Shown in pieces: positions 1 to 64,000 of a stretch of 64,000 bases of DNA; the stretch's first letter is position 1; every line of letters starts with the position of its first letter. The notes beneath the pieces are model-generated. The model was not told where the DNA came from. It ran no database searches and was given only the letters and a program-made list of their open reading frames with translations. The stretch is from Candidatus Foliamicus sp. (GTDB taxonomy: Bacteria > Pseudomonadota > Gammaproteobacteria > Steroidobacterales > Foliamicaceae): assembly GCA_965261845.1 (NCBI GenBank), contig OZ253475.1, positions 2,108,967 to 2,172,966 of the forward strand, in the 5' to 3' direction. The translations under genes and the position numbers were made by a program.

Positions 1-456
1 ACCGGCATCGCAACTTCGCGGTCCCCGCGCCGGACAGACCTGCGCTTTGCAGCGTCGCTTTCATTCAACCTCCGAGTATATCATTCAATGCTCTATAAAT
101 CCCGTCTCATTGGTGATTCCTTCCGTTCTCGAGAAGAGTATAATTCAATGCTTGCGAAACCTGTGCCGCAGCTCTGACCAGCTCAGGGACTAACTGACGG
201 CGCGCTACGCATCAGTGTCGCCGATGTGGGTAGGGCCGGCACAACCGGTCAGTTCGTGATCCGATATTCATCCCCTCAAAGCTTGGCGCGAGCGTTCTTT
301 CCTTACAGAAGTCGAGGGCGAAACTGCCTGAAATCCAGGCGGTGCCCCATGAGATCGGATAGCCACGGTCGTAGCGGCGCTTTTTCAAAGGCGCGGCGAT
401 ACGGGGCGGCGGGAAGGATGCCCACAAAGATGAGCGGCTCAGGCACCAATTATATA

Positions 457-534
457 TATAATACAAGTTAGCGCACTGCATATAATCTCCGGTTTGATTG
501 AATATTAGTTTATAATACTCCTGTCCGTTATAAT
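457..534 (+). promoter_or_regulatory. AT-rich putative promoter region with four TATAAT hexamers upstream of the 586..4650 gene
   Basis: TATAAT at 457-462, 481-486, 511-516 and 529-534 in a locally AT-rich stretch 50-130 nt upstream of the TTG start at 586. No -35 box or transcript evidence is available. Confidence 0.35.
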
Positions 535-585
535 ATTTCAGGTGCACCACAACCTGAAGATCCGAACCACGGGAGTACTGCCATC

Positions 586-3500
586 TTGAACCGATTCCTA
601 TTCTTGGGTCGCGCGGCCGTTGTCCTCGCTGCTTGCGTCCTTTCTCTTGCCGGCTGTTCGGGTGGCGGGCTGGCCGGTGATCTCGTTACAGGCCGCGTCA
701 TCGGCGGAGCGGATGCGGCGAAAGTCCGAATTGACGCGGCTTTTACGAATGTTGAGTCCGAAGGCGGGAAAATCTCCGTGGAGGTCTCCAACGCCGGCGA
801 GGGCCAGATGAATTGGTCGGCTTCGTTAAACGCGAACTGGGCAAAGTTCGAAGGAGAATCGAAAGGCGATGGAACCGAAACGCTCACTGTAGCCTTCGAG
901 GCCAATACCGAGACCGAGGATCGCACCGTAACCCTGTCGATCAGTTCTCGGGAAGCATCCAACTCACCTCAAACCGTGGTCTTCACCCAGGCCGGAGTTG
1001 AACCGGAGCCTAAGCCGGTCTTGAATGCTTCAGCGGACAACTACGCTCTGGAGGCTGGCGGCGGCAGGATTGCCGTCACCTTGGCCAATGATGGCGGAGG
1101 GGAACTGGAATGGTCCGCTTCGCTTCCCTCTGACGCCTCGTGGGTGCGGTTTATCGGAAAAAGCTCCGGGCTAGGCCCCAGTAACATTCAGATAGAGGTG
1201 GATTCCAATTCCACCAAGGAACGGCGTTCGTTCGCGCTCACCGTGACTGCCGAAGGCGCAGAGCAGTCGCCCCAGACACTGCATTTCACCCAGGAACGCG
1301 GAGCGGAGACGGGGGAGGAGTCCATCGAAGTCTCCGCCGCCAGCTACGATGTCGGATCCGAGGAGGGCACTGTTGAAGTGACGGTGACTGCCGCCTCAGG
1401 CGTGCAATGGTCTGCGGCCATCGGCGGAAACGCCGATTGGATCCACTTCTCGGGACCATCCGGCGGAACCGGCAACGGCAGCATTACCCTCCGGATACAA
1501 AGCAATACAGCACAAGAATCCCGTTCGTTCGCGCTCACCCTGACCGCCGAAGGCGCGGAACAGTCGCCCCAGACACTGCATTTCACCCAGGAAGGCGGGG
1601 CGAAGCCGGGGGAGGAGTCCATCGAAGTCTCCGCCGCCAGCTACGATGTCGGATCCGAGGAGGGCACTGTTGAGGTGACGGTGACTGCCGCCTCAGGCGT
1701 GCAATGGTCTGCGGCCATCGGCGGAAACGCCGATTGGATCCACTTCTCGGGACCATCCGGCGGAACCGGCAACGGCAGCATTACCGTCCGGATACAAAGC
1801 AATACAGCACAAGAATCCCGTTCGTTCGCGCTGACCGTGACCGCCGAAGGAGACCGGAAGACCTCCAAAACGCTTAATTTCGTTCAGGGCGCCAGCGTGT
1901 CGGCGGTGATCGCCGTCACTGCCCATCCCGCAGACCGCTCGATCCCGCATTCAGGCGGCACGGTGCGATTGGATATAAGCAACAGCGGTGGAGGGCGACT
2001 GAATTGGACCGCTTCGACGAATGTCGGCTGGGCATCCGTCGCCGGAACAGCTTCTGGAACGGATAGAGGCAGCATCGTGATCTCTGTGCTGGAAAACTCA
2101 GGCGAGGCCCGCTCGTTCATGGTGACGGTCCAGTCCGCGGGAGCCGAAAACTCCCCCCGCACCGTGAGGTTTGCGCAGGCGGCGGCACCCGAGCAGCCCA
2201 GAGATTCGGCACGAATTCACGCCAACAAGTACGCGCTCACCCATTTGGGCGAAGCGGTAACTGTCAACATCGACGTCACGGCTGAGGCGCAACTGAACTG
2301 GACAGCAGAAATCCGTTACGCGGACTCCACCTATGTGGTTATCGCACCGGAGCGCGACAAGGATGGCGCTCTCACCGGACAATCCGTCGAAGAAACTCGG
2401 GACCGCGGAGAATGGGTGCGGATGCTTGGCGCCTCCAGCGGAACCGGTTCGGGATTGCTGGAGTTGCAAGTTGACGAGAACCCGGTCGCACTGCGCTGGA
2501 GCTTCAGCCTCTTTATTAAGTTTCCGGATGCCCCGGAACTCGATCAGACACTGCACTTCAGCCAGAATCGTGAAGCGGAACAGCACCTCACGATGTGGAC
2601 CGCAAGTCGCCACATCGGCGCCGGAGGTGAGAATGTGGATGTCCACCTAAGTGCTTCCAGCGGAGGACTCATTTACTGGGTGGCGGATGTGGATGTGGAT
2701 TGGGCGCACCTGGAAGGCGCGATCGACGGGGAAATCGACGGTAACGGCTCTACCGTAATTCGCATCCAGGTGGATGCCAACCCTGGCGATGAGCGTTCCT
2801 TCAGCTTCAGCGTAAACGCTACAGATGCAACGTCTCCACAACCGATTCTCTTCCGGCAGGCGATGGTGAAAGAAATGGAAGGAGGGGCCCCGATGCCGCC
2901 ACGCCCACCGGCCTGGTACGCCAATGACTGCCAGCAACAGACCCCCGGGTTCGAAGAATTCGGTGGCTGGCTTGCGCAGCGGGGACATTACCTCGACGTA
3001 ACTGATTCACGCGTGTGGCGGCATACGACCGATGGCCACGACTCCAACGGGGCGACCTTGCGCGCGTTCAACGACTGCACCGATGACAAACGCACGCTGA
3101 CCACCGATATCCTGGCCGACGCCATGCTCGACGAGCCGGCTGAATTCGCCGACTTGCCGCGGGGCGCCGACGCCCGGATCGTGCTGCTGGACATAAGCAC
3201 GCCGGTGGCAGGCGAGCACACGAACGGGGCCCGGCACGCGGATCCGCAGTATGTGTGGTCCGATGCCGGAAGCGGCTGGTATCCGACCTATACAAGGGAC
3301 GGCGACGGGCTGAAATTCCTCCACCTGCAGCCGTTGGGCGACTGGGGTTACGGAAGTTCCTCCGGATGGCGCTCACAACTGCGTGTATGGAACGCGGAAG
3401 GCTCCGATATGTCGGCCTGGTCGGATACCGCACAGGATTACGGTTGGCGACTGCCGAGCATCCAGGAGCGAACCGGCGAAGGTCTCAGGATGCTCGCCAA

Positions 3501-4650
3501 TGCCGACAGCTCACTGTGGCTACTGGTGGGCGGCTACACAGGAAACGGCAGCGGTCGCCGAATTCATCCGAATTCCGCCGTCTGCGGCGAAGCCAAGGAG
3601 CTGTGCCTGTTTGCTCCCTGGGAGTATCAATACACGGACGAGGAGGGGACAGCGCAGACTACTGCAGGAACGGCGGTCGCCGCCGCCCAGGTGGCCGCGG
3701 CGCTCGACAACGTGCTGCTGCTTTGGCCGGACTACGATTTGCTGGAGTTACGCGACCTGGTGCTCGGCTGCGCTGAAGATCTGGGCGAAGAGGGCCCTGA
3801 TGCGATGTGGGGGCGGGGCGTCTTGTCGTTCAACTGCCTGTTCACGGCCCAGGGCGAGTTGCGTGATCCGCGCACCGATGCCATCCTCTCGGGCGGAATC
3901 TACGGCCCCCTGGCGGGTTTGTACGGCGGGGCGCTGGACGCGCCGGTCATCGCCGGTGGCTCAATCCCGGGTTTGGATACCACCGGTCGAGACTTCGCCT
4001 ACCCGATGATGCGTTGGTCACACCGGGAGAACCACGCGCTCCTGGTTGCAACAGGCAACCTCGGCAGATCTCAGGCGGTTTATTTGCCGGATGGATTCAC
4101 ACGGACGCAAGGCCTCGGCACACCACTGTTCGCAAGGGGCGGCTTCACCGCCGGCTTCGCGGCGGCAGGCGATGCCCTCGGCGCTGCCGCGCAGTGGCGC
4201 ACCGGCGGGTTCTCAAAGGGGACGGGACTGTGGACTCTGCGCGGTGGTTTCGCCGTGCAACCCGAGGGCACAGGATCGTTGACCGGCGAGCGCGTGTTCC
4301 GCGCGCCCGTGACGTTTTCCAGCGCGATCTCGGTAGCGTTCCAACATAGCTTCACGCAGAAACTGTCCCTGCACATACAAGGCAATTACTGGATGACGCT
4401 AAACACCCAGCCACGCAGCCTTTGGGCGGGCGCGCAGTTATCGGAGTTGCGCGCGAGCGCGTCGCTGGCTTATCGATCAAGCCGTATAAGCGCGGAACTG
4501 CAAGCGCAATATCAGGGTGGCCTTAGCGGCCGGCTGGATGTCGCCGGACAGAAAATCCACCTGATGCCGCATACCGCTCGGCAGATGTCGTTGCGGGTGC
4601 GTATACCGCTGGGGAATCCACAAACACAACGGAGAAAAGAAATCCGATGA
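586..4650 (+). CDS. Large surface lipoprotein: about seven BACON/Ig-like repeats, subtilase (S8)-like domain with Ala in place of the catalytic Ser, putative C-terminal autotransporter-type beta-barrel
   Basis: TTG start at 586 with GGGAG at 571-575. Signal peptide ends in lipobox LSLAG|C. There are about seven 95-100 aa repeats sharing the pattern 'W.A.....W......SG.G......N....R.......S.Q...F.Q'. Residues around 'ELCLFAPWEY...TAGTAVAAAQVAAALDNVLLLWPDYDLLELRDLV...GPDAMWGRGVLS' resemble the C-terminal half of subtilisin-like peptidases, but GT-A replaces GT-S. The last ~270 aa are Gly/aromatic-rich and strand-like. Confidence 0.6.
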   Translation: MNRFLFLGRAAVVLAACVLSLAGCSGGGLAGDLVTGRVIGGADAAKVRIDAAFTNVESEGGKISVEVSNAGEGQMNWSASLNANWAKFEGESKGDGTETLTVAFEANTETEDRTVTLSISSREASNSPQTVVFTQAGVEPEPKPVLNASADNYALEAGGGRIAVTLANDGGGELEWSASLPSDASWVRFIGKSSGLGPSNIQIEVDSNSTKERRSFALTVTAEGAEQSPQTLHFTQERGAETGEESIEVSAASYDVGSEEGTVEVTVTAASGVQWSAAIGGNADWIHFSGPSGGTGNGSITLRIQSNTAQESRSFALTLTAEGAEQSPQTLHFTQEGGAKPGEESIEVSAASYDVGSEEGTVEVTVTAASGVQWSAAIGGNADWIHFSGPSGGTGNGSITVRIQSNTAQESRSFALTVTAEGDRKTSKTLNFVQGASVSAVIAVTAHPADRSIPHSGGTVRLDISNSGGGRLNWTASTNVGWASVAGTASGTDRGSIVISVLENSGEARSFMVTVQSAGAENSPRTVRFAQAAAPEQPRDSARIHANKYALTHLGEAVTVNIDVTAEAQLNWTAEIRYADSTYVVIAPERDKDGALTGQSVEETRDRGEWVRMLGASSGTGSGLLELQVDENPVALRWSFSLFIKFPDAPELDQTLHFSQNREAEQHLTMWTASRHIGAGGENVDVHLSASSGGLIYWVADVDVDWAHLEGAIDGEIDGNGSTVIRIQVDANPGDERSFSFSVNATDATSPQPILFRQAMVKEMEGGAPMPPRPPAWYANDCQQQTPGFEEFGGWLAQRGHYLDVTDSRVWRHTTDGHDSNGATLRAFNDCTDDKRTLTTDILADAMLDEPAEFADLPRGADARIVLLDISTPVAGEHTNGARHADPQYVWSDAGSGWYPTYTRDGDGLKFLHLQPLGDWGYGSSSGWRSQLRVWNAEGSDMSAWSDTAQDYGWRLPSIQERTGEGLRMLANADSSLWLLVGGYTGNGSGRRIHPNSAVCGEAKELCLFAPWEYQYTDEEGTAQTTAGTAVAAAQVAAALDNVLLLWPDYDLLELRDLVLGCAEDLGEEGPDAMWGRGVLSFNCLFTAQGELRDPRTDAILSGGIYGPLAGLYGGALDAPVIAGGSIPGLDTTGRDFAYPMMRWSHRENHALLVATGNLGRSQAVYLPDGFTRTQGLGTPLFARGGFTAGFAAAGDALGAAAQWRTGGFSKGTGLWTLRGGFAVQPEGTGSLTGERVFRAPVTFSSAISVAFQHSFTQKLSLHIQGNYWMTLNTQPRSLWAGAQLSELRASASLAYRSSRISAELQAQYQGGLSGRLDVAGQKIHLMPHTARQMSLRVRIPLGNPQTQRRKEIR
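1225..1850. repeat. 297-bp (99-codon) tandem duplication, about 2.1 copies, inside the 586..4650 CDS
   Basis: 'cgttcgttcgcgct' recurs at 1225, 1522 and 1819. 'gggggaggagtccatcgaagtc' recurs at 1311 and 1608. The two full units are nearly identical at nucleotide level and encode 'SIEVSAASYDVGSEEGTVEVTVTAASGVQWSAAIGGNADWIHFSGPSGGTGNGSIT.RIQSNTAQESRSFAL' twice. Confidence 0.9.
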
Positions 4651-4998
4651 ACAAACAATTTACACACTCATCTTCCATACCTGGAACTTTCATCCCGTCC
4701 GCCCAGGACTTGTTCAGGCCGGGCACAGAACATCGGTCCGCGTCAGGCATTTCGGCCTTCGGCTGCACCGCGGCTATCACCCCACGGGGGTCCTAGAGAT
4801 GTGGCGCTGCGCTCTATGGAACACTGGCGGGAATCTCGGTCGACGGGAGTTCCTCGTTGGGCCGGTGACCCGCTTTCCTGTCGCTGATCAGGCGTTCAAC
4901 TTCAGCGGCGCGGCGCGGCGGTATCGCCGCGGCTCTTCGTCCCTGCGACCAAACGACACGCGATCGCGTCCGGAACGATCGGTTTCCGGTTCTCAAGT

Positions 4999-5074
4999 CT
5001 AGTGTCGTGTCACGCCTGTATCGTCGCATCAGCGTGTCTCCCCTGGCCTGTGGCAAGGCGTGACACGACACTAG
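4999..5074. repeat. Perfect 18-bp inverted repeat with 40-nt spacer (ctagtgtcgtgtcacgcc ... ggcgtgacacgacactag)
   Basis: Arms read directly at 4999-5016 and 5057-5074. Intergenic, 63 nt upstream of the pilD start. Confidence 0.85.
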
Positions 5075-5136
5075 GTTCGGCGACACCCGCGAACTGGAAC
5101 TGACGAATTCCCCCAGCTCCGCCTCGCCCCGCAACA

Positions 5137-5952
5137 ATGAATTTCGTCGCACTGCCGCCCACCTTGGCTGGCGTTTTCGCCGCGATGTTCGGCCTGGCCT
5201 TCGGCAGTTTTGTCGGAATGTACGCCTACCGCCTGCCTCGCAACGAAAGCATCGTCAGAAAGCGATCCTTTTGTCCGGGTTGCGGTATCAGGATCCCAGC
5301 ATGGCGAAACATACCCCTGGTCAGTTATGCCCTTCAGAAAGGACGGTGCATCGCGTGCAAGGGTCCCATCCATTGGCGCTATCCGGTCAGCGAAGCACTC
5401 TGCGGCCTGCTCGCCTGGGCCTGCTGGCGCAAGTTCGGGATGGACTGGAGCCTGGCGGCGGGAACCGCGCTCTGCTGCGTTCTGGTACTGCTGTCGGTAA
5501 TCGATATGGAACGCCGGCTTCTTCCCGACCGCCTCACGCTTCCTCTGCTCTGGCTGGGCCTGCTTTTCAGCCTGACCCGGCCGGAGACACCGTTCGTGCC
5601 GCCCCCGCAAGCAATCATGGGCGCAGTCGCAGGTTACGGATTGCTGGCGATGACCGATTTCTTGTGGCGGCTCCTACGCAAGCGGTCGGCCTTCGGCGGA
5701 GGCGACCTCAAACTTCTGGCCGCGCTGGGCGCGTGGTTCGGCCCTTACGGAGCGTTCGGAGTCTTTGGCGCAGCAGCCGTAACGGGCGCGCTCTACGCTA
5801 CGCTGCGTGCACTGTCGAGGCGAACTGTCCCGCAGGAGGAGCTTCCGTTCGGTCCGTTCCTTATGCTCGCCGGCGTGTGGAATTTGCTCGCCCCGAATAC
5901 CTTGGACCCGTGGAGAACAGGTTTCCCGTTGGCGCAGGCATTGAGTTTGTGA
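5137..5952 (+). CDS. pilD: Prepilin peptidase / N-methyltransferase (peptidase A24)
   Basis: N-terminal Cys motif 'CPGCGIRIPAWRNIPLVSYALQKGRCIACKGPIHWRYPVSE', multiple transmembrane segments, and 'GGGDLKLLAALGAWFG' with the conserved Asp. Confidence 0.9.
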   Translation: MNFVALPPTLAGVFAAMFGLAFGSFVGMYAYRLPRNESIVRKRSFCPGCGIRIPAWRNIPLVSYALQKGRCIACKGPIHWRYPVSEALCGLLAWACWRKFGMDWSLAAGTALCCVLVLLSVIDMERRLLPDRLTLPLLWLGLLFSLTRPETPFVPPPQAIMGAVAGYGLLAMTDFLWRLLRKRSAFGGGDLKLLAALGAWFGPYGAFGVFGAAAVTGALYATLRALSRRTVPQEELPFGPFLMLAGVWNLLAPNTLDPWRTGFPLAQALSL

Positions 5953-6061
5953 GACAACGAAGAACCGTTGATTGCCCAGGAGCACATTGCTTCCATCCAG
6001 GCCTGCATTGCCAATCTGTACCCCAATCGAAGAACAAACATAGGGCCCAGGAAAATCGACC

Positions 6062-6940
6062 ATGAACAACCGCTACCTTAAGTCTCAGCGCATAAGCCTT
6101 GAGAAGAATACCCAGCTGGACAAGAGTTGGGTTAAGCAAAAAATTGCCGATGACCCTTCCATTCTGGAACTTGGCGATCTGGTTGTGAGAGACATCGACC
6201 GAACAAACACCCATGCCGGATGGCCGGACCTGCTGCTTCAGGATTCCGAGAAAGCGAGGAGATACGTAGTTCACCTGCAACTCGGCGCTTCCGATGAAAC
6301 TCAAATCGTTCGTGCGATCGAGTCCTACGATGCGCAAGAACAAAGTCTCCCACAATACGAATACCGCGCTGTTCTAATTGCCGAAAACATCGCAAGCCGG
6401 CACCTGAACGTTATCTCCCTGATCAACGGAACAGTCCCCTTCATCGCCATTCAGATGCAGACCTTTCAAGTTGGCGAATACATAACACTCCTGTTTTCGA
6501 AGGTGACTGGAAAACGCTTGCGGAGCTCGGTTGACGCGGATGAAGATGCCGAAACAACGCCCGCGGATCCAGCGTATTGGGAGACACATGCGTCCAAGGA
6601 AACCGTCGCCCTGGTAGATCAGATGTTGGAGTTGGTCCATGACATCGACCCGACCCTGAACCTGAAATACAATACATCGTTCATCGGTTTGGAAAGGGAT
6701 GGTCAGCCGGTAAATTTCGTCAAGTTCATACCTTGCAAGAGCCAGCTTGGCTTTGAAATAAGACTTCCCCTGACCGACGAATTGAGCACAAAGGTTGATA
6801 CGGCCGGACTCAGTACACTCGAGCATGGCCGGAAGGCGAGTTATTGCCGGCTGCGCTTGACCAGTCGCGACATCAAGTCCAGGGCTGATGTACTGAGGGA
6901 ATTGTCGAAACTCGCATATGAGCGCAATGCCGGTATTTAG
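6062..6940 (+). CDS. Hypothetical protein with degenerate NucS/PD-(D/E)xK-like N-terminal domain and DUF5655-like C-terminal region
   Basis: 'GWPDLLLQDSEKARRYVVHLQLGASDETQIVRAIESY' follows the 'GR.D+L..D..G..VV.ELK.G..D...+.Q...Y' layout of NucS-like nucleases, but has H and Q where E and K are expected. The gene sits in a visibly lower-GC segment. Confidence 0.5.
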   Translation: MNNRYLKSQRISLEKNTQLDKSWVKQKIADDPSILELGDLVVRDIDRTNTHAGWPDLLLQDSEKARRYVVHLQLGASDETQIVRAIESYDAQEQSLPQYEYRAVLIAENIASRHLNVISLINGTVPFIAIQMQTFQVGEYITLLFSKVTGKRLRSSVDADEDAETTPADPAYWETHASKETVALVDQMLELVHDIDPTLNLKYNTSFIGLERDGQPVNFVKFIPCKSQLGFEIRLPLTDELSTKVDTAGLSTLEHGRKASYCRLRLTSRDIKSRADVLRELSKLAYERNAGI

Positions 6941-7207
6941 AGCATCGGTCTGAATATGCATATGTCGGCGCATTGTCCTGGAAGCCTTCGGACTGAAATG
7001 ATGCTCTGCGTTTTGCGAGGATTGGCGGTTTCCACTGCACTGTTGGTGTCCGGCGACTCGCGCAGCATGCTGACTGTTGGGAAGAAACCCGCATAATACG
7101 CACCGCTGGCCTCGCGGGTAAACGACCTTGACCGAATATCTCCTTGCCCTGTCCTGCCCGGACCGGACAGGGTTGATCTACGCGCGTCTTCCGCTGACCC
7201 TTGGGGG

Positions 7208-7226
7208 CGAGGGCATCCTGCCCTCG
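7208..7226. repeat. REP-like half element (hairpin cgagggc-atcct-gccctcg)
   Basis: Sequence 'cgagggcatcctgccctcg' read at 7208-7226. Same core as the other REP-like copies. Confidence 0.6.
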
Positions 7227-7416
7227 TTACGGAAACGTTGTTCCGCAACAGGAGCGACCCGGTCTTGGGTGGAAAACAGGATGTCTTCGCTCCCAGGAAG
7301 CTTCATGCTGGAAAACTGCATTCGGCAGCGTGCCATCATTACCGGCGTTCCCGGCGATGAAACCGGGGGATTTCTTGCGCGATAATCAGCGCCACGAAAG
7401 ATAAGCGGAGCCAGAC

Positions 7417-7974
7417 GTGATGAAGACGGGAAAGGCAATTTTCCTTGCGGTGGCCATTGTGCTGCCGGTAACTGCCGGAGCAGATGACCTGCGTGACGAA
7501 ATGTTGCGTTGTGCACAGCTAAGGGGCCCGCAGGTGCGCCTGGCATGCTACGACGCACTCGCGGCCGTAAGCGCGTCTGGTGAGCGCAAAGCAATTTCCG
7601 ATGATGAATCCCCAACGGGTGAAGGGCTTTCCCGCACCCCTGAACCTGCGCCCGTGACGTCCGCGGCGCCTTCGGGGAGTGGCGGAGAAAAACCGGAATC
7701 GGATCGATCGCTGACTGAGCGCTTCTTCGGCATGCTTCCCGGCGGTGGCGACGTCAACAAGATCGAGTCCCGGGTCGTCGGCGAAGTAAAGAACTTGCGG
7801 GGCGGCACGCGGTTCACGCTGGAAAACGGCCAGGTCTGGCAGCAGACTGAAAAGACCAACCGCAACTACCGAGCCACCAATCCCAAGGTGGAGATCAAGG
7901 AAGGGTTCATGAACAGCTACCGGATGCGCCTGGAAGGGCTCAATGCGCGCATCCGCGTGCGCCGCGTGAAATAA
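7417..7974 (+). CDS. Hypothetical secreted protein
   Basis: GTG 7417 / ATG 7420 start after 'aagcggag'. Signal peptide 'MMKTGKAIFLAVAIVLPVTAGA'. No family recognised. Confidence 0.55.
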   Translation: MMKTGKAIFLAVAIVLPVTAGADDLRDEMLRCAQLRGPQVRLACYDALAAVSASGERKAISDDESPTGEGLSRTPEPAPVTSAAPSGSGGEKPESDRSLTERFFGMLPGGGDVNKIESRVVGEVKNLRGGTRFTLENGQVWQQTEKTNRNYRATNPKVEIKEGFMNSYRMRLEGLNARIRVRRVK

Positions 7975-7976
7975 CG

Positions 7977-8381
7977 CTAGCTCAGCCGGGTCAGCATCGC
8001 CTGGTGTTCGGCATAGGCGGCGTCCAGGCGCCGCCGCGCCTCGCCGGCGGACGGAAAACCCGCCTCCAGCCCGGCCAGCATGATCACCGCTTCCATCTCG
8101 TCGCGGGTGATGCCGTGGTAGATGCCGGCGCGTACAAAGTAGCCCACGTCGTGACGGGCGGCCGTGATTATGCCGATGGCGCACAGGATCATGGTCTTCA
8201 GATCGACGACCTCCTGGTCCCACACTTCCGGGGCGATCCGGGTCATCAATTGCCGGTTGAAGTCGTTCTGTTCGAGTTGCTCGCATAATTCAGCGCCGTA
8301 ATCCGGGCCGAAGATGCGCAGAAACATGGACTGCCCGCGGTGCAATTCCGCTTCTGTGAAGGGCTTGTAGGCTTTGCTCAT
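7977..8381 (-). CDS. Carboxymuconolactone decarboxylase (CMD/AhpD-like) family protein
   Basis: ~134 aa, with '...DLKTMILCAIGIITAARHDVGYFVRAGIYHGITRDEMEAVIMLAGLEAGFPSA', typical of the CMD fold. Paralog of 13249..13638. Confidence 0.75.
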   Translation of the reverse strand: MSKAYKPFTEAELHRGQSMFLRIFGPDYGAELCEQLEQNDFNRQLMTRIAPEVWDQEVVDLKTMILCAIGIITAARHDVGYFVRAGIYHGITRDEMEAVIMLAGLEAGFPSAGEARRRLDAAYAEHQAMLTRLS

Positions 8382-8412
8382 AAATTACTCGCAAGTCTGC
8401 TGCCAACGCCCG

Positions 8413-9618
8413 TCATACGCGGATCAGGTCGCGTTCGAGGGTGTAGAGGCGTTCGGAGCCGGTAGCCGTAACGCGCATGGATTCCTCGAAAAACATCCCT
8501 CCCCAGCCGATTTCGTGTAGCTCCATGTCGATATTCAGCACCATGTTCTCCTCCACCCGGAAATCGCCCAGGTTACCGCCGGCAATGAACGGCACCTCGA
8601 TGTGGTCCAGGCCGATGCCGTGGGTGAACGCCAGTTCAAAGCTGGGTAGGCCACTGGCCCGCACTACCCTTATGACCCGCTCACGCAATTCCCCGGTTTG
8701 CACGCCCGGGCGCAGGTGGGAGTAGGCCTCGTCGATGCCGGCCATGTAGGCCTTCCAATAGCGCGCCAGCTTGGCGGACGGCTCGTCCAGAACCGCCGTG
8801 CGCTGGCAATCGCCCATGTAACGGCGCCATTTCAGCATGCTGTCGAAGCACACCTGGTCGCCCGGGCGAATCACGTAGTCGCGTTCCGGACGGCCGGCGC
8901 CGGCGCTCATGGGCCCGGCGCCGTTGAAGGTCGCAAACGGCCGTGCGCCCTGCTCCACCACCCGCACCTCGTAGGCGGTATACACATCGTTCCAGGTGGC
9001 GCCGTCTTTGATAGCAGCCAGAGCCGTGCGCAGCGCCGCTTCGTTCTTGACCGCCGCTTCCTTGAGGATCGCGATTTCGTCGGGCGTCTTCACCATGCGG
9101 ATCTCGATCAGGAGATTGCCGGCGTCGACGACGGTGGCGCTGTCCACCGTATCGCCCAATATGCCGGCGAATCGCGTGTCGTCGAATCCCAGCCTGCCCG
9201 CATCGAGTCCGGTCTCGCTGAGCATGGCGCAAACGGCGCCGGTAATCCCGGCATACGGCTTTTTTTCCAGTTCAGCCACCATCCGGCGTATCTCAAGGTC
9301 CTCACCCTTGAGTTGGGTATCCTCCGCAAACGTGTGCACCTTGAGCACACCGCCGTATACGCCGAAGTAATAGAGGCGCCTGTCCGGCATCCAGGTGGGC
9401 CGCTGAACCAGCACCGCGGCCTCGATCTCGGTGGCCACCAGGCAGGGCGGGATATCGGGGTCGCGCGGCAGGATGGCGCAAGCCACCCAGGGCACGTCAT
9501 AAAGAAAATCGGTGTCGAAATCGCTTAAGTAAAGCACGTTGTTGGGAGTGACCGCGATCAGCGCGTCCAGCCCTTCCCGCTCCATCAACTCGGTTGCCCG
9601 CTCGCGATTCACCAGCAT
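8413..9618 (-). CDS. M24 family metallopeptidase-like protein (creatinase/prolidase type)
   Basis: Creatinase_N-like N-terminus 'MLVNRERATELMEREGLDALIAVTPNNVLYLSDF'. Pita-bread motifs 'CFDSML...YMGDCQRT', 'HGIGLDHIE', 'NIDMEL', 'FFEESMRVT'. Paralog of 19023..20222. Confidence 0.8.
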   Translation of the reverse strand: MLVNRERATELMEREGLDALIAVTPNNVLYLSDFDTDFLYDVPWVACAILPRDPDIPPCLVATEIEAAVLVQRPTWMPDRRLYYFGVYGGVLKVHTFAEDTQLKGEDLEIRRMVAELEKKPYAGITGAVCAMLSETGLDAGRLGFDDTRFAGILGDTVDSATVVDAGNLLIEIRMVKTPDEIAILKEAAVKNEAALRTALAAIKDGATWNDVYTAYEVRVVEQGARPFATFNGAGPMSAGAGRPERDYVIRPGDQVCFDSMLKWRRYMGDCQRTAVLDEPSAKLARYWKAYMAGIDEAYSHLRPGVQTGELRERVIRVVRASGLPSFELAFTHGIGLDHIEVPFIAGGNLGDFRVEENMVLNIDMELHEIGWGGMFFEESMRVTATGSERLYTLERDLIRV

Positions 9619-9671
9619 GGCAAGACCCTTCGCACGCTGGACCGGCTATCAATCCGCGCGATGGGGCTATT

Positions 9672-9779
9672 GCCGGACCGTTTCCCCTCCCTGCCGGGAG
9701 TGTCGGAGCCAGGGATGGCGACGCCAAGCTCCATGGATGGATTCATGCGTCTCCCGGCAGGGAGGGGGAACGGTCCGGC
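9672..9779. repeat. 29-bp inverted repeat (1 mismatch) with 50-nt spacer
   Basis: Left arm gccggaccgtttcccctccctgccgggag at 9672-9700. Right arm ctcccggcagggagggggaacggtccggc at 9751-9779. Lies between two same-strand genes. Confidence 0.85.
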
Positions 9780-9822
9780 GGCGCCGGCTTCGCGGCAAAC
9801 GAGATAGAAAGTCGGATCCACA

Positions 9823-10719
9823 CTAGCGGAAGGAGGCGTTGGCGAAGTAGTTGTTGACGCGCTGTTCCCAGTCGTCCACTTTGCCGAAGATGCCGGTGTA
9901 GTAGTCCGCCAGGTAGATCAGCCAGAACGCCCCGTTGATGCTGCACACGGGGCCGTGCCGCACGCCGGGCGGGCGCCCGATGTAGTGGTCCTTGGTCAGG
10001 ACCAGGTCTTCCTTCACGTCTTGGCGCTTGTGGTCGTAGGTGTAGCCGATGTAGCAGTCGCCGGCAATCAGGTAGAGGCATTCGTTGTGCGGATGGTGCT
10101 CGGTGCCCGGATCGACGAAGCCCGGCGCAAGGGCCGTCAGTGCTATGACTTCCCTGGTGCCGTCGTCCTTGCGCAGGCCCTTGGTCAGCACGCCCGGCGG
10201 GCGGGCTTCCTGGCCCGTGTTCGGGTCTTTCCAGGTGGAGCGCTTGACGATGTCCACCATCGGGTCCACCCAGGGCAGGTGCCAGGTGTTGGTGCGGGCG
10301 ATGTGCCGTTCCACGTGGGCATCGGCATGGGATTCTCCCGCTTCCTCAAAGGCCAGCGGGCCGCTGGTGAACAGCAGTAGCCGGCAGCCCGCGGACGTGC
10401 TCAACGGACCCCAGGCCATGCCGGCCGGGAAGTAGCCGTAGCAGCCCTGCATCCAGGTCTCATCGGCGATGTCCAGCGCGCCTTCCAGCACGTACAGATC
10501 GACGTCGGCTTCGTTGCGCCCGCGCGGAAGGCTCCACCCGGCCGGCAGTTCCAGCACCAGGTGCTCGCCCCCGGTCTTGCTCTCGGTACTCAGGTTGCGG
10601 CCCATGGCGCCGGGCGTAAACCCGCTATTGAGCGCCTTGGGCTGAACCCCGCCCACGTCCAGGCAGTCTTCTCTGCGCATTGGCATGGCATTGCTCCTTT
10701 CGGTGTGGTTATTGGTCAA
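9823..10719 (-). CDS. Bicupin-type protein (ChrR/cupin_7-like C-terminal cupin)
   Basis: C-terminal motif 'EHHPHNECLYLIAGD...RPPGVRHGP'. Same layout as 12404..13246 and 18035..18853. The start may be an internal Met (10686 or 10680). Confidence 0.6.
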   Translation of the reverse strand: MTNNHTERSNAMPMRREDCLDVGGVQPKALNSGFTPGAMGRNLSTESKTGGEHLVLELPAGWSLPRGRNEADVDLYVLEGALDIADETWMQGCYGYFPAGMAWGPLSTSAGCRLLLFTSGPLAFEEAGESHADAHVERHIARTNTWHLPWVDPMVDIVKRSTWKDPNTGQEARPPGVLTKGLRKDDGTREVIALTALAPGFVDPGTEHHPHNECLYLIAGDCYIGYTYDHKRQDVKEDLVLTKDHYIGRPPGVRHGPVCSINGAFWLIYLADYYTGIFGKVDDWEQRVNNYFANASFR

Positions 10720-11542
10720 GCCCGGACAGCCAGGCCACCACAGCCTCGCAGCATTCTTTGGGCTTGGTAATCATGCAATAGGTCGATCCCGCGCCGGAGA
10801 TCTCGGCCTTGTCCACGTCCGACTTGATGGCGAGGAACTCGCGCATCAGGGTGTCGTGGCTGGCCGAGTCCATGCGCTCGTTTTCGTTCAGGGCACTATC
10901 GTCTCCCATCAGCAACAGCGTGGGACATTCGATATTGCGGATATCCGCGGTGAGGTCCACGTTGGCGTAGGCCTCCAGCACGGACTTCAGAGTCGCCATG
11001 TTGACGTTGGCTGCGTACTGCTTCTTGGCCCATTGCTCGTAGCGTATGCCTTCGGCGGAATACAGCACGTCCGGCGGCAGCACCACGCCGGCGTACAGGC
11101 GCGAGAGCTGTTCAATGCCGAACACCCTGCCCACCCACCAGGAAGCTTCGTAGATATTGCGCCAGGTGTCGTCGACGCGGATGAACGGATAGGCGATCAG
11201 CGCGTGCATACGTTCGGGATACTTGGCTGCGAAGCGCAATCCGATCGACGAGCCGGTGGAGGTGCACCACAGAGCCGTGCGTTGGATCCCCGCGTCGTCC
11301 AGAATGGCGGCCAGATCGTCCACCCAACGCTCCACGGAATACCGCTCGGTCTGGGTCCAGTCCGACTTGCCTACCCCACGGTAGTGCCATTGCAGGATAC
11401 GGTGGTGCGGGGTGAGAAACGGCTCGCAGAATTCGTACTGCTTGTCCACCAGCGCGAAGCCGCCGATGAGGGTAAGCGGAAGCTCGCCCTGTCCGCGGAG
11501 TTCGTACCACAAATTGGCGCCATCCACCCTGACCTTCGGCAT
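10709..11542 (-). CDS. Alpha/beta-fold hydrolase (PcaD/enol-lactonase-like)
   Basis: 'MPKVRVDGANLWYELRGQGELPLTLIGGF' N-terminus, and the nucleophile-elbow context 'LWCTSTGSSIG'. Confidence 0.8.
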   Translation of the reverse strand: MPKVRVDGANLWYELRGQGELPLTLIGGFALVDKQYEFCEPFLTPHHRILQWHYRGVGKSDWTQTERYSVERWVDDLAAILDDAGIQRTALWCTSTGSSIGLRFAAKYPERMHALIAYPFIRVDDTWRNIYEASWWVGRVFGIEQLSRLYAGVVLPPDVLYSAEGIRYEQWAKKQYAANVNMATLKSVLEAYANVDLTADIRNIECPTLLLMGDDSALNENERMDSASHDTLMREFLAIKSDVDKAEISGAGSTYCMITKPKECCEAVVAWLSGLDQ

Positions 11543-11552
11543 TCCTTCCTCC

Positions 11553-12377
11553 TTAGCCTTGAGAAATCGCGGCGTCGTATTGATGCACGATACGCACGCC
11601 TTCCAGCATGAATCCCATCGGCATCCAGTAGGCGCCCAGGGTTTCCTTCGGCGCCAGCGGCATCAACTCTTCGTTGTCGGCCTTGCAGAACTCAAGGCGG
11701 CCCTCGCCAGCCAGCGTCTCACCCTGCTGCAATCCGCTCATGACCATTTGCGTCAGGTCATGCACCAACGGCTTGCCCAAAGGCGGTACGTGGCAGTCAG
11801 GCATGTGGCGCATGCAGGTCAGCGGCAGGTTGCGCGTGTAGAACCCCAGCTCGGCCGGGTCAATGACGCGCTCGGGCGCAAACTCCATGCGCATCACGGC
11901 CTCGCCGTTGCGGCTGACGACGCGTTTCAGCCGGGTGCCCACACCGGCGTCCTGACTCATTCCGGGAAGCAAAGGATGCGTTCCGCTGGTTTCGATCACC
12001 GCCTGCTTGGAACAGGCGCCCAAAAACCAGCTAAGCAATACCAGCCAATCGCGATTGCACCACTGAAAGGTGGAGAACATGGTGCGCTCGCCGTTCAGCA
12101 TGCATGGCAAGCCGACCACCGCGACGTCGTAGTGACTGCGCGCCGCCGGCCAGTCCTCCGGCGCAACGCCTTCGGGGTAGCACACCAGGTGCGGGCTCCA
12201 TACATAGGCTTCGTCGGCGGGATCCGAGGGTGTCAGCGGCGCAGGCAGGTAGGCCGCAATCGCTTCGGGGTCGGCCCGAAAGTGAAAAAGCAGCAGGTTG
12301 CCGGCAAATCGCCACGGCAGCGCCGCCAGCATGGAAGCCTCTCCGGAGGGGGTGAAGGGACGCGTGTAACCGGCCAT
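11553..12377 (-). CDS. Acetoacetate decarboxylase (ADC) family protein
   Basis: The N-terminus 'YTRPFTPSGEASMLAALPWRFAGNLLLFHFRADPEAIAAYLP' resembles ADC-family proteins. Length is ~274 aa. Confidence 0.65.
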   Translation of the reverse strand: MAGYTRPFTPSGEASMLAALPWRFAGNLLLFHFRADPEAIAAYLPAPLTPSDPADEAYVWSPHLVCYPEGVAPEDWPAARSHYDVAVVGLPCMLNGERTMFSTFQWCNRDWLVLLSWFLGACSKQAVIETSGTHPLLPGMSQDAGVGTRLKRVVSRNGEAVMRMEFAPERVIDPAELGFYTRNLPLTCMRHMPDCHVPPLGKPLVHDLTQMVMSGLQQGETLAGEGRLEFCKADNEELMPLAPKETLGAYWMPMGFMLEGVRIVHQYDAAISQG

Positions 12378-12403
12378 GCTCTACGGTCTGTTCACTCCAG
12401 ACC

Positions 12404-13246
12404 TTACGTCCAGAGGCCCCAAAGGGCGGGCGTCGAGTCGGGCGCCGGGCGGGCCAGATATTCTTCGCAGCGCGACGGGGTCCAGTCGGGTAGCGTGAAT
12501 TGAAAATCGATTTCGCGTTCTCCTCGGCAAAACCAGACCGCGCCTCCGCGGGTAGCCTGCGGCCCATGGGGCTTCTCCCCGGGGCGAAAGATATACGATC
12601 CGGAAGTGAGCATGCCAGTCTCGCCCATCAGGTAGTCGCCCTGTAGCAGCACCAGCTCCTCCCAGGTCTCGTGCGCTTCCAGGCGCGGATCGCTCCAGCC
12701 GGATTCATGCTGTGTCATCAAGGTATAGGCGCCGGTGTCGGGATCGGTGCGCAGAATCCGCACATGCAGCCCGGGCATGGCCTCTTCGCGGGGACGACCG
12801 GGATAGTCCGGCGTGGGCTGCCATTCGACCGTGTTCACGTTCACCGGCCCGACGCGGCGTTCGCTGCGGCAGGCCGCCGCCAATTCCGGATCGGAGGACA
12901 GGTCGCAGGCCCCCGCGCTCATCCACAGTGCGGTGAATCCATCGTTGGATTCCGCGGTGTCCAGCACCAGGCCCTTCGGAAGAAAGGCATAGCTGCCACG
13001 CCTTAACTGGTTCTCCCCCAGACGAAGGTCGCCCTGCAGCAGGAATATTTCAAGGTCGCTGCTTAAGTGTCCGCCATCCCGGCAACACCAATAGGATTCG
13101 CCACATACCAGCAGGCTTGAGGCGCCTGGCGGATCGATTTCGGCGCTTAGGCCGCTTGCCCGCAAGCCGTGACCGAAGCCAGCCGGCGCAAAGGGCACCA
13201 GCACCACTTCGTCCAACCGCCGAAACTCAACGCGCCCGCGCGACAC
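12404..13246 (-). CDS. Bicupin-type protein (ChrR/cupin_7-like C-terminal cupin)
   Basis: 'EAHETWEELVLLQGDYLMGE...RPGEKPHGP'. Paralogous layout to 9823..10719 and 18035..18853. Confidence 0.6.
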   Translation of the reverse strand: MSRGRVEFRRLDEVVLVPFAPAGFGHGLRASGLSAEIDPPGASSLLVCGESYWCCRDGGHLSSDLEIFLLQGDLRLGENQLRRGSYAFLPKGLVLDTAESNDGFTALWMSAGACDLSSDPELAAACRSERRVGPVNVNTVEWQPTPDYPGRPREEAMPGLHVRILRTDPDTGAYTLMTQHESGWSDPRLEAHETWEELVLLQGDYLMGETGMLTSGSYIFRPGEKPHGPQATRGGAVWFCRGEREIDFQFTLPDWTPSRCEEYLARPAPDSTPALWGLWT

Positions 13247-13248
13247 GG

Positions 13249-13638
13249 TCAGGCGACGCCGAAGCGTGCTTCGTGTTCGGAATAGACGCGCGCGAGGATA
13301 TCGACGGCCATTTCAGCGGCGGGGAAGCCGCACTCCAGGCCCGCCAGCAGCAGGATTTCCTCTACCTCTTCGCGTGGTATGCGGTGGTGGGCCGCCATCT
13401 TCATGAAGAACTCCACTTCCTGCTTGTGCTGGGCGGTAAACATGGCGATGCTGCATAGGATCTTGGTACGCAGATCCACCCCGTTCATCTCCCAGATCGG
13501 CACCATGACCTCGCGCACCTTGGAGTGGAACAAAGGCGGGCGGGACGTGCGAATCCACTCGTAAATCTCTTCACCCTGCTCGTCGCCCCAAAGCTTCAGG
13601 CAAATGGCGCGAAACCGGCTTTCCAGATCGTTGCTCAT
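13249..13638 (-). CDS. Carboxymuconolactone decarboxylase (CMD/AhpD-like) family protein
   Basis: 'DLRTKILCSIAMFTAQHKQEVEFFMKMAAHHRIPREEVEEILLLAGLECGFPAA'. The start chosen at 13638 gives an ATGA overlap with the upstream methyltransferase stop. The ORF-track start at 13662 is also possible. Confidence 0.7.
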   Translation of the reverse strand: MSNDLESRFRAICLKLWGDEQGEEIYEWIRTSRPPLFHSKVREVMVPIWEMNGVDLRTKILCSIAMFTAQHKQEVEFFMKMAAHHRIPREEVEEILLLAGLECGFPAAEMAVDILARVYSEHEARFGVA

Positions 13639-14723
13639 GGTCTCACTCCAATCGTGGCCCACCAGGGATACGAACCGAAGAAATACTCCGCGCCATGCCC
13701 CCAGCCGGTCAGTTCGTTAGGCAGGGGCACGTCGCGGACCTCGGTGAATCCGCCCTCTGCAAACATTCGCACCCGGTCCTCGGTAAGGAACCCGGGCAGG
13801 AAGGGGTCTTCCATGCGGCGGCCGGTGGAATCCAGCAGGAACGCCGACAGGGGGCTGAAGTCCTGCTGCAGGACCTTGAATGGCGGCGACTCCATGATCG
13901 CGAATATCCCTCCCGGACGCAGCAGCCGGTGAGCCTCGCGCACCACGGCGGCGCGCACCTTGCCGGGAAGCTCGTGAAAAAGCCACACCGCACTGACCAC
14001 GTCGAAACTGCCGTCGGGGTAGCTGGTGTCCTCGGCCAGGCGCTGGGTGAAATTCACCTTCAAGCCGCGCGATTCGGCCAACTTGTGGCCGTACTTGAGC
14101 ATGGAGGCGGCGTAGTCCAGACCCACCACTTCAGCCTCGGGATACAGCTCGCAATACGGGAAGCTGCTCTTGCCCACTCCGCAGCCGAGATCCAGTATCC
14201 GCTTGTAATCCCCCTTGGGCACTGCGCGTGCCAGGTTCCAGCCCATTTCGTCGCCATCATCACGTCCCACCAGGAAAGGGCTGATCATCCAGTGATACAG
14301 GATACCGGCGAACTCGGCGTGATAGTTGCCCGGCTGAGTGTGAATCTCGATCTTGCGATAATAGCGCGGCGTTTCAAGCTCCGAATCCAACTCCAGGCTG
14401 CCGAGTGCCCCCGGCTCGTTGCAGTCATCCAGCCAGGCCCGCACCTCATCGCCCTGGCGCTCAAGGATGTCGAGAATGGCGCGAAACATCTGCGCATGGT
14501 TGTGGCGCTCGAAGAAAGCGCCTAAACGATAGGCCGGAGCCCGCTCCATCAACTCGCCCAGCGCGCGAATGTCGGTCAGGTCGTCAAGTCCGGCTTTGTT
14601 CTCGTGGTAGTAGCGGCCCATGGCGGGGCCGAAACCGGTCGAATTGAAGGCCATCAGGCCCCCCACAAAATCCATCCGCGCCTGCTCCGCGCGGCTGCGT
14701 TGAATGTCGAGATTGGCAGTCAT
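13635..14723 (-). CDS. Class I SAM-dependent methyltransferase
   Basis: Motif I 'ILDLGCGVGKSS', followed by 'VVGLDYAASML' and 'FDVVSAVWLFHELP'. Confidence 0.85.
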   Translation of the reverse strand: MTANLDIQRSRAEQARMDFVGGLMAFNSTGFGPAMGRYYHENKAGLDDLTDIRALGELMERAPAYRLGAFFERHNHAQMFRAILDILERQGDEVRAWLDDCNEPGALGSLELDSELETPRYYRKIEIHTQPGNYHAEFAGILYHWMISPFLVGRDDGDEMGWNLARAVPKGDYKRILDLGCGVGKSSFPYCELYPEAEVVGLDYAASMLKYGHKLAESRGLKVNFTQRLAEDTSYPDGSFDVVSAVWLFHELPGKVRAAVVREAHRLLRPGGIFAIMESPPFKVLQQDFSPLSAFLLDSTGRRMEDPFLPGFLTEDRVRMFAEGGFTEVRDVPLPNELTGWGHGAEYFFGSYPWWATIGVRP

Positions 14724-14782
14724 GCAAAACCCCCCGGAATTGGACTATATTATAGAGAGGCTTGTTTTACACGCTTTGATTC

Positions 14783-14808
14783 GGCGCATGGGTGACTGCG
14801 CCGTTTTT
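14783..14808 (+). terminator. Terminator-like hairpin plus T5 in the leader of the TonB-dependent receptor gene (possible attenuator)
   Basis: ggcgca (14783-14788) pairs with tgcgcc (14797-14802), followed by g-ttttt (14804-14808). It lies 31 nt before the ATG at 14839. The stem is only 6 bp. Confidence 0.3.
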
Positions 14809-14838
14809 GCGGGCAACGACTACAGACCGGAGGACACC

Positions 14839-17349
14839 ATGAATCTGTCTCGCTCCTTTACTTGCGGCGCTGTTGCGTCATTCCTGATCCTCCCGCTGGC
14901 AGGCTTTCTTGCGCCGGCTTCGGGGGTTCAGGCTGCCGAGTTGGAAGAAATCGTGGTGACCGCCCGAAAACGCGAGGAGAGCATCCAGGACGTACCGCTG
15001 TCCATCACCGCGTTCACCGGCGAGGAACTGGAGCGTGGGGGGTTCGCCGATCTGGAGGATATTTCCTTCCAGACCGCCGGTATGCAGTTCAACAACGAGC
15101 TCGCCGGCACGCGCCCCGGGCGTCTGTTCAGCAACATCCGGTTCCGGGGCGTCGAGGGCAGCGAATACTCCACACTCCAGACGGCTTCTCTCTTCGTCGA
15201 CGGCATCTTTGCCCTGCAGGGCGCGCAGACCCTGGCGCTGAGCGACCTGGAGCGGGTCGAGGTCATCAAAGGCCCGCAATCCGCGGCATTCGGCCGCAAC
15301 TCCTTTGCCGGTGCGATCAACTACATCACCCGCGCGCCGAACATGGAGGAATTCTCGGCCAGGATCAAGGCCGACGCCGGTCGCTTCGATCAGCAGGAGC
15401 TGGATATCAGCGCGGACATACCCATCGCGCCCGGGATTCTGGCCTTGCGCGCCGGAGGGCGCTACTACAACAAGGGGGCCATGTATCACAATGCTGATGG
15501 CAGCGCTGTAGGAGAACAGCGGTCCGATTCCTTGTTCGCAACGCTGTTCGTTCAGGCTGCGGACAATGTCAGTATCAAACTGCGCTATTACCAGCAGGAC
15601 GACAGCGACGGGCCGGCGGGCGTAACTTTCTACAAGGCCCGGCTGAACGACAGCTGCACCGGCAAGACCTTCCCCGGCCTGACCACCGACGGTCAGCCCA
15701 CTACGCTGATGCCCAGAGAATACCTTTGCGGGACCATTCCGGGCCCCGGCGGGATGATCGGTTTCCCCAACCCGAGCGTGTCCTTGACTCCGTCCAGCTT
15801 TCCAAGCGGATTCACCAACTTCATCCGGGACTCGCTCATCGATTCGCCCTCGCAGGTCGAAGGTGTCCCGTACCTCGACCACTTCGGAATCGAGCGCGAG
15901 ATTACCCGTATCAGCCTGGTGCTGGACTACGAGTTCGCCAACGGCATGTCGCTGGTCGCCACCGGCGCCTATAACGAAAACGCCGCCGCCAATCTGCGCG
16001 ACTGGGACATGACCTCCGACGAGGCCTGGTATGTATCCAATCCGCAGGCAGGCGAGGATGAGAGCATCGACATACGTGTTTCGTCGGCGCCCGATGCGAA
16101 ATGGCGCTGGCTGGGCGGGTTCAACTATTACACCCAGGAATTCCTGACCAGTTCGAACGGCGGCGTGTTCGTGGTGGCCTGCGGCAACCTGGGAGCTTTC
16201 GGCTCGCCCGCGCAGTGCGACAATCCGGCGCGCATTCCGGTGGGCGTTGACGGCGGCGATTTCGTGGACGTGCGGGCCTTTTACGGTTCGTTGTCCTACG
16301 ACATCACGGAGCAGTTCACCGTGGACCTGGAGGCGCGCTGGCAGGACGACACGCGTAGCGACGGTGTGGGAGATTTCGAGGTCAACTTCAAGGATTTCCT
16401 GCCCCGGATCTCTCTTCGGTATCGCTTTACCGAAGACATCACGGCCTATGTCACAGTATCGAGCGGCATTCTTCCCGGCGTCATCAATTCCAACATCATC
16501 AACTGCGATCCCACTCCTTACATCTCTCCGTTCATCGATCCACGCACCGGTCAGCCAAGCACCTCCTCGATGTGCGAGCAGTATGCCCAGGCGCTGGGCG
16601 ACGCCGCCGTGGACGTGACACCGGTGCAGGAACTGGACGCCTATGAGATCGGCGTCAAGTCCACCTGGATGGAGGGCCGGCTGGTGGCCAACGTGGCGGC
16701 CTACTGGCAGGAGTGGGCGAATGCGCCCTTCGCGACCTTCCTGACCATCTACCGCGACGACGACGGCGACGGGGTCCCCAATACCAACCCCAACTTCTTC
16801 CCGGTCAATACACCTGGTAGTTCGGAGTACTCCGGCGTGGAAATGGAAGTGGACTTCCTGATCACCGAAAACTGGGACTTGAGCGTCAACTGGTCATTCA
16901 ATGACAACGAGTTCACCGACTACCTCATCAACCTGGCGTCCGCCGAATACGCCCTGGGCACCCGCAACGTCAAGGGGCACCGCTCCAGCCGCTTCCCCGA
17001 GTGGTCCGGCAATGTCTCCTCCACCTATAGCGGTACCTTCGAGAACGGCTGGGATTGGTCGGCGCGCGCCGATCTCACCTATATGGGCGAGGCCTTCGCC
17101 GGCCTGACCAACCTGGCCACGCTGCAGAGCTACTCGCTTTTGAATCTTCGGTTTTCGGTCGAACGTGACAACCTGAGGTTGGAGGCCTACGTAAAGAACG
17201 CCCTGGACGAAGACTACTGGCGCTCCGGTCAGGAGTACACCGACTTCTCGCGGGTACTCAGCGTAGGTTTCAACTTCAACAGGCTGGGTCTGACGCTGCT
17301 GCCGCAAGACAAGCGCACCTTCGGTTTCCGGGCGGCGATCGAGTTCTAG
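14839..17349 (+). CDS. TonB-dependent receptor
   Basis: ATG at 14839 starts the signal peptide 'MNLSRSFTCGAVASFLILPLAGFLAPASGVQA'. Plug motifs 'LEEIVVTARKREESIQDVPLSITAF' and 'RVEVIKGPQSAAFGRNSFAGAINYIT' are present, and the protein ends in 'FRAAIEF'. The ORF-track start at 14704 would overlap the divergent gene. Confidence 0.9.
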   Translation: MNLSRSFTCGAVASFLILPLAGFLAPASGVQAAELEEIVVTARKREESIQDVPLSITAFTGEELERGGFADLEDISFQTAGMQFNNELAGTRPGRLFSNIRFRGVEGSEYSTLQTASLFVDGIFALQGAQTLALSDLERVEVIKGPQSAAFGRNSFAGAINYITRAPNMEEFSARIKADAGRFDQQELDISADIPIAPGILALRAGGRYYNKGAMYHNADGSAVGEQRSDSLFATLFVQAADNVSIKLRYYQQDDSDGPAGVTFYKARLNDSCTGKTFPGLTTDGQPTTLMPREYLCGTIPGPGGMIGFPNPSVSLTPSSFPSGFTNFIRDSLIDSPSQVEGVPYLDHFGIEREITRISLVLDYEFANGMSLVATGAYNENAAANLRDWDMTSDEAWYVSNPQAGEDESIDIRVSSAPDAKWRWLGGFNYYTQEFLTSSNGGVFVVACGNLGAFGSPAQCDNPARIPVGVDGGDFVDVRAFYGSLSYDITEQFTVDLEARWQDDTRSDGVGDFEVNFKDFLPRISLRYRFTEDITAYVTVSSGILPGVINSNIINCDPTPYISPFIDPRTGQPSTSSMCEQYAQALGDAAVDVTPVQELDAYEIGVKSTWMEGRLVANVAAYWQEWANAPFATFLTIYRDDDGDGVPNTNPNFFPVNTPGSSEYSGVEMEVDFLITENWDLSVNWSFNDNEFTDYLINLASAEYALGTRNVKGHRSSRFPEWSGNVSSTYSGTFENGWDWSARADLTYMGEAFAGLTNLATLQSYSLLNLRFSVERDNLRLEAYVKNALDEDYWRSGQEYTDFSRVLSVGFNFNRLGLTLLPQDKRTFGFRAAIEF

Positions 17350-17384
17350 CGCGTCGCATCACCCACATCCGTATCGGCGCGCCA

Positions 17385-17936
17385 ATGGAAACCCGCCTTC
17401 TGCCCCTGGTGGAAGCAACGCCTGAAAACGTGGCTTCCTGTGGGCAGATATTGGGCCGTCACGCCGGCGCCGAACCGTTGCCGATCAAGTTCTACGAGGG
17501 TTCGGTACAGACCTACCGGACAGTGGATTTCCGTTCCGACGAGCAGACGGAGCTCAGCCTGGCGCACGTTCGGCGCCGGCCCTTCGAGGTGCGTTGGATC
17601 GAACGCCATTTCAAGCACACGCAGACCTTTATTCCACTGAATGGTGCGCCCTTCATCGCCGTTCTGGCACCGCCTACCCACGGCGACCTGCCGGATCTGA
17701 ACCAGGTGCGGGCCTATCGCTTCGACGGTTCGGCGGGCTTTACCATGAAGCTCGGGACCTGGCACGAGTTTCCTTTCGCCGTAGAGGACGAGGCCGATAT
17801 CATCGTAATTTTAAGGCGAGAGGCCACCCAGAGCCTTTTGGACACGGATCCCGCTTCGGGCGAGGTCCGCGGCCCCGACATCCACAAGCAGGACTTGCTC
17901 AAGCAGCACGGCATACAGCTGCGAATCGACATCTAA
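17385..17936 (+). CDS. Ureidoglycolate lyase (AllA) family protein
   Basis: Aligns by eye with E. coli AllA: 'LLPLVEATPENVASCGQIL', 'ERHFKHTQTFIPLNGAPFIAVLA', 'PDLNQVRAYRFDG', 'GTWHEFPF'. Confidence 0.7.
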   Translation: METRLLPLVEATPENVASCGQILGRHAGAEPLPIKFYEGSVQTYRTVDFRSDEQTELSLAHVRRRPFEVRWIERHFKHTQTFIPLNGAPFIAVLAPPTHGDLPDLNQVRAYRFDGSAGFTMKLGTWHEFPFAVEDEADIIVILRREATQSLLDTDPASGEVRGPDIHKQDLLKQHGIQLRIDI

Positions 17937-17973
17937 ACGCCCATGGTCGCATTCCTATGGCCCGAACGACGCA

Positions 17974-18002
17974 GGGAACGAGGGCATCCTGCCCTCGACG
18001 GG
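17974..18002. repeat. REP-like element, single hairpin copy
   Basis: 'gggaacgagggcatcctgccctcgacggg', read directly. Intergenic. Confidence 0.75.
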
Positions 18003-18034
18003 AAAACCGCGATGCTTTCAGTCAAGAGCACCTT

Positions 18035-18853
18035 ATGACAAAAGAACACGTGGAGAACCTGGCCGCTCTTGAAGTCACTCCCGCTCCCTGGAATCCCGAG
18101 GGGCTGGCCCCCGGCACGCAACTTCGTCGGCTTGCCAGCGATCCGGATAACGGCGGTTTTACCGGCCTTGTTGACCTGCCCGCGGGCTATGACGGCGGAT
18201 CGGCGATAAGTTGCAATACGGCTATGCGCCTGTTCGTAATCGACGGCGAGTTGCGGATGGGCGAGCACCGACTGGGGCCCGGTGGTTTCTGCTACCACCC
18301 CGCAGGTTCCGCGCACGGCCGGTGGCGCTCACCGCACGGCGCGCGCGTGTTCTCGGTTTTCCTGGAGGCCCCCGAATTTCCAGCGGAGCAAGGTGATGCG
18401 GGCTCCCCGGACCCTGCGGCGGTTGCAGCCCTGGACTCTTGGGCCATGAATTGGCACAACCCACTGGATGCCTGCGATCCAACCGAGAGTTTCCGGCCGG
18501 GAATATTCGTAAAGATCCTGCACGTGGACCCGGACACCCAGGCCAGCACGCACCTCGCCGGCCTGATGCCCGGCTGGTATGCGGAAGGCATGGAAGAACA
18601 CCCGATCTGCGAAGAAAACTATTGCCTGCAGGGCGATGTGCGCATCGGCGAAGTCGGCGAAGAAACAGGCTACACAATGGTCGTCGGCAGCTATATGTGC
18701 CGCCCCGCGGGAATCATTCACGGCCCGCTGGCAAGCAAGAACGGCAACGTCAACCTCTGCTACACCCACGGCCTTCTGGGCATCGACTACACCCAAAACC
18801 CCCGCGCCATGGACATCATCCACAAGCACCTGCGGGAACACCCCTGGACCTGA
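18035..18853 (+). CDS. Bicupin-type protein (ChrR/cupin_7-like C-terminal cupin)
   Basis: The ATG at 18035 ('MTKEHVENLAALEV') is in frame with the 17594 ORF but does not overlap 17385..17936. Motif 'EEHPICEENYCLQGD...RPAGIIHGP'. Confidence 0.6.
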   Translation: MTKEHVENLAALEVTPAPWNPEGLAPGTQLRRLASDPDNGGFTGLVDLPAGYDGGSAISCNTAMRLFVIDGELRMGEHRLGPGGFCYHPAGSAHGRWRSPHGARVFSVFLEAPEFPAEQGDAGSPDPAAVAALDSWAMNWHNPLDACDPTESFRPGIFVKILHVDPDTQASTHLAGLMPGWYAEGMEEHPICEENYCLQGDVRIGEVGEETGYTMVVGSYMCRPAGIIHGPLASKNGNVNLCYTHGLLGIDYTQNPRAMDIIHKHLREHPWT

Positions 18854-18860
18854 CACTGAT

Positions 18861-18891
18861 GCCCTCCCGTGAGCGAGGGCATCCTGCCCCC
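18861..18891. repeat. REP-like element, degenerate copy
   Basis: 'gccctcccgtgagcgagggcatcctgccccc' shares the gagggcatcctgccc core. Confidence 0.55.
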
Positions 18892-18953
18892 TGCATGAAC
18901 CAATGCTGGGAATATTCACAGCGACCGTGCCGCGCTGACGCGCAAGGAACAAG

Positions 18954-18984
18954 CTGGGAGCGAGGGAAGCCCTCGCTCCCAGGG
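18954..18984. repeat. REP-like variant hairpin (ctgggagcgaggg-aag-ccctcgctcccag)
   Basis: 13-bp perfect stem read directly. It shares the outer CTGGGA.CGAGGG arm with the family. Confidence 0.7.
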
Positions 18985-19022
18985 AAACGCAAGCGGGACG
19001 CCGGCCTGAATTCGAAACACCG

Positions 19023-20222
19023 ATGCTGGTAAACCTGGATCGCGCCCGCGCCAAAATGGAGGAAGCCGGCCTCGAAGCCATGGTGTGCGTGCAACCCGTC
19101 AATGTCTATTACTCAAGCGGCTACCAATCCGACTGGCTGTTCGACTACCAATGGGCCGGCTGCGCCATCCTTCCCCTGGCCGAGGACCGCCCCGCCACGC
19201 TCATCGTCCACGATGTCGAACTCACCAATCTCGCCGAGCATCCCAGTTGGATGCCCGAATTGCGCATCTACGAAACCCAGGTCGGCGAAGACATCTTCTG
19301 CCACTACACCGTGGATGAGGAAGCCGAGCTGGAGGAATCCGACCGCAAGACCCTGGCACTCATGGAGTCCACACGCGCAACGGCCAGCGTGGGCGTGGTG
19401 GAAGCGGTACTCAAGGCGCTGACCGAGGGCGGCTACCGGCGACTCGGTTTCGATGATGCGCGACTGGCCGCGCTTTGCGCCGAGCGTCTTTCCGATGTTG
19501 AATGCCTTGATCGGCCCGATTTGATGACACAGATTCGCGCGGTCAAGACCCCCGCCGAACTCGATTTGATGCGCGAGGCAGGCCGGCGGAACCAGCATGC
19601 CCTGCGCGTTGCCATCGATGCCGCCGGAGTGGGAGTGCAGTGGTCGGAGATCCGCCGCGCATGGCACCGCTCGGTGGCCGAGCAGGACTGCATGCCCTGG
19701 TGCATTTACGTGGGCGCAGGCCACAAGAGCATGGGCCTGTGGCACGATCACGATTACCCTATTCGCGCGGGGGACCAACTGTGCTTCGACTCCATGCTGA
19801 CCTGGAATCGCTACTTCGGCGACATGCAGCGCACCTGCGTAATGGGCTCGCCCGGCGCCAAGCTGCAGCGCTACTGGAAGGCCGCCTACGCCGCCGCCGA
19901 GGCCGTGTTCGAGGCCATGCGGCCCGGAGTGAGCACCATCGAGTTGCGCAGCCTGGCGCTGGACGTCGGCAAGCGCGGCGGAATCAAGGGGTTCCGCCAC
20001 GCCTTCATCCATGGGCTGGGACTTGAGCACCTGGAACTGCCCGGCGCCGCTCCCGGACTGAGCGGCTTCGAGCTGGAAGAAGGCATGGTCGTGAACATGG
20101 ACATGGAGGTATGCGAGATCGGGTTCGGCGGCATCTACTACGAGAACACGCTGCTGATCGGCCGGGACGGCCCCGAGTACTTGTGCGACATGCCGCGTGA
20201 ACTGATTCACCTGCCTTGTTGA
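19023..20222 (+). CDS. M24 family metallopeptidase-like protein (creatinase/prolidase type)
   Basis: 'MLVNLDRARAKMEEAGLEAMVCVQPVNVYYSSGY', 'CFDSMLTWNRYFGDMQRT', 'HGLGLEHLE', 'NMDMEV', 'YYENTLLI'. Clear paralog of 8413..9618. Confidence 0.8.
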   Translation: MLVNLDRARAKMEEAGLEAMVCVQPVNVYYSSGYQSDWLFDYQWAGCAILPLAEDRPATLIVHDVELTNLAEHPSWMPELRIYETQVGEDIFCHYTVDEEAELEESDRKTLALMESTRATASVGVVEAVLKALTEGGYRRLGFDDARLAALCAERLSDVECLDRPDLMTQIRAVKTPAELDLMREAGRRNQHALRVAIDAAGVGVQWSEIRRAWHRSVAEQDCMPWCIYVGAGHKSMGLWHDHDYPIRAGDQLCFDSMLTWNRYFGDMQRTCVMGSPGAKLQRYWKAAYAAAEAVFEAMRPGVSTIELRSLALDVGKRGGIKGFRHAFIHGLGLEHLELPGAAPGLSGFELEEGMVVNMDMEVCEIGFGGIYYENTLLIGRDGPEYLCDMPRELIHLPC

Positions 20223-20236
20223 GCGGATAGAACGCC

Positions 20237-20515
20237 ATGGCGAAGAGAAACGACTGGCTGGGGGATCCGATGCTGGACCGCATGATGAACGTCATCATGG
20301 GGCTGGCCGAGGAGTTGTACGTCACACGCGACCGGCTACGGGTGATGGAGCAGGTGCTGGAGGGACGCGGCGCGCTCAACCGCGAAGAACTCGATCAGTG
20401 GCAACCGGATAATCGCCAGCAAGACGAAATCCTGCGCGACCGCGACGCCTTTGTGCAGGCAATTCTTTCCCGCGCGCTGGACAAGCCCCCGAAGGAAAGC
20501 GAACCCGGGGCTTGA
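20237..20515 (+). CDS. Small hypothetical protein, translationally coupled to the downstream permease
   Basis: 92-aa ORF. Its stop overlaps the 20512 start of the APC permease. The sequence is charged and helical-looking ('LAEELYVTRDRLRVMEQVLEGRGALNREELDQW'). No family recognised. Confidence 0.45.
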   Translation: MAKRNDWLGDPMLDRMMNVIMGLAEELYVTRDRLRVMEQVLEGRGALNREELDQWQPDNRQQDEILRDRDAFVQAILSRALDKPPKESEPGA

Positions 20516-21894
20516 GCGCTTCTCCAATGCGGCCGGCGGGGGACCGCTTTGCGCGGGTGCTCAAGACGCGCCACGTCCTGACGCTGGCCTTCGGCGCGAT
20601 GATCGGCTGGAGCTGGGTGCTGATGACCGGCTACTGGGTCGGCAACGCAGGCAGTGTAGGAACCCTGCTGGCATTCGCAGCCGGAGGCCTGGTCATCGGG
20701 TTTATTGCATTGACCTATGCGGAACTGGCCTCGGCCATGCCGCGGGCGGGTGGGGAGCACGTGTATACCCACGCCGGCCTGGGGCCGGGCTGGTCATTCG
20801 TTTGCACCTGGGCATTGCTGATGGCGTACGTCACGGTTTGCGTGTTCGAGTCGGTGGCTCTGCCGACGGCGGTCGAATACCTGATCCCCGCGATCCGGAT
20901 GGGCGAACTGTGGCAGGTCGCGGGAGCGCCCGTGGACGGCGGATTTGTTCTGGTGGGTCTGGCCGGCGCCGTGACGATGACGGCGATCAACCTGTTGGGC
21001 ATACGCACGGCTGCCATTGTGCAAGGCATCGTGACCACAATGATCCTTGTCTCCGGAGTGGTGTTGTTCAGCGGCGCCGTGGGCTTCGGCTCACCGGAAA
21101 TGGCCAGTCCGCCGATTGCCGTCCCCGCCACCGGAATTCTCAGCGTGCTGATCATGGTCCCGGCGTTGCTGGTGGGCTTTGACGTGCTGCCGCAGTCGGC
21201 CGAGGAAATCGACCTGCCGCCCCGCCGCATCGGGCGGCTGCTGGTCATCTCCCTGGTCATGGCGGTGCTGTGGTACGCAGCCATCGCGTATTCGGTGGCG
21301 GTCGCGCTCACGCCTGAAGAACTGGCAGGCGACGGCCTGATTACGGCCGACGCCGCCCGCAAGCTATGGTCAAACGCCGGAACCGGATCCTGGGCGGGCG
21401 TGGCCCTGACTGTGGGCGGCATCGGCGGAATATTGACGAGTTGGAACGCGTTTCTGATCGGCGGCAGCCGGGTAGTGTTCGCGCTTGCGGAATCCGGCAC
21501 GCTGCCGAGGGCTTTCGCCCGCCTTCATCCCCGTTACAGGACGCCCTACCTCGCGGTGCTGGGCATCGGCGCGGTTAGTTGCATCTCGCCGTTGTTCGGA
21601 CGCACGATCCTGGTATGGCTGATCAACTCCGGCAGCTTTGCCGTAGTTGCAGCCTATCTCTTCGTTCCCATCGCATTCCTGGCGCTGCGGCGAAAGCAGC
21701 CCGATCTGCCCCGGCCATACAAATTGCGATATCCACGCCTTGTCGGTATCTCCGCAATCGTGCTGGCGTCCGGCCTGCTATGCCTGTATATGCCGTTCAG
21801 TCCCTCGACTCTCGCCTGGCCGCAGGAATGGGGCATGGTGCTGGGCTGGGGAGCGCTGGGCGCGCTGGTCTGGTTTACTCGCCGGAAGAGTTGA
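20512..21894 (+). CDS. APC superfamily amino acid/polyamine permease
   Basis: 12-TM-like hydrophobic profile. N-terminal signature 'LKTRHVLTLAFGAMIGWSWVLMTG...TYAELASAMPRAGGEHVY'. Confidence 0.85.
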   Translation: MSASPMRPAGDRFARVLKTRHVLTLAFGAMIGWSWVLMTGYWVGNAGSVGTLLAFAAGGLVIGFIALTYAELASAMPRAGGEHVYTHAGLGPGWSFVCTWALLMAYVTVCVFESVALPTAVEYLIPAIRMGELWQVAGAPVDGGFVLVGLAGAVTMTAINLLGIRTAAIVQGIVTTMILVSGVVLFSGAVGFGSPEMASPPIAVPATGILSVLIMVPALLVGFDVLPQSAEEIDLPPRRIGRLLVISLVMAVLWYAAIAYSVAVALTPEELAGDGLITADAARKLWSNAGTGSWAGVALTVGGIGGILTSWNAFLIGGSRVVFALAESGTLPRAFARLHPRYRTPYLAVLGIGAVSCISPLFGRTILVWLINSGSFAVVAAYLFVPIAFLALRRKQPDLPRPYKLRYPRLVGISAIVLASGLLCLYMPFSPSTLAWPQEWGMVLGWGALGALVWFTRRKS

Positions 21895-22020
21895 ACACGC
21901 CAAGCTAGAATAATGGATTCTACGCACCCACGGCATTCCATCCATGCAATCCCGCGCCCTGTAATTGCAGGCATGCCGGGAGTGGAATAATTCGCAGGTG
22001 ACTACAAGGGGGAATAGCCC

Positions 22021-24462
22021 ATGAATGATGTGATACGGCCGCCAAGGCGTGGTTTCTTGGTCAGAAATACTCTCATGGCCTCGGTGGCCTTCTTGATCGC
22101 GCTGCACTGTGCGCCTCCACCGGTCCTCGCCCAAGCCGCGGACGACGACGCAATTGAGGAAATTGTGGTGATCGGGTCGGGCAAGCCGGGGCGCTCGGCT
22201 GCCGAGTCCACGGCGCCCATCGACGTGATATCCGGAGATGCGTTCGGGTTGGTGGGCAATTCGGCGGACATCACCGATAACCTGCGGGTCAACGTCCCAT
22301 CCTACAACGCCAGCGTGGCTTCCGGTGACGGCGATACCTTCGTGCGCCCGACGTCGCTGCGCGGCCTGGCTCCCGATCAAACGCTGGTCATGGTGAACGG
22401 CAAGCGCCGCCACCGCGCCGCGCTGATTGCCGAGTTCGTCCCGTCCGCCGGAAAAGGGGCGCACGGTCCGAACATCGGCATGCTGCCCAGCATTGCATTC
22501 AAGCGCGTTGAGGTATTGCGTGACGGCGCCTCGGCCCAATATGGCGCCGATGCAATCGCCGGCGTGATCCACTTTGTCACCAGGGATGCCGCCGAAGGCG
22601 GTGAGCTTCGGGCTCAATATGGTCAATTCTACGAGGGCGAACAGTCCCTTCAGGTAGCCGGGAATATCGGCCTGCCGATAGGCGGGCGCGGGTTTGTGAA
22701 CCTGAGCGCGGAATATTCGGAGAACGACGGCCTGTCCCGCGGGATTCAGCGGGACAATGCACAGGCGTTGATCGACGCCGGGGTTCCCGGCGTGGGCTCC
22801 GACGCGCCGTTTGACGATGCGCCCTTCGTGCAGACCTGGGGACGGGCGCAGGGTGAGAACGTTCGCCTGTTCTTCAATGCCGGCATTGAAGTCGATGCAT
22901 ACACGACCGTGTACGCGCAGGGCAATTACGCCGATACCTTCGGCCGCTATCGATTTTTCTATCGGGCGCCGGACCACATTACCCTTAGCACCTTGCGCGA
23001 GCAGCATGGATTCACCGGGCTTCCGGCCGGGTTCACGCCCTTCTTTGACGGCGATCAGACCGATGTCAGCATGTTCGGAGGAGTAAAGGGGGAATTTTCC
23101 GGCGGAATTCTGTATGACCTCAGCGTTGGCTACGGTGAGAACCGGATCGACTTTTTCCTGAACAATACGATCAACCAGAGCATCGGCCTGGGCGCTGACG
23201 GCAACCCCGCTCAGCGCAACTTCGATGTGGGCGACCTGGAGCAGCAGGAAACCACGGTCAACGCCGATTTCTCCAAACAGTTCACCGAGTCGGTTCACCT
23301 GGCCTTCGGCGCGGAGTGGCGCGAATAGACCTTTATCGTGATTGCCGGCGAGCCTTCATCGCATTTCGGCGCAGGAAGCAGCGGTTTCAAGGGTTTCGAA
23401 CCGCAAAACGCGGGCGAATTCTCCCGCGACAACTACGCCCTGTACGCCGAAATCGAACAGGACGTCTCGGACAACTTCGTGGCCCAATATGCCTTGCGCT
23501 TCGAGGATTTCTCGGACTTCGGCGACACCATCAACGGCAAGATCGCCGCACGCTATGACGTGACGGAAGCTTTCGCCCTGCGCGGCGCACTCTCCACGGG
23601 TTTCCACGCGCCTACGCCGGGGCAGGCCAATATCCAGAAGATCACTACTACTTTCGATAATGATCTCGGCCTGCAAGTGGAGTCCGGCACGGTTCCTCCC
23701 ACTCACCCTCTGGCCCTGGCGGCCGGGGGCTCGCCGCTCACCGAGGAACAATCGACCAACGTAAGCCTGGGCTTCGCCACCGGCTTCGGAGAAGCCACCA
23801 CGCTGACGGCTGACGTCTATCGGATCGAGATCCAGGACCGCATCTTCAAGACCCAGAACCTGCCGACGATCCATCCGGTCACGGGCGTCGGATCCAACGT
23901 CCAGTTCTTCACCAACGCGCTGGACCTCAACGTCACGGGCCTGGACCTGGTTCTCACGACCGCGTTCGACTGGGGCGCCGGCGGTCTGAACACCGCCCTG
24001 ACCGCGGCCTACAACCACAATGAAGTGAAGGTCGATAGCCAGACCGCCATCAATGGAGTCCTGCCGGTGTCCGCAGCCAGCCTGGAGGACATCGAGGAGA
24101 GCTATCCCCAGGACCGCTTCACCGTCACGGCCAGCACCTCCGCCGGGAACAACTGGAGCCTGCTGGTGCGTTTGAACTACTACGGCGCTCACTACGACGA
24201 GCGCGGGCGCATCGGCGGCGTGGACGGTGGACCGCCCACGCAGAAAGTGGGTGCGACGGTGTTCGTGGATCTGGAGTTGGACTACGACATTTCCGATACG
24301 CTGCGCGTCACCCTGGGCGCGTCCAACGCATTCGACGAATATGTCGACCGAGTCGGCCCGCCCAATGCCAATCGAATGAACGTGGGCCTGCCCTATCCCC
24401 GGCGCACGGCGGCCAATTTCGAAGGCGGCTCCTGGTACCTGCGGGCGGTCTACGGCTGGTAA
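22021..24462 (+). pseudogene. TonB-dependent receptor interrupted by a single in-frame TAG (23326-23328)
   Basis: ORFs 22021..23328 and 23338..24462 are in the same frame. The sequence reads 'LAFGAEWRE*TFIVIAGEPSSHFGAG' across the stop. The plug domain is 'IEEIVVIGSG...LVMVNGKRRH...RVEVLRDGASAQYGADAIAGVIHFVT', and the C-terminus 'WYLRAVYGW' is barrel-like. Confidence 0.75.
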
Positions 24463-24466
24463 GCGT

Positions 24467-24540
24467 GGAAACGAGGGCGTCCCTGGGAACGAGGGCGTCT
24501 CGCCCTCGTCGAGGGCAGGATGCCCTCGTTCCCAGGGGGG
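24467..24540. repeat. REP-like element, 1.5 copies
   Basis: 'ggaaacgagggcgtccctgggaacgagggcgtctcgccctcgtcgagggcaggatgccctcgttcccaggggg', between the convergent TBDR and prfB. Confidence 0.85.
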
Positions 24541-24556
24541 GTATTGCGACCTGACG

Positions 24557-25652
24557 TTAGACGCCCTGCTTCAGACCGGCCTCGATAAACGGATTCAGGG
24601 CCCCGTTCAGCACCGCGGTCGGATTGCTGGACTCGACACCGGTTCGCAGGTCCTTGACCCGCGACTGATCCAGCACATACGAGCGGATCTGGTTGCCCCA
24701 GCCGATATCCACCTTGCTGTCCTCCAGGGCCTGCTGCTCGGCGCGCCGCTCGCGCTCGGCAATCTCGAACAGTTTGGCGCGCAGCTGCTTCATGGCGGTG
24801 GCGCGGTTCTTGTGCTGCGACCGCTCGTTCTGGCATTGCACCACAACCCCGGTGGGCAAATGGGTGATACGCACCGCCGACTCGGTGCGATTGACGTGCT
24901 GGCCGCCGGCGCCGCTGGCACGATACACGTCAACCCGGAGATCGCCAGGATTGACTTCCACTTCCGTGTCCTCTTCAATCTCGGGTGAGACGAATACGCT
25001 GGCGAAGGAGGTGTGCCGGCGAGCGCCGGAATCGAACGGCGACTTGCGCACCAGGCGGTGAACGCCGGTCTCGGTCCGCAACCAGCCGTAGGCGTAGTCG
25101 CCTCGAACGTGCACAGTGGCGCTCTTGATGCCGGCCACTTCACCGTCGGAAGCCTCGATTAACTCAGCCTTGAACCGGTTCTGTTCGCAAAATTTAAGGT
25201 ACATGCGCAGCAGCATCTCAGCGAAGTCTTGCGCATCGTGACCGCCGGAACCTGCCGTCACTTCAAGAAATGCATGAGCCCCGTCCATGGCGCCGCCGAA
25301 CATGCGCCGGAATTCGAGCTGCTCCACCCCAGTGGACAGTTCCTCTATGCCCTGCCCGATATCCTCGAGCGTGGCCTCATCCTGCTCTTCCAGCGCCAAT
25401 TCCAGCAATTCGTCCAATTCGGCGGCGTCCGACGTCAGGCGATCCAGGCCGTCGGTTACCGCCTGTAGCGAAGCCCGTTCGCGGCCCAGCGCTCCGGCGC
25501 GTTGTGAGTCGGACCACACGGAAGAGTCAGCGAGCGTGGTTTCTACCTCGCTTAAGCGCCGGGCCTTGCCAGCGTAATCAAAGATACCCCCTAAGCGCTT
25601 CCAGACGGGCGCCCAGATCGGAAAGGACCGGCTTGAGTTGTGATGATTCCAT
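24557..25652 (-). CDS. prfB: Peptide chain release factor 2, expressed via programmed +1 frameshift
   Basis: Frame 0 from the ATG at 25652 encodes '[24 protein letters not shown]' and then TGA (25580-25578). Shifting +1 continues with '[13 protein letters not shown]...' through to '[19 protein letters not shown]' (GGQ and SPF-region motifs) and the stop at 24557. Confidence 0.95.
25578..25592 (-). promoter_or_regulatory. prfB: RF2 programmed +1 frameshift site (AGG GGG TAT CTT TGA)
   Basis: The minus-strand sequence 'agggggtatctttga' was read directly. It has an internal SD-like AGGGGG, the slippery CTT and an in-frame TGA. Confidence 0.9.
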
Positions 25653-25701
25653 GGCCGCGCAAGCGTACGGCAAACCCCCCGCGCAAAGCAACACAAGCGC
25701 C

Positions 25702-25832
25702 CTGGGAACGAGCCCCCCCTGGGAACGAGCCCCCCCTGGGAACGAGGGCGTCCCGCCCTCGACGAGGGCGGGACGCCCTCGTTCCTATCATTTGGCTACC
25801 GGCGAGGGCAGGATGCCCTCGTTCCCAGGGGG
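25702..25832. repeat. Composite REP-like array: two 17-bp truncated units, one near-full palindrome, one half unit
   Basis: 'ctgggaacgagcccccc' occurs twice (25702-25735). Next comes 'ctgggaacgagggcgtcccgccctcgacgagggcgggacgccctcgttcc' (25736-25785), then 'ggcgagggcaggatgccctcgttcccaggggg' (25801-25832). Confidence 0.85.
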
Positions 25833-25835
25833 CCT

Positions 25836-26201
25836 TTACCGGACGCGCAGGGCGGCGCCGACAGCGCGGCCTTCGGACACCAACACGTTGTAGGTGCGGC
25901 AGGCCGCGCCGGTATCCATAACCTCCAGTCCGATCCCCCGGTTCAGCAGCAGCATGCCAAGTTCCTGTTCCGGGAAACGCTGGCGCTCGCCTGTGCCCAG
26001 AATAATGACATCCGGCTGTTCCTCGATCAACGGCATAAGGTGATCCAGCGTAACCGGATCATCCTCGGAAATAGACCAGGGGCGCACTTTCCGCGGACTG
26101 AGCAATACCGCCTCGCGCCATACGTCGCTGCCGATGCGCAATTCTCCCGGCCGCCACCAACGCACGGTAAGCGCAGCCGCGGTCTCCAGCTGCAGCTTCA
26201 A
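25836..26201 (-). CDS. Mth938-like (DUF498) domain protein
   Basis: 121 aa, with 'PDVIILGTGERQRFPEQELGMLLLNRGIGLEVMDTGAACRTYNVLVSEGRAV', typical of the Mth938/NDUFAF3-like family. Confidence 0.7.
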   Translation of the reverse strand: MKLQLETAAALTVRWWRPGELRIGSDVWREAVLLSPRKVRPWSISEDDPVTLDHLMPLIEEQPDVIILGTGERQRFPEQELGMLLLNRGIGLEVMDTGAACRTYNVLVSEGRAVGAALRVR

Positions 26202-27811
26202 GTGGCCGCGGACAGCTGCTCGCGCAGCCTCAGCTTGCTGACCTTGCCGGTGGCGGTATGGGGCAGCTCATCAACGAATTGCACCGCATCGGGAATCCAC
26301 CACGTGGCCACCTTGCCCCGGAACCAGGCCAGCAATTCGGCCGCATCCACCGAAGCGCCTTCCTTCAGGCAAACCACCAGCAAGGGCCGTTCAGTCCATT
26401 TCTCATGCGGCACGGCAATTACCGCCGCTTCACCTACGGCCGGATGCGCCATGGCCACGTCTTCCAACTCGATGGAACTGATCCACTCGCCCCCGGACTT
26501 GATCAGGTCCTTGGTGCGGTCGGTGATATGCATGAATCCTTCCGGATCGATGCGCGCAACGTCCCCGGTGTCGAACCATCCGTTCTCGAGCGCGGACCCC
26601 TTCGCCCGGTAGTAGCGGCTGGCGATCCACGGCCCGCGAACCTGCAGGCGTCCCACGGCCTTGCCGTCCCTGGGCAATTCGTTCCCGTCGTCATCCACCA
26701 AGCGCATTTCCACACCGTAGGGCGCACGACCCTGGGTCAGCCGCTGAGCCAGCCGGGCTTCGGCATCAAGCTTCGCGGTGCCGGCCGTGGCTGCATTCAC
26801 GCTGCCCAGCGGGCTCATCTCGGTCATTCCCCACGCATGGCAAACCTGAATGCCGTAGCGCGTTTCAAAATCTTCCATCATCGAGCGCGGGCAGGCCGCG
26901 CCACCTACAACCAGCTTCTTTACGGTTTCCAGGCGCCCACCGGTTGCGTCCAGGTAATTCAGCAAACCCAGCCACACCGTGGGCACGCCCAGCGCCGTGA
27001 TCACGCGCTCGTTGTTCATCATCGCCGCCAGCGCCTCCGGATCACCGGCCTTGGGTCCCGGAAGCACCAGCTTGGCGCCCACCATGGGGGCGCAGTAGAC
27101 CACCCCCCAGGCATTGGCGTGAAACATGGGAACAACCGGCAGGATGCTGTCGGCGCCCTTGATGCTGATCGCGTCGCACAAACCGCTCGCGTAGGTGTGC
27201 AGGATGGTCGAGCGGTGCGAGTACAGGACACCCTTGGGATTGCCGGTGGTGCCCGAGGTGTAGCACATCGAGCTGGCCGTGTTCTCATCCAGGTCCGGCC
27301 AGTCGAATGTATCGCTCTCGCCCTCAATCAATTCCTCATAACAGACCAGGCCCGGCACGGAGGACTCCGGCATGGCCTCCTTCGAGCACAACAGAACCAA
27401 GGTCTGCACGGTGGGAAAGGCCTTGTGCAGCTTTTCCAGTAACGGCAAAAGCAGAGGGTCGGCAAAAAGAAAGCGGTCTTCGGCGTGGTTGACGATGTAT
27501 TGAAGCTGCTCGGGGAACAGCCTGGGATTGACGGTGTGGAGGACCCCGCCCATACAGGAAATCCCGTAGTACAGCTCCATGTGGCGGTAGTCGTTCCAGG
27601 CCAGCGTCGCCACCCGGTCGCCCTGGTTCAGGCCCAGGCGCTTGAGCGCGTTGGCCAGTTGCGCGCAACGGCGAAAAACCCCGGCGTAAGTCGTGCGGTG
27701 CGCCGGGTTCTCAACCGTAAGCGAATAAACCTCCGATCCGCCGTGCTGCGCCTCCGCGTGGCGCATCAGGCTGGTGACCGTGAGGGGGTATTCCATCATC
27801 AATCCCTGCAT
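26198..27811 (-). CDS. AMP-dependent acyl-CoA synthetase (long-chain fatty acid--CoA ligase-like)
   Basis: AMP-binding motif 'MCYTSGTTGNPKGVLYSHRS', then 'GWFDTGDVARIDPEGFMHITDRTKDLIKSGGEWISS' and 'TATGKVSK'. Confidence 0.85.
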   Translation of the reverse strand: MQGLMMEYPLTVTSLMRHAEAQHGGSEVYSLTVENPAHRTTYAGVFRRCAQLANALKRLGLNQGDRVATLAWNDYRHMELYYGISCMGGVLHTVNPRLFPEQLQYIVNHAEDRFLFADPLLLPLLEKLHKAFPTVQTLVLLCSKEAMPESSVPGLVCYEELIEGESDTFDWPDLDENTASSMCYTSGTTGNPKGVLYSHRSTILHTYASGLCDAISIKGADSILPVVPMFHANAWGVVYCAPMVGAKLVLPGPKAGDPEALAAMMNNERVITALGVPTVWLGLLNYLDATGGRLETVKKLVVGGAACPRSMMEDFETRYGIQVCHAWGMTEMSPLGSVNAATAGTAKLDAEARLAQRLTQGRAPYGVEMRLVDDDGNELPRDGKAVGRLQVRGPWIASRYYRAKGSALENGWFDTGDVARIDPEGFMHITDRTKDLIKSGGEWISSIELEDVAMAHPAVGEAAVIAVPHEKWTERPLLVVCLKEGASVDAAELLAWFRGKVATWWIPDAVQFVDELPHTATGKVSKLRLREQLSAAT

Positions 27812-27972
27812 GGTTCTCGCACCTCCGCAGTATTCCTTCCTGGTTGAAAATGTAGCACACCTTCAGCATGAATCCGGCGAGCCGGTTTGCAGCGTGCACG
27901 AGCCGAATTCCCGCTCATCGCCGGCGCTCGAAGCCTGGTTACCCGCATTGGCGGGAATGGCCCAGGCATGCC

Positions 27973-28935
27973 TCAGTTCCGGAGCGGCAGCAGGCCGATG
28001 GGTTCAACCGGCTTGCCGTTGCGGCGGATCTCGAAATGCAGCATGGCGGCATTGCCCGATCCTACGCCCATGGTGGCAATCGGTTGACCGGCGCGCACCG
28101 CGTCGCCCTCGCTCACCAGAATCTTCTCGTTGTGGCCATAGGCGCTGAGCCATTGGGGAGTGTGCTGCACGATCACCAGCAGCCCGTACGCCTTCAGGCC
28201 ATCCCCTGCGTACATGACCTTGCCGCTGTCGGCAGCCACAATATCCTGCCCGCGCTCGCCCATGATGCGGATGCCGAAATCGCCCGCGCGCACCCTTGCA
28301 CTCTTGGCATCTACGCTCCCTTGCGTGGGCCATCGCCACTTGCCCTTGCCCGGCGCGGGACCGGCCGACGAGGAGGCCCCGAAAGAGGCAGGGCCGGCCT
28401 TGGCCGGAGCAGACCGCCCCCCAACCGCCGCCTTTGCGCCGGCCCCGGCCGCAGAGGCGACCGGCTTGGCCTCCCGAACGCCCCCGGTGGCCGCGCCAGG
28501 CGCCGGAGAAGCTATGGCTCCGGCCGTTGGGGAGCCTGCAGCCGAACCGCCCTGTTCGGCAACCGCGTAGCCGGGCGAAGGCGTAAGCCTGAGCCGCTGA
28601 CCCACAAGAATCAGGCTGCCGTCCCCCAGCTTGTTCCACGCCGCCAGGTCGGCCACCCGCAAGCGGGAGCGCCAGGCAATCGAGAACAGCGTATCGCCGG
28701 ACTCCACCGTGTACCACTCCTCGGCCATCCCCGAAACAGGCTCCGCCGCACTCGCCTCTGCCGGCCTTGAGGCCGCTGACGAAGGCGTAGTTGTCCCCAC
28801 CGGCGTCTGCCCGGGGGGACCAGGAGTCTCAGGAATCCAGCCCCAACAGCCGGACAAGAGCAAACCGCTGGCGGCAAGCAAAAAGTGCGCGCGCACCGAT
28901 CGAAAACGAGGAGAGAATTTCACAGGTACCACCAT
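27973..28935 (-). CDS. nlpD: Murein hydrolase activator NlpD-like lipoprotein (LysM + M23 domains)
   Basis: The ATG at 28935 gives 'MVVPVKFSPRFRSVRAHFLLAASGLLLSGC' (lipobox). LysM motif 'YTVESGDTLFSIAWRSRLRVADLAAWNKL'. M23 domain 'GIRIMGERGQDIVAADSGKVMYAG...GLLVIVQH...SAYGHN'. The longer ORF-track start overlaps the upstream gene. Confidence 0.85.
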   Translation of the reverse strand: MVVPVKFSPRFRSVRAHFLLAASGLLLSGCWGWIPETPGPPGQTPVGTTTPSSAASRPAEASAAEPVSGMAEEWYTVESGDTLFSIAWRSRLRVADLAAWNKLGDGSLILVGQRLRLTPSPGYAVAEQGGSAAGSPTAGAIASPAPGAATGGVREAKPVASAAGAGAKAAVGGRSAPAKAGPASFGASSSAGPAPGKGKWRWPTQGSVDAKSARVRAGDFGIRIMGERGQDIVAADSGKVMYAGDGLKAYGLLVIVQHTPQWLSAYGHNEKILVSEGDAVRAGQPIATMGVGSGNAAMLHFEIRRNGKPVEPIGLLPLRN

Positions 28936-29498
28936 AACCCAACGGTCAATACAGCAAGACCCACAAGCACCCAGCCGACCGTATCCGAATATCGAAGGGC
29001 ATTGAGCGCCTTGGGTCCGATCCAGGCAGCCAGCCCGCCTACCAGAAAGAAGCGTAAGCCACGTCCCAGCAGCGAGGCAGCCAGAAATGTGCCTACGTCC
29101 ATGCTCAGGGCGCCGGCGGAAATCGCGAAGACCTTGTACGGCAACGGTGTGAAGGCCGCCAGAACCAGCGCCCAATAGCCCCAGCGCTGATACCAGCCCT
29201 GCACCTGTGAGTATTTATCGCCCCAGCCCAGCTCTTCGATCCAGGGCAGCAGCGCGTCAATCGCTAGGTAACCCAGCAGCAGTCCAACCAATCCCCCGGC
29301 CACGGAGAAAACCAGGGTCAAGGTGGCCAGCCGCAGCATTCTGTTCGGGGCCGCGGCGCACATCGGAACCAGCATCACGTCAACCGCGATCGGAAAGAAT
29401 ATCGACTCGGCAAAGCTGACCGCGCACAACACGGCCGGCGCCTGCCGCATCCGGGCCCAGGTCAGAACACGATCGGCGAGCGGCGCAAATACCTGCAT
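28920..29498 (-). CDS. YqaA/DedA-family inner membrane protein
   Basis: 'VSFAESIFFPIAVDVMLVPM' and a multi-TM profile typical of the YqaA-type SNARE-associated family. Confidence 0.7.
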   Translation of the reverse strand: MQVFAPLADRVLTWARMRQAPAVLCAVSFAESIFFPIAVDVMLVPMCAAAPNRMLRLATLTLVFSVAGGLVGLLLGYLAIDALLPWIEELGWGDKYSQVQGWYQRWGYWALVLAAFTPLPYKVFAISAGALSMDVGTFLAASLLGRGLRFFLVGGLAAWIGPKALNALRYSDTVGWVLVGLAVLTVGLWWYL

Positions 29499-29515
29499 GG
29501 CGGGACGTTGGGAAT

Positions 29516-30208
29516 TCAGCCCCTGCCCGGCAATAGCGGCACGAACGCTACCGGAGCCAGGCTTTCGCTGAGGTCGCCCTCTTCGCCACGCTCTATGCGC
29601 ACCAACTCCTGGTGGCCATGGTCACCGACGGGAATGACAAGCCGCCCACCCGGCGCAAGTTGTTCGAGCAGCGCCCGGGGCACGGCCACTGCTCCAGCAG
29701 CCACCAGGATCGCGTCGAAAGGGGCCTGTCCCGGCCATCCCAACATCCCGTCGCCATGGCGGAAGCGCACATTGTTGCAGCGCAACTCGGCCAGCAGCGG
29801 GCGAGTCGCCGCCAGCAGGGACCCGATCCGTTCAATGCTGAACAGGCTTTGAACCAGCGGCGCGAGGATGGCGGTCTGATAGCCCGAGCCGCAACCCACT
29901 TCCAGGACTTTTCCCGGCCGCCGCATCCCGCCGTCGTCGTCCATCAACAGTGCCTGGGTCATCAGCGCCACGACGTAGGGCTGGGAAATAGTCTGGCCGG
30001 ATCCGATCGGCAGCGCGTTGTCGTTGTAGGCATAACGCTCCAGGGCCTCATCGATGAACAGGTGGCGCGGAGTGCGGCGAATCTGCTCGAGCACCTCGGC
30101 GCTCCGGATTCCGCGTTCCCGAAGCGAATCGGCCAGCCGGTCGCGGGCCCTTGCGGAAGTCAGGCCGATGCCGCTTTGGCGGCGTTGCGTCGATTGGGCG
30201 CCGGTCAT
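29516..30208 (-). CDS. pcm: Protein-L-isoaspartate O-methyltransferase
   Basis: 'PRHLFIDEALERYAYNDNALPIGSGQTISQPYVVALMTQAL' and 'VLEVGCGSGYQTAILA'. Confidence 0.9.
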   Translation of the reverse strand: MTGAQSTQRRQSGIGLTSARARDRLADSLRERGIRSAEVLEQIRRTPRHLFIDEALERYAYNDNALPIGSGQTISQPYVVALMTQALLMDDDGGMRRPGKVLEVGCGSGYQTAILAPLVQSLFSIERIGSLLAATRPLLAELRCNNVRFRHGDGMLGWPGQAPFDAILVAAGAVAVPRALLEQLAPGGRLVIPVGDHGHQELVRIERGEEGDLSESLAPVAFVPLLPGRG

Positions 30209-30948
30209 AGCTCCAACCAGTCGCGGGTGGCCTCAAGACGATTGTGATCGGTGAGGTCGGAATGCAGTGGAGTCACCGAAATCCAGCCGTCGCGCAGGGC
30301 GAAAAAGTCTGTTCCGGGACCCGCGTCCAGCCCATGGCCGGGAAGGCCCATCCAATAGAGCTTGCCGCCGTAAGGATCGTCGGAGATCTTCACCCGCGCC
30401 GCCTTGTGGCGATGGCCCATGCGGGTCAGCTTGAAGCCGCGAATTTCGTCCCATGGCAGGTCCGGAACATTCACGTTCAAGAGCATGTTCCCGGGCGGTC
30501 GATTCCTGCTCAGCCGCTCGAACAGTTCGCTGACGGCACGCTGCGCCGAGTCAAAGTTCTTGGGTGGATAGCCGGCAACGGATACGGCCACCGCCGGCAC
30601 GTCCAGAACTCGCGCCTCCATCGCCGCGGCCACGGTACCCGAGTAAAGCACGTCATCGCCCAGATTGGGACCATGGTTGATGCCGGAAAACACCATGTCG
30701 GGATCCTCCGGCAGTAGTCCGGTGATGGCGATATGCACACAGTCGGTAGGAGTGCCCGAGCAGTACCAGCGGTTGTTCCCCAACTGCGTGACCCGCAGCG
30801 GCTCAAACAGCGTGAGTGAATTGCTGGCCCCGCTGTGATTGCGCTCGGGCGCGACAATCATGATTTCCGCAAGTCCCAGCAGTGCCCGCTCCAGGGCCTG
30901 GAGACCCTCCGCGCGGTAGCCGTCGTCGTTGGATAGCAGCACCCGCAT
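30205..30948 (-). CDS. surE: 5'/3'-nucleotidase SurE
   Basis: 'MRVLLSNDDGYRAEGLQAL...VAPERNHSGASNSLT...SGINHGPNLGDDVLYSGTVAAAMEA'. Confidence 0.92.
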   Translation of the reverse strand: MRVLLSNDDGYRAEGLQALERALLGLAEIMIVAPERNHSGASNSLTLFEPLRVTQLGNNRWYCSGTPTDCVHIAITGLLPEDPDMVFSGINHGPNLGDDVLYSGTVAAAMEARVLDVPAVAVSVAGYPPKNFDSAQRAVSELFERLSRNRPPGNMLLNVNVPDLPWDEIRGFKLTRMGHRHKAARVKISDDPYGGKLYWMGLPGHGLDAGPGTDFFALRDGWISVTPLHSDLTDHNRLEATRDWLEL

Positions 30949-30956
30949 GGAAGCGC

Positions 30957-31292
30957 CTATTCCCGTGCTCCGCCAGGCGGGTCGCCCGGCTCGGTGCTCT
31001 CAGGCTCAGCCGGTTCCTCGACCAGCAGGTAAATCTTCTCGCCCGGGCCAATCATGCCCAGCTCGGAACGCGCCAGCCGTTCAATTTCCTCATCGCCCTG
31101 CTTGAGGTCCTCTACTTCCGCGGCCAGTCGGCGGTTGCGCTCCCGTAACTCGGCGTTCTTGCGATCCTGTTCGGCCACATCTTTCTGGGCCCGGAACAGG
31201 CCCGCCAATCCATCGTCGGCGAACCACAAGGGATATTGCAACGCGGCCAATGCCACGCAGGCCGCCAGTATGCCTACCGTCTTAGCCCGCAT
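30957..31292 (-). CDS. ftsB: Cell division protein FtsB
   Basis: Single N-terminal TM, a coiled coil ('QDRKNAELRERNRRLAAEVEDLKQG') and 'EEIERLARSELGMIGPGEKIY'. Confidence 0.8.
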   Translation of the reverse strand: MRAKTVGILAACVALAALQYPLWFADDGLAGLFRAQKDVAEQDRKNAELRERNRRLAAEVEDLKQGDEEIERLARSELGMIGPGEKIYLLVEEPAEPESTEPGDPPGGARE

Positions 31293-31303
31293 GGCTCAAC
31301 AAG

Positions 31304-31413
31304 GCGCCGACCCTTGCCCCCGTCCGGCGGGAGACGCAGCGAGCACATCCCAGTGGCTCGGCGTCGGCATCCTGCCTCCGACGCTCCCGCCGCACGGGGG
31401 CAAGGGTCGGCGC
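31304..31413. repeat. Long nested hairpin: perfect 20-bp outer inverted repeat with 70-nt structured spacer
   Basis: gcgccgacccttgcccccgt (31304-31323) pairs with acgggggcaagggtcggcgc (31394-31413). Inner pairings are ggcgggag/ctcccgcc and gtcgg-catcctgcct-ccgac. Located between eno and ftsB. Confidence 0.8.
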
Positions 31414-31416
31414 TCT

Positions 31417-32715
31417 CTAGTCCGCATGGTGATGCACTACTGAAGCCGGGAAGGCGTTGAGTCCGGCGTATGGCGCTTGCTCGCCCAGATCTTCGGAGAT
31501 TCTAAGCAGGCGATTGTATTTCTCGGTGCGATCCGAACGGCACGGCGCGCCGGTCTTGATCTGGGTGGCCGCGGAGCCCACCGCCAGGTCGGCGATGAAG
31601 GTATCTGCTGTTTCGCCCGAGCGATGCGAGATGACCGCCGCATAGTCCGCGGCCACCGCCGCATCCACTGCCGCAAGAGTTTCCGTGAGCGTGCCTACCT
31701 GGTTCGGCTTGATCAGAATTGCGTTTCCCACCTTGCGCGCGATGCCCTCGGCAAGTATGGCCGTTTGGGTAACGAAAATATCGTCCCCCACCAACTGCAC
31801 CTTGCCGTCCAGGGCACGCGACAACGCTTCCCAACCCGTCCAGTCGTCCTCCGCCATGCCGTCCTCGATGCTCACCACGGGATACTGGTCCGCCAGTTCC
31901 TTGAGCCAACCGGCGAAATCGCCGGGATCGAAAGTGCGGTCTTCCGACGCCAGGCGATACACGCCGTCGGCATACAACTCACTGGCAGCCACATCCAGGC
32001 CCAGGAGGAAGTCTCCGGGCACCGAAAAACCGGCGCGTTGGATCGCCTCGATCAGTTCCTCCAGGGCTGCGGAGTTGGACGGAAGGTCCGGCGCGAAACC
32101 CCCTTCATCGCCGACCGCCGTGGAGCGCCCGGAGCTGCGCAGGACCCGCTTGAGCATGTGGTACACCTCCACACCCCAGCGCAAGGCTTCGGAAAAGTCG
32201 TTCGCGCCCACCGGCAGGATCATGAATTCCTGCACGTCCAGGCGGTTGTCGGCGTGCGCGCCGCCGTTGACGACGTTCATCATCGGCGTGGGCATCAGTG
32301 GCGATCCCTTGCCGAGACTCTGGTAAAGCGGGATTCCTTCAGCAGCGGCCGCCGCGCGGGCGTAGGCCAGCGAGACGGCCAGGATTGCGTTGGCGCCCAG
32401 GCGCGAACGGTTTGAGGTGCCGTCCAGGGCCACCATGCGCGCGTCCAGTTCTTCCTGCCGGCAGCCTTCCATGCCGAGCAAGGCATCGCGTATCTCGCCG
32501 TTCACATGACCAACGGCGCGCCGCACCCCGCGGCCACCGTAGCGGTCTTCTTGTCCATCGCGAAGCTCAACAGCTTCGCGCGCGCCGGTTGAGGCCCCGG
32601 AGGGCACGGCTGCCCGGCCGCGCGCGCCGCAACTCAACTCGACCTCGGCCTCCAGGGTCGGGTTGCCGCGCGAATCAAGGATTTCGCGGGCGTGAATTCG
32701 GGTTATTACAGACAC
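31417..32715 (-). CDS. eno: Enolase
   Basis: '[27 protein letters not shown]', '[17 protein letters not shown]'. Confidence 0.97.
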
Positions 32716-33590
32716 GATCCCTCGGCCAGGGGGCGGGATTTCACCAGCCGGTCCAACTCCAGCAGCGACTCCATTAATTCTCGGACGCGGTGCAGAGGCC
32801 AGGCGTTGGGGCCATCGCTCAACGCCTCCTCGGGCCGGGGGTGGGTTTCCATGAACAGTCCCGCCACGCCTGCGCCGACCGCCGCGCGGGCCAGTACCGG
32901 AACAAATTCACGCTGTCCGCCGGATGACGTGCCCCTGGCGCCCGGTAATTGCACGGAGTGGGTGCAGTCGAACACCACCGGACAGCCGGTAGCACGCAAC
33001 TGGGCCAGCGAGCGCATGTCCACCACCAGGTTGTTGTAGCCGAACGAATAGCCCCGTTCGCACACCAGGATGGAAGTATTTCCGGTGGACCGCGCCTTCT
33101 CCACGACATTGATCATTTCGGCCGGGGAGAGAAACTGGCCCTTCTTGATATTAAGCGGTCGGCCCGCGCCGGCGGCCCGCAAAATGAAATCGGTCTGCCG
33201 GCACAAGAGCGCCGGCGTTTGCAGCACGTCCGCCACCGCGGCCACTTCGTCCATGGGAGTGTTCTCATGCACGTCGGTCAGCACCGGCACACCGATCTGT
33301 TGCTTGACCTCCTGAAGTATCCGCAATCCGCGCTCCAGCCCGTGACCGCGGAAACTGGATAGCGAAGAGCGGTTGGCCTTGTCGAAAGAAGACTTGTACA
33401 CCAACGGGAACTCAAGCTCGCGGCTGATTTCCGCAAGTAGCCCCGCGGTCTCCAGAGCCGATTCCCTTGACTCGACTACGCAGGTCCCGGCGATCAGGAA
33501 CAGCGGCCGATCCAGTCCCGCGGAAAAACCCGCCACCTCCACCCTGCCGGGACCGGCTTCGGCCGCCGCCGGCAAGTCACGCGTCGCCAC
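32706..33590 (-). CDS. kdsA: 3-deoxy-8-phosphooctulonate synthase
   Basis: '[18 protein letters not shown]...[15 protein letters not shown]...[11 protein letters not shown]'. The GTG start at 33590 lies 8 nt after the pyrG stop. The ORF-track ATG at 33638 would overlap pyrG by 41 nt. Confidence 0.9.
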
Positions 33591-33597
33591 CGGTGTG

Positions 33598-35301
<1,704 letters not shown>

Positions 35302-35323
35302 TCACAGACTACTGCCGAAAGCC

Positions 35324-35376
35324 CTGGGAACGAGGGCGTCCCGCCCTCGTCGAGGGCGGGACGCCCTCGTTCCCAG
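35324..35376. repeat. REP-like element, perfect 53-bp palindrome (reference copy)
   Basis: ctgggaacgagggcgtcccgccctcg-t-cgagggcgggacgccctcgttcccag. The two 26-nt halves are exact reverse complements. Located between pyrG and tilS. Confidence 0.95.
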
Positions 35377-35389
35377 CGACGCCTTGGGT

Positions 35390-36376
35390 TCATTCGGAGT
35401 CCGGGAGCGCAACCGCGGCAATGTAAATGCGGCCCCGGCGGCGCGTGAGGCGCGCGCCGCGCCAACGGGCTTCCGGATGCCGGTCGGCCGCCGCGTTGAG
35501 TAGCATGTCCAGCGCCGCAGTCAGGCGCGCCTCGGAGGGCGCCGCAATACCCAGGGCAGCCAATCGCGCCCGCATCAGATTGGCCCGTCGCGTCGGCGGC
35601 AATTTCAACAGGCCGGAACACTCAACACTGTCGGCGTGAACGATACCCTCCCCATCGAGCTCAGCCAGCGCGCGCAGCAATTCCCCGGTGTCGCCGGCCA
35701 GGCGGGCCAGGCGCCCGGCCGTAGCGCCGGCGCCCGGCCATCGCTCGCGTAACACCGGCAGCACCTTGTCGCGCAGAAAAGAGCGGTCGAAACCGGTATC
35801 ACGATTGGAAGGGTCCTCCACAAAGGTTGTAGCTTTGCTTTCGAGCCAGGCCTTGAGTTCGTGCCGCGGCACGTCCAACAACGGCCGCAGCAGCCACCCG
35901 TCGCCGCAACGCCGGCTCTCGTGGATACCGGCCAGGCCGCTCACGCCGGCGCCACGCAACATTCGTAGCAGCAACGTTTCCCACTGGTCGTCCTGGTGGT
36001 GCGCGGTGAACAGGCATTCGCCCGGCTCCATCAGCGTGCCCAGGGCCCGATAGCGGGCTCGGCGGGCCGCTGCCTCCAGCCCTCGCCCGTCTTCTGCGAC
36101 CCGTACCTCGCAAACCTGCAAGGGAACATTCAGTGACCGAGCTACCGCCGCACAATGCGCAGCCCAATCGGCAGCCTCGTTCTGCAGCCCGTGATTGATA
36201 TGGGCGGCCCGCAGGCGGCCGCGCCCGGAATCCCCCAACAGCTCATGCAAGGCCAGCAGCAAGGCCGTGGAATCCGCCCCGCCGCTGAACGCAACCAGCA
36301 GCCTTCGCTCCCGCCAATCCGGCCGCGAGCGATCCAGCGCGGCCTTGAGTGCTTGCGGGACCGGGTGGGAGTTCAC
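35390..36376 (-). CDS. tilS: tRNA(Ile)-lysidine synthetase (short form)
   Basis: PP-loop 'LLVAFSGGADSTALLLAL'. The conserved 'HINHGLQ' and 'TAHHQDDQWETLLLRMLRGAG' are present. Only 328 aa. Confidence 0.85.
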   Translation of the reverse strand: MNSHPVPQALKAALDRSRPDWRERRLLVAFSGGADSTALLLALHELLGDSGRGRLRAAHINHGLQNEAADWAAHCAAVARSLNVPLQVCEVRVAEDGRGLEAAARRARYRALGTLMEPGECLFTAHHQDDQWETLLLRMLRGAGVSGLAGIHESRRCGDGWLLRPLLDVPRHELKAWLESKATTFVEDPSNRDTGFDRSFLRDKVLPVLRERWPGAGATAGRLARLAGDTGELLRALAELDGEGIVHADSVECSGLLKLPPTRRANLMRARLAALGIAAPSEARLTAALDMLLNAAADRHPEARWRGARLTRRRGRIYIAAVALPDSE

Positions 36377-36424
36377 ATCACCATCGTTGCGGTTCCGTCC
36401 CGTTGCGGCAACCGGCTGCCGGGA

Positions 36425-37318
36425 CTATCCGGCTTCACCGGCCAGCACCGCTTGCGGGTCTCGGGCCAGGTCCGGGTGATGGAGCTCTACCAGGCGCCGC
36501 AATTCGACCGGCAATTCCGCCATCGACGCCGCCCGGCCGCCGCGCCCGTTCTGCACCGTATGTCCCGGCGTATCTCCCATTAGCATCCAGGGGCGAAAAG
36601 CCGTGTTGGCCACATAAGACACATCGCAGGGCACCCAGGCCAGGGACGGATCCGACAGCTTGGTCCAGCTTCCCTGGTTGGTTGTCCACTCGCGATAGAA
36701 AAAACTCGGCTTGGGGTCATCGCCGGAGAAAACCCGGGCGCTTACATCCTGGCGAATGTAGAAGTCATCGCCGCGCCGCTGCGGCTGGCTGAGGAACCGC
36801 CGGCTTTCCACCCGGCCGGAGGCGAAGAAGGCGCCACCGTCGCGAGTCTCGTCGTCCATGGTGAACTCCCGCGTGTCTTCCGCTCGAACCGTAAGGTCGT
36901 TGGCCGACGGGCCGGACCGGTAGAGGGGCACGTCCACTGTCTGGCCTGTAATGGGCATTGTGAGTTTGTCCAGCAACTCACCCGTTGAGATATCCACATA
37001 CATCGCGACTTCCAGGGATACGCCCTCGTACAGGCCTTCGTCCACGCGCCGCACCTGCCGCATGGTCGTCGACAACAGCCGATAAAGCGGATAGGTCACA
37101 CCCTGCACAAAAGCGTAGTTCACCGCATCCACCCAGCCCATGGTCACACGGTCGTCCAGGCTGGAGCGCAGCTTGACGAACATCCGCAGCATTTCCTCGT
37201 CACTCATTTCGAGGTCGACGAGACCCGGTCTTTCCTGTGCCTCGGCCGGCAGGCTCGCCAGCAGCGGCGCCGCCAGCGCACCGGCCAGCACCGAACGCCG
37301 ATTCAAATTTCTGTTCAT
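36425..37318 (-). CDS. Hypothetical exported protein with twin-arginine signal
   Basis: '[28 protein letters not shown]' from the ATG at 37318. No family recognised with confidence. Confidence 0.5.
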   Translation of the reverse strand: MNRNLNRRSVLAGALAAPLLASLPAEAQERPGLVDLEMSDEEMLRMFVKLRSSLDDRVTMGWVDAVNYAFVQGVTYPLYRLLSTTMRQVRRVDEGLYEGVSLEVAMYVDISTGELLDKLTMPITGQTVDVPLYRSGPSANDLTVRAEDTREFTMDDETRDGGAFFASGRVESRRFLSQPQRRGDDFYIRQDVSARVFSGDDPKPSFFYREWTTNQGSWTKLSDPSLAWVPCDVSYVANTAFRPWMLMGDTPGHTVQNGRGGRAASMAELPVELRRLVELHHPDLARDPQAVLAGEAG

Positions 37319-37511
37319 TTGTTCCTCCTTAACGATTCTGCGCATTGTGCCTGACCCTGGAGCCTCCTTGAACAGATCAAAGCATCACCGGCAGTTGTGA
37401 AATACCCCTACCGCTCTTCCTCCGCGGGCGAGGTGACTTTCGGCCCTGCTCCCTGCTTTCAGGCCATGAGTTTTCGCAGCAGGCGCCGCTGCGTTGGCGC
37501 GCAGGGAACAC

Positions 37512-37565
37512 CTTGGGAGCGAGGGCATCTTGCCCTCGTCGAGGGCGGGACGCCCTCGTTCCCAG
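37512..37565. repeat. REP-like element, near-full copy
   Basis: 'cttgggagcgagggcatcttgccctcgtcgagggcgggacgccctcgttcccag'. Confidence 0.9.
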
Positions 37566-37603
37566 AGTTGTTCCATGCAAGCATGCCGCACGGGGTGCAA
37601 GGT

Positions 37604-38569
37604 TCAGGCGTCGCGGTAGACGCCGTAGTTGAGCAGGCGCTTATGACGGCGTTCGAGCAGTTGCGTGGGTTCCAGGCGAGTCAGGCTCAGCAGGTGCTTG
37701 GCGATCGACTTTTTCAGGCTGGCTATGGAGGCGGACGGGTCACGGTGGGCGCCTCCGAGCGGTTCTTCCAATACTTCGTCCACCAATTTCAGGTTCAGCA
37801 GCCGTTTCGCGGTAATCCCCATGGCCTGTGCCGCCTCGGTTGCGTGGTCGGCGCTCTTCCACAGAATGCTGGCGCAGCCCTCCGGCGAAATCACCGAGTA
37901 AATGCTGTATTGCATCATGATCACGACGTCCGCAACGCCGATGGCCAGCGCGCCGCCCGAACCGCCCTCGCCGATGATGGCGCTGATGATCGGGGTCTTC
38001 AGTCCCACCATGCAACTTAAGCTCGACGCGATGGCTTCGCTCTGGCCGCGCTCCTCGGCGCCGATTCCCGGGTAGGCGCCGGGTGTATCGATCAGGGTCA
38101 CCACCGGCAGGCCGAACTTCTCGGCAAGAAGCATGAGGCGCTGGGCCTTGCGATAGCCCTCCGGGCGGGTCATTCCATAGTTGCGCCGCACCCTCGAAGT
38201 GGTATCGCGTCCTTTCTGGTGACCGATCAGCATCACCGGCGTGCCGTCGATCCGTGCCAGGCCGCCCACCAGAGCGTAGTCGTCGGCATACATGCGATCG
38301 CCGTGCAGTTCCTGGAATTCCGCGGTCATGGCGGCGATGTAGTCCAGCGAGTAAGGGCGCTTGGGGTGACGGGCCACCAGCGCGGTCTGCCAGGGCGTCA
38401 GCTTGCGGTAAATGCCGCGCGTAAGCGACTGGCTGCTGCGCTGCAGGCGCTGGATCTCGGCAGCCACGTCCACGCCGGAGTCGTTGTCGAGAAACCTCAG
38501 TTGCTCGATCTTGCTTTCCAGCTCCGCTATGGGCTGTTCGAAGTCAAGAAAGGATTCCATACGCAGCAT
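37604..38569 (-). CDS. accA: Acetyl-CoA carboxylase carboxyltransferase subunit alpha
   Basis: The ATG at 38569 gives '[26 protein letters not shown]', matching the AccA N-terminus. '[20 protein letters not shown]' is present. The ORF-track 397-aa start is an upstream extension. Confidence 0.92.
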
Positions 38570-38654
38570 GTCCGACCAAGCCGGGCCTGCGATTGTAAGC
38601 CCTACGGCGCCCGGATTGCTCCAGCGCCCGCCCGGATCGCGGCTAAAGCTCCCG

Positions 38655-41621
38655 CTAGAACTCCCAGTTGGCCTCCATGAACAGCACCTGGCCGCGCGCG
38701 TCGTAGCGAGTGAGATCGTAAGGCCGGCCGCCCCACGGCGTAGCCGGCGGGTCGGCGTCCAGCACGTTACGTCCGCCGCCACGCAGCTGCAGGCCATTGT
38801 CGAAGCGATAGCTCACGGTCAGATCAACACTGACATAGGAATCCACTTTCAATGCGGGCCGAGCCTGGAACCTGAATGCACAGCGACCAACCGCTGCCGG
38901 ACATGAACCGGTGCGATCATTCTCGTAGCTGGGCGTATAGCGCACGAACAGATCGGCGCCGTACCTACCCGCCGTCCAGGCCAGCGATCCCACCAGCTCG
39001 TACTCGTTGCTGCCCCAGGTAGTGCCAGCGCGGTGAATCGGTTCCGCTCCCGGGACGATTGTGAAATACTCGTCGAGCGTCCGCATGTAACTGATTCCCG
39101 GCCTGAAGGCGCCCCAGGCGCTGGTAAAGCTGTATTCCAGTTCGGTAGTGACGATTTCACTTACTTTATCCGAGAGATTGAGTTGCCTGGGGAATACCTT
39201 GATCGCGTTTCCATCCGCGTCACGCTCGACGATCTGGGGAAGCAAGAACGCAACTTCCGGTTCGTTGAAAAGCAGGGTATAGGAATACTCTATCTTGTCC
39301 GTGTAATCGACCTTTGACCAATGCACGGTCCAACGCAAGCCCGGCAACGCAGCGGGCGTCCAGTCGAAGCTCAATGAGTAGGTATCCGAAGATTCGGGCT
39401 TCAAGTCTTCTCCAACGCTGTAGATTACATGCCTGCGGACCTGGCACCCGAAAGCGAGGCAGACGGGACCGCCGGGAACATCATAGGGATCCCGCACGTA
39501 AACGGTGTCCTCGTGAGGATCCCGCACATGAAAGATATCGCTGAACACCGGTGGGCGAAACGATTCCGACCAGGAGGCGAGAAACGCCAGGTTCTCCGTG
39601 GGCTCATAGCGCAAGCCGATCCGTGGGCTTGTGTTGCTCTGCTTGACGCCAATGATGTTGGGCTCACCTTCAAGAAGCCAGGCGCCGTCCGGTCCCCGCA
39701 CACGCCCGCCGTTCGCATTACGCACATAGTTGATGCCGCCAAAGGCGCCGGTGGCTTCGTAGCTGTCGTAGCGCGCCTGCACGTTCAGAACTAACGCTTG
39801 CAAGCCCGGGCGAGCGTTGCCCGGGCCAACAATGGGGAATGCGAATTCGGCAAACAACGCCGTCAGATCCTCTTTGGGATTCTCCAGGCCGAACAATACC
39901 TCCAACCCCTTGGTGACGGTGCCCGCCGAAACCTGTGATTGGTCTTCCTGCTCCAGGCCTATGCGTATCTCGCGCATCTGCGTACCGACCGCGTAGCTGA
40001 CCGGGCCGCCGGGCAACTGGAAGAACTCTCCGCGTGCCAGCAACTCGTAAGTGTCCGTCTTGGTGGAGCCTCTATGCGGCCCTATCCACGGCGAGGCCAG
40101 TTCTCCGAGCTCAGGACTCTGCCTTGAGCCATCGCCGAACAGGTTGATTGCCACGGCGGGATCAGAGCTGGCAAACAATTCCTGCAGCCGCTCTTTCGCC
40201 GGATCGAAATCGGAAAAGGAGTCCGGTCTTCTTCTGTAGTTAATCTGCCAGCCGAAGTTCTCCGATTCGGAGCGCGCCACCTGGAATTCCAACTGGTGCT
40301 TGTCCGCGAAGTCCCAGATAAACCCGGCATTGATATTGCGTTGTTCGTTCTTCGATTCGTGGTACGCGCCGGGCAAAGCACCGGCATTCACCTCGGCGGT
40401 GGGCAGGTAGTTCACCCTGACTGCCTGGCCGAAGGGGTTGAAGGCATTGCTTGCCGGCACCTCGTAACTGGACAGCTCGGTTCGATATTCCTGGTAGGCC
40501 TCGTGCTCGGAATACAGCAAATCCACGAAAACCCGAAAGTCCTCGGAGACGTACTGTTCGACAAACAAAGTCAGCGACGTATTTGTGGCTTCCTCGCCGT
40601 TTTGTGGCGGCACGTAGTCGACGGGAATGATGTCTGTTGTGAAGTCGTCGACGGTTGCCCCCTCGCCGCTGTGCCCGGCGGGAAGCTGAAGCGCGCTACC
40701 ACATGCATATTGCCCCCAGGAGGCTGTGCAAAGCCTCCGCAATACGCCCGGCTGGCCCGTCGTGATACTGCGATCGTCGAATTCCGGGCCGAACAAGCTG
40801 CGAAAGTCATTGGTGGTCCATCCGGTCTTGGCGTTGGAAATGGGATCTTGCGAGGTCCGCTGCAGCGTCCCTGTTATCTGGCCGCTCCCCCAACCGTAGC
40901 CACCCTGAATGCTGGCATTGGTTCTGTCGGCGTCGGTGGAGCTGAAGTCCTGGCGCAGCGTCACGGCGGCGCCGGTATAGTTCCTCTTGGTAATGAAGTT
41001 GATTACCCCGCCAATGGCGTCGGCGCCATACACCGCCGAGCCGCCATCCAACTGAATGTCGATCCTTTCAATGGCCGAAAGAGGCACATTCAAAAGGTTG
41101 GCGTAGCCCTCCTCATCCCCGGCCCGTCCGGCGATACGCCGCCCGTTGATCAGCACCAGAGTGTTTGCCGAGCCCAGGGCGCGCAAGTTGGCCGTGGAAG
41201 TGCCGAAACCCGTTATGACCTCGAAAAGGATGAGCCCGGTCGAAAGATTGTCGACGGCCCTCAGGTTCTTATCCACATCGCTGGGAGCGAGAGCGGAGTT
41301 TTCAAGCCCGCTGGTTTGCTGCGTAATCGACGGATAGGTCCAGGGCAGGGTGCGCATCAGTTCTTCTACGTTCGACACGCCGAGACGCTTGATATCTTCC
41401 GCCGTGATGCTGTAGACGCGCGCCGTAGCGTCACCCATGGCCAATCGGGAGCCGGTGACTGTCTGGGCCTCCAGCTCGATCGGTTCTTCAACCGCGCTCG
41501 GCGCGGATTCGTCCGTGGCTGCCTCTTCTTCGGTGTCGGCATCCTGCCCCACCCCAATTGCCGGAACGGCGAAGACCAGAATCAATGCCGCCAGCCCGCG
41601 GCCCGAGAATATCGAACGCAT
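38655..41621 (-). CDS. TonB-dependent receptor (988 aa)
   Basis: Signal peptide '[23 protein letters not shown]'. Plug motifs '[11 protein letters not shown]', '[11 protein letters not shown]' and '[28 protein letters not shown]'. C-terminal 'FMEANWEF'. Confidence 0.88.
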
Positions 41622-41641
41622 AGAAATGTCCCCTCTTTAGC

Positions 41642-43591
41642 CTGAAGTTCCCCTCGATTTAACCGTCCGGATTGATTTAAGTGATTGACTCGGTGGGGAA
41701 TAGTGTGTTCGAGTGCCGCGCATGTATTCCCATGTATAGTGATCTGATAGTATTGCAGTGTAGAGATTCATGAACTATCATCGTTCCCATGTATATCGAA
41801 AAGGTCCCCAACCGCAAATCGCCTCCCGCTATTCTCTTGCGCGAGGGCTGGCGCGAAAACGGCAAAGTCAAGAAACGCACCTTGGCCAACCTCACCAAGT
41901 GGCCCCCGCAGAAAATCGATGCCCTGCGGCGGGTGCTGAGGAACGAGCCCCTGGTAGGGCGCGAGGAGGCCTTCGACATCGTGCGCTCCAAACCCCACGG
42001 TCATGTCGCCGCCGTGCTCGGCACGTTGCGCAAGCTGCGAGTGGAGCGCGCGATCGCCGGTGCGGACTCGCCCGAGCGCCGACGCGTGCTGGCGATGATC
42101 GTCGCCCGAATCCTGGACCCCGGCTCGAAACTGGCCACCGCCCGGGGCTTGGCCGAGGCGACCGCGCGCGACTCGCTCGCCGAGACGCTGGCACTTGGGG
42201 AGATCGACGAGGACGACCTCTACGCCGCCATGGACTGGCTCATCGAGCGCCAGCACGCCATCGAGCGGCGCTTGGCCAAGCGCCATCTCAAGGACGGCGC
42301 CCTGGTGTTCTACGACCTGACGTCGGTCCACATGGAAGGGCGCCGCTGCCCGCTGGCCAAGCGCGGGTATTCCCGCGACGGGCGGCGCGGCAAGGTGCAG
42401 ATCGAGTTCGGGCTGTTGTGCGACGCCGAGGGCCGGCCGGTGGCGGTGAAGGTGTTCGCCGGCAACACCGCGGATCCGGCCACCGTGGGCGCGCAGGTCG
42501 ACAAGCTCAGGCACCGCTTCGGGTTCTCCAGGGTGGTGTTGGTGGGCGACCGCGGGATGTTGACCGAGGCGCGCATTCGCGAGGACGTGAAGCCGGCGGG
42601 GCTGGACTGGATTAGCGCGTTGCGGGGTCCGGCGGTGCGCTCGCTGGTGGAATCCGGCGCCGTGCAGCTCTCGCTGTTTGATGAGACCGACCTGGTGGAG
42701 ATCCGAAGCGATACCTATCCGGGCGAGCGCCTCATGGTGTGCCGCAATCCGCTGCTGGCCGAGGCGCGGGCGCGCAAGCGAGACGAACTGCTCCAAGCCA
42801 CCGAGGCGTTGCTCGATCCCATCGTCGCGGCCACGCGGCGCGACAAGTGGCGCCTGAAGGGTGCGGACAAGATCGGCGTGCGGGTGGGCAAGGTCGTCGG
42901 CCAATACAAGATGGCCAAGCACTTCGATCTGGATATCCAGGACGACGCGTTCGGCTATCGGCGAAAGCCTGAGTCCATCGCCGCCGAGGCGGTGCTGGAC
43001 GGCTTGTACGTCGTGCGCACCAGCCTGGCGAAGACGCAACTCGACGCCGAGGGCGCCGTGCGCGCCTACAAGCGCCTGAGCGCGGTCGAGCGCGCCTTCC
43101 GAAGCCTCAAGACCGTGGACCTGAAGGTTCGACCGGTCTTCCACCACGCCGCGAACCGGGTGCGCGCGCACGTGTTTCTGTGCATGCTGGCCTACTACGT
43201 GGAATGGCACCTGCGCGAGCGGCTCAAGCCGCTGCTGTTCGACGACGACGATCCGGCCGCCGCCGAGGCGGCGCGCGCGTCCGTCGTGGCGCCTGCGAAG
43301 GTCTCCGAAGCGGCCAGGGAAAAAGCCCGCAGCAAACGCACCGCGAACGGTCTGCCGGTGCACAGCTTCCGCACCCTGCTCGGCGACCTGGCGACGATCG
43401 CCAAGAACCGCGTCGTCCCCCAAGTGCCCGGCGCCGAGCCGTTCGAGGTCCTCACCCGGCCCACCGCGCTACAGCGCGAAGCCTTCAAACTGCTCGGCGT
43501 GCGGCTCGAACGTTCCCAGTAGCGACACACCGTATCTCTCGATTTGTCCCGAAAATCAACGAGTTCAATGCGGCACACTCTGGAAGTTCAG
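41642..43591 (+). mobile_element. IS1634-family (IS4 superfamily) insertion sequence, boundaries approximate
   Basis: Contains the 577-aa transposase. The candidate imperfect terminal repeat is ctgaagttcc (41642-41651) against ggaagttcag (43582-43591). The flanks are lower in GC. No direct repeats could be confirmed. Confidence 0.55.
41789..43522 (+). CDS. IS1634-family transposase
   Basis: The N-terminus 'MYIEKVPNRKSPPAILLREGWRENGKVKKRTLANLTKWPPQKIDALRRVL' is characteristic of IS1634-type transposases. DDE-region features 'VFYDLTSVHMEG', 'VVLVGDRGM' and 'AYKRLSAVERAFRSLK' are present. Confidence 0.85.
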   Translation: MYIEKVPNRKSPPAILLREGWRENGKVKKRTLANLTKWPPQKIDALRRVLRNEPLVGREEAFDIVRSKPHGHVAAVLGTLRKLRVERAIAGADSPERRRVLAMIVARILDPGSKLATARGLAEATARDSLAETLALGEIDEDDLYAAMDWLIERQHAIERRLAKRHLKDGALVFYDLTSVHMEGRRCPLAKRGYSRDGRRGKVQIEFGLLCDAEGRPVAVKVFAGNTADPATVGAQVDKLRHRFGFSRVVLVGDRGMLTEARIREDVKPAGLDWISALRGPAVRSLVESGAVQLSLFDETDLVEIRSDTYPGERLMVCRNPLLAEARARKRDELLQATEALLDPIVAATRRDKWRLKGADKIGVRVGKVVGQYKMAKHFDLDIQDDAFGYRRKPESIAAEAVLDGLYVVRTSLAKTQLDAEGAVRAYKRLSAVERAFRSLKTVDLKVRPVFHHAANRVRAHVFLCMLAYYVEWHLRERLKPLLFDDDDPAAAEAARASVVAPAKVSEAAREKARSKRTANGLPVHSFRTLLGDLATIAKNRVVPQVPGAEPFEVLTRPTALQREAFKLLGVRLERSQ

Positions 43592-43717
43592 CTTAAGGCA
43601 CGCGGGTCCGTGCACAAGGCATGGATAAGTCTGCTGCTCAAGTAGATCATTGGCAGCGACAGCGATGAGTGTGCTACTTGAAACGCCAGACTATATCACG
43701 CGGTCTTGGAGCCTCTC

Positions 43718-46700
43718 TCACCCACCATCGGCGTAGACGAATCGAAAATCACCTACGGCGGAAGATTGTTCAAGCGCATGTCGCAGGTCGCTGCCGGCCC
43801 GGACGGTCCAGTTGGCGCCCAGCCGCAGCCTTCCGGATGCGCACTTGCCTGCGTAATCGATGACCACCTCCGTGCCGCCGGGCGTGTGATTCTGCAACAA
43901 CTCCCTTAAGTCCGCGAAGATCTCGGCCGGGTCCGATTCGGCCGCGCAGCGCAGCAGCAGCAGGCGGGCGCGCTGTTCCATCACCTCTTCCAGCGACTCG
44001 ACCGAATCCGCGTGCATACTGATCGAGCCGCGCTGCATGCGGGATGCACGACCCTTCACCAGGACCAGCGAATGCGGGGTAATGAGGCGGGCGGGCGGCG
44101 CGCCCGAATCCCAGCGCGGCAGGCGCACCGGCAGGCGCGTTTGCCCGTCGTCCAGGTCAAAGTAGTTGGCCCCGGCTCTGCGCCATTTGCGTAACACGCT
44201 CCCGGCCACCACGATGACCGAATCGTTGCGCTCCTCCGGCCTGCCAGGCTGTGCGCGGTCCAGAATCTCGCGCAGGCTTCCACCGCTAAGACTGCGCGCT
44301 TCGTCACGCCATTCGTCGAAGGGATGACCGCTCAGACAGAATCCCAGGCTGCGGCGTTCGCCGTCCAGGCATTCGCGCAGGCCCCAGGCCGGAATGTCGG
44401 GAACCTCAATCCGCATGGGTTGCCCGCCGCCGTCATCGAACAGGCCATCCTGGCCGTTCTCGGCGTCCCTGGCCGCCTGAGCGGCGGCGGCCAGGGCGGC
44501 GGGCAGAACCTGGATCACCGCGGCGCGATTCGGACAAAGGCCGTCCAGGGCCCCGGACCTCACCAGGGTCTCCGCCTGGCGTTGATGCAATCCGCTGCTG
44601 CTGATGCGGGAGAAGAAGTCGGTGAGTCCAGAATAAGGTCCGCCACTCTCGCGCTCGGCAAAGATGGCTTGGGCCGCGGCCTGCCCCAGACCACGAATGG
44701 CGCCGAGCCCGCAGCGAACGGTTTTATCGTCAACGGCGCTGAATCCAACCTGCGATTGATTCACGTCCGGGGCCAGCACCGCAAGGCCCAGCGCCAGGCA
44801 TTCCTGGGTCATCCAGTACAGGCGATCATGGGCGCCCATATCGGTGGTCATGGTGGAGGCCATGTACTCGGCCGGGTAATGCGCCTTCAGCCAGGCCGTC
44901 CGGTACGCGACCGTGGCGTAGGCGGTGGAGTGCGACTTGTTGAAACCGTAGCCGGCGAAAGTCTCCATCAGGTTGAAAATGTGCTCGGCCTTGCCTCTTG
45001 TCAGCCCATGCTCCAGCGCGCCGTCGACGAACACCGAGCGCTGGTCGGCCATTTCCTCTTTCAGCTTCTTGCCCATGGCCCGGCGCAGCACATCGGCCTG
45101 GGCGAAGCTGTAGCCTGCGACCCGGCGGGCAATCTCCATGACCTGCTCCTGGTACAGGATCACGCCATAGGTCTCGCTCAGCAGCTCACGCAAGTCCTCG
45201 TGCAGGTAGTCGACACGCTCCTGGCCGTGCTTGCGCTTGATGTAGGAATCGGCCATGCCGGTCTGCAAGGGGCCGGGGCGGAACAGCGCCACTAAGGCGA
45301 TCATGTCGCTGAATCGGTCAGGCCTGAGATCGCGAATAAGGTCGCGCATGCCCCTGGACTCGAGCTGAAAAACGGCGCGGGTGCGCAGATTGCCAAGCAA
45401 CTCAAACACCTTGGGATCGTCAAGCGGGATGCGTTCGATGTCCAGGGGCTGCTCGCCGTTTGCTTCCCGCGCCCGGTTGACCTCTTCCACCGTGCGGGTA
45501 ATGGTGGTGAGATCATTCAACGCCAGGAAATCGAATTTCACCAGGCCGACCGACTCGATGTCATCCTTATCGAACTGGGTCACAGTGGGCGAGCCGTGTT
45601 CCTGGCGGTACAAGGGCGTGAATTGCTCCAGATCCGACGGAGCGATAACCACGCCCCCCGCGTGGGTGCTGGAATTGCGCGGCAAGCCCTCCAATTGCAG
45701 TGCCAGGTCGATAACTTCGCGTGCCTCGGTGTCGGTAGTGAACAGATGGCGCAGCTCACGGTCGTCCTTCATGGCCTGCTCGATGGTCACTCCCACCGGC
45801 AGGGGCGGGATCAATCCGGCGATCTGCTCTCCCAAACCCAGTGGAAACCCCAACACCCGCGTCGTGTCCTTGATTGCGGCGCGCGCCGCCAGGCGATTGA
45901 AGGTGATGATCTGCGCCACCCGGTCCTTGCCGTATTCGGCAGCCACGTGCTCCAGCACGCTCTCCCGCCGCTCGCCGCAGAAGTCGATATCGATATCAGG
46001 CATGGATATCCGCTCGGGATTCAGGAAGCGTTCGAAGATCAACCCGTAATGCAGCGGGTCGATAGTGGTGATACTCAGGGCGTAACTGATGAGCGAACCG
46101 GCTGCCGAACCCCGACCCGGTCCCACCGGGACATCGTTGTCGCGCGCCCAACGCACGATGTTCGCGACAATCAGGAAATAGCCGGGATAGTCCATGCGCC
46201 GGACCACGTCCAATTCGGCCTGCAAGCGTTTCTCGTATTTCTCCGGAAGTGCGACTTGGGCATCCCCGGCGTCGTTGAGGCCGAGTTGCCGAATCAGACC
46301 CGCGCGCGCCTCCGATTCGAGAAACTCCCCTTCGCCGCGGCCCGCGGGGACCCGCGCCTTCGGCAACATGGGCTTGCCTAGCTTCATTTCCACGCTGCAT
46401 GCGCGCGCGATCGCCAGTGTATTGCTCAAGGCCTCCGGCAAGTCGGCAAACAGCTCGGCCATATCCCCAGGGGCCCTTAAGTACTGCTGCGAGGTGTAGC
46501 GGCTGATGCGGCTGGGGTCGTTCAGTGTCTCTCCCAAGTGAATGCACACACGGGCTTCGTGGGCCCTGAACTCGCTGCTATCCAGGAACCGCACGTCATT
46601 GACTGCCACCAGCGGAATGCCTTCATCGTTGGCCAGTTCCACCGTGCGCTGCGCCAATTCCGTTTCACCCGGACGACCCAGCCTGCTTACCTCAAGAAAC

Positions 46701-47203
46701 AGGCCCTCGCCGATCATGCTTCTGAGAGCCAGCACCAGTTCACGCTCGCGGCGCGCCTGGGGTCCTTCCCCGGAGGGGCTGTTCAAGGCAATCAGGCCGA
46801 TCAGGCCCCCAAGTGCCTCGGCATTCAGCCACTGCCGGCGCAAACCAGGCGCCTCGCGGGCCTCCATTTCCAGGTGCATGCGCGATAGCAGGCGCAGGAG
46901 ATTCCGGTAACCTGCGGCATTACGGCACAGGAGCGTGATCCGGCCCGGCCGGGCCTCCGGCCCCTGCGGCGCCAGGTGCAAATCGGCGCCGAGTATCGGC
47001 TTGACGCCGGCACTCAGCGCGGCACGGTAAAAGCGCACCGCGCCAAACATGTTGTTCAGGTCCGTAAGCGCCACCGCCGGCATGCTCCGCTCACGCACCA
47101 CCCGGCAAAAACCGCCTTCGCCATCGCTGATTCGCAGCACCGAGTCCACCAGGGAATACTCCGAGTGCAGACGCAGATGTACGAATTGCGCGGTCTTCTC
47201 CAT
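43718..47203 (-). CDS. dnaE: DNA polymerase III subunit alpha
   Basis: The ATG at 47203 gives 'MEKTAQFVHLRLHSEYSLVDS' (PHP domain). 'GLVKFDFLALNDLT' is present. The start lies 7 nt downstream of the rnhB stop. Confidence 0.95.
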   Translation of the reverse strand: MEKTAQFVHLRLHSEYSLVDSVLRISDGEGGFCRVVRERSMPAVALTDLNNMFGAVRFYRAALSAGVKPILGADLHLAPQGPEARPGRITLLCRNAAGYRNLLRLLSRMHLEMEAREAPGLRRQWLNAEALGGLIGLIALNSPSGEGPQARRERELVLALRSMIGEGLFLEVSRLGRPGETELAQRTVELANDEGIPLVAVNDVRFLDSSEFRAHEARVCIHLGETLNDPSRISRYTSQQYLRAPGDMAELFADLPEALSNTLAIARACSVEMKLGKPMLPKARVPAGRGEGEFLESEARAGLIRQLGLNDAGDAQVALPEKYEKRLQAELDVVRRMDYPGYFLIVANIVRWARDNDVPVGPGRGSAAGSLISYALSITTIDPLHYGLIFERFLNPERISMPDIDIDFCGERRESVLEHVAAEYGKDRVAQIITFNRLAARAAIKDTTRVLGFPLGLGEQIAGLIPPLPVGVTIEQAMKDDRELRHLFTTDTEAREVIDLALQLEGLPRNSSTHAGGVVIAPSDLEQFTPLYRQEHGSPTVTQFDKDDIESVGLVKFDFLALNDLTTITRTVEEVNRAREANGEQPLDIERIPLDDPKVFELLGNLRTRAVFQLESRGMRDLIRDLRPDRFSDMIALVALFRPGPLQTGMADSYIKRKHGQERVDYLHEDLRELLSETYGVILYQEQVMEIARRVAGYSFAQADVLRRAMGKKLKEEMADQRSVFVDGALEHGLTRGKAEHIFNLMETFAGYGFNKSHSTAYATVAYRTAWLKAHYPAEYMASTMTTDMGAHDRLYWMTQECLALGLAVLAPDVNQSQVGFSAVDDKTVRCGLGAIRGLGQAAAQAIFAERESGGPYSGLTDFFSRISSSGLHQRQAETLVRSGALDGLCPNRAAVIQVLPAALAAAAQAARDAENGQDGLFDDGGGQPMRIEVPDIPAWGLRECLDGERRSLGFCLSGHPFDEWRDEARSLSGGSLREILDRAQPGRPEERNDSVIVVAGSVLRKWRRAGANYFDLDDGQTRLPVRLPRWDSGAPPARLITPHSLVLVKGRASRMQRGSISMHADSVESLEEVMEQRARLLLLRCAAESDPAEIFADLRELLQNHTPGGTEVVIDYAGKCASGRLRLGANWTVRAGSDLRHALEQSSAVGDFRFVYADGG

Positions 47204-47210
47204 TACTTCT

Positions 47211-47798
47211 TCAGCCTCCCATACAGGCCCGCACCGGGCGGAAACTGCGCCGGTGGGCCGGGCAGGCGCCGAGCCGCTCAAGGGCGGCGCGATGCACCGG
47301 CACGGCATATCCCTTATGGTCCGCCAGGTGATATCCCGGCCATTCGAAGTCCAGGCGGCGCATCATGCGATCACGCCATTCCTTGGCCAGGATCGAAGCG
47401 GCCGCGATCGCGTGGCAACGGCTGTCTCCGCGAATAACGGCCTCAAGCTCCACGTTCCGCCGCCACTCCCGAGGCAGATCGGGCAAATACGGACCGTCCA
47501 CCTGAACCAGCGCCGGTTTTTGGGGCAACGCCAGCAACGCCCGGCGCATGGCCAGGAGGCTTGCCTGCAGCACGTTCAGCCGATCGATCTCCTCGACCGT
47601 AGCCAGCCCCACCGCCCAGGCCACGCAAGCGGACCGTATTTGCTTCTCCAGCCCAGCGCGCTGTTTAGGCGACAACTGCTTGGAATCGCGCACTCCGATC
47701 ACGCGGCTCCCGGCATGAAAGGCAACCGCCGCGGCCACCACCGGCCCGGCCAGCGCGCCCCGTCCGGCTTCGTCCACACCCGCTTGCAAGCCTCCCAT
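47211..47798 (-). CDS. rnhB: Ribonuclease HII
   Basis: 'AGVDEAGRGALAGPVVAAAV', 'DSKQLSPKQR', 'AAASILAK'. Confidence 0.93.
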   Translation of the reverse strand: MGGLQAGVDEAGRGALAGPVVAAAVAFHAGSRVIGVRDSKQLSPKQRAGLEKQIRSACVAWAVGLATVEEIDRLNVLQASLLAMRRALLALPQKPALVQVDGPYLPDLPREWRRNVELEAVIRGDSRCHAIAAASILAKEWRDRMMRRLDFEWPGYHLADHKGYAVPVHRAALERLGACPAHRRSFRPVRACMGG

Positions 47799-47801
47799 GG
47801 C

Positions 47802-48950
47802 TCAGTCGACGCGCGCCAGGCTCAAGACAGCCCGCGCCGCCGCATCGCTGACGCCGCGCCCCAGCAACCCCGAAAGTCGCGCAAATTCATCGCGCATCGC
47901 CCGGCGCGCGCCGGCGTCGTCGTACAGGTCCAACAGGGCCGCACCGAGGAGCGCACCGCGGGCCCGGCCCTGCAGGAACTCGGGCGCCAACTCACGGCCG
48001 GCAAGTATGTTGGGCAAAGCCACCCAGGGTGTTTTCAGCAGGCGGAATACCCCTGCAATCCAGGCCGTAAGGGGGGCAACCCGGTACGCCACCACAAGCG
48101 GACAGCCACGCAGCATGGCCTCCATCGTAACCGTGCCGGAAGCGGCCAGCGCCAGATCGGCCTCTTGCAGCAAATCGCGGGCGTTTCCGTGGGTCCGGGC
48201 GACCTCAACTCCCGGCGCAAGGCGCTTGAGAATCTCGGAAAATTCCCTCCCGTGCCGGGGCGAGGCGGCAACCGTTGCGAAACGTGCGCCGGGCCGGCGG
48301 GCAGCCAGCCATGCCGCCGCCTCAGCGACCGGAGGGCCGATACGGGCGATCTCGGAGCCCCTTGAGCCCGGCAGCAGAGCAATCAGGAGGTCGCCGTCCC
48401 TGACATCGCCGGCGGGTTGTGCGGCATCAACCTGTTCGTCGGCCATCGGATGGCCTACAAACTCGGCTGCAATGCCCTTCTCGCGCAACAGGCCCGGTTC
48501 AAACGGCAGCAGGCACAACACATGGTCGCAGCAGCGCCGGATGCGCCGCGCCCGACCTGCACGCCAGGCCCATATGGAGGGGCATACGTATTGCACGGTG
48601 CGAACGCCCCGCCGCTTCATGCGGCCGGCCAAACCGAGGTTGAGCTCCGGCGAGTCCACCCCGATGAAAACGTCGGGGCGAAACTCGGCAAGCTGACTCA
48701 AGAGCCGGCGGCGAAGCAGCCACAACCTTGGCAGGTGGCGGACGATTTCGACCAGCCCCATGACCGCAAACTCCGATGCATCCAGCATTTGCCTGCAGCC
48801 CGCCGCGCGCATCTCCGGGCCGGCCACTCCGGCCGCTTCGATCTTGACCGGGCCGGCACGCAAGGAACGAATCAGTCCTGCGGCCAACCGGTCGCCGGAG
48901 GACTCGCCGGCGACTACCGCGATTCGGAGGGCCCGGTGGGGCGTCCTCAA
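47802..48950 (-). CDS. lpxB: Lipid-A-disaccharide synthase
   Basis: 'LRIAVVAGESSGDRLAAGLIRSL', 'FIGVDSPELNL', 'ASGTVTMEAML'. Confidence 0.9.
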   Translation of the reverse strand: MRTPHRALRIAVVAGESSGDRLAAGLIRSLRAGPVKIEAAGVAGPEMRAAGCRQMLDASEFAVMGLVEIVRHLPRLWLLRRRLLSQLAEFRPDVFIGVDSPELNLGLAGRMKRRGVRTVQYVCPSIWAWRAGRARRIRRCCDHVLCLLPFEPGLLREKGIAAEFVGHPMADEQVDAAQPAGDVRDGDLLIALLPGSRGSEIARIGPPVAEAAAWLAARRPGARFATVAASPRHGREFSEILKRLAPGVEVARTHGNARDLLQEADLALAASGTVTMEAMLRGCPLVVAYRVAPLTAWIAGVFRLLKTPWVALPNILAGRELAPEFLQGRARGALLGAALLDLYDDAGARRAMRDEFARLSGLLGRGVSDAAARAVLSLARVD

Positions 48951-49726
48951 CGCAAGAGGCCGCGCCCGGTTTCGGCGAGAAACTCGGCCATCAGCACCAG
49001 CTCGGGCTGCGTCCGCGCCGCCTCGGCGATGATCTCGGTTGCCTTGGCGCGGCTGAGCTCCATGCGGTACAGGGTTCGATACGCTCGTTCGATGCTGGCC
49101 CGCTGCTCGGCGCTGAAACCGTGGCGCCGCAAACCGATCACATTCACTCCACGCGGCTTCGGCGGCTGCCCGGCCACCAGCACGCAGGGCGGCACGTCGC
49201 GGGTAACGCCGGCGTATATCCCGACGAAACTGTAATCGCCGATCCGGCAGAACTGGTGCGCTCCGGAAAATCCGGCCATCGTCACGTGATTGCCTATGGA
49301 AACATGGCCCGCCACGCTGGCGAAGTTCGCCATAATCACTCCGTCGCCCAGGGTGCAGTCGTGCGCGATGTGTACGCTGGCCATCAGCCAGCAGTCGTTC
49401 CCCACCCGGGTAACGCCACCCCCTTCCTGGGTGCCGCGATTGATCGTGACGAACTCGCGAATCGTATTGTCGTCGCCGATCTCAAGGCCGCTAGCCTCGC
49501 CCGGGCGAAATTTCTTGTCCTGCGGATCTCGTCCTACGGCGGCATGGGGATGGATGACGTTTCTCTCGCCCATGCGAGTAGGCCCTTCCACCACGGCATG
49601 CGATCCGACCTTGCAGCCCGGGCCGATTTCCACCTCCGGGCCGATCACCGCGTATGGCCCGACTTCCACGTCCGGCGCCAACTCGGCCCGCGAAGAGACG
49701 ATCGCCGTAGGATGGACCGAGGTCAT
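48947..49726 (-). CDS. lpxA: Acyl-ACP--UDP-N-acetylglucosamine O-acyltransferase
   Basis: The ATG at 49726 gives '[29 protein letters not shown]'. Hexapeptide repeats are present. The ATGA overlap with the lpxD stop was read directly (tca 49723-49725, cat 49724-49726). Confidence 0.9.
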
Positions 49727-50766
49727 TCGCCGCGCTCCAGCCGCCGGACTCTCCGGTGCAGCTCGTCGAGATGGCGGAATCGCGCCGCATTCCGGCGCCA
49801 GCTTGAGACCTCTTCCATGGGGGTCATGGAGCCGGCGTAGGCGCCTGGTTTGCTGATGGAACGGGTAACCACGGTGCGAGCCAACAGTACCACGTCGTCG
49901 CAGATTTCCAGGTGCCCCGCCACGCCGACATGGCCGGCGATCCGACACCTGCGGCCGATCCTGGCGCTGCCGGCAATCATGCATCCGGCCGCCATCGCGG
50001 TGTGCTCGCCGATATGCACGTTGTGGCCGATCTGGATCAGGTTATCCAGGCGGACGCCTGAGGCGATTACGGTGTCGTCCAACGCTCCACGATCGATTAC
50101 GGTATTGGCGCCGATCTCCACATCGTCGCCGATGCGCACCGAGCCGAGTTGAGGAATCTTGCGCCAGCTTCCGTCCTTGTCAGGCGCCTGGCCGAAACCG
50201 TCGGAGCCGAGCACGGCGCCGGGATGCACCAGGCAGCGCCGCCCGATCCGAACCCGTTCGCAAACGGTGACGTTCGCCAACAGACGCGTGTCCGCGCCGA
50301 TGCAAGCCTTTGCGCCTACCGTAACATTGGCTCCGACCCGTACGCCACGCTCCAGCACGGCGCCCGCGGCCACCCGCGCGCCCGCCGCCACTTCGCAAGT
50401 CTCATCAAGGCTGGCCCCGGGCGCCACCGAGGCGTGGGGATGGACCCCCGGCTCCAGGGGCAGAAGCTGGTGCAGATCGTCGGCCACGCAGGCATAGACG
50501 CGATACGGATCTGCCGTGATCAGTGCCGGCACGGGACATTCACCGGAATCCCCTTCGCTCAAGATCACTGCACCGGCAGAGGTCGAACGCAGATCGCTCA
50601 AATAGGCCCGGTGAAGAAAGAACGCGATACTGGCCGAATCGGCCCGGGCCAGCGAAGCGGCGCGATGAACACGAGTGCCGGGCTTCCCGCGCAGGGCGCA
50701 ATCGTGACGCCGGGCCAGTTCGCTAAGGGTCAACCCCCGTTCGTGCTGCGAACGCCTTTCCATCAA
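49723..50766 (-). CDS. lpxD: UDP-3-O-acylglucosamine N-acyltransferase
   Basis: The N-terminal '[10 protein letters not shown]' region, an extensive hexapeptide-repeat core and the position after skp. Confidence 0.9.
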
Positions 50767-50823
50767 GAGTGCGGCCGCACGCAGTCTGTTGCGTTTCCAC
50801 AGCCGCCGGCCACCGCCTGAGAA

Positions 50824-51357
50824 TCAGTCCTGCTGCTCGCTGCTGTAGGTTTCCTGCAAGGCGCCCAGGACCTGCGGGGTAATGTTGACGGCGTCGCTGA
50901 AATACACCACGCCGCCGGTCAGTACCAGGTCGTAGTCGTTATCTTCCGATACCTGCCTGACGTGGGACAGGAAAACGGCCCCCAGGTCACCGCGGCTGTT
51001 GTTCTGCTCCAACTGCGCGTCTTCCTCAAATGCCTGGCCCATTTGCTGAATTTCGCGGCGCATCGCCACTATTTGTCGTTCGGTGCTGCGCAACTGCTCG
51101 GTGCCCATGGTTTCCCTGTCTCGTTCGTAGTTTGTCTGCAGCTCCTCCAGTTCGGCCTGCTTGGCGCTGAGATCGCGCTGCCGGGAAGCAAACATTTCAC
51201 TGATCGCCTCCTGGGCCGCTCGTCCCTGGGGAGACTCCACGGTCAAAGCGTCCAGGTTGACGAAACCGATCTTCAAGACGGTTTCCTGGGCCATCAAGCC
51301 TCCGGCGGCGAACACGCCTACGGCGGCGGCCAACATTAATTTTTGTGCGATTTTCAT
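50824..51357 (-). CDS. skp: Periplasmic chaperone Skp (OmpH family)
   Basis: Signal peptide 'MKIAQKLMLAAAVGVFAAGGLMA', a Gln/Glu-rich coiled-coil body and the position between bamA and lpxD. Confidence 0.8.
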   Translation of the reverse strand: MKIAQKLMLAAAVGVFAAGGLMAQETVLKIGFVNLDALTVESPQGRAAQEAISEMFASRQRDLSAKQAELEELQTNYERDRETMGTEQLRSTERQIVAMRREIQQMGQAFEEDAQLEQNNSRGDLGAVFLSHVRQVSEDNDYDLVLTGGVVYFSDAVNITPQVLGALQETYSSEQQD

Positions 51358-51408
51358 AGCCTATAACAAGCCTCTTGTATCCAATGGGGTTGTGGAGGGG
51401 TCAAACAA

Positions 51409-53820
51409 TCAGAACGCACCGCCCAGCGAAAACTGGAAGCGCTCCACTTCGTCCCCCCAAAAACGGTCGGTCTCCGGATCGGCGTTAAGCGGCGCGGCAA
51501 AGCTGAATCTCAACAGACCCAGGGGCGCCAGCCACTCTGCACCTATTCCGACGGAACGCTTGATTTTACTTGTGTCAAAGTCGTAACTCAACGGATCGCC
51601 CATACGATCAAAGAATGTCAGGTCGGAAGTGGAGAACACATTGCCGAAATCAAGGAACGCCGCCAGGCGTGCGCCTTGCCGGAAACGCTCCGGCAGAGGC
51701 AGTATCAGCTCCACCTGGCCGGTAACCAGGAGATTGCCGCCGTAGGCATTGCCGAAGCGGTCCTTGGGACCCAGCCGGTATTCCTTGAATCCGCGCACCG
51801 ATTCCGGTCCGCCACCGTAATAGTGTTTGTACGGCGGCACCGCCGTGGTATCGCCAAGTTCCTTGGAATAGCCGACATCCGCGTTCAGGCGAAGGCTGAG
51901 CCAGCGGCTTAAGCCCGGCACCGGCAGGTAATGCGTGTACTGGTAGCGGGTGGTCGCGTACTCGACGTCGCTGCCGGGAACCGTGGCCGAGAGCGATAGC
52001 CGGTGGCGCATGCCGCGGGTCGGGAAAAGCACCCGATTGCGGCTGTCGTAGAGCCAGCCCATCAGCAATTCCAGGCTGTTGAACTTGGAGCCGTAGTACA
52101 ACTGCGGCTCTCCGGTGATCTGATTGGTGACCATGCGCTCGTAAGGTTTGCCGTTCACTTGCACCCACTGGCGGGACTGTTCATTGCTGAACTGGGTGGT
52201 GATCAGATCGGCCTGTTGCAAGGTCACGCCAAGGATCAGGCTCTGGAATTCGCTGATCGGATAGCTCAGTTCGGTAGAGGCCGAAGCGGTGGTGGTATCG
52301 AGGTCCGACCCTGCGCTGAAGAATTGACTGTAGTTCTGGTAGGTAAGCGATCCGGTAATGCTCACACCGTTCCTGGTTGCGTACGGATCGGTGTACGACA
52401 GGTTGTAGAGCCGCGAGTAACTGGTGCCGGTCAATCCAAGGGCGAGCCGATTACCCTTGCCGAACAGGTTGGTATGCACGGCGCTGCCGCTTAGTTGGAG
52501 CTTGTAATAGCCCGAGTAGCCCACCGAGCCCTGAAATTCGCCCGGCTGCCTTTCAGTCAGGCTGAACACTACGTCCACCTGGTCCTGCGAACCCGGCACC
52601 CGGAGCGTCTCAAAGTCCACTTCCTCGAGGTACGGCAGCCGCTGCAAACGGATCTTGGAGCGCTCCAGAAGATCGTTGGACAGATAGGCGCCCTCGAATT
52701 GGCGCAGCTCGCGGCGCAGCACCTCGTCCTCAACGGACGACGCGCCGTCGAAACTGATGCGGCGAACATAAACCCGGCGTTCGGCGCTGATCAACAGTGT
52801 GACGGCAACTTCGCCGGCTTCTTCATCAATCTCCGGGATCGGCGTGACCTCGGCGAACCCGTAGCCTTCCTGTCCCAGGCGCAGCCGGATCAGTTCACTG
52901 CTCTGGGTGATGAGCTGCTGCGAGAAGCGCATGCCGGGCTTGAGCAGCACGTAGAGGTTCAGCTCCGCCTCGTCCACCACGAAATCGCCGACCAGCTTCA
53001 CGTCGGATACCGTGTAGTTGCTGCCCTCGCGAATATTGACGGTGATGAATACGTCCTTCAGATCGGGCGACAAGGTCACCTGGGTGGATTCCAGGTCGAA
53101 ATCCGCGTAACCGCGATCCAGGTAGTAGGAGCGCAGTTTCTCCAGGTCGCCCTGCAGCGCTTCGCGCGAGTAGCGGTCGTCCTGGCGGATGAAAGACAGC
53201 CAGTTCGGTGTCTTCAGTTCAAAACCCTTCTTGAGTTCCTTGTCGGTGAACAGCTCATTGCCCACGACGTTGATCTGGCGAATCCGGGAGCGATCACCCT
53301 CGGTGATGTCGATCACCACGTCAACCTTGTTTTCGGGCAGCTCGGTAACGTCCACATTGACTTCGGCGCCGTATTTGCCGCGGCCGAAATAGAGATCCGT
53401 CAAAGACAGTTCGACCTCTTCCAGCACCGACGGCTTGACCAGACTGCCGCTTGAGATACCGTTGCCGGACAGGGTCTTGGTGAGATCCTCGGTCTTGACA
53501 TCCTTGTTGCCCTCGATCAGCAGAGTCTCGATCGTCGGCTGCTCCCGGACCGCCACCACTAAAGCGTCACCGTCACGCCGGAATTCAATATCGGCGAAGA
53601 AGCCCGACTCGTTCAGGCCGCGCAGCAATTGCCGGACCGAGCCCGCATCCAGCGTGTCGCCGATGTTCACCGGCAGATAGTTCAACACGGCGCCTTCGGA
53701 AATCCGCTGCAGGCCCTCGATACGAATGTCCCGCACTACGAAACCTTGTTCTTGAGCCGCGGCCTGGGTGCCGGGCAAAGCCAGCAGCAGCGCAGCCGCC
53801 AGGATCATTAGCTGCTTCAT
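51409..53820 (-). CDS. bamA: Outer membrane protein assembly factor BamA
   Basis: The ATG at 53820 gives 'MKQLMILAAALLLALPGTQAAAQEQGFVVRDIRIEGLQRISEG' (POTRA1). The C-terminal barrel ends 'FQFSLGGAF'. Confidence 0.92.
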   Translation of the reverse strand: MKQLMILAAALLLALPGTQAAAQEQGFVVRDIRIEGLQRISEGAVLNYLPVNIGDTLDAGSVRQLLRGLNESGFFADIEFRRDGDALVVAVREQPTIETLLIEGNKDVKTEDLTKTLSGNGISSGSLVKPSVLEEVELSLTDLYFGRGKYGAEVNVDVTELPENKVDVVIDITEGDRSRIRQINVVGNELFTDKELKKGFELKTPNWLSFIRQDDRYSREALQGDLEKLRSYYLDRGYADFDLESTQVTLSPDLKDVFITVNIREGSNYTVSDVKLVGDFVVDEAELNLYVLLKPGMRFSQQLITQSSELIRLRLGQEGYGFAEVTPIPEIDEEAGEVAVTLLISAERRVYVRRISFDGASSVEDEVLRRELRQFEGAYLSNDLLERSKIRLQRLPYLEEVDFETLRVPGSQDQVDVVFSLTERQPGEFQGSVGYSGYYKLQLSGSAVHTNLFGKGNRLALGLTGTSYSRLYNLSYTDPYATRNGVSITGSLTYQNYSQFFSAGSDLDTTTASASTELSYPISEFQSLILGVTLQQADLITTQFSNEQSRQWVQVNGKPYERMVTNQITGEPQLYYGSKFNSLELLMGWLYDSRNRVLFPTRGMRHRLSLSATVPGSDVEYATTRYQYTHYLPVPGLSRWLSLRLNADVGYSKELGDTTAVPPYKHYYGGGPESVRGFKEYRLGPKDRFGNAYGGNLLVTGQVELILPLPERFRQGARLAAFLDFGNVFSTSDLTFFDRMGDPLSYDFDTSKIKRSVGIGAEWLAPLGLLRFSFAAPLNADPETDRFWGDEVERFQFSLGGAF

Positions 53821-53824
53821 GGGC

Positions 53825-55216
53825 TCAGCCTCCGGTGCGGAAGAATCCGCTGATGTCGTTGAACAGGGCCACAACCATGATGGTCAACACCAGGGCCAGG
53901 CCGACCCGCTGCACCGCCAGTTGAGTCCGCTCGGCGATGGGCCGGCCTCGCAGTTGTTCGATAGTCTGGTTCACGATCTGTCCGCCATCAAGAATTGGAA
54001 TGGGCAACAGATTGAGAATTCCCAGGCTCACGCTTACCAGCGCCAGAAACGTCACAAACGCGACCGCGCTCACCTGCACCGCTTCTCCGGCGAAGCGGGC
54101 GATTCCCACTGGGCCGTTGAGGGTGCGCAGCGATACGTCCCCGGTAAACATGTTGCCGAGCACCCGGAATGTGAGGCCGGTTATGCGGCCGGTCTCCCTG
54201 GCACCCCGCACCAGGGCCTCCAGCGGCCCGAAACGTTGGGTCACACGCAGGTGAGAAGTCGCTTCGGGTGAAATCATGACGCCGACAAAACCCACGCCTA
54301 AAGGACCGGAAGCTTCTTGGGGCGGACTCTCCGGGCGGCTTCCGATTTCCACCAACAGGCGCTGCTCGATCCCGTCCCGAAGCACGGTCATCGGCACGCT
54401 CTCGCCCGGCCGGGCGCGAACGAAGTTGACCCATTGTGTCCAGGTGGATATCGCTTCTCCGCCGACTGCCAGAATCCGGTCGCCTTCAGCAAGGCCGGCC
54501 ATTTGGGCAGGCCCGCCCGGGACTATCTCGCCCAGGATGGGCAGTGCCGCAGTCATCGGCTCAATTCCGGTGGCGGCAAACAGATTGCCTTCCTCGAGTA
54601 TGGCCTTTTTCTGATCCGAAAGATCGAGGACCAGATCGCGGCGGGCGCCCTGATCGTCTTCCACCGTAACCCGCACCAAAGGCTCACCCAGAATTTGACC
54701 GACAATCGCCATCACGGCAGCCTGCCAGGTGGGAGACTCGCGGTCCTCAATCGCCACTATGCGGTCGCCTTCGCGCAGGCCGGCCTGTTCCGCTACGCTG
54801 CCGGGCGCAACGCCCCCAACCAAAGGTGCGAACGCCTGTGTGCCGACCATGAAGATCGCCCAGTACGCCACGATGGCAAACAGAAAGTTCATGCCGGGGC
54901 CGGCCGCAAGCACGAATATGCGTTGCCAGTAGGGACGGCGATTGAAGCTGCGATGCAACTCATCCTCGGCAACCGGGCCCTCGCGTTCGTCGAGCAGGCG
55001 CACGTACCCGCCGATGGGAAGCGCCCGCAACTGGTACTCGGTGGCATCGACTCCGGCCTTCCGGCGCCAGATGGCCGGCCCGAATCCGATCGAGAACTCC
55101 AGCACCCTCACGCCGGACATGCGGGCCGCTATGTAATGCCCCCATTCATGCACAGCCACCAGCAAACTGATTGCAAGCGCAAAGGCGCCAATGGCGATCA
55201 GGGTGTCAAGAATCAT
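53825..55216 (-). CDS. rseP: Regulated intramembrane zinc metalloprotease RseP
   Basis: The 'HEWGHYIAAR' HExxH motif lies in the first TM. There are two PDZ-like regions, and the C-terminal motif is 'NLLPIPILDGG'. Confidence 0.92.
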   Translation of the reverse strand: MILDTLIAIGAFALAISLLVAVHEWGHYIAARMSGVRVLEFSIGFGPAIWRRKAGVDATEYQLRALPIGGYVRLLDEREGPVAEDELHRSFNRRPYWQRIFVLAAGPGMNFLFAIVAYWAIFMVGTQAFAPLVGGVAPGSVAEQAGLREGDRIVAIEDRESPTWQAAVMAIVGQILGEPLVRVTVEDDQGARRDLVLDLSDQKKAILEEGNLFAATGIEPMTAALPILGEIVPGGPAQMAGLAEGDRILAVGGEAISTWTQWVNFVRARPGESVPMTVLRDGIEQRLLVEIGSRPESPPQEASGPLGVGFVGVMISPEATSHLRVTQRFGPLEALVRGARETGRITGLTFRVLGNMFTGDVSLRTLNGPVGIARFAGEAVQVSAVAFVTFLALVSVSLGILNLLPIPILDGGQIVNQTIEQLRGRPIAERTQLAVQRVGLALVLTIMVVALFNDISGFFRTGG

Positions 55217-55285
55217 CGTGAACCGGGGCTACTCTCTGCATCCGCTACGCTGGTTAGGACTTCTATGCTAGCAAAAACAGGCACT

Positions 55286-55390
55286 TTGGAGCGAGCGCAT
55301 TCCCCTGGCATCCTGCCCTCGACGGGTGCATCCCCTGGGAACGAGGGCATCCTGCCCTCGACGAGGGCGAGACGCCCTCGTTCCCAGGGG
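55286..55390. repeat. REP-like element, about two copies
   Basis: 'tttggagcgagcgcattcccctggcatcctgccctcgacgggtgcatcccctgggaacgagggcatcctgccctcgacgagggcgagacgccctcgttcccagggg', between cdsA and rseP. Confidence 0.85.
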
Positions 55391-55409
55391 AGAGGTTCTC
55401 GGCGGATTG

Positions 55410-56219
55410 CTAAAGAGGAAGCCATCCGAAAGGTTCGAATGCAATCAGCGCCAGCAAGGGCGCCGTGGCCAGGCTGCTGTCCATGCGATCGAGCACGCCG
55501 CCGTGGCCGGGCAGCATTCGACCGGTGTCCTTAAGCCCCGCACGCCGCTTGAACAGGCTTACGGTCAAATCTCCGAGCATCGATAAACCTCCTACCGCCA
55601 ACCCCGCCAATGTCCAGTACAGCGCCGACTGCTCCAGATAAAAAGATGCGCCAAGACCCGCGATGGTCGCCGTTGCCAGGCCTCCCCATGCGCCCTCGAC
55701 AGTCTTTCCGCTGCTGAGCACGGGCGCCAGTGGCCGCCGGCCCAGCAATTTGCCGATAACGAAAGCACCGGTGTCCGCGGCCCCGACCAGCAGCAACAAA
55801 ACCAGCAGCAGGTAGGCCTGGTCTGCCCGGATCAGAGCCAGCACCGCCAACCAGGCAGGCGCCAACCCCAGCAAACCGCATGCCGCAGCCGCCCCGTTAC
55901 CGATGGATGCGCCGGAATTGCGAAGAACGACCAGAGCCAGGCTCCACCAGGCCACGCCCAAGGCCATGACCGCGTAGGCGGTCAAATGCGGCGGCGGCAT
56001 CACCACCGGCAAGGCAAGCGCCAGGGCGAACAGGATGATTGCAACAGACCTCGGCAATGGTGAGGCGATTCCGGCCATTCGCAACCACTCCCGCCAACAG
56101 AGGATGAGTACCAGCCCAACCATGCTCAGTTTCAGGCTGTCCGGCGACAGGCTGACCAATGCGATTGCGCCCATCAGGGCGGCAGCGGTCAGCAGCCGGG
56201 TCGGCAGGAATTTGCTCAT
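55410..56219 (-). CDS. cdsA: Phosphatidate cytidylyltransferase
   Basis: 'GDLTVSLFKRRAGLKDTGRMLPGHGGVLDRMDS' signature, with a multi-TM profile. Confidence 0.9.
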   Translation of the reverse strand: MSKFLPTRLLTAAALMGAIALVSLSPDSLKLSMVGLVLILCWREWLRMAGIASPLPRSVAIILFALALALPVVMPPPHLTAYAVMALGVAWWSLALVVLRNSGASIGNGAAAACGLLGLAPAWLAVLALIRADQAYLLLVLLLLVGAADTGAFVIGKLLGRRPLAPVLSSGKTVEGAWGGLATATIAGLGASFYLEQSALYWTLAGLAVGGLSMLGDLTVSLFKRRAGLKDTGRMLPGHGGVLDRMDSSLATAPLLALIAFEPFGWLPL

Positions 56220-56914
56220 GCGGTCCCGAACCGCCTCTGCCGGGAGGCATAGTCACTCAGCGCCGCGTCAAGATCATCGGCGCCGAAGTCGGGCCACAGC
56301 ACCGGCGTGAAGTACAGTTCGGTATAGGCGAGGTGCCACAGAAGGAAATTGCTGATTCTGCGCTCGCCCCCGCTGCGAATCATGAGATCGGGCGGCGGCA
56401 ATCCGCCAAGCCCGGTGCGCCGGGCAAACATCTCTACCCCGATCCGCTGCGGATCCAGGTCCCCGCGCGCCGCCTCCACGGCCAGCTCCCGAGCCACGCC
56501 GGCAATTTCCTGCTGGCCCCCATAGGACAGGGCGATTACCAGTTGCATACGGTCATTATCCCGGGTGCCTTGCTCCGCCTTGTCCAGCGCTGACCTGATA
56601 GCGGGGGAAAAGAGGCTGCGGTCGCCGATACAGCGCAGCCGAATACCGTTGTCGTTCAGCAGCCCCATGTGACGCCGCAGCCGGTCGGTCAACAAGCTCA
56701 TCAGCTCGCTGACTTCGTTGCGGGGGCGGCTCCAGTTCTCGCTGCTCAGACCGAACAGTGTGAGCACGTGCAGGCCGCGCCGGGCGCAAAGCTCCACGAT
56801 GCTTCGGGCCGTTTCCACGCCCGCGCGATGCCCGTCTGAGCGCGGTTGGCCGCGCTGGGAGGCCCAGCGGCCGTTGCCGTCCATGATGATCGCCAAGTGC
56901 TGCAGAGACTCCAT
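56216..56914 (-). CDS. uppS: Isoprenyl transferase (undecaprenyl diphosphate synthase)
   Basis: 'HLAIIMDGNGRWA', 'LTLFGLSSENWSRP', 'DLMIRSGGERRISNFLLWHLAYTELYF'. Confidence 0.93.
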   Translation of the reverse strand: MESLQHLAIIMDGNGRWASQRGQPRSDGHRAGVETARSIVELCARRGLHVLTLFGLSSENWSRPRNEVSELMSLLTDRLRRHMGLLNDNGIRLRCIGDRSLFSPAIRSALDKAEQGTRDNDRMQLVIALSYGGQQEIAGVARELAVEAARGDLDPQRIGVEMFARRTGLGGLPPPDLMIRSGGERRISNFLLWHLAYTELYFTPVLWPDFGADDLDAALSDYASRQRRFGTA

Positions 56915-56944
56915 TGATTCTTAAAACAAGCAACACGCATTTGC

Positions 56945-57502
56945 CTAAATTGACATGATGTCCTGTTCTTTTTCCTGCAGCATCGCATCCATACTCGCGA
57001 TGTGCTTGTCGGTAAGCTTCTGGATCTCATCCGCCGCCCGCCGCTCCTCGTCCTCGGTTGCCATCTTTTCCTTTACCAGCTGCTTTGTATCGGCCAGCAC
57101 GTCGCGCCGGATGTTGCGCACCGCCACCCGTCCCATTTCCGTTTCGTGACGCGCTACGCGCACCAACTCGTGGCGGCGCTCTTCGGTCAGCTCGGGAATC
57201 GGCACCCGAATCACGGTCCCGGCAGTGACCGGGTTGAATCCCAGGCCGGACTCGCGGATAGCCTTTTCGATCGGCTGAACCATGTTTGCCTCCCACGGAG
57301 ACACCGCAAGCGTCCGGGAATCCTCTATCGTGATGCTGGCCACCTGGCGCAGCGGCGTGCCGGCGCCGTAATAGGGCGCCGACAGGTGATCGATCAGTCC
57401 TGCGTGGGCGCGTCCGGTCCGCAGGCGGGAGAGATTCGAGCGCAGGGCCGCGACGCTCTTGTCCATGCGTGTGATTGCGTCATCCTTAAGCTCGTCAATC
57501 AT
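56945..57502 (-). CDS. frr: Ribosome recycling factor
   Basis: 'LRSNLSRLRTGRAHAGLIDHL...YGAGTPLRQVASI...IRVPIPELTEERR'. Confidence 0.95.
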   Translation of the reverse strand: MIDELKDDAITRMDKSVAALRSNLSRLRTGRAHAGLIDHLSAPYYGAGTPLRQVASITIEDSRTLAVSPWEANMVQPIEKAIRESGLGFNPVTAGTVIRVPIPELTEERRHELVRVARHETEMGRVAVRNIRRDVLADTKQLVKEKMATEDEERRAADEIQKLTDKHIASMDAMLQEKEQDIMSI

Positions 57503-57536
57503 GTGCGTCCCCTTGCCGTTTCGGGCCGCCCCCCGG

Positions 57537-58265
57537 TTACTCCGCGGCGCTGGTTACCAGCGTGCCGACATTCTCACCGCGCACAATCCGCAAAAGAACA
57601 CCGGGCAGGCCGACATCATAAACGCGAATCGGCAGGTCGTTGTCGCGGCACATCACCGCCGCTGTGGAGTCCATGACACCCAGCCGGCCCCCGATCAGCT
57701 GGTCGTGCGATATACGCTCGTAGCGCGTGGCGTTCGGTTCCAGATTGGGGTCCGCGGAATAAACGCCGTCCACCTTGGTCCCCTTGATAAGAAGCTCGGC
57801 GCCGATTTCCACCGCGCGCAGGCTGGCGGCGGTATCCGTGGAAAGATAGGGATTCCCGGTGCCGGCGGCGAATATGCATACCCGCCCCTTCTCCAGGTGG
57901 CGCAGCGCGCGCCGCCGTATGTAGTCTTCGCACACCGCCCGCACCGCCATAGAGGACATCACCCGAACACCGGCTCCCAGGCGTTCAAGCGCATCCTGAA
58001 GCGCCAGGGCATTGATGACCGTGGCCAGCATCCCCATGTGATCTGCGGTAACGCGATCCATGCCGGCCCGGGCCAGCCCCTCACCGCGAAAAATATTGCC
58101 GCCGCCTACGACGACCGCGGTCTGCACTCCCAGGTTGGAAAGTTCCTGAACCTCGCCCGCGATGCGTGCAACCATCGACATGTCGATGCCGTGCGGCTGC
58201 CGGCCCATGAGGGCCTCGCCACTCAGCTTCAACAAAATACGGCGTAGCGTCGGGGCTACCCTCAC
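57537..58265 (-). CDS. pyrH: UMP kinase
   Basis: '[13 protein letters not shown]', '[11 protein letters not shown]', '[20 protein letters not shown]'. Confidence 0.95.
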
Positions 58266-59134
58266 CGATGCTCCCGCAACTGGGCTTCGACCTCGTCGGC
58301 AAGATCGCTGCTGGGACGTTCCACGCCCTCGCCCACTTCAAAGCGCACAAATCCATGCACCCGCGCCTTGTTGGTCTTGAGCAGCGCACCTACCTTGAGC
58401 TTGCTGTCCCGCACGTAAATCTGCCCGCTTAAGCAGATGCCGTCGAGAAATTTCCGTAAGCGGCCTTCCACCATGCGCGCCAGGATTTCCGGCGGCTTAC
58501 CGGAGTCGGCCGCCTGATCAGTAAGAAAAGTGCGTTCACGCTCCACGACTTCGGCCGGGACATTGTCGGGAGAGACATGCTGCGGGCGCATCGCCGCAAC
58601 ATGCATGGCAACATTCTTGCCCAACTCGAGGTCGCCACCCTCCATGTCCACCACCACGCCAATCCGTTCGTTGTGGACGTATACGGACGCACCACCCTGT
58701 GGCTGCATGCGCTCAAAACGGCGCACGCTGATGTTCTCGCCGATCCGCGCTACCGCTTCCTGGCGGGTCTGCTCCAGGGACTGTCCGTCCACTTGCAGCG
58801 CCAGCAGGGCATCAAGGTCCTCAGGGGCCTTGTCCAGCACGGTTCGGGCCACGGAAGCCGCGAATTCACGAAAGTCCCGGCGCCGGGCCACGAAATCGGT
58901 TTCGCAATTTACCTCGGCGATGGCCACCGCACCTGAATCTTCAGCCACCGCAATCACTCCTTCTGCGGCAGCCCGGGCGGCCTTCTTTTCGGCCGCCACC
59001 GCGCCCATCTTGCGCAGCAGGTCGCGCGCGGCCTCCGCATCGCCGTTGGTCTCGGTCAAGGCGCGTTTGCAATCCATCATCCCCGCGCCGGTCGATTCCC
59101 GCAGGGCCTTTACCTGGGCGGCGGTAATTGCCAT
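58262..59134 (-). CDS. tsf: Translation elongation factor Ts
   Basis: '[32 protein letters not shown]'. Confidence 0.95.
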
Positions 59135-60177
59135 GGCCTAGTCCGTTTTCTCAGCCGGAGCCGGAGCTTCCTCGGCAGCGGGTGGGGCGGCAGGAGCATC
59201 GGCGGCTTCCACCGAAGGGGCCTTGGACGCTGCCGGCGGGGCGGCAGGAGCATCGGCGGCTTCCACCGAAGGGGCCTTGGACGCTGCCGGCGGGGCGGCT
59301 TCGGCTTGGCAGGCCTGGCGTCCCGGTCCTCACGCTCGCGCGCCACCGCGGCCGTGCGCCGCGGCATGCGCCGCGTTACGCCTCGCAAGCGCGCCGGCGC
59401 CTTGGCCCGTGACCGCGGACGATCCGATTTGGCAATCGGCTTGCCGGATTCGTCCAGCTCCACGAATTCGTCGTCGCCCAGGGAAATCTCGGGCACCTCG
59501 TCGCGTCCCTTCATGATTGCGTCGGCGATACCGCGCGCATACAGCTCGGCGGCGCGAATGGCGTCATCGTTGCCGGGAATCATATAGTCCACGTCCTGGG
59601 GCGAACAGTTGGTGTCCACCACGGCGGCCACCGGAATGCCGAGCTTCTTGGCCTCGTTCAAGGCGATATGCTCGTGCTCCAGATCGATGATGAACACCGC
59701 ATCGGGTAGCGAGTCCATGGCGCGGATTCCGCCGAGGGAGCGCTTCAGCTTTGCCAGCTCGCGCTTGAGTCCCAGCGCTTCCTTCTTGGTGAACCTCTCG
59801 CGCAAGGTCCCTTCTTCGAGGGCTTCCAGCTCTTCCAGCCGCTTGATGGACTTCTTGATGGTCTTGAGATTGGTAAGCGTGCCGCCAAGCCAGCGATGAC
59901 TGACATACGGCATGCCGCAGCGTGTGGCCTCGTTGCGTATGGCATGTTGCGCGGCCCGCTTGGTACCCACGAACAGCACAGTGCCGCGCTGGGCCGCCAC
60001 TGATTGTACGAATTCACAGGTCTTCTTGTAGAGCGGAACGGTCTGCTCAAGGTCGATGATGTGGAGCTGGTTGCGTTCGCCATAGATAAACGGCGCCATT
60101 TTCGGGTTCCAGTGCCTGGCCCGATGCCCGAAGTGCACGCCCGCATTCAACATTTCATGTACGGTGATTTCCGCCAA
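59110..60177 (-). CDS. rpsB: 30S ribosomal protein S2 with unusual ~110-aa basic C-terminal extension (3' end uncertain)
   Basis: '[33 protein letters not shown]', '[10 protein letters not shown]', '[33 protein letters not shown]'. The conserved body ends near '[16 protein letters not shown]'. The open frame runs on to 59110 and overlaps tsf by 25 nt. Confidence 0.88.
59187..59294. repeat. Exact 54-bp tandem duplication (2 copies) in the rpsB 3' tail
   Basis: 'gcggcaggagcatcggcggcttccaccgaaggggccttggacgctgccggcgggg' at 59187-59240 is repeated at 59241-59294. Confidence 0.92.
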
Positions 60178-60414
60178 GAGTTTGCTCCTGTGAATCTCAA
60201 TGACCTCCGAAGAGCCGGATCGTAACTACCGGGACATGCTGCCACCGGTTGCCAGCTCGCCGAAGCAAGCCCGCAATTCTATAACAACAGCCGTTCCCGC
60301 TGCACACGGAGCCTAACGGAACTTCGACCGCTCCAGACCGGATTGCCGCAGGCAAATCGGACCCGTTGCTTGCTACTATTGGCAGCGGCACACCCGGGGC
60401 ACGACAAGATCGCG

Positions 60415-61185
60415 ATGCAGGTAACCATCAAGTCCGGCGAAGAGCAGCAACGCATGCGCGTGGCAGGCCGTCTTGCGGCCGAAGTCCTGGACATGATTGA
60501 AGCGCATGTACGCCCCGGCGTAACGACCGACGAGCTGAACCGGATCTGCCATGAATACATCACGGAGCAGCAGCAGGCTATCCCGGCGCCGCTCAATTAC
60601 CGTGGGTTTCCCCGTTCAATCTGCACTTCCCTGAACCAGGTTGTTTGCCACGGGATACCCAGCGACCGCAAGCTGCGCGACGGCGACATGCTCAACATCG
60701 ATATCACGGTGATCAAGGACGGCTTTCATGGCGACACCAGCCGCATATTTCATGTCGGCCGGCCGAGCATCAAGGCGCGGCGTCTGGCACGAATAACTTT
60801 CGAAGCCATGTGGGCGGGCATTCGCCAGATCGCACCGGGCAAGCGCCTGGGTGACATCGGCCATGCGATCCAGACGCTGGCCGAGTCCCGGGGACTGAGC
60901 GTAGTGCGCGAATACTGCGGCCACGGCATCGGGCGAGTATTTCACGAGCCCCCCAACGTGCTGCACCACGGCAAGCCGGACACCGGCATGACCTTGCGTG
61001 AAGGCATGACCATCACGGTGGAGCCGATGATCAATGAAGGCCGCCCGGAGACCCGGTTATTGCCGGACGGATGGACGGTGGTGACCCGTGACCGGAAACT
61101 GTCGGCGCAATGGGAGCATACCGTGCTGGTTACCTCCGGCGGATACGAAGTCCTTACGCTGGGAGCGGGTCCGGTTGAGCCCTGA
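60415..61185 (+). CDS. map: Type I methionine aminopeptidase
   Basis: The ATG at 60415 gives 'MQVTIKSGEEQQRMRVAGRLAAEVL'. Motifs 'VCHGIP', 'LNIDITVIKDGFHGDTSR', 'YCGHGIG', 'MTITVEPM', 'SAQWEHTVLVT'. Confidence 0.93.
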   Translation: MQVTIKSGEEQQRMRVAGRLAAEVLDMIEAHVRPGVTTDELNRICHEYITEQQQAIPAPLNYRGFPRSICTSLNQVVCHGIPSDRKLRDGDMLNIDITVIKDGFHGDTSRIFHVGRPSIKARRLARITFEAMWAGIRQIAPGKRLGDIGHAIQTLAESRGLSVVREYCGHGIGRVFHEPPNVLHHGKPDTGMTLREGMTITVEPMINEGRPETRLLPDGWTVVTRDRKLSAQWEHTVLVTSGGYEVLTLGAGPVEP

Positions 61186-63838
61186 GCAAGTAACCGTCGA
61201 CCAAAATGCTGCGCTCACCGCGGGTTTGCGGGCCGGCGAGCTGGACGCGTATCGCGAGCGCCTGGGGGAACAGGCTGCCCGCATACGCGGCTGGTTCGAA
61301 GAGGGCGAAAAGAGCACTGCGGAACTACTGAAGTTGCGCTCTATCTTGCTGGATGAATTGCTGTGCGAGGCATGGCGGCTGCACGCCGGTCCGACATTGC
61401 GGTCGGCCGCCCTGCTGGCGGTCGGGGGTTACGGGCGCGAGGAAATGTACCCGGCCTCCGACGTGGACGTGCTGGTGCTGCTGCCGCACGGCTATTCACG
61501 CAGCGCAAGAACCGAAGTCGGCGGTTTCCTGGCGTTTCTGTGGGACATGGGACTCAAGCCCGGCCATGGCGCCCGAACCGTGGGCGAGTCGCGTGACCAG
61601 GCCCGCGCCGACGTAACGACCATGACGGCGCTGCTGGAAGCCCGGCTGCTGACCGGCTCCGAGCGGCTGTTTGTTCAACTGAAGAAAGCAATCAACGGGC
61701 GAAGCGTGTGGCCCGCCTGGCAGTTTTACCGCGCCAAGGCCGGGGAGCAAAGAGACCGGCGGCGCGAGCATGGCGATACCGCATCCATCCTGGAACCCGA
61801 TGTCAAAAACGGGCCGGGCGGACTACGGGACCTGCACACCGTGAACTGGATCATGCTGCGGCGTTTCGGGTCGGCATCGCTGGAAACGCTGGCGGATCGG
61901 AAGCTGATATCCGCCGAGAAGCTCGACGGCCTGCGCCGGGCCGGTGATTTTCTTTCGCGCGTGCGCTTTGCCCTGCACCTGGTCTCCGGCCGCATGGAAG
62001 ACCGGCTGCTGTTCGAACACCAAAAGCAGCTTGCCGCCATTTTCGGATACCTGGATCAGACCGGCAACCGGGCCGTAGAGCAGTTCATGCAGCGCTATTA
62101 CCGGACTACGCGCAGCATTTCCCTGTTCAGTGAGATCGCGACTCAACGCCTGGGCGAGGTCATCACACCACCGCGCGCAGGCGCCAGGCGCCTGAACGCG
62201 CGCTTTGTGCTGCGCAGCGGCTACCTGGAAACGCGCCGGGAGGACCTCTTCAGCGCCTCGCGGCGGGCGCTACTGGAACCGTTTCTCCTGCGCCAGCGGC
62301 AACCGGAAATCCGTGGCTTCAGCGCCGCGCTGATTGAGCGCCTGATTGAAGCCGTGCCGAAGATCGATGCCGGGTTCCGGGAAGACCCGAAGATCCGCCG
62401 CATGTTCATGCAGATCCTGTCCGCACCGCCGGACGCTCCAAGCCAGCTTGAGGCCATGAACCGCTATGGCGTTCTGGGCGCCTACATCCCGGAGTTCGGG
62501 TTGATTACGGGCCGGATGCAGTATGACCTCTTTCACAGCTATACGGTGGATGCGCACATTCTGCGGGTGGTCGGAAATCTTCGCCGTTTCGGCCTTCCCC
62601 AAGGTCGGAAGCAGGATCCGTGGCTGGCGAATATCATCCAGGGCATCGGCAATCCGGCGGTCTTGCACATCGCCGGGCTGTTTCACGATATCGCCAAGGG
62701 ACGCGATGGAGATCACTCGGAACTGGGCGCGGCGGACGCCCGGCGTTTTTGCTCGATGCATGGCTTGAATCCTCGCGAATCAGCGCTGGCGGCCTGGCTG
62801 GTGCGCCATCACCTGAAACTGTCGATGACCGCGCAAAAGAAGGACGTGTACGATCCGGCGGTTGTTCGTGAGTTCGCCCGTCTGGTGGGCGACCAGGTCC
62901 ATCTCGATCACCTTTACCTGCTTACCGTTGCCGATGTGCGCGGTACCAACCCGGGCTTGTGGACGGCCTGGAAAGCCCGGGTCTTCGAAGATCTGTACCG
63001 CCAGACGGAACAGGCGCTGCGGATGAACATCGAGCACCCCAGCGGGACCGAGGAACTCCTGGCGGAACGCAAGCAGGCCGCGCTACTGGAATTGCGCTGC
63101 CGGGGTTTGAGTGAAAAGGAAGTACGGACGCTCTGGAGCCGGTTCCCGGAAGGCTATTTCTGGCTTTTTCGCGACGACGAGATCGTGTGGCACACCCAGG
63201 CCCTGCAGTCTGCCGGGAAGGAGGCCGGGAGCTTTCTGATCGCATCCAGGGCCGAGTCGCCGGACGGCAACACGGCGATACTGGTTCATGGCCCGGCCGC
63301 CGTGCATCGGTTCTTCATTACCTGTTCGGTGCTGGACGCCCGGGGACTCAACATTCTCGACGCGCGCATCCTGCCCTCCGGCGGCAAACTCAGCCTTGCC
63401 CAGTACCTGGTGGTGCAGCGCGACGGAGCCCCGCTACGCGACCAGCAGCGGCTGGATCAGGTCTGTAATGCCGTGCGTGAGTCGCTGGCCCGGGCGAGAA
63501 CGCCGGCGCGGACGGCGCGCCGCAAGCTGCCGCGGCGCCTGCGGGCCTTCGATGTGGGGGTCAAGGTCAGCTTCCGCATCGACCCGCGCAAGCGTCATAC
63601 GGTGATGGAACTGGTCACTACCGACCGGCCCGGGCTTCTCGGGCTGGTGGGCGGCATCCTGACGCGCCTCCACATCTCAGTGCGCACGGCGAAAATCGCC
63701 ACAATCGGAGAGCGCGCCGAGGATGTGTTTCACCTGACCGATGCCGAGGGCAAGCCGCTGTCGGAACAGCAACAGGATGCCTTGCTGTCGGCACTGACCG
63801 CCGAACTTCAGGACGCCAAAGCGCAGGATGCGGGCTAG
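61175..63838 (+). CDS. glnD: Bifunctional [protein-PII] uridylyltransferase/uridylyl-removing enzyme
   Basis: 'AVGGYGREEMYPASDVDVLVL' (NTase), 'LFHDIAKGR' (HD) and two C-terminal ACT-like regions. No in-frame ATG exists after the map stop. The TTG at 61175 is chosen provisionally, with the ATG at 61088 as the alternative. Confidence 0.88.
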   Translation: MSPEQVTVDQNAALTAGLRAGELDAYRERLGEQAARIRGWFEEGEKSTAELLKLRSILLDELLCEAWRLHAGPTLRSAALLAVGGYGREEMYPASDVDVLVLLPHGYSRSARTEVGGFLAFLWDMGLKPGHGARTVGESRDQARADVTTMTALLEARLLTGSERLFVQLKKAINGRSVWPAWQFYRAKAGEQRDRRREHGDTASILEPDVKNGPGGLRDLHTVNWIMLRRFGSASLETLADRKLISAEKLDGLRRAGDFLSRVRFALHLVSGRMEDRLLFEHQKQLAAIFGYLDQTGNRAVEQFMQRYYRTTRSISLFSEIATQRLGEVITPPRAGARRLNARFVLRSGYLETRREDLFSASRRALLEPFLLRQRQPEIRGFSAALIERLIEAVPKIDAGFREDPKIRRMFMQILSAPPDAPSQLEAMNRYGVLGAYIPEFGLITGRMQYDLFHSYTVDAHILRVVGNLRRFGLPQGRKQDPWLANIIQGIGNPAVLHIAGLFHDIAKGRDGDHSELGAADARRFCSMHGLNPRESALAAWLVRHHLKLSMTAQKKDVYDPAVVREFARLVGDQVHLDHLYLLTVADVRGTNPGLWTAWKARVFEDLYRQTEQALRMNIEHPSGTEELLAERKQAALLELRCRGLSEKEVRTLWSRFPEGYFWLFRDDEIVWHTQALQSAGKEAGSFLIASRAESPDGNTAILVHGPAAVHRFFITCSVLDARGLNILDARILPSGGKLSLAQYLVVQRDGAPLRDQQRLDQVCNAVRESLARARTPARTARRKLPRRLRAFDVGVKVSFRIDPRKRHTVMELVTTDRPGLLGLVGGILTRLHISVRTAKIATIGERAEDVFHLTDAEGKPLSEQQQDALLSALTAELQDAKAQDAG

Positions 63839-64000
63839 CCCGCGAAGCGCCCCCCCGCCATGCCGTCGCGCAATGCCAGGCGCACGAAGGGCACGGTCAA
63901 CTGCTTGCTGCGACTGGCCGCCAGCGCCGCCAGCCGGTCCACCAGGGCGAACACGTCGCTGGGGTTGCGCCGCACGCGCCGCAACAGGAAACGCGCGGTA
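63834..64000 (-). CDS. hda: DnaA regulatory inactivator Hda-like protein, C-terminal fragment (continues beyond window)
   Basis: My translation of the minus strand is 'TARFLLRRVRRNPSDVFALVDRLAALAASRSKQLTVPFVRLALRDGMAGGRFAG*'. It parallels the E. coli Hda C-terminus '...[44 protein letters not shown]'. The stop at 63836-63834 overlaps the glnD stop. Confidence 0.6.

Follow-up and report, generated by a model that had tools for sequence, protein, structure and literature searches.

The palindrome and its copies in the window

The question raised by this locus is what a perfect palindrome in the chromosome of an uncultured bacterium represents, and what keeps it there. The palindrome lies at positions 35324-35376 of a stretch of 64,000 nucleotides from Candidatus Foliamicus (the window), a gammaproteobacterial genus placed in its own order. 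It is 53 nt long and reads as 26 nt, T, 26 nt, exactly as an earlier note on this DNA had stated. That note listed related copies at nine loci and proposed that they constitute a lineage-specific REP family. To our knowledge, research on REP/REPIN-RAYT systems has dealt almost exclusively with Enterobacteria, Pseudomonas, Stenotrophomonas and Neisseria.

A search of the window with the degenerate pattern of the earlier note (up to 3 mismatches) revealed five full 53-bp doublets, starting at 24483, 25736, 35324, 37513 and 55335, while none is expected by chance according to 100 shuffles of the window. The core GAGGGC-N5-GCCCTC is present 14 times, whereas 0.47 occurrences would be expected. The complete 26-nt unit, queried as CTGGGAACGAGGGC-RTCYY-GCCCTCG with up to 5 substitutions, was found 15 times in the 64-kb window and 0 times in 20 shuffles; all 15 units fall within exactly the nine loci listed earlier, and none elsewhere. 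The consensus unit is CTGGGAAC-GAGGGC-RTCYY-GCCCTC-G (26 nt). The window contains the loops GTCCC, GTCTC, ATCCT and ATCTT together with their complements. The exchange between GTCCC/GGGAC and ATCCT/AGGAT that had been described is real; GTCCC occurs five times, GTCTC twice, and an intact TTCCA not at all. The same 26-nt unit gave 0 matches in the viral contigs searched. The elements of the window are as follows.

7201..7226, forward strand: REP singlet with the loop ATCCT and a degenerate foot, TTGGGGGC; followed after ~50 nt by a decayed partner in reverse orientation (roughly 7275-7297)
17972..17997, forward strand: REP singlet, loop ATCCT; 36 nt past the stop codon of a ureidoglycolate-lyase-like gene; conserved in OZ242252.1
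18867..18892, forward strand: degenerate REP unit representing the left arm of a doublet; the doublet is whole in OZ242252.1, and ~60 nt separate its arms in the window
18954..18984, unstranded: collapsed 'double-foot' hairpin CTGGGAGCGAGGG-AAG-CCCTCGCTCCCAG, together with a remnant of a right arm whose loop is TGGAA
24467..24535, unstranded: partial unit (24467-24482) followed by a 53-bp doublet (24483-24535) with the loops GTCTC and ATCCT
25702..25735, forward strand: two 17-nt tandem partial units CTGGGAACGAGCCCCCC, which begin at CTGGGAAC
25736..25788, unstranded: 53-bp doublet, loops GTCCC and GTCCC, right foot mutated
25803..25828, reverse strand: REP singlet, loop ATCCT; 4-8 nt past the stop codon of a DUF498 gene
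35324..35376, unstranded: perfect 53-bp doublet (the flagged palindrome), loops GTCCC and GTCCC; 14 nt past the tilS stop codon and 62 nt before the pyrG start codon
37513..37565, unstranded: 53-bp doublet, loops ATCTT and GTCCC; between accA and a DUF1838 gene
55286..55334, forward strand: degenerate or partial forward units upstream of the 55335 doublet
55335..55387, unstranded: 53-bp doublet, loops ATCCT and GTCTC; after the stop codon of cdsA and before the start codon of rseP

The element at 24467..24535 is situated between convergent TonB-receptor and prfB genes, and its 53-mer at 24483 is identical to the one at 55335, 31 kb away and in the opposite orientation. Two entries of the earlier note have to be redrawn. 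The copy given as 7208-7226 is genuine, but these positions cover merely the core of the unit at 7201-7226, whose foot is degenerate and whose decayed partner lies at ~7275-7297. The copies given as 18861-18891 and 18954-18984 are indeed REP-derived, but they turned out to be two rearranged halves of one doublet, which is intact in OZ242252.1.

Structure of the repeat unit

The anatomy of the unit was established on a set of roughly 445 units from Foliamicus loci and the window. Each unit comprises an 8-nt foot CTGGGAAC, a G+C stem of 6-7 bp (GAGGGC) and a loop of 5 nt (RTCYY). In 299 of 300 classifiable units, loop orientation (xTCyy vs. rrGAx) matches the side of the GGGAAC foot, hence the unit is asymmetric. 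Among 100 forward-reverse neighbours, 84 stand at an offset of exactly 20 nt and form the 53-bp doublet, in which two units face each other head to head with their 17-nt cores 3 nt apart. This is the commonest form of the repeat, reverse-forward neighbours being rare (12). Tandem arrays show a period of 26-29 nt. The 26-nt unit is a stem-loop palindrome within the 20-40 nt range of REPs, and its inverted pairing is that of a REPIN or BIME.

The two arms of a doublet usually carry differing loop subtypes, the combination being ATCYT+TTCCA in 30 of the 51 doublets of OZ242252 and GTCCC+GTCTC in four of the seven of OZ250178. Altogether, the 91 doublets comprise 84 distinct sequences, none of which dominates as a master copy, a diversity that points to slow or ancient replication. 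Since only two of the 91 are perfect palindromes, the flagged palindrome is an atypical member of its own family.

Folding of the perfect copy at 35324-35376 yields a single 25-bp hairpin with -36.4 kcal/mol (z -11.5). A REP singlet folds at -9.7 kcal/mol (z -4.7), and doublets with unequal loops fold as two 7-8-bp hairpins closed by an outer stem. These are the two conformations that had been anticipated for the unit from its letters, one long hairpin or two small ones under an outer stem. Within Foliamicus, co-variation of the stem is weak, broken pairs outnumbering compensated ones. What is conserved within a genome is the sequence, beyond the structure alone.

Copies in related genomes and their position relative to genes

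The PyrG protein of the window is found identical, residue for residue, on metagenome contigs, and the 1.1-Mb contig ctg819866_23x_l of ENA assembly ERZ25071132 matches the window with 99.9% identity along 7.7 kb. The Candidatus Foliamicus MAG OZ242252.1 is more distant, with 94.6-97.9% identity over three stretches. A cross-genome scan covering one genome per species with the pattern GGGAACGAGGGC-N5-GCCCTCG matched at least 97 stretches, and among the matches listed most are on three chromosome-level Candidatus Foliamicus MAGs. At least 196 units were counted in 32 sampled 8-kb blocks of OZ242252.1 and about 100 in the sampled loci of OZ252226. Hence, copies are numerous in the same genome, which had been named as a check on the REP proposal, and in sister genomes as well. 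Many dispersed, mostly extragenic copies are characteristic of REPs, and the density in the window is 15 units per 64 kb vs. 0 in shuffles.

The ORFs beside the window copies possess Pfam domains or a clear coding signature. They include pyrG, tilS, accA, the DUF1838 gene, prfB, a TonB-dependent receptor gene, the DUF498 gene, rseP and cdsA, as well as a ureidoglycolate-lyase-like gene, a cupin gene and an M24 peptidase gene. Because these neighbours are genuine coding sequences, the window copies are intergenic. The earlier statement that every copy lies between genes therefore holds for the window, the copy at 7201 being located in a stretch without a convincing ORF. Most window copies lie 4-40 nt past a stop codon. 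In the larger set, 91 units occupy tandem, 52 convergent and only 14 divergent intergenic regions, and such placement, rich in tandem and convergent contexts and poor in divergent ones, is typical of REPs. Singlets between co-directional genes are oriented 34 vs. 15 relative to transcription (p = 0.009). The non-doublet units reveal no orientation bias with respect to the local GC skew (25:34 and 27:35, p = 1.0), and thus give no indication that the lagging strand is targeted.

Overall, few copies fall within genes. A relaxed core search (up to 2 mismatches) placed 94 of 445 units inside ORFs; this raw count is an overestimate, since the search produces chance matches within genes (for example, in the window at 43049 and 63362). 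A few genuine in-frame intragenic copies do exist in relatives; for example, at locus L031 two units lie in an ORF that is valS-like by its sequence motifs. Intrinsic (Rho-independent) terminators were considered for the hairpins and rejected, as a T-run is missing. In the scan of 24-38 kb, a T-rich tail follows one REP only, and it is on the strand opposite to the genes.

The RAYT partner gene

No RAYT gene was found within the 64-kb window, and the link to such a gene is provided by the 99.9%-identical contig. On ctg819866_23x_l, about 300 kb from pyrG (locus L107), an intact RAYT of 246 residues (P0121) is encoded; its gene has a sodium:neurotransmitter symporter (SNF) gene on one side and an RND efflux operon on the other. 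The RAYT gene is preceded by 4-5 forward units GGGAAC-GAGGGC-GTCCC-GCCCTC and followed by about nine reverse units. Consequently, a repeat-flanked RAYT gene of the IS200/IS605-like kind, the search for which the earlier note had recommended, is present on the contig that matches the window. A RAYT gene flanked by REPs is the defining arrangement of a REPtron (Nunvar 2010, PMC2817692; Bertels and Rainey 2011, PMC3116915; Quentin 2018, PMC6006769), and on ctg819866_23x_l, outside the window, the flanking REPs are the same as those dispersed in the genome.

The first RAYT proteins were detected by a motif search of repeat loci, which returned repeat-flanked HUH/Y1 proteins in OZ252226.1 and in a Thermodesulfobacteriota MAG. 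An SNF-adjacent, REP-flanked RAYT gene occurs also in OZ250178, OZ242252, OZ252226 and four further assemblies. In total, REP-flanked RAYT genes were seen at one syntenic site in at least seven Foliamicus-like assemblies, and a RAYT gene adjoins the SNF symporter gene in eight assemblies, with one locus per genome in the stretches sampled. Most relatives, like the window's strain, have an intact copy of the gene, upstream of which a TATGATCT/AAGGA signal is conserved. The RAYT gene of OZ252226 has an in-frame TAA stop codon, yet this genome keeps many REPs.

The assignment of these proteins to the RAYT family is based on several signatures. They score 91-100 bits against the curated NCBIfam model NF047646 'REP-associated tyrosine transposase' (cut-off 80) and match Pfam Y1_Tnp, while the NCBIfam IS200 model gives 16-24 bits, below its cut-off of 55. 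The Foliamicus RAYT aligns to the E. coli TnpA-REP structure (PDB 4ER8) with an E-value of 3.5e-9, the HUH and Y..NP motifs being aligned. The motifs read NHVH and YIH[HQE]NP (YIHLNP in P0008), and all nine aligned proteins carry PNHVH. In addition, there is an N-terminal extension of 60-100 residues that contains HRTYLPHFEAGEVPQHICFRLADSLP.

Turnover between strains

In L117, a relative whose PyrG is 92% identical, units are absent from the tilS-pyrG, prfB-TonB and accA-DUF1838 intergenic regions, the flanks being well aligned. No target duplication is seen at two filled-vs.-empty site comparisons with L117; the empty tilS-pyrG site was resolved by pairwise alignment with longer flanks. A closer relative with 96% identity (L116) and OZ242252 do have units at these sites, with other loop subtypes or with exchanged arms. 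At site 37513, for instance, the window has ATCTT+GTCCC, OZ242252.1 has ATCCT+TTCCA, L116 a single hairpin and L117 none. Beside accA, OZ242252 also possesses a doublet without counterpart in the window, and the doublet that is broken into two rearranged halves in the window is whole in OZ242252.

The loop subtype goes with the RAYT allele and with the REPs that flank it. RAYTs of the P0145 type (OZ242252 and OZ252226) are flanked by TTCCA and ATCCT units, which are dominant in both genomes; RAYTs of the P0121 and P0002 types are flanked by GTCCC and GTCTC units. Intact TTCCA loops are lacking in the window, but OZ242252 has them in 79 of the 196 units counted. When the window's strain is compared with OZ242252, DNA identity is 94.6% for the SNF gene but only 75.6% for the RAYT gene; the RAYT allele, and the REP subtype with it, has apparently been exchanged. 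At a single site, the change of subtype could have occurred by transposition, gene conversion or template switching.

Relatives beyond the genus

On the Thermodesulfobacteriota chromosome OZ220710.1, a doublet, a RAYT gene and a reverse unit are all in frame inside an ORF for a DUF1156/D12 DNA methylase, and this RAYT shares 66% identity with that of OZ252226. Another RAYT is encoded on a circular contig of 5.6 Mb, which comes from the sample that also yielded OZ250178; the units that flank this RAYT are GAGGGC-ATCCT-GCCCTC and have another foot. Scanning of JGI metagenomes with the RAYT alignment revealed 80 contigs that encode relatives with 43-62% identity. The name 'Putative DNA methylase' that many RAYT homologues bear at JGI had raised the idea of a recurrent RAYT-in-methylase arrangement, which was dropped: one such homologue, P0015 (L118), adjoins Wadjet-like genes and no methylase gene, and the name is treated as an annotation artefact.

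The hairpins that flank the metagenome RAYT relatives have the foot CTGGGAGC and loops of the window type in common, with at least 13 complementary stem variants. The anchor C[TC]GGGA[GA]C, which describes the foot only, gave 302 matches in 63 of the 80 loci, and in 142 of these 302 a perfect 6-bp stem with a 5-nt loop follows directly, vs. 0 of 47 for a control foot. The stem differs from locus to locus (GCGGGC, GCCGGC, GCGGCC, GCAGGC, GAGGGC, GCACGC and others) and complementarity is kept; the loops GTCCC, ATCCT, GTCTC, ATCTT and TTCCA are the window's own types. With one unit taken per locus, stem co-variation amounts to 0.266 vs. 0.141 in shuffles, none of 500 of which reaches it, and the score is high in the +1 register too, owing to units whose loop is 6 nt long. 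Footed hairpins occur in 52 of the 80 loci, and in 31 of the 53 loci having both flanks a forward unit lies upstream and a reverse unit downstream. The first base of the foot is C in 213 of 243 Foliamicus units and in 163 of 174 metagenome units (G in 5 and 2, respectively). Thus, stems co-vary across RAYT lineages while foot and loop stay constant, and this becomes clear only across lineages. The description of the family as lineage-specific is correct for the exact 26-nt unit, but not for the foot and loop, which occur also in REPs flanking related RAYTs on many unrelated metagenome contigs and on a Thermodesulfobacteriota chromosome.

Comparison with known systems and catalogues

No Rfam family reaches its gathering score anywhere in the window, and a permissive scan of 24.4-25.9 kb returned just generic hairpins far below threshold, e.g., miRNA precursors. 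The full-text literature search yielded nothing relevant on Foliamicus, on the REP core or foot strings, or on CTGGGAGC together with RAYT. Table S1 of Quentin 2018 (PMC6006769) includes no matching REP, and none of its entries contains CTGGGA. The consensus, which the earlier note did not recognise as a named one, is accordingly absent from Rfam, from this REP table and from the full-text literature searched.

Like the REPs and BIMEs of E. coli, the Foliamicus repeats are short extragenic palindromes with an unpaired 5' foot downstream of genes, their inverted pairs are built from two subtypes as are the Y/Z pairs in BIMEs, and an HUH/Y1 gene, seen at one locus per genome in the stretches sampled, is flanked by REPs, as is that of E. 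coli TnpA-REP (YafM; PDB 4ER8). The Foliamicus RAYT has W, Q and R at the guide-contact positions of Quentin et al. (PMC6006769), as read from the 4ER8 alignment. Unlike in E. coli, the foot is CTGGGAAC instead of GTAG, the 6-7 bp stem is perfect and without a bulge, and the loop is conserved; unlike the subclass 2.2 proteins, which have DHLH, the Foliamicus RAYT has NHVH and the N-terminal extension.

The Pseudomonas REPINs and their Group 3 RAYTs (PMC3116915, PMC2817692) share with the Foliamicus system inverted doublets as the main unit, a RAYT-specific REP type and diverse populations, and the P. putida REP TGTGGGAGCGGGC... resembles the Foliamicus foot plus stem. Differences are that the Foliamicus foot is not GTGG (its first base is mostly C), that the distance from CTGG to the stem is 4 nt and the arms are 3 nt apart, that one RAYT locus was seen per genome vs. 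several in Pseudomonas, and that the motif is NHVH rather than DH[LF]H. Canonical GT[AG]G-tagged REPs (subclasses 2.2, 2.4, 2.5, 2.7 and 2.8) were rejected, as the foot is cCTGGGA[AG]C with a first base that is mostly C. Similarly, RAYT Groups 2 and 3 (Bertels 2017) do not fit on motif comparison, NHVH standing against DHLH (2.2) or DH[LF]H (2.5). Subclass 2.2 corresponds to Group 2 and subclass 2.5 to Group 3 (PMC6006769, Table 1), and only these two groups of RAYTs are stated to be REPIN-associated (bioRxiv 10.1101/2022.05.22.493013; PMC5581495).

Atypical REP-like structures without GTAG beside RAYT-like genes are already known (PMC6006769), so the Foliamicus family is new within a known kind. 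The Foliamicus repeats resemble the atypical non-GTAG hairpins of TnpA-Y1 subclass 2.6 and class 3 (PMC6006769) and the 'TIRYT' TIRs (PMC3733652) in that they are abundant and flank RAYT-like genes. The motifs NHVH, WQ and YIH[HQE]NP are, by motif comparison, nearest to subclass 2.6, or to 2.1 for P0008. However, the TIR consensus GGGGWSAS (PMC3733652) misfits the Foliamicus unit, and the Foliamicus RAYTs are devoid of the C-terminal HTH domain of subclass 2.1 (PMC6006769). CGTC-tagged REPs (Di Nocera 2013, PMC3733652) are also small intergenic palindromes, mostly head-to-head dimers, but their 8-9-bp stem starts with A-T pairs, they end in CGTC and they have no associated transposase. This assignment was rejected on account of the stem GAGGGC, the lack of a conserved terminal CGTC and the presence of a RAYT. 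The CGTC at some doublet centres (CG-T-CG) is accidental, no terminal CGTC being conserved in singlets. A CRISPR array was rejected too: the tandem period is 17-29 nt without unique spacers, and there are no cas genes among the ORFs examined.

IS200/IS605 elements recognise subterminal hairpins in single-stranded DNA. The Foliamicus system shares with such elements as IS608 and ISDra2 the Y1 HUH transposase family and the absence of target duplication. In contrast to them, its transposase gene was seen at one conserved chromosomal site across the genus and is apparently not itself multiplied, and the hairpins alone are dispersed.

Proposed explanation and its alternatives

Taken together, the numerous copies, the REP-flanked RAYT, the rarity of intragenic copies and the lack of a catalogue match support the proposal of a REP family. 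The system is an ordinary REP/REPIN-RAYT one of an undescribed family, possibly a new tag superfamily. Very probably, the repeats form a REP/REPIN population that a single RAYT gene on the Candidatus Foliamicus chromosome maintains. That the RAYT mobilises them is what we infer by analogy with E. coli TnpA-REP (PMC3479197) and IS200/IS605. Following these models, the unit would fold when the DNA is single-stranded, and the RAYT would recognise the hairpin and the foot, probably also the loop, and would cut and rejoin the strand. Units or doublets would be excised, inserted without target duplication, or duplicated in tandem, and the products would include tandem partial units that start at CTGGGAAC, like those at 25702-25735, and the arrays around the RAYT gene. 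With a foot other than GT[AG]G, the Foliamicus system may depart from the E. coli mechanism in its details. The activity of the RAYT may be low, or extinct in some lineages, in view of the diversity of the copies and of one RAYT pseudogene.

The latter point leads to the alternative of a fossil population, spread by a RAYT in the past and no longer mobilised, in which differences between strains arise via deletion, mutation, template switching and recombination and the RAYT serves some other host function. The lack of a master copy among the 84 distinct doublets of 91, the many decayed or split units, the about 100 units in the sampled loci of OZ252226 despite the in-frame stop in its RAYT, and the absence of replication-strand bias are all in line with it. 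On the other hand, the RAYT is intact in the window's strain and most relatives with its upstream signal (TATGATCT/AAGGA) conserved, two doublets of the window 31 kb apart are identical 53-mers, and a wholesale change of loop subtype between genomes with ~95-98% identity in the stretches compared tracks the RAYT allele, for which decay alone is insufficient. We therefore regard the fossil scenario as unlikely, albeit as the one that deserves the most attention among the alternatives.

It is much less probable that the repeats are host-selected signals (mRNA 3'-end stabilisers, terminators or protein-binding sites) that spread independently, their association with the RAYT being incidental. Such a role would agree with the location of units from a few to about 40 nt past stop codons, their strong depletion in divergent intergenic regions, the biased orientation of singlets in tandem gene contexts (34 vs. 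15, p = 0.009) and the high stability of the hairpins. However, no T-run follows the hairpins, the sequence is conserved beyond the structure with broken pairs exceeding compensated ones, units flank the RAYT in every lineage examined and the REP type changes with the RAYT type, and related strains lack the element at the same sites. An effect of stable hairpins in 3' untranslated regions at the level of the host is nevertheless possible. An origin as a MITE of a DDE-type insertion sequence seems hardly credible. The window does contain an IS4-family transposase gene (41789-43522), which is absent from OZ242252, and the doublets bear a superficial resemblance to paired terminal inverted repeats; but the two filled-vs.-empty comparisons show no target-site duplication, the doublets have no internal sequence, the ends of the IS region are dissimilar to the unit, and it is a Y1 rather than a DDE transposase gene that the units flank.

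Within the preferred explanation, a REP/REPIN population maintained by a RAYT, a broader reading can tentatively be put forward, which we find conceivable and to which we do not yet commit ourselves. According to it, the Foliamicus repeats would be one branch of an uncatalogued third superfamily of 'tagged' REPs besides the GT[AG]G and CGTC ones, defined by the foot CTGGGA[GA]C, the conserved 5-nt loop RTCYY/TTCCA and a freely co-varying 6-bp stem. Its RAYT clade would stand outside both REPIN-associated groups and would recognise the foot and loop, not the stem. The block of doublet, RAYT and REP would cross phyla as a unit, as in the Thermodesulfobacteriota methylase gene, and replacement of the RAYT allele would rewrite the REP loop subtypes of a genome.

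Significance

For the window itself, these results mean that the flagged palindromes are genomic repeats, neither regulatory RNAs nor a new system. The repeats account for many intergenic palindromes and for oddities of assembly and annotation in Foliamicus MAGs, such as ORFs extended through REP arrays. What is new is that an uncultured genus harbours an abundant REPIN-like population whose foot differs and whose RAYT has motifs outside Groups 2 and 3, and the foot-and-loop design recurs near RAYT relatives on dozens of environmental contigs. The co-varying stems under a constant foot and loop offer a direct hypothesis on how this clade of RAYTs recognises its REPs.

Insertion context and orientation of the REP units

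Certain REPs turned out to be nested in another inverted repeat that encloses them (GCGCAGGGAACA ... TGTTCCCTGCGC), as follows:

Window 37488-37512 with 37566-37580: outer inverted repeat around a REP
Window 18929-18953: outer inverted repeat around a REP
L116 (locus from a 96% relative) 7690-7745: outer inverted repeat around a REP

The outer repeat may represent an earlier hairpin, or the decayed foot of a REP, that received the inserted unit; it might hint at a target preference. Among singlet REPs located between co-directional genes at the Foliamicus loci, the forward unit lies in the transcript in 34 cases vs. 15 for the opposite orientation (p = 0.009), as counted on crude, GC3-based gene calls.

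REP units were also found in frame within long coding ORFs of the following loci:

L031 (from the MAG chromosome OZ242252.1) 7141-7203: in-frame REP units
L098 4836-4872: in-frame REP units

Peptides such as PGNEGILPSNP are thereby added to the ORF products. Judged from its sequence motifs, the L031 ORF looks valS-like. Unlike L031 and L098, the window has no REP inserted in frame in a long coding ORF.

Other features of the window

Window 1206-1799: 297-nt tandem repeat, two copies, 94% identical, within ORF 586-4650 (1354 aa)
Window 59175-59282: 54-nt tandem repeat, two copies, 94% identical, within ORF 59110-60177 (minus strand)
Window 41642-43690: ~2-kb insertion relative to OZ242252.1
Window 41789-43522, plus strand: 577-aa ORF with a DDE_Tnp_1 (IS4-family) transposase domain

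The 297-nt repeat is a recent duplication of a 99-residue module in a large protein. The ~2-kb insertion, which holds the 577-aa ORF, looks like a strain-specific insertion sequence. The GC content of segment 6000-8000 is lower (0.557 vs. about 0.63); its ORFs reveal no Pfam matches and weak coding signatures. The REP at 7201 falls within this segment.

The RAYT gene

The 5′ ends of the called RAYT ORFs and an interrupted frame are located as follows:

L107 (window's strain) 3001-3075: 5′ end
L110 (OZ242252.1 counterpart) 3001-3330: 5′ end
L102 2501-2560: 5′ end
L008 (OZ252226.1) 5526-6140: RAYT frame with in-frame TAA (..RHLLK*WEEEL..)

L107, L110 and L102 share a conserved start (MNNPEV/MKDTEI). 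A conserved TATGATCT and AAGGA lie upstream of it, and at least one in-frame REP unit (peptide WERGRPAL) separates it from the catalytic core. The RAYT ORF of OZ242252 is extended to 320 aa by six doublets. With a REP hairpin in the 5′ portion of its message, RAYT could influence its own expression. The TAA in OZ252226.1 is either a pseudogene mutation or a sequencing error; many REPs are retained there despite the interrupted frame. Between L107 and L110, DNA identity is 94.6% for SNF, 75.6% for the adjacent RAYT and 83.9% for the RND genes. Either divergence has a hot spot in the RAYT region, or the RAYT allele was replaced.

RAYT and REP as a possible joint unit

L048 (OZ220710.1, Thermodesulfobacteriota MAG) 4032-4804: complete REPtron, 53-bp doublet, RAYT and reverse unit

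The L048 REPtron lies in frame within a DUF1156/D12 DNA methylase ORF (1227 aa, 2697-6380). Since it sits in a Thermodesulfobacteriota MAG, the Foliamicus REP unit is present in a second phylum, and the RAYT appears to have moved jointly with its REPs. In E. coli, Q95 is a guide-contact residue (PMC6006769). In the RAYT alignment, the residue of the FW[QR]PDY motif aligned with it is Q where the flanking REPs have GTCCC/GTCTC loops, vs. R or H where they have TTCCA/ATCCT loops. This tracking of the REP loop, as read from the alignment, may represent protein-DNA co-variation.
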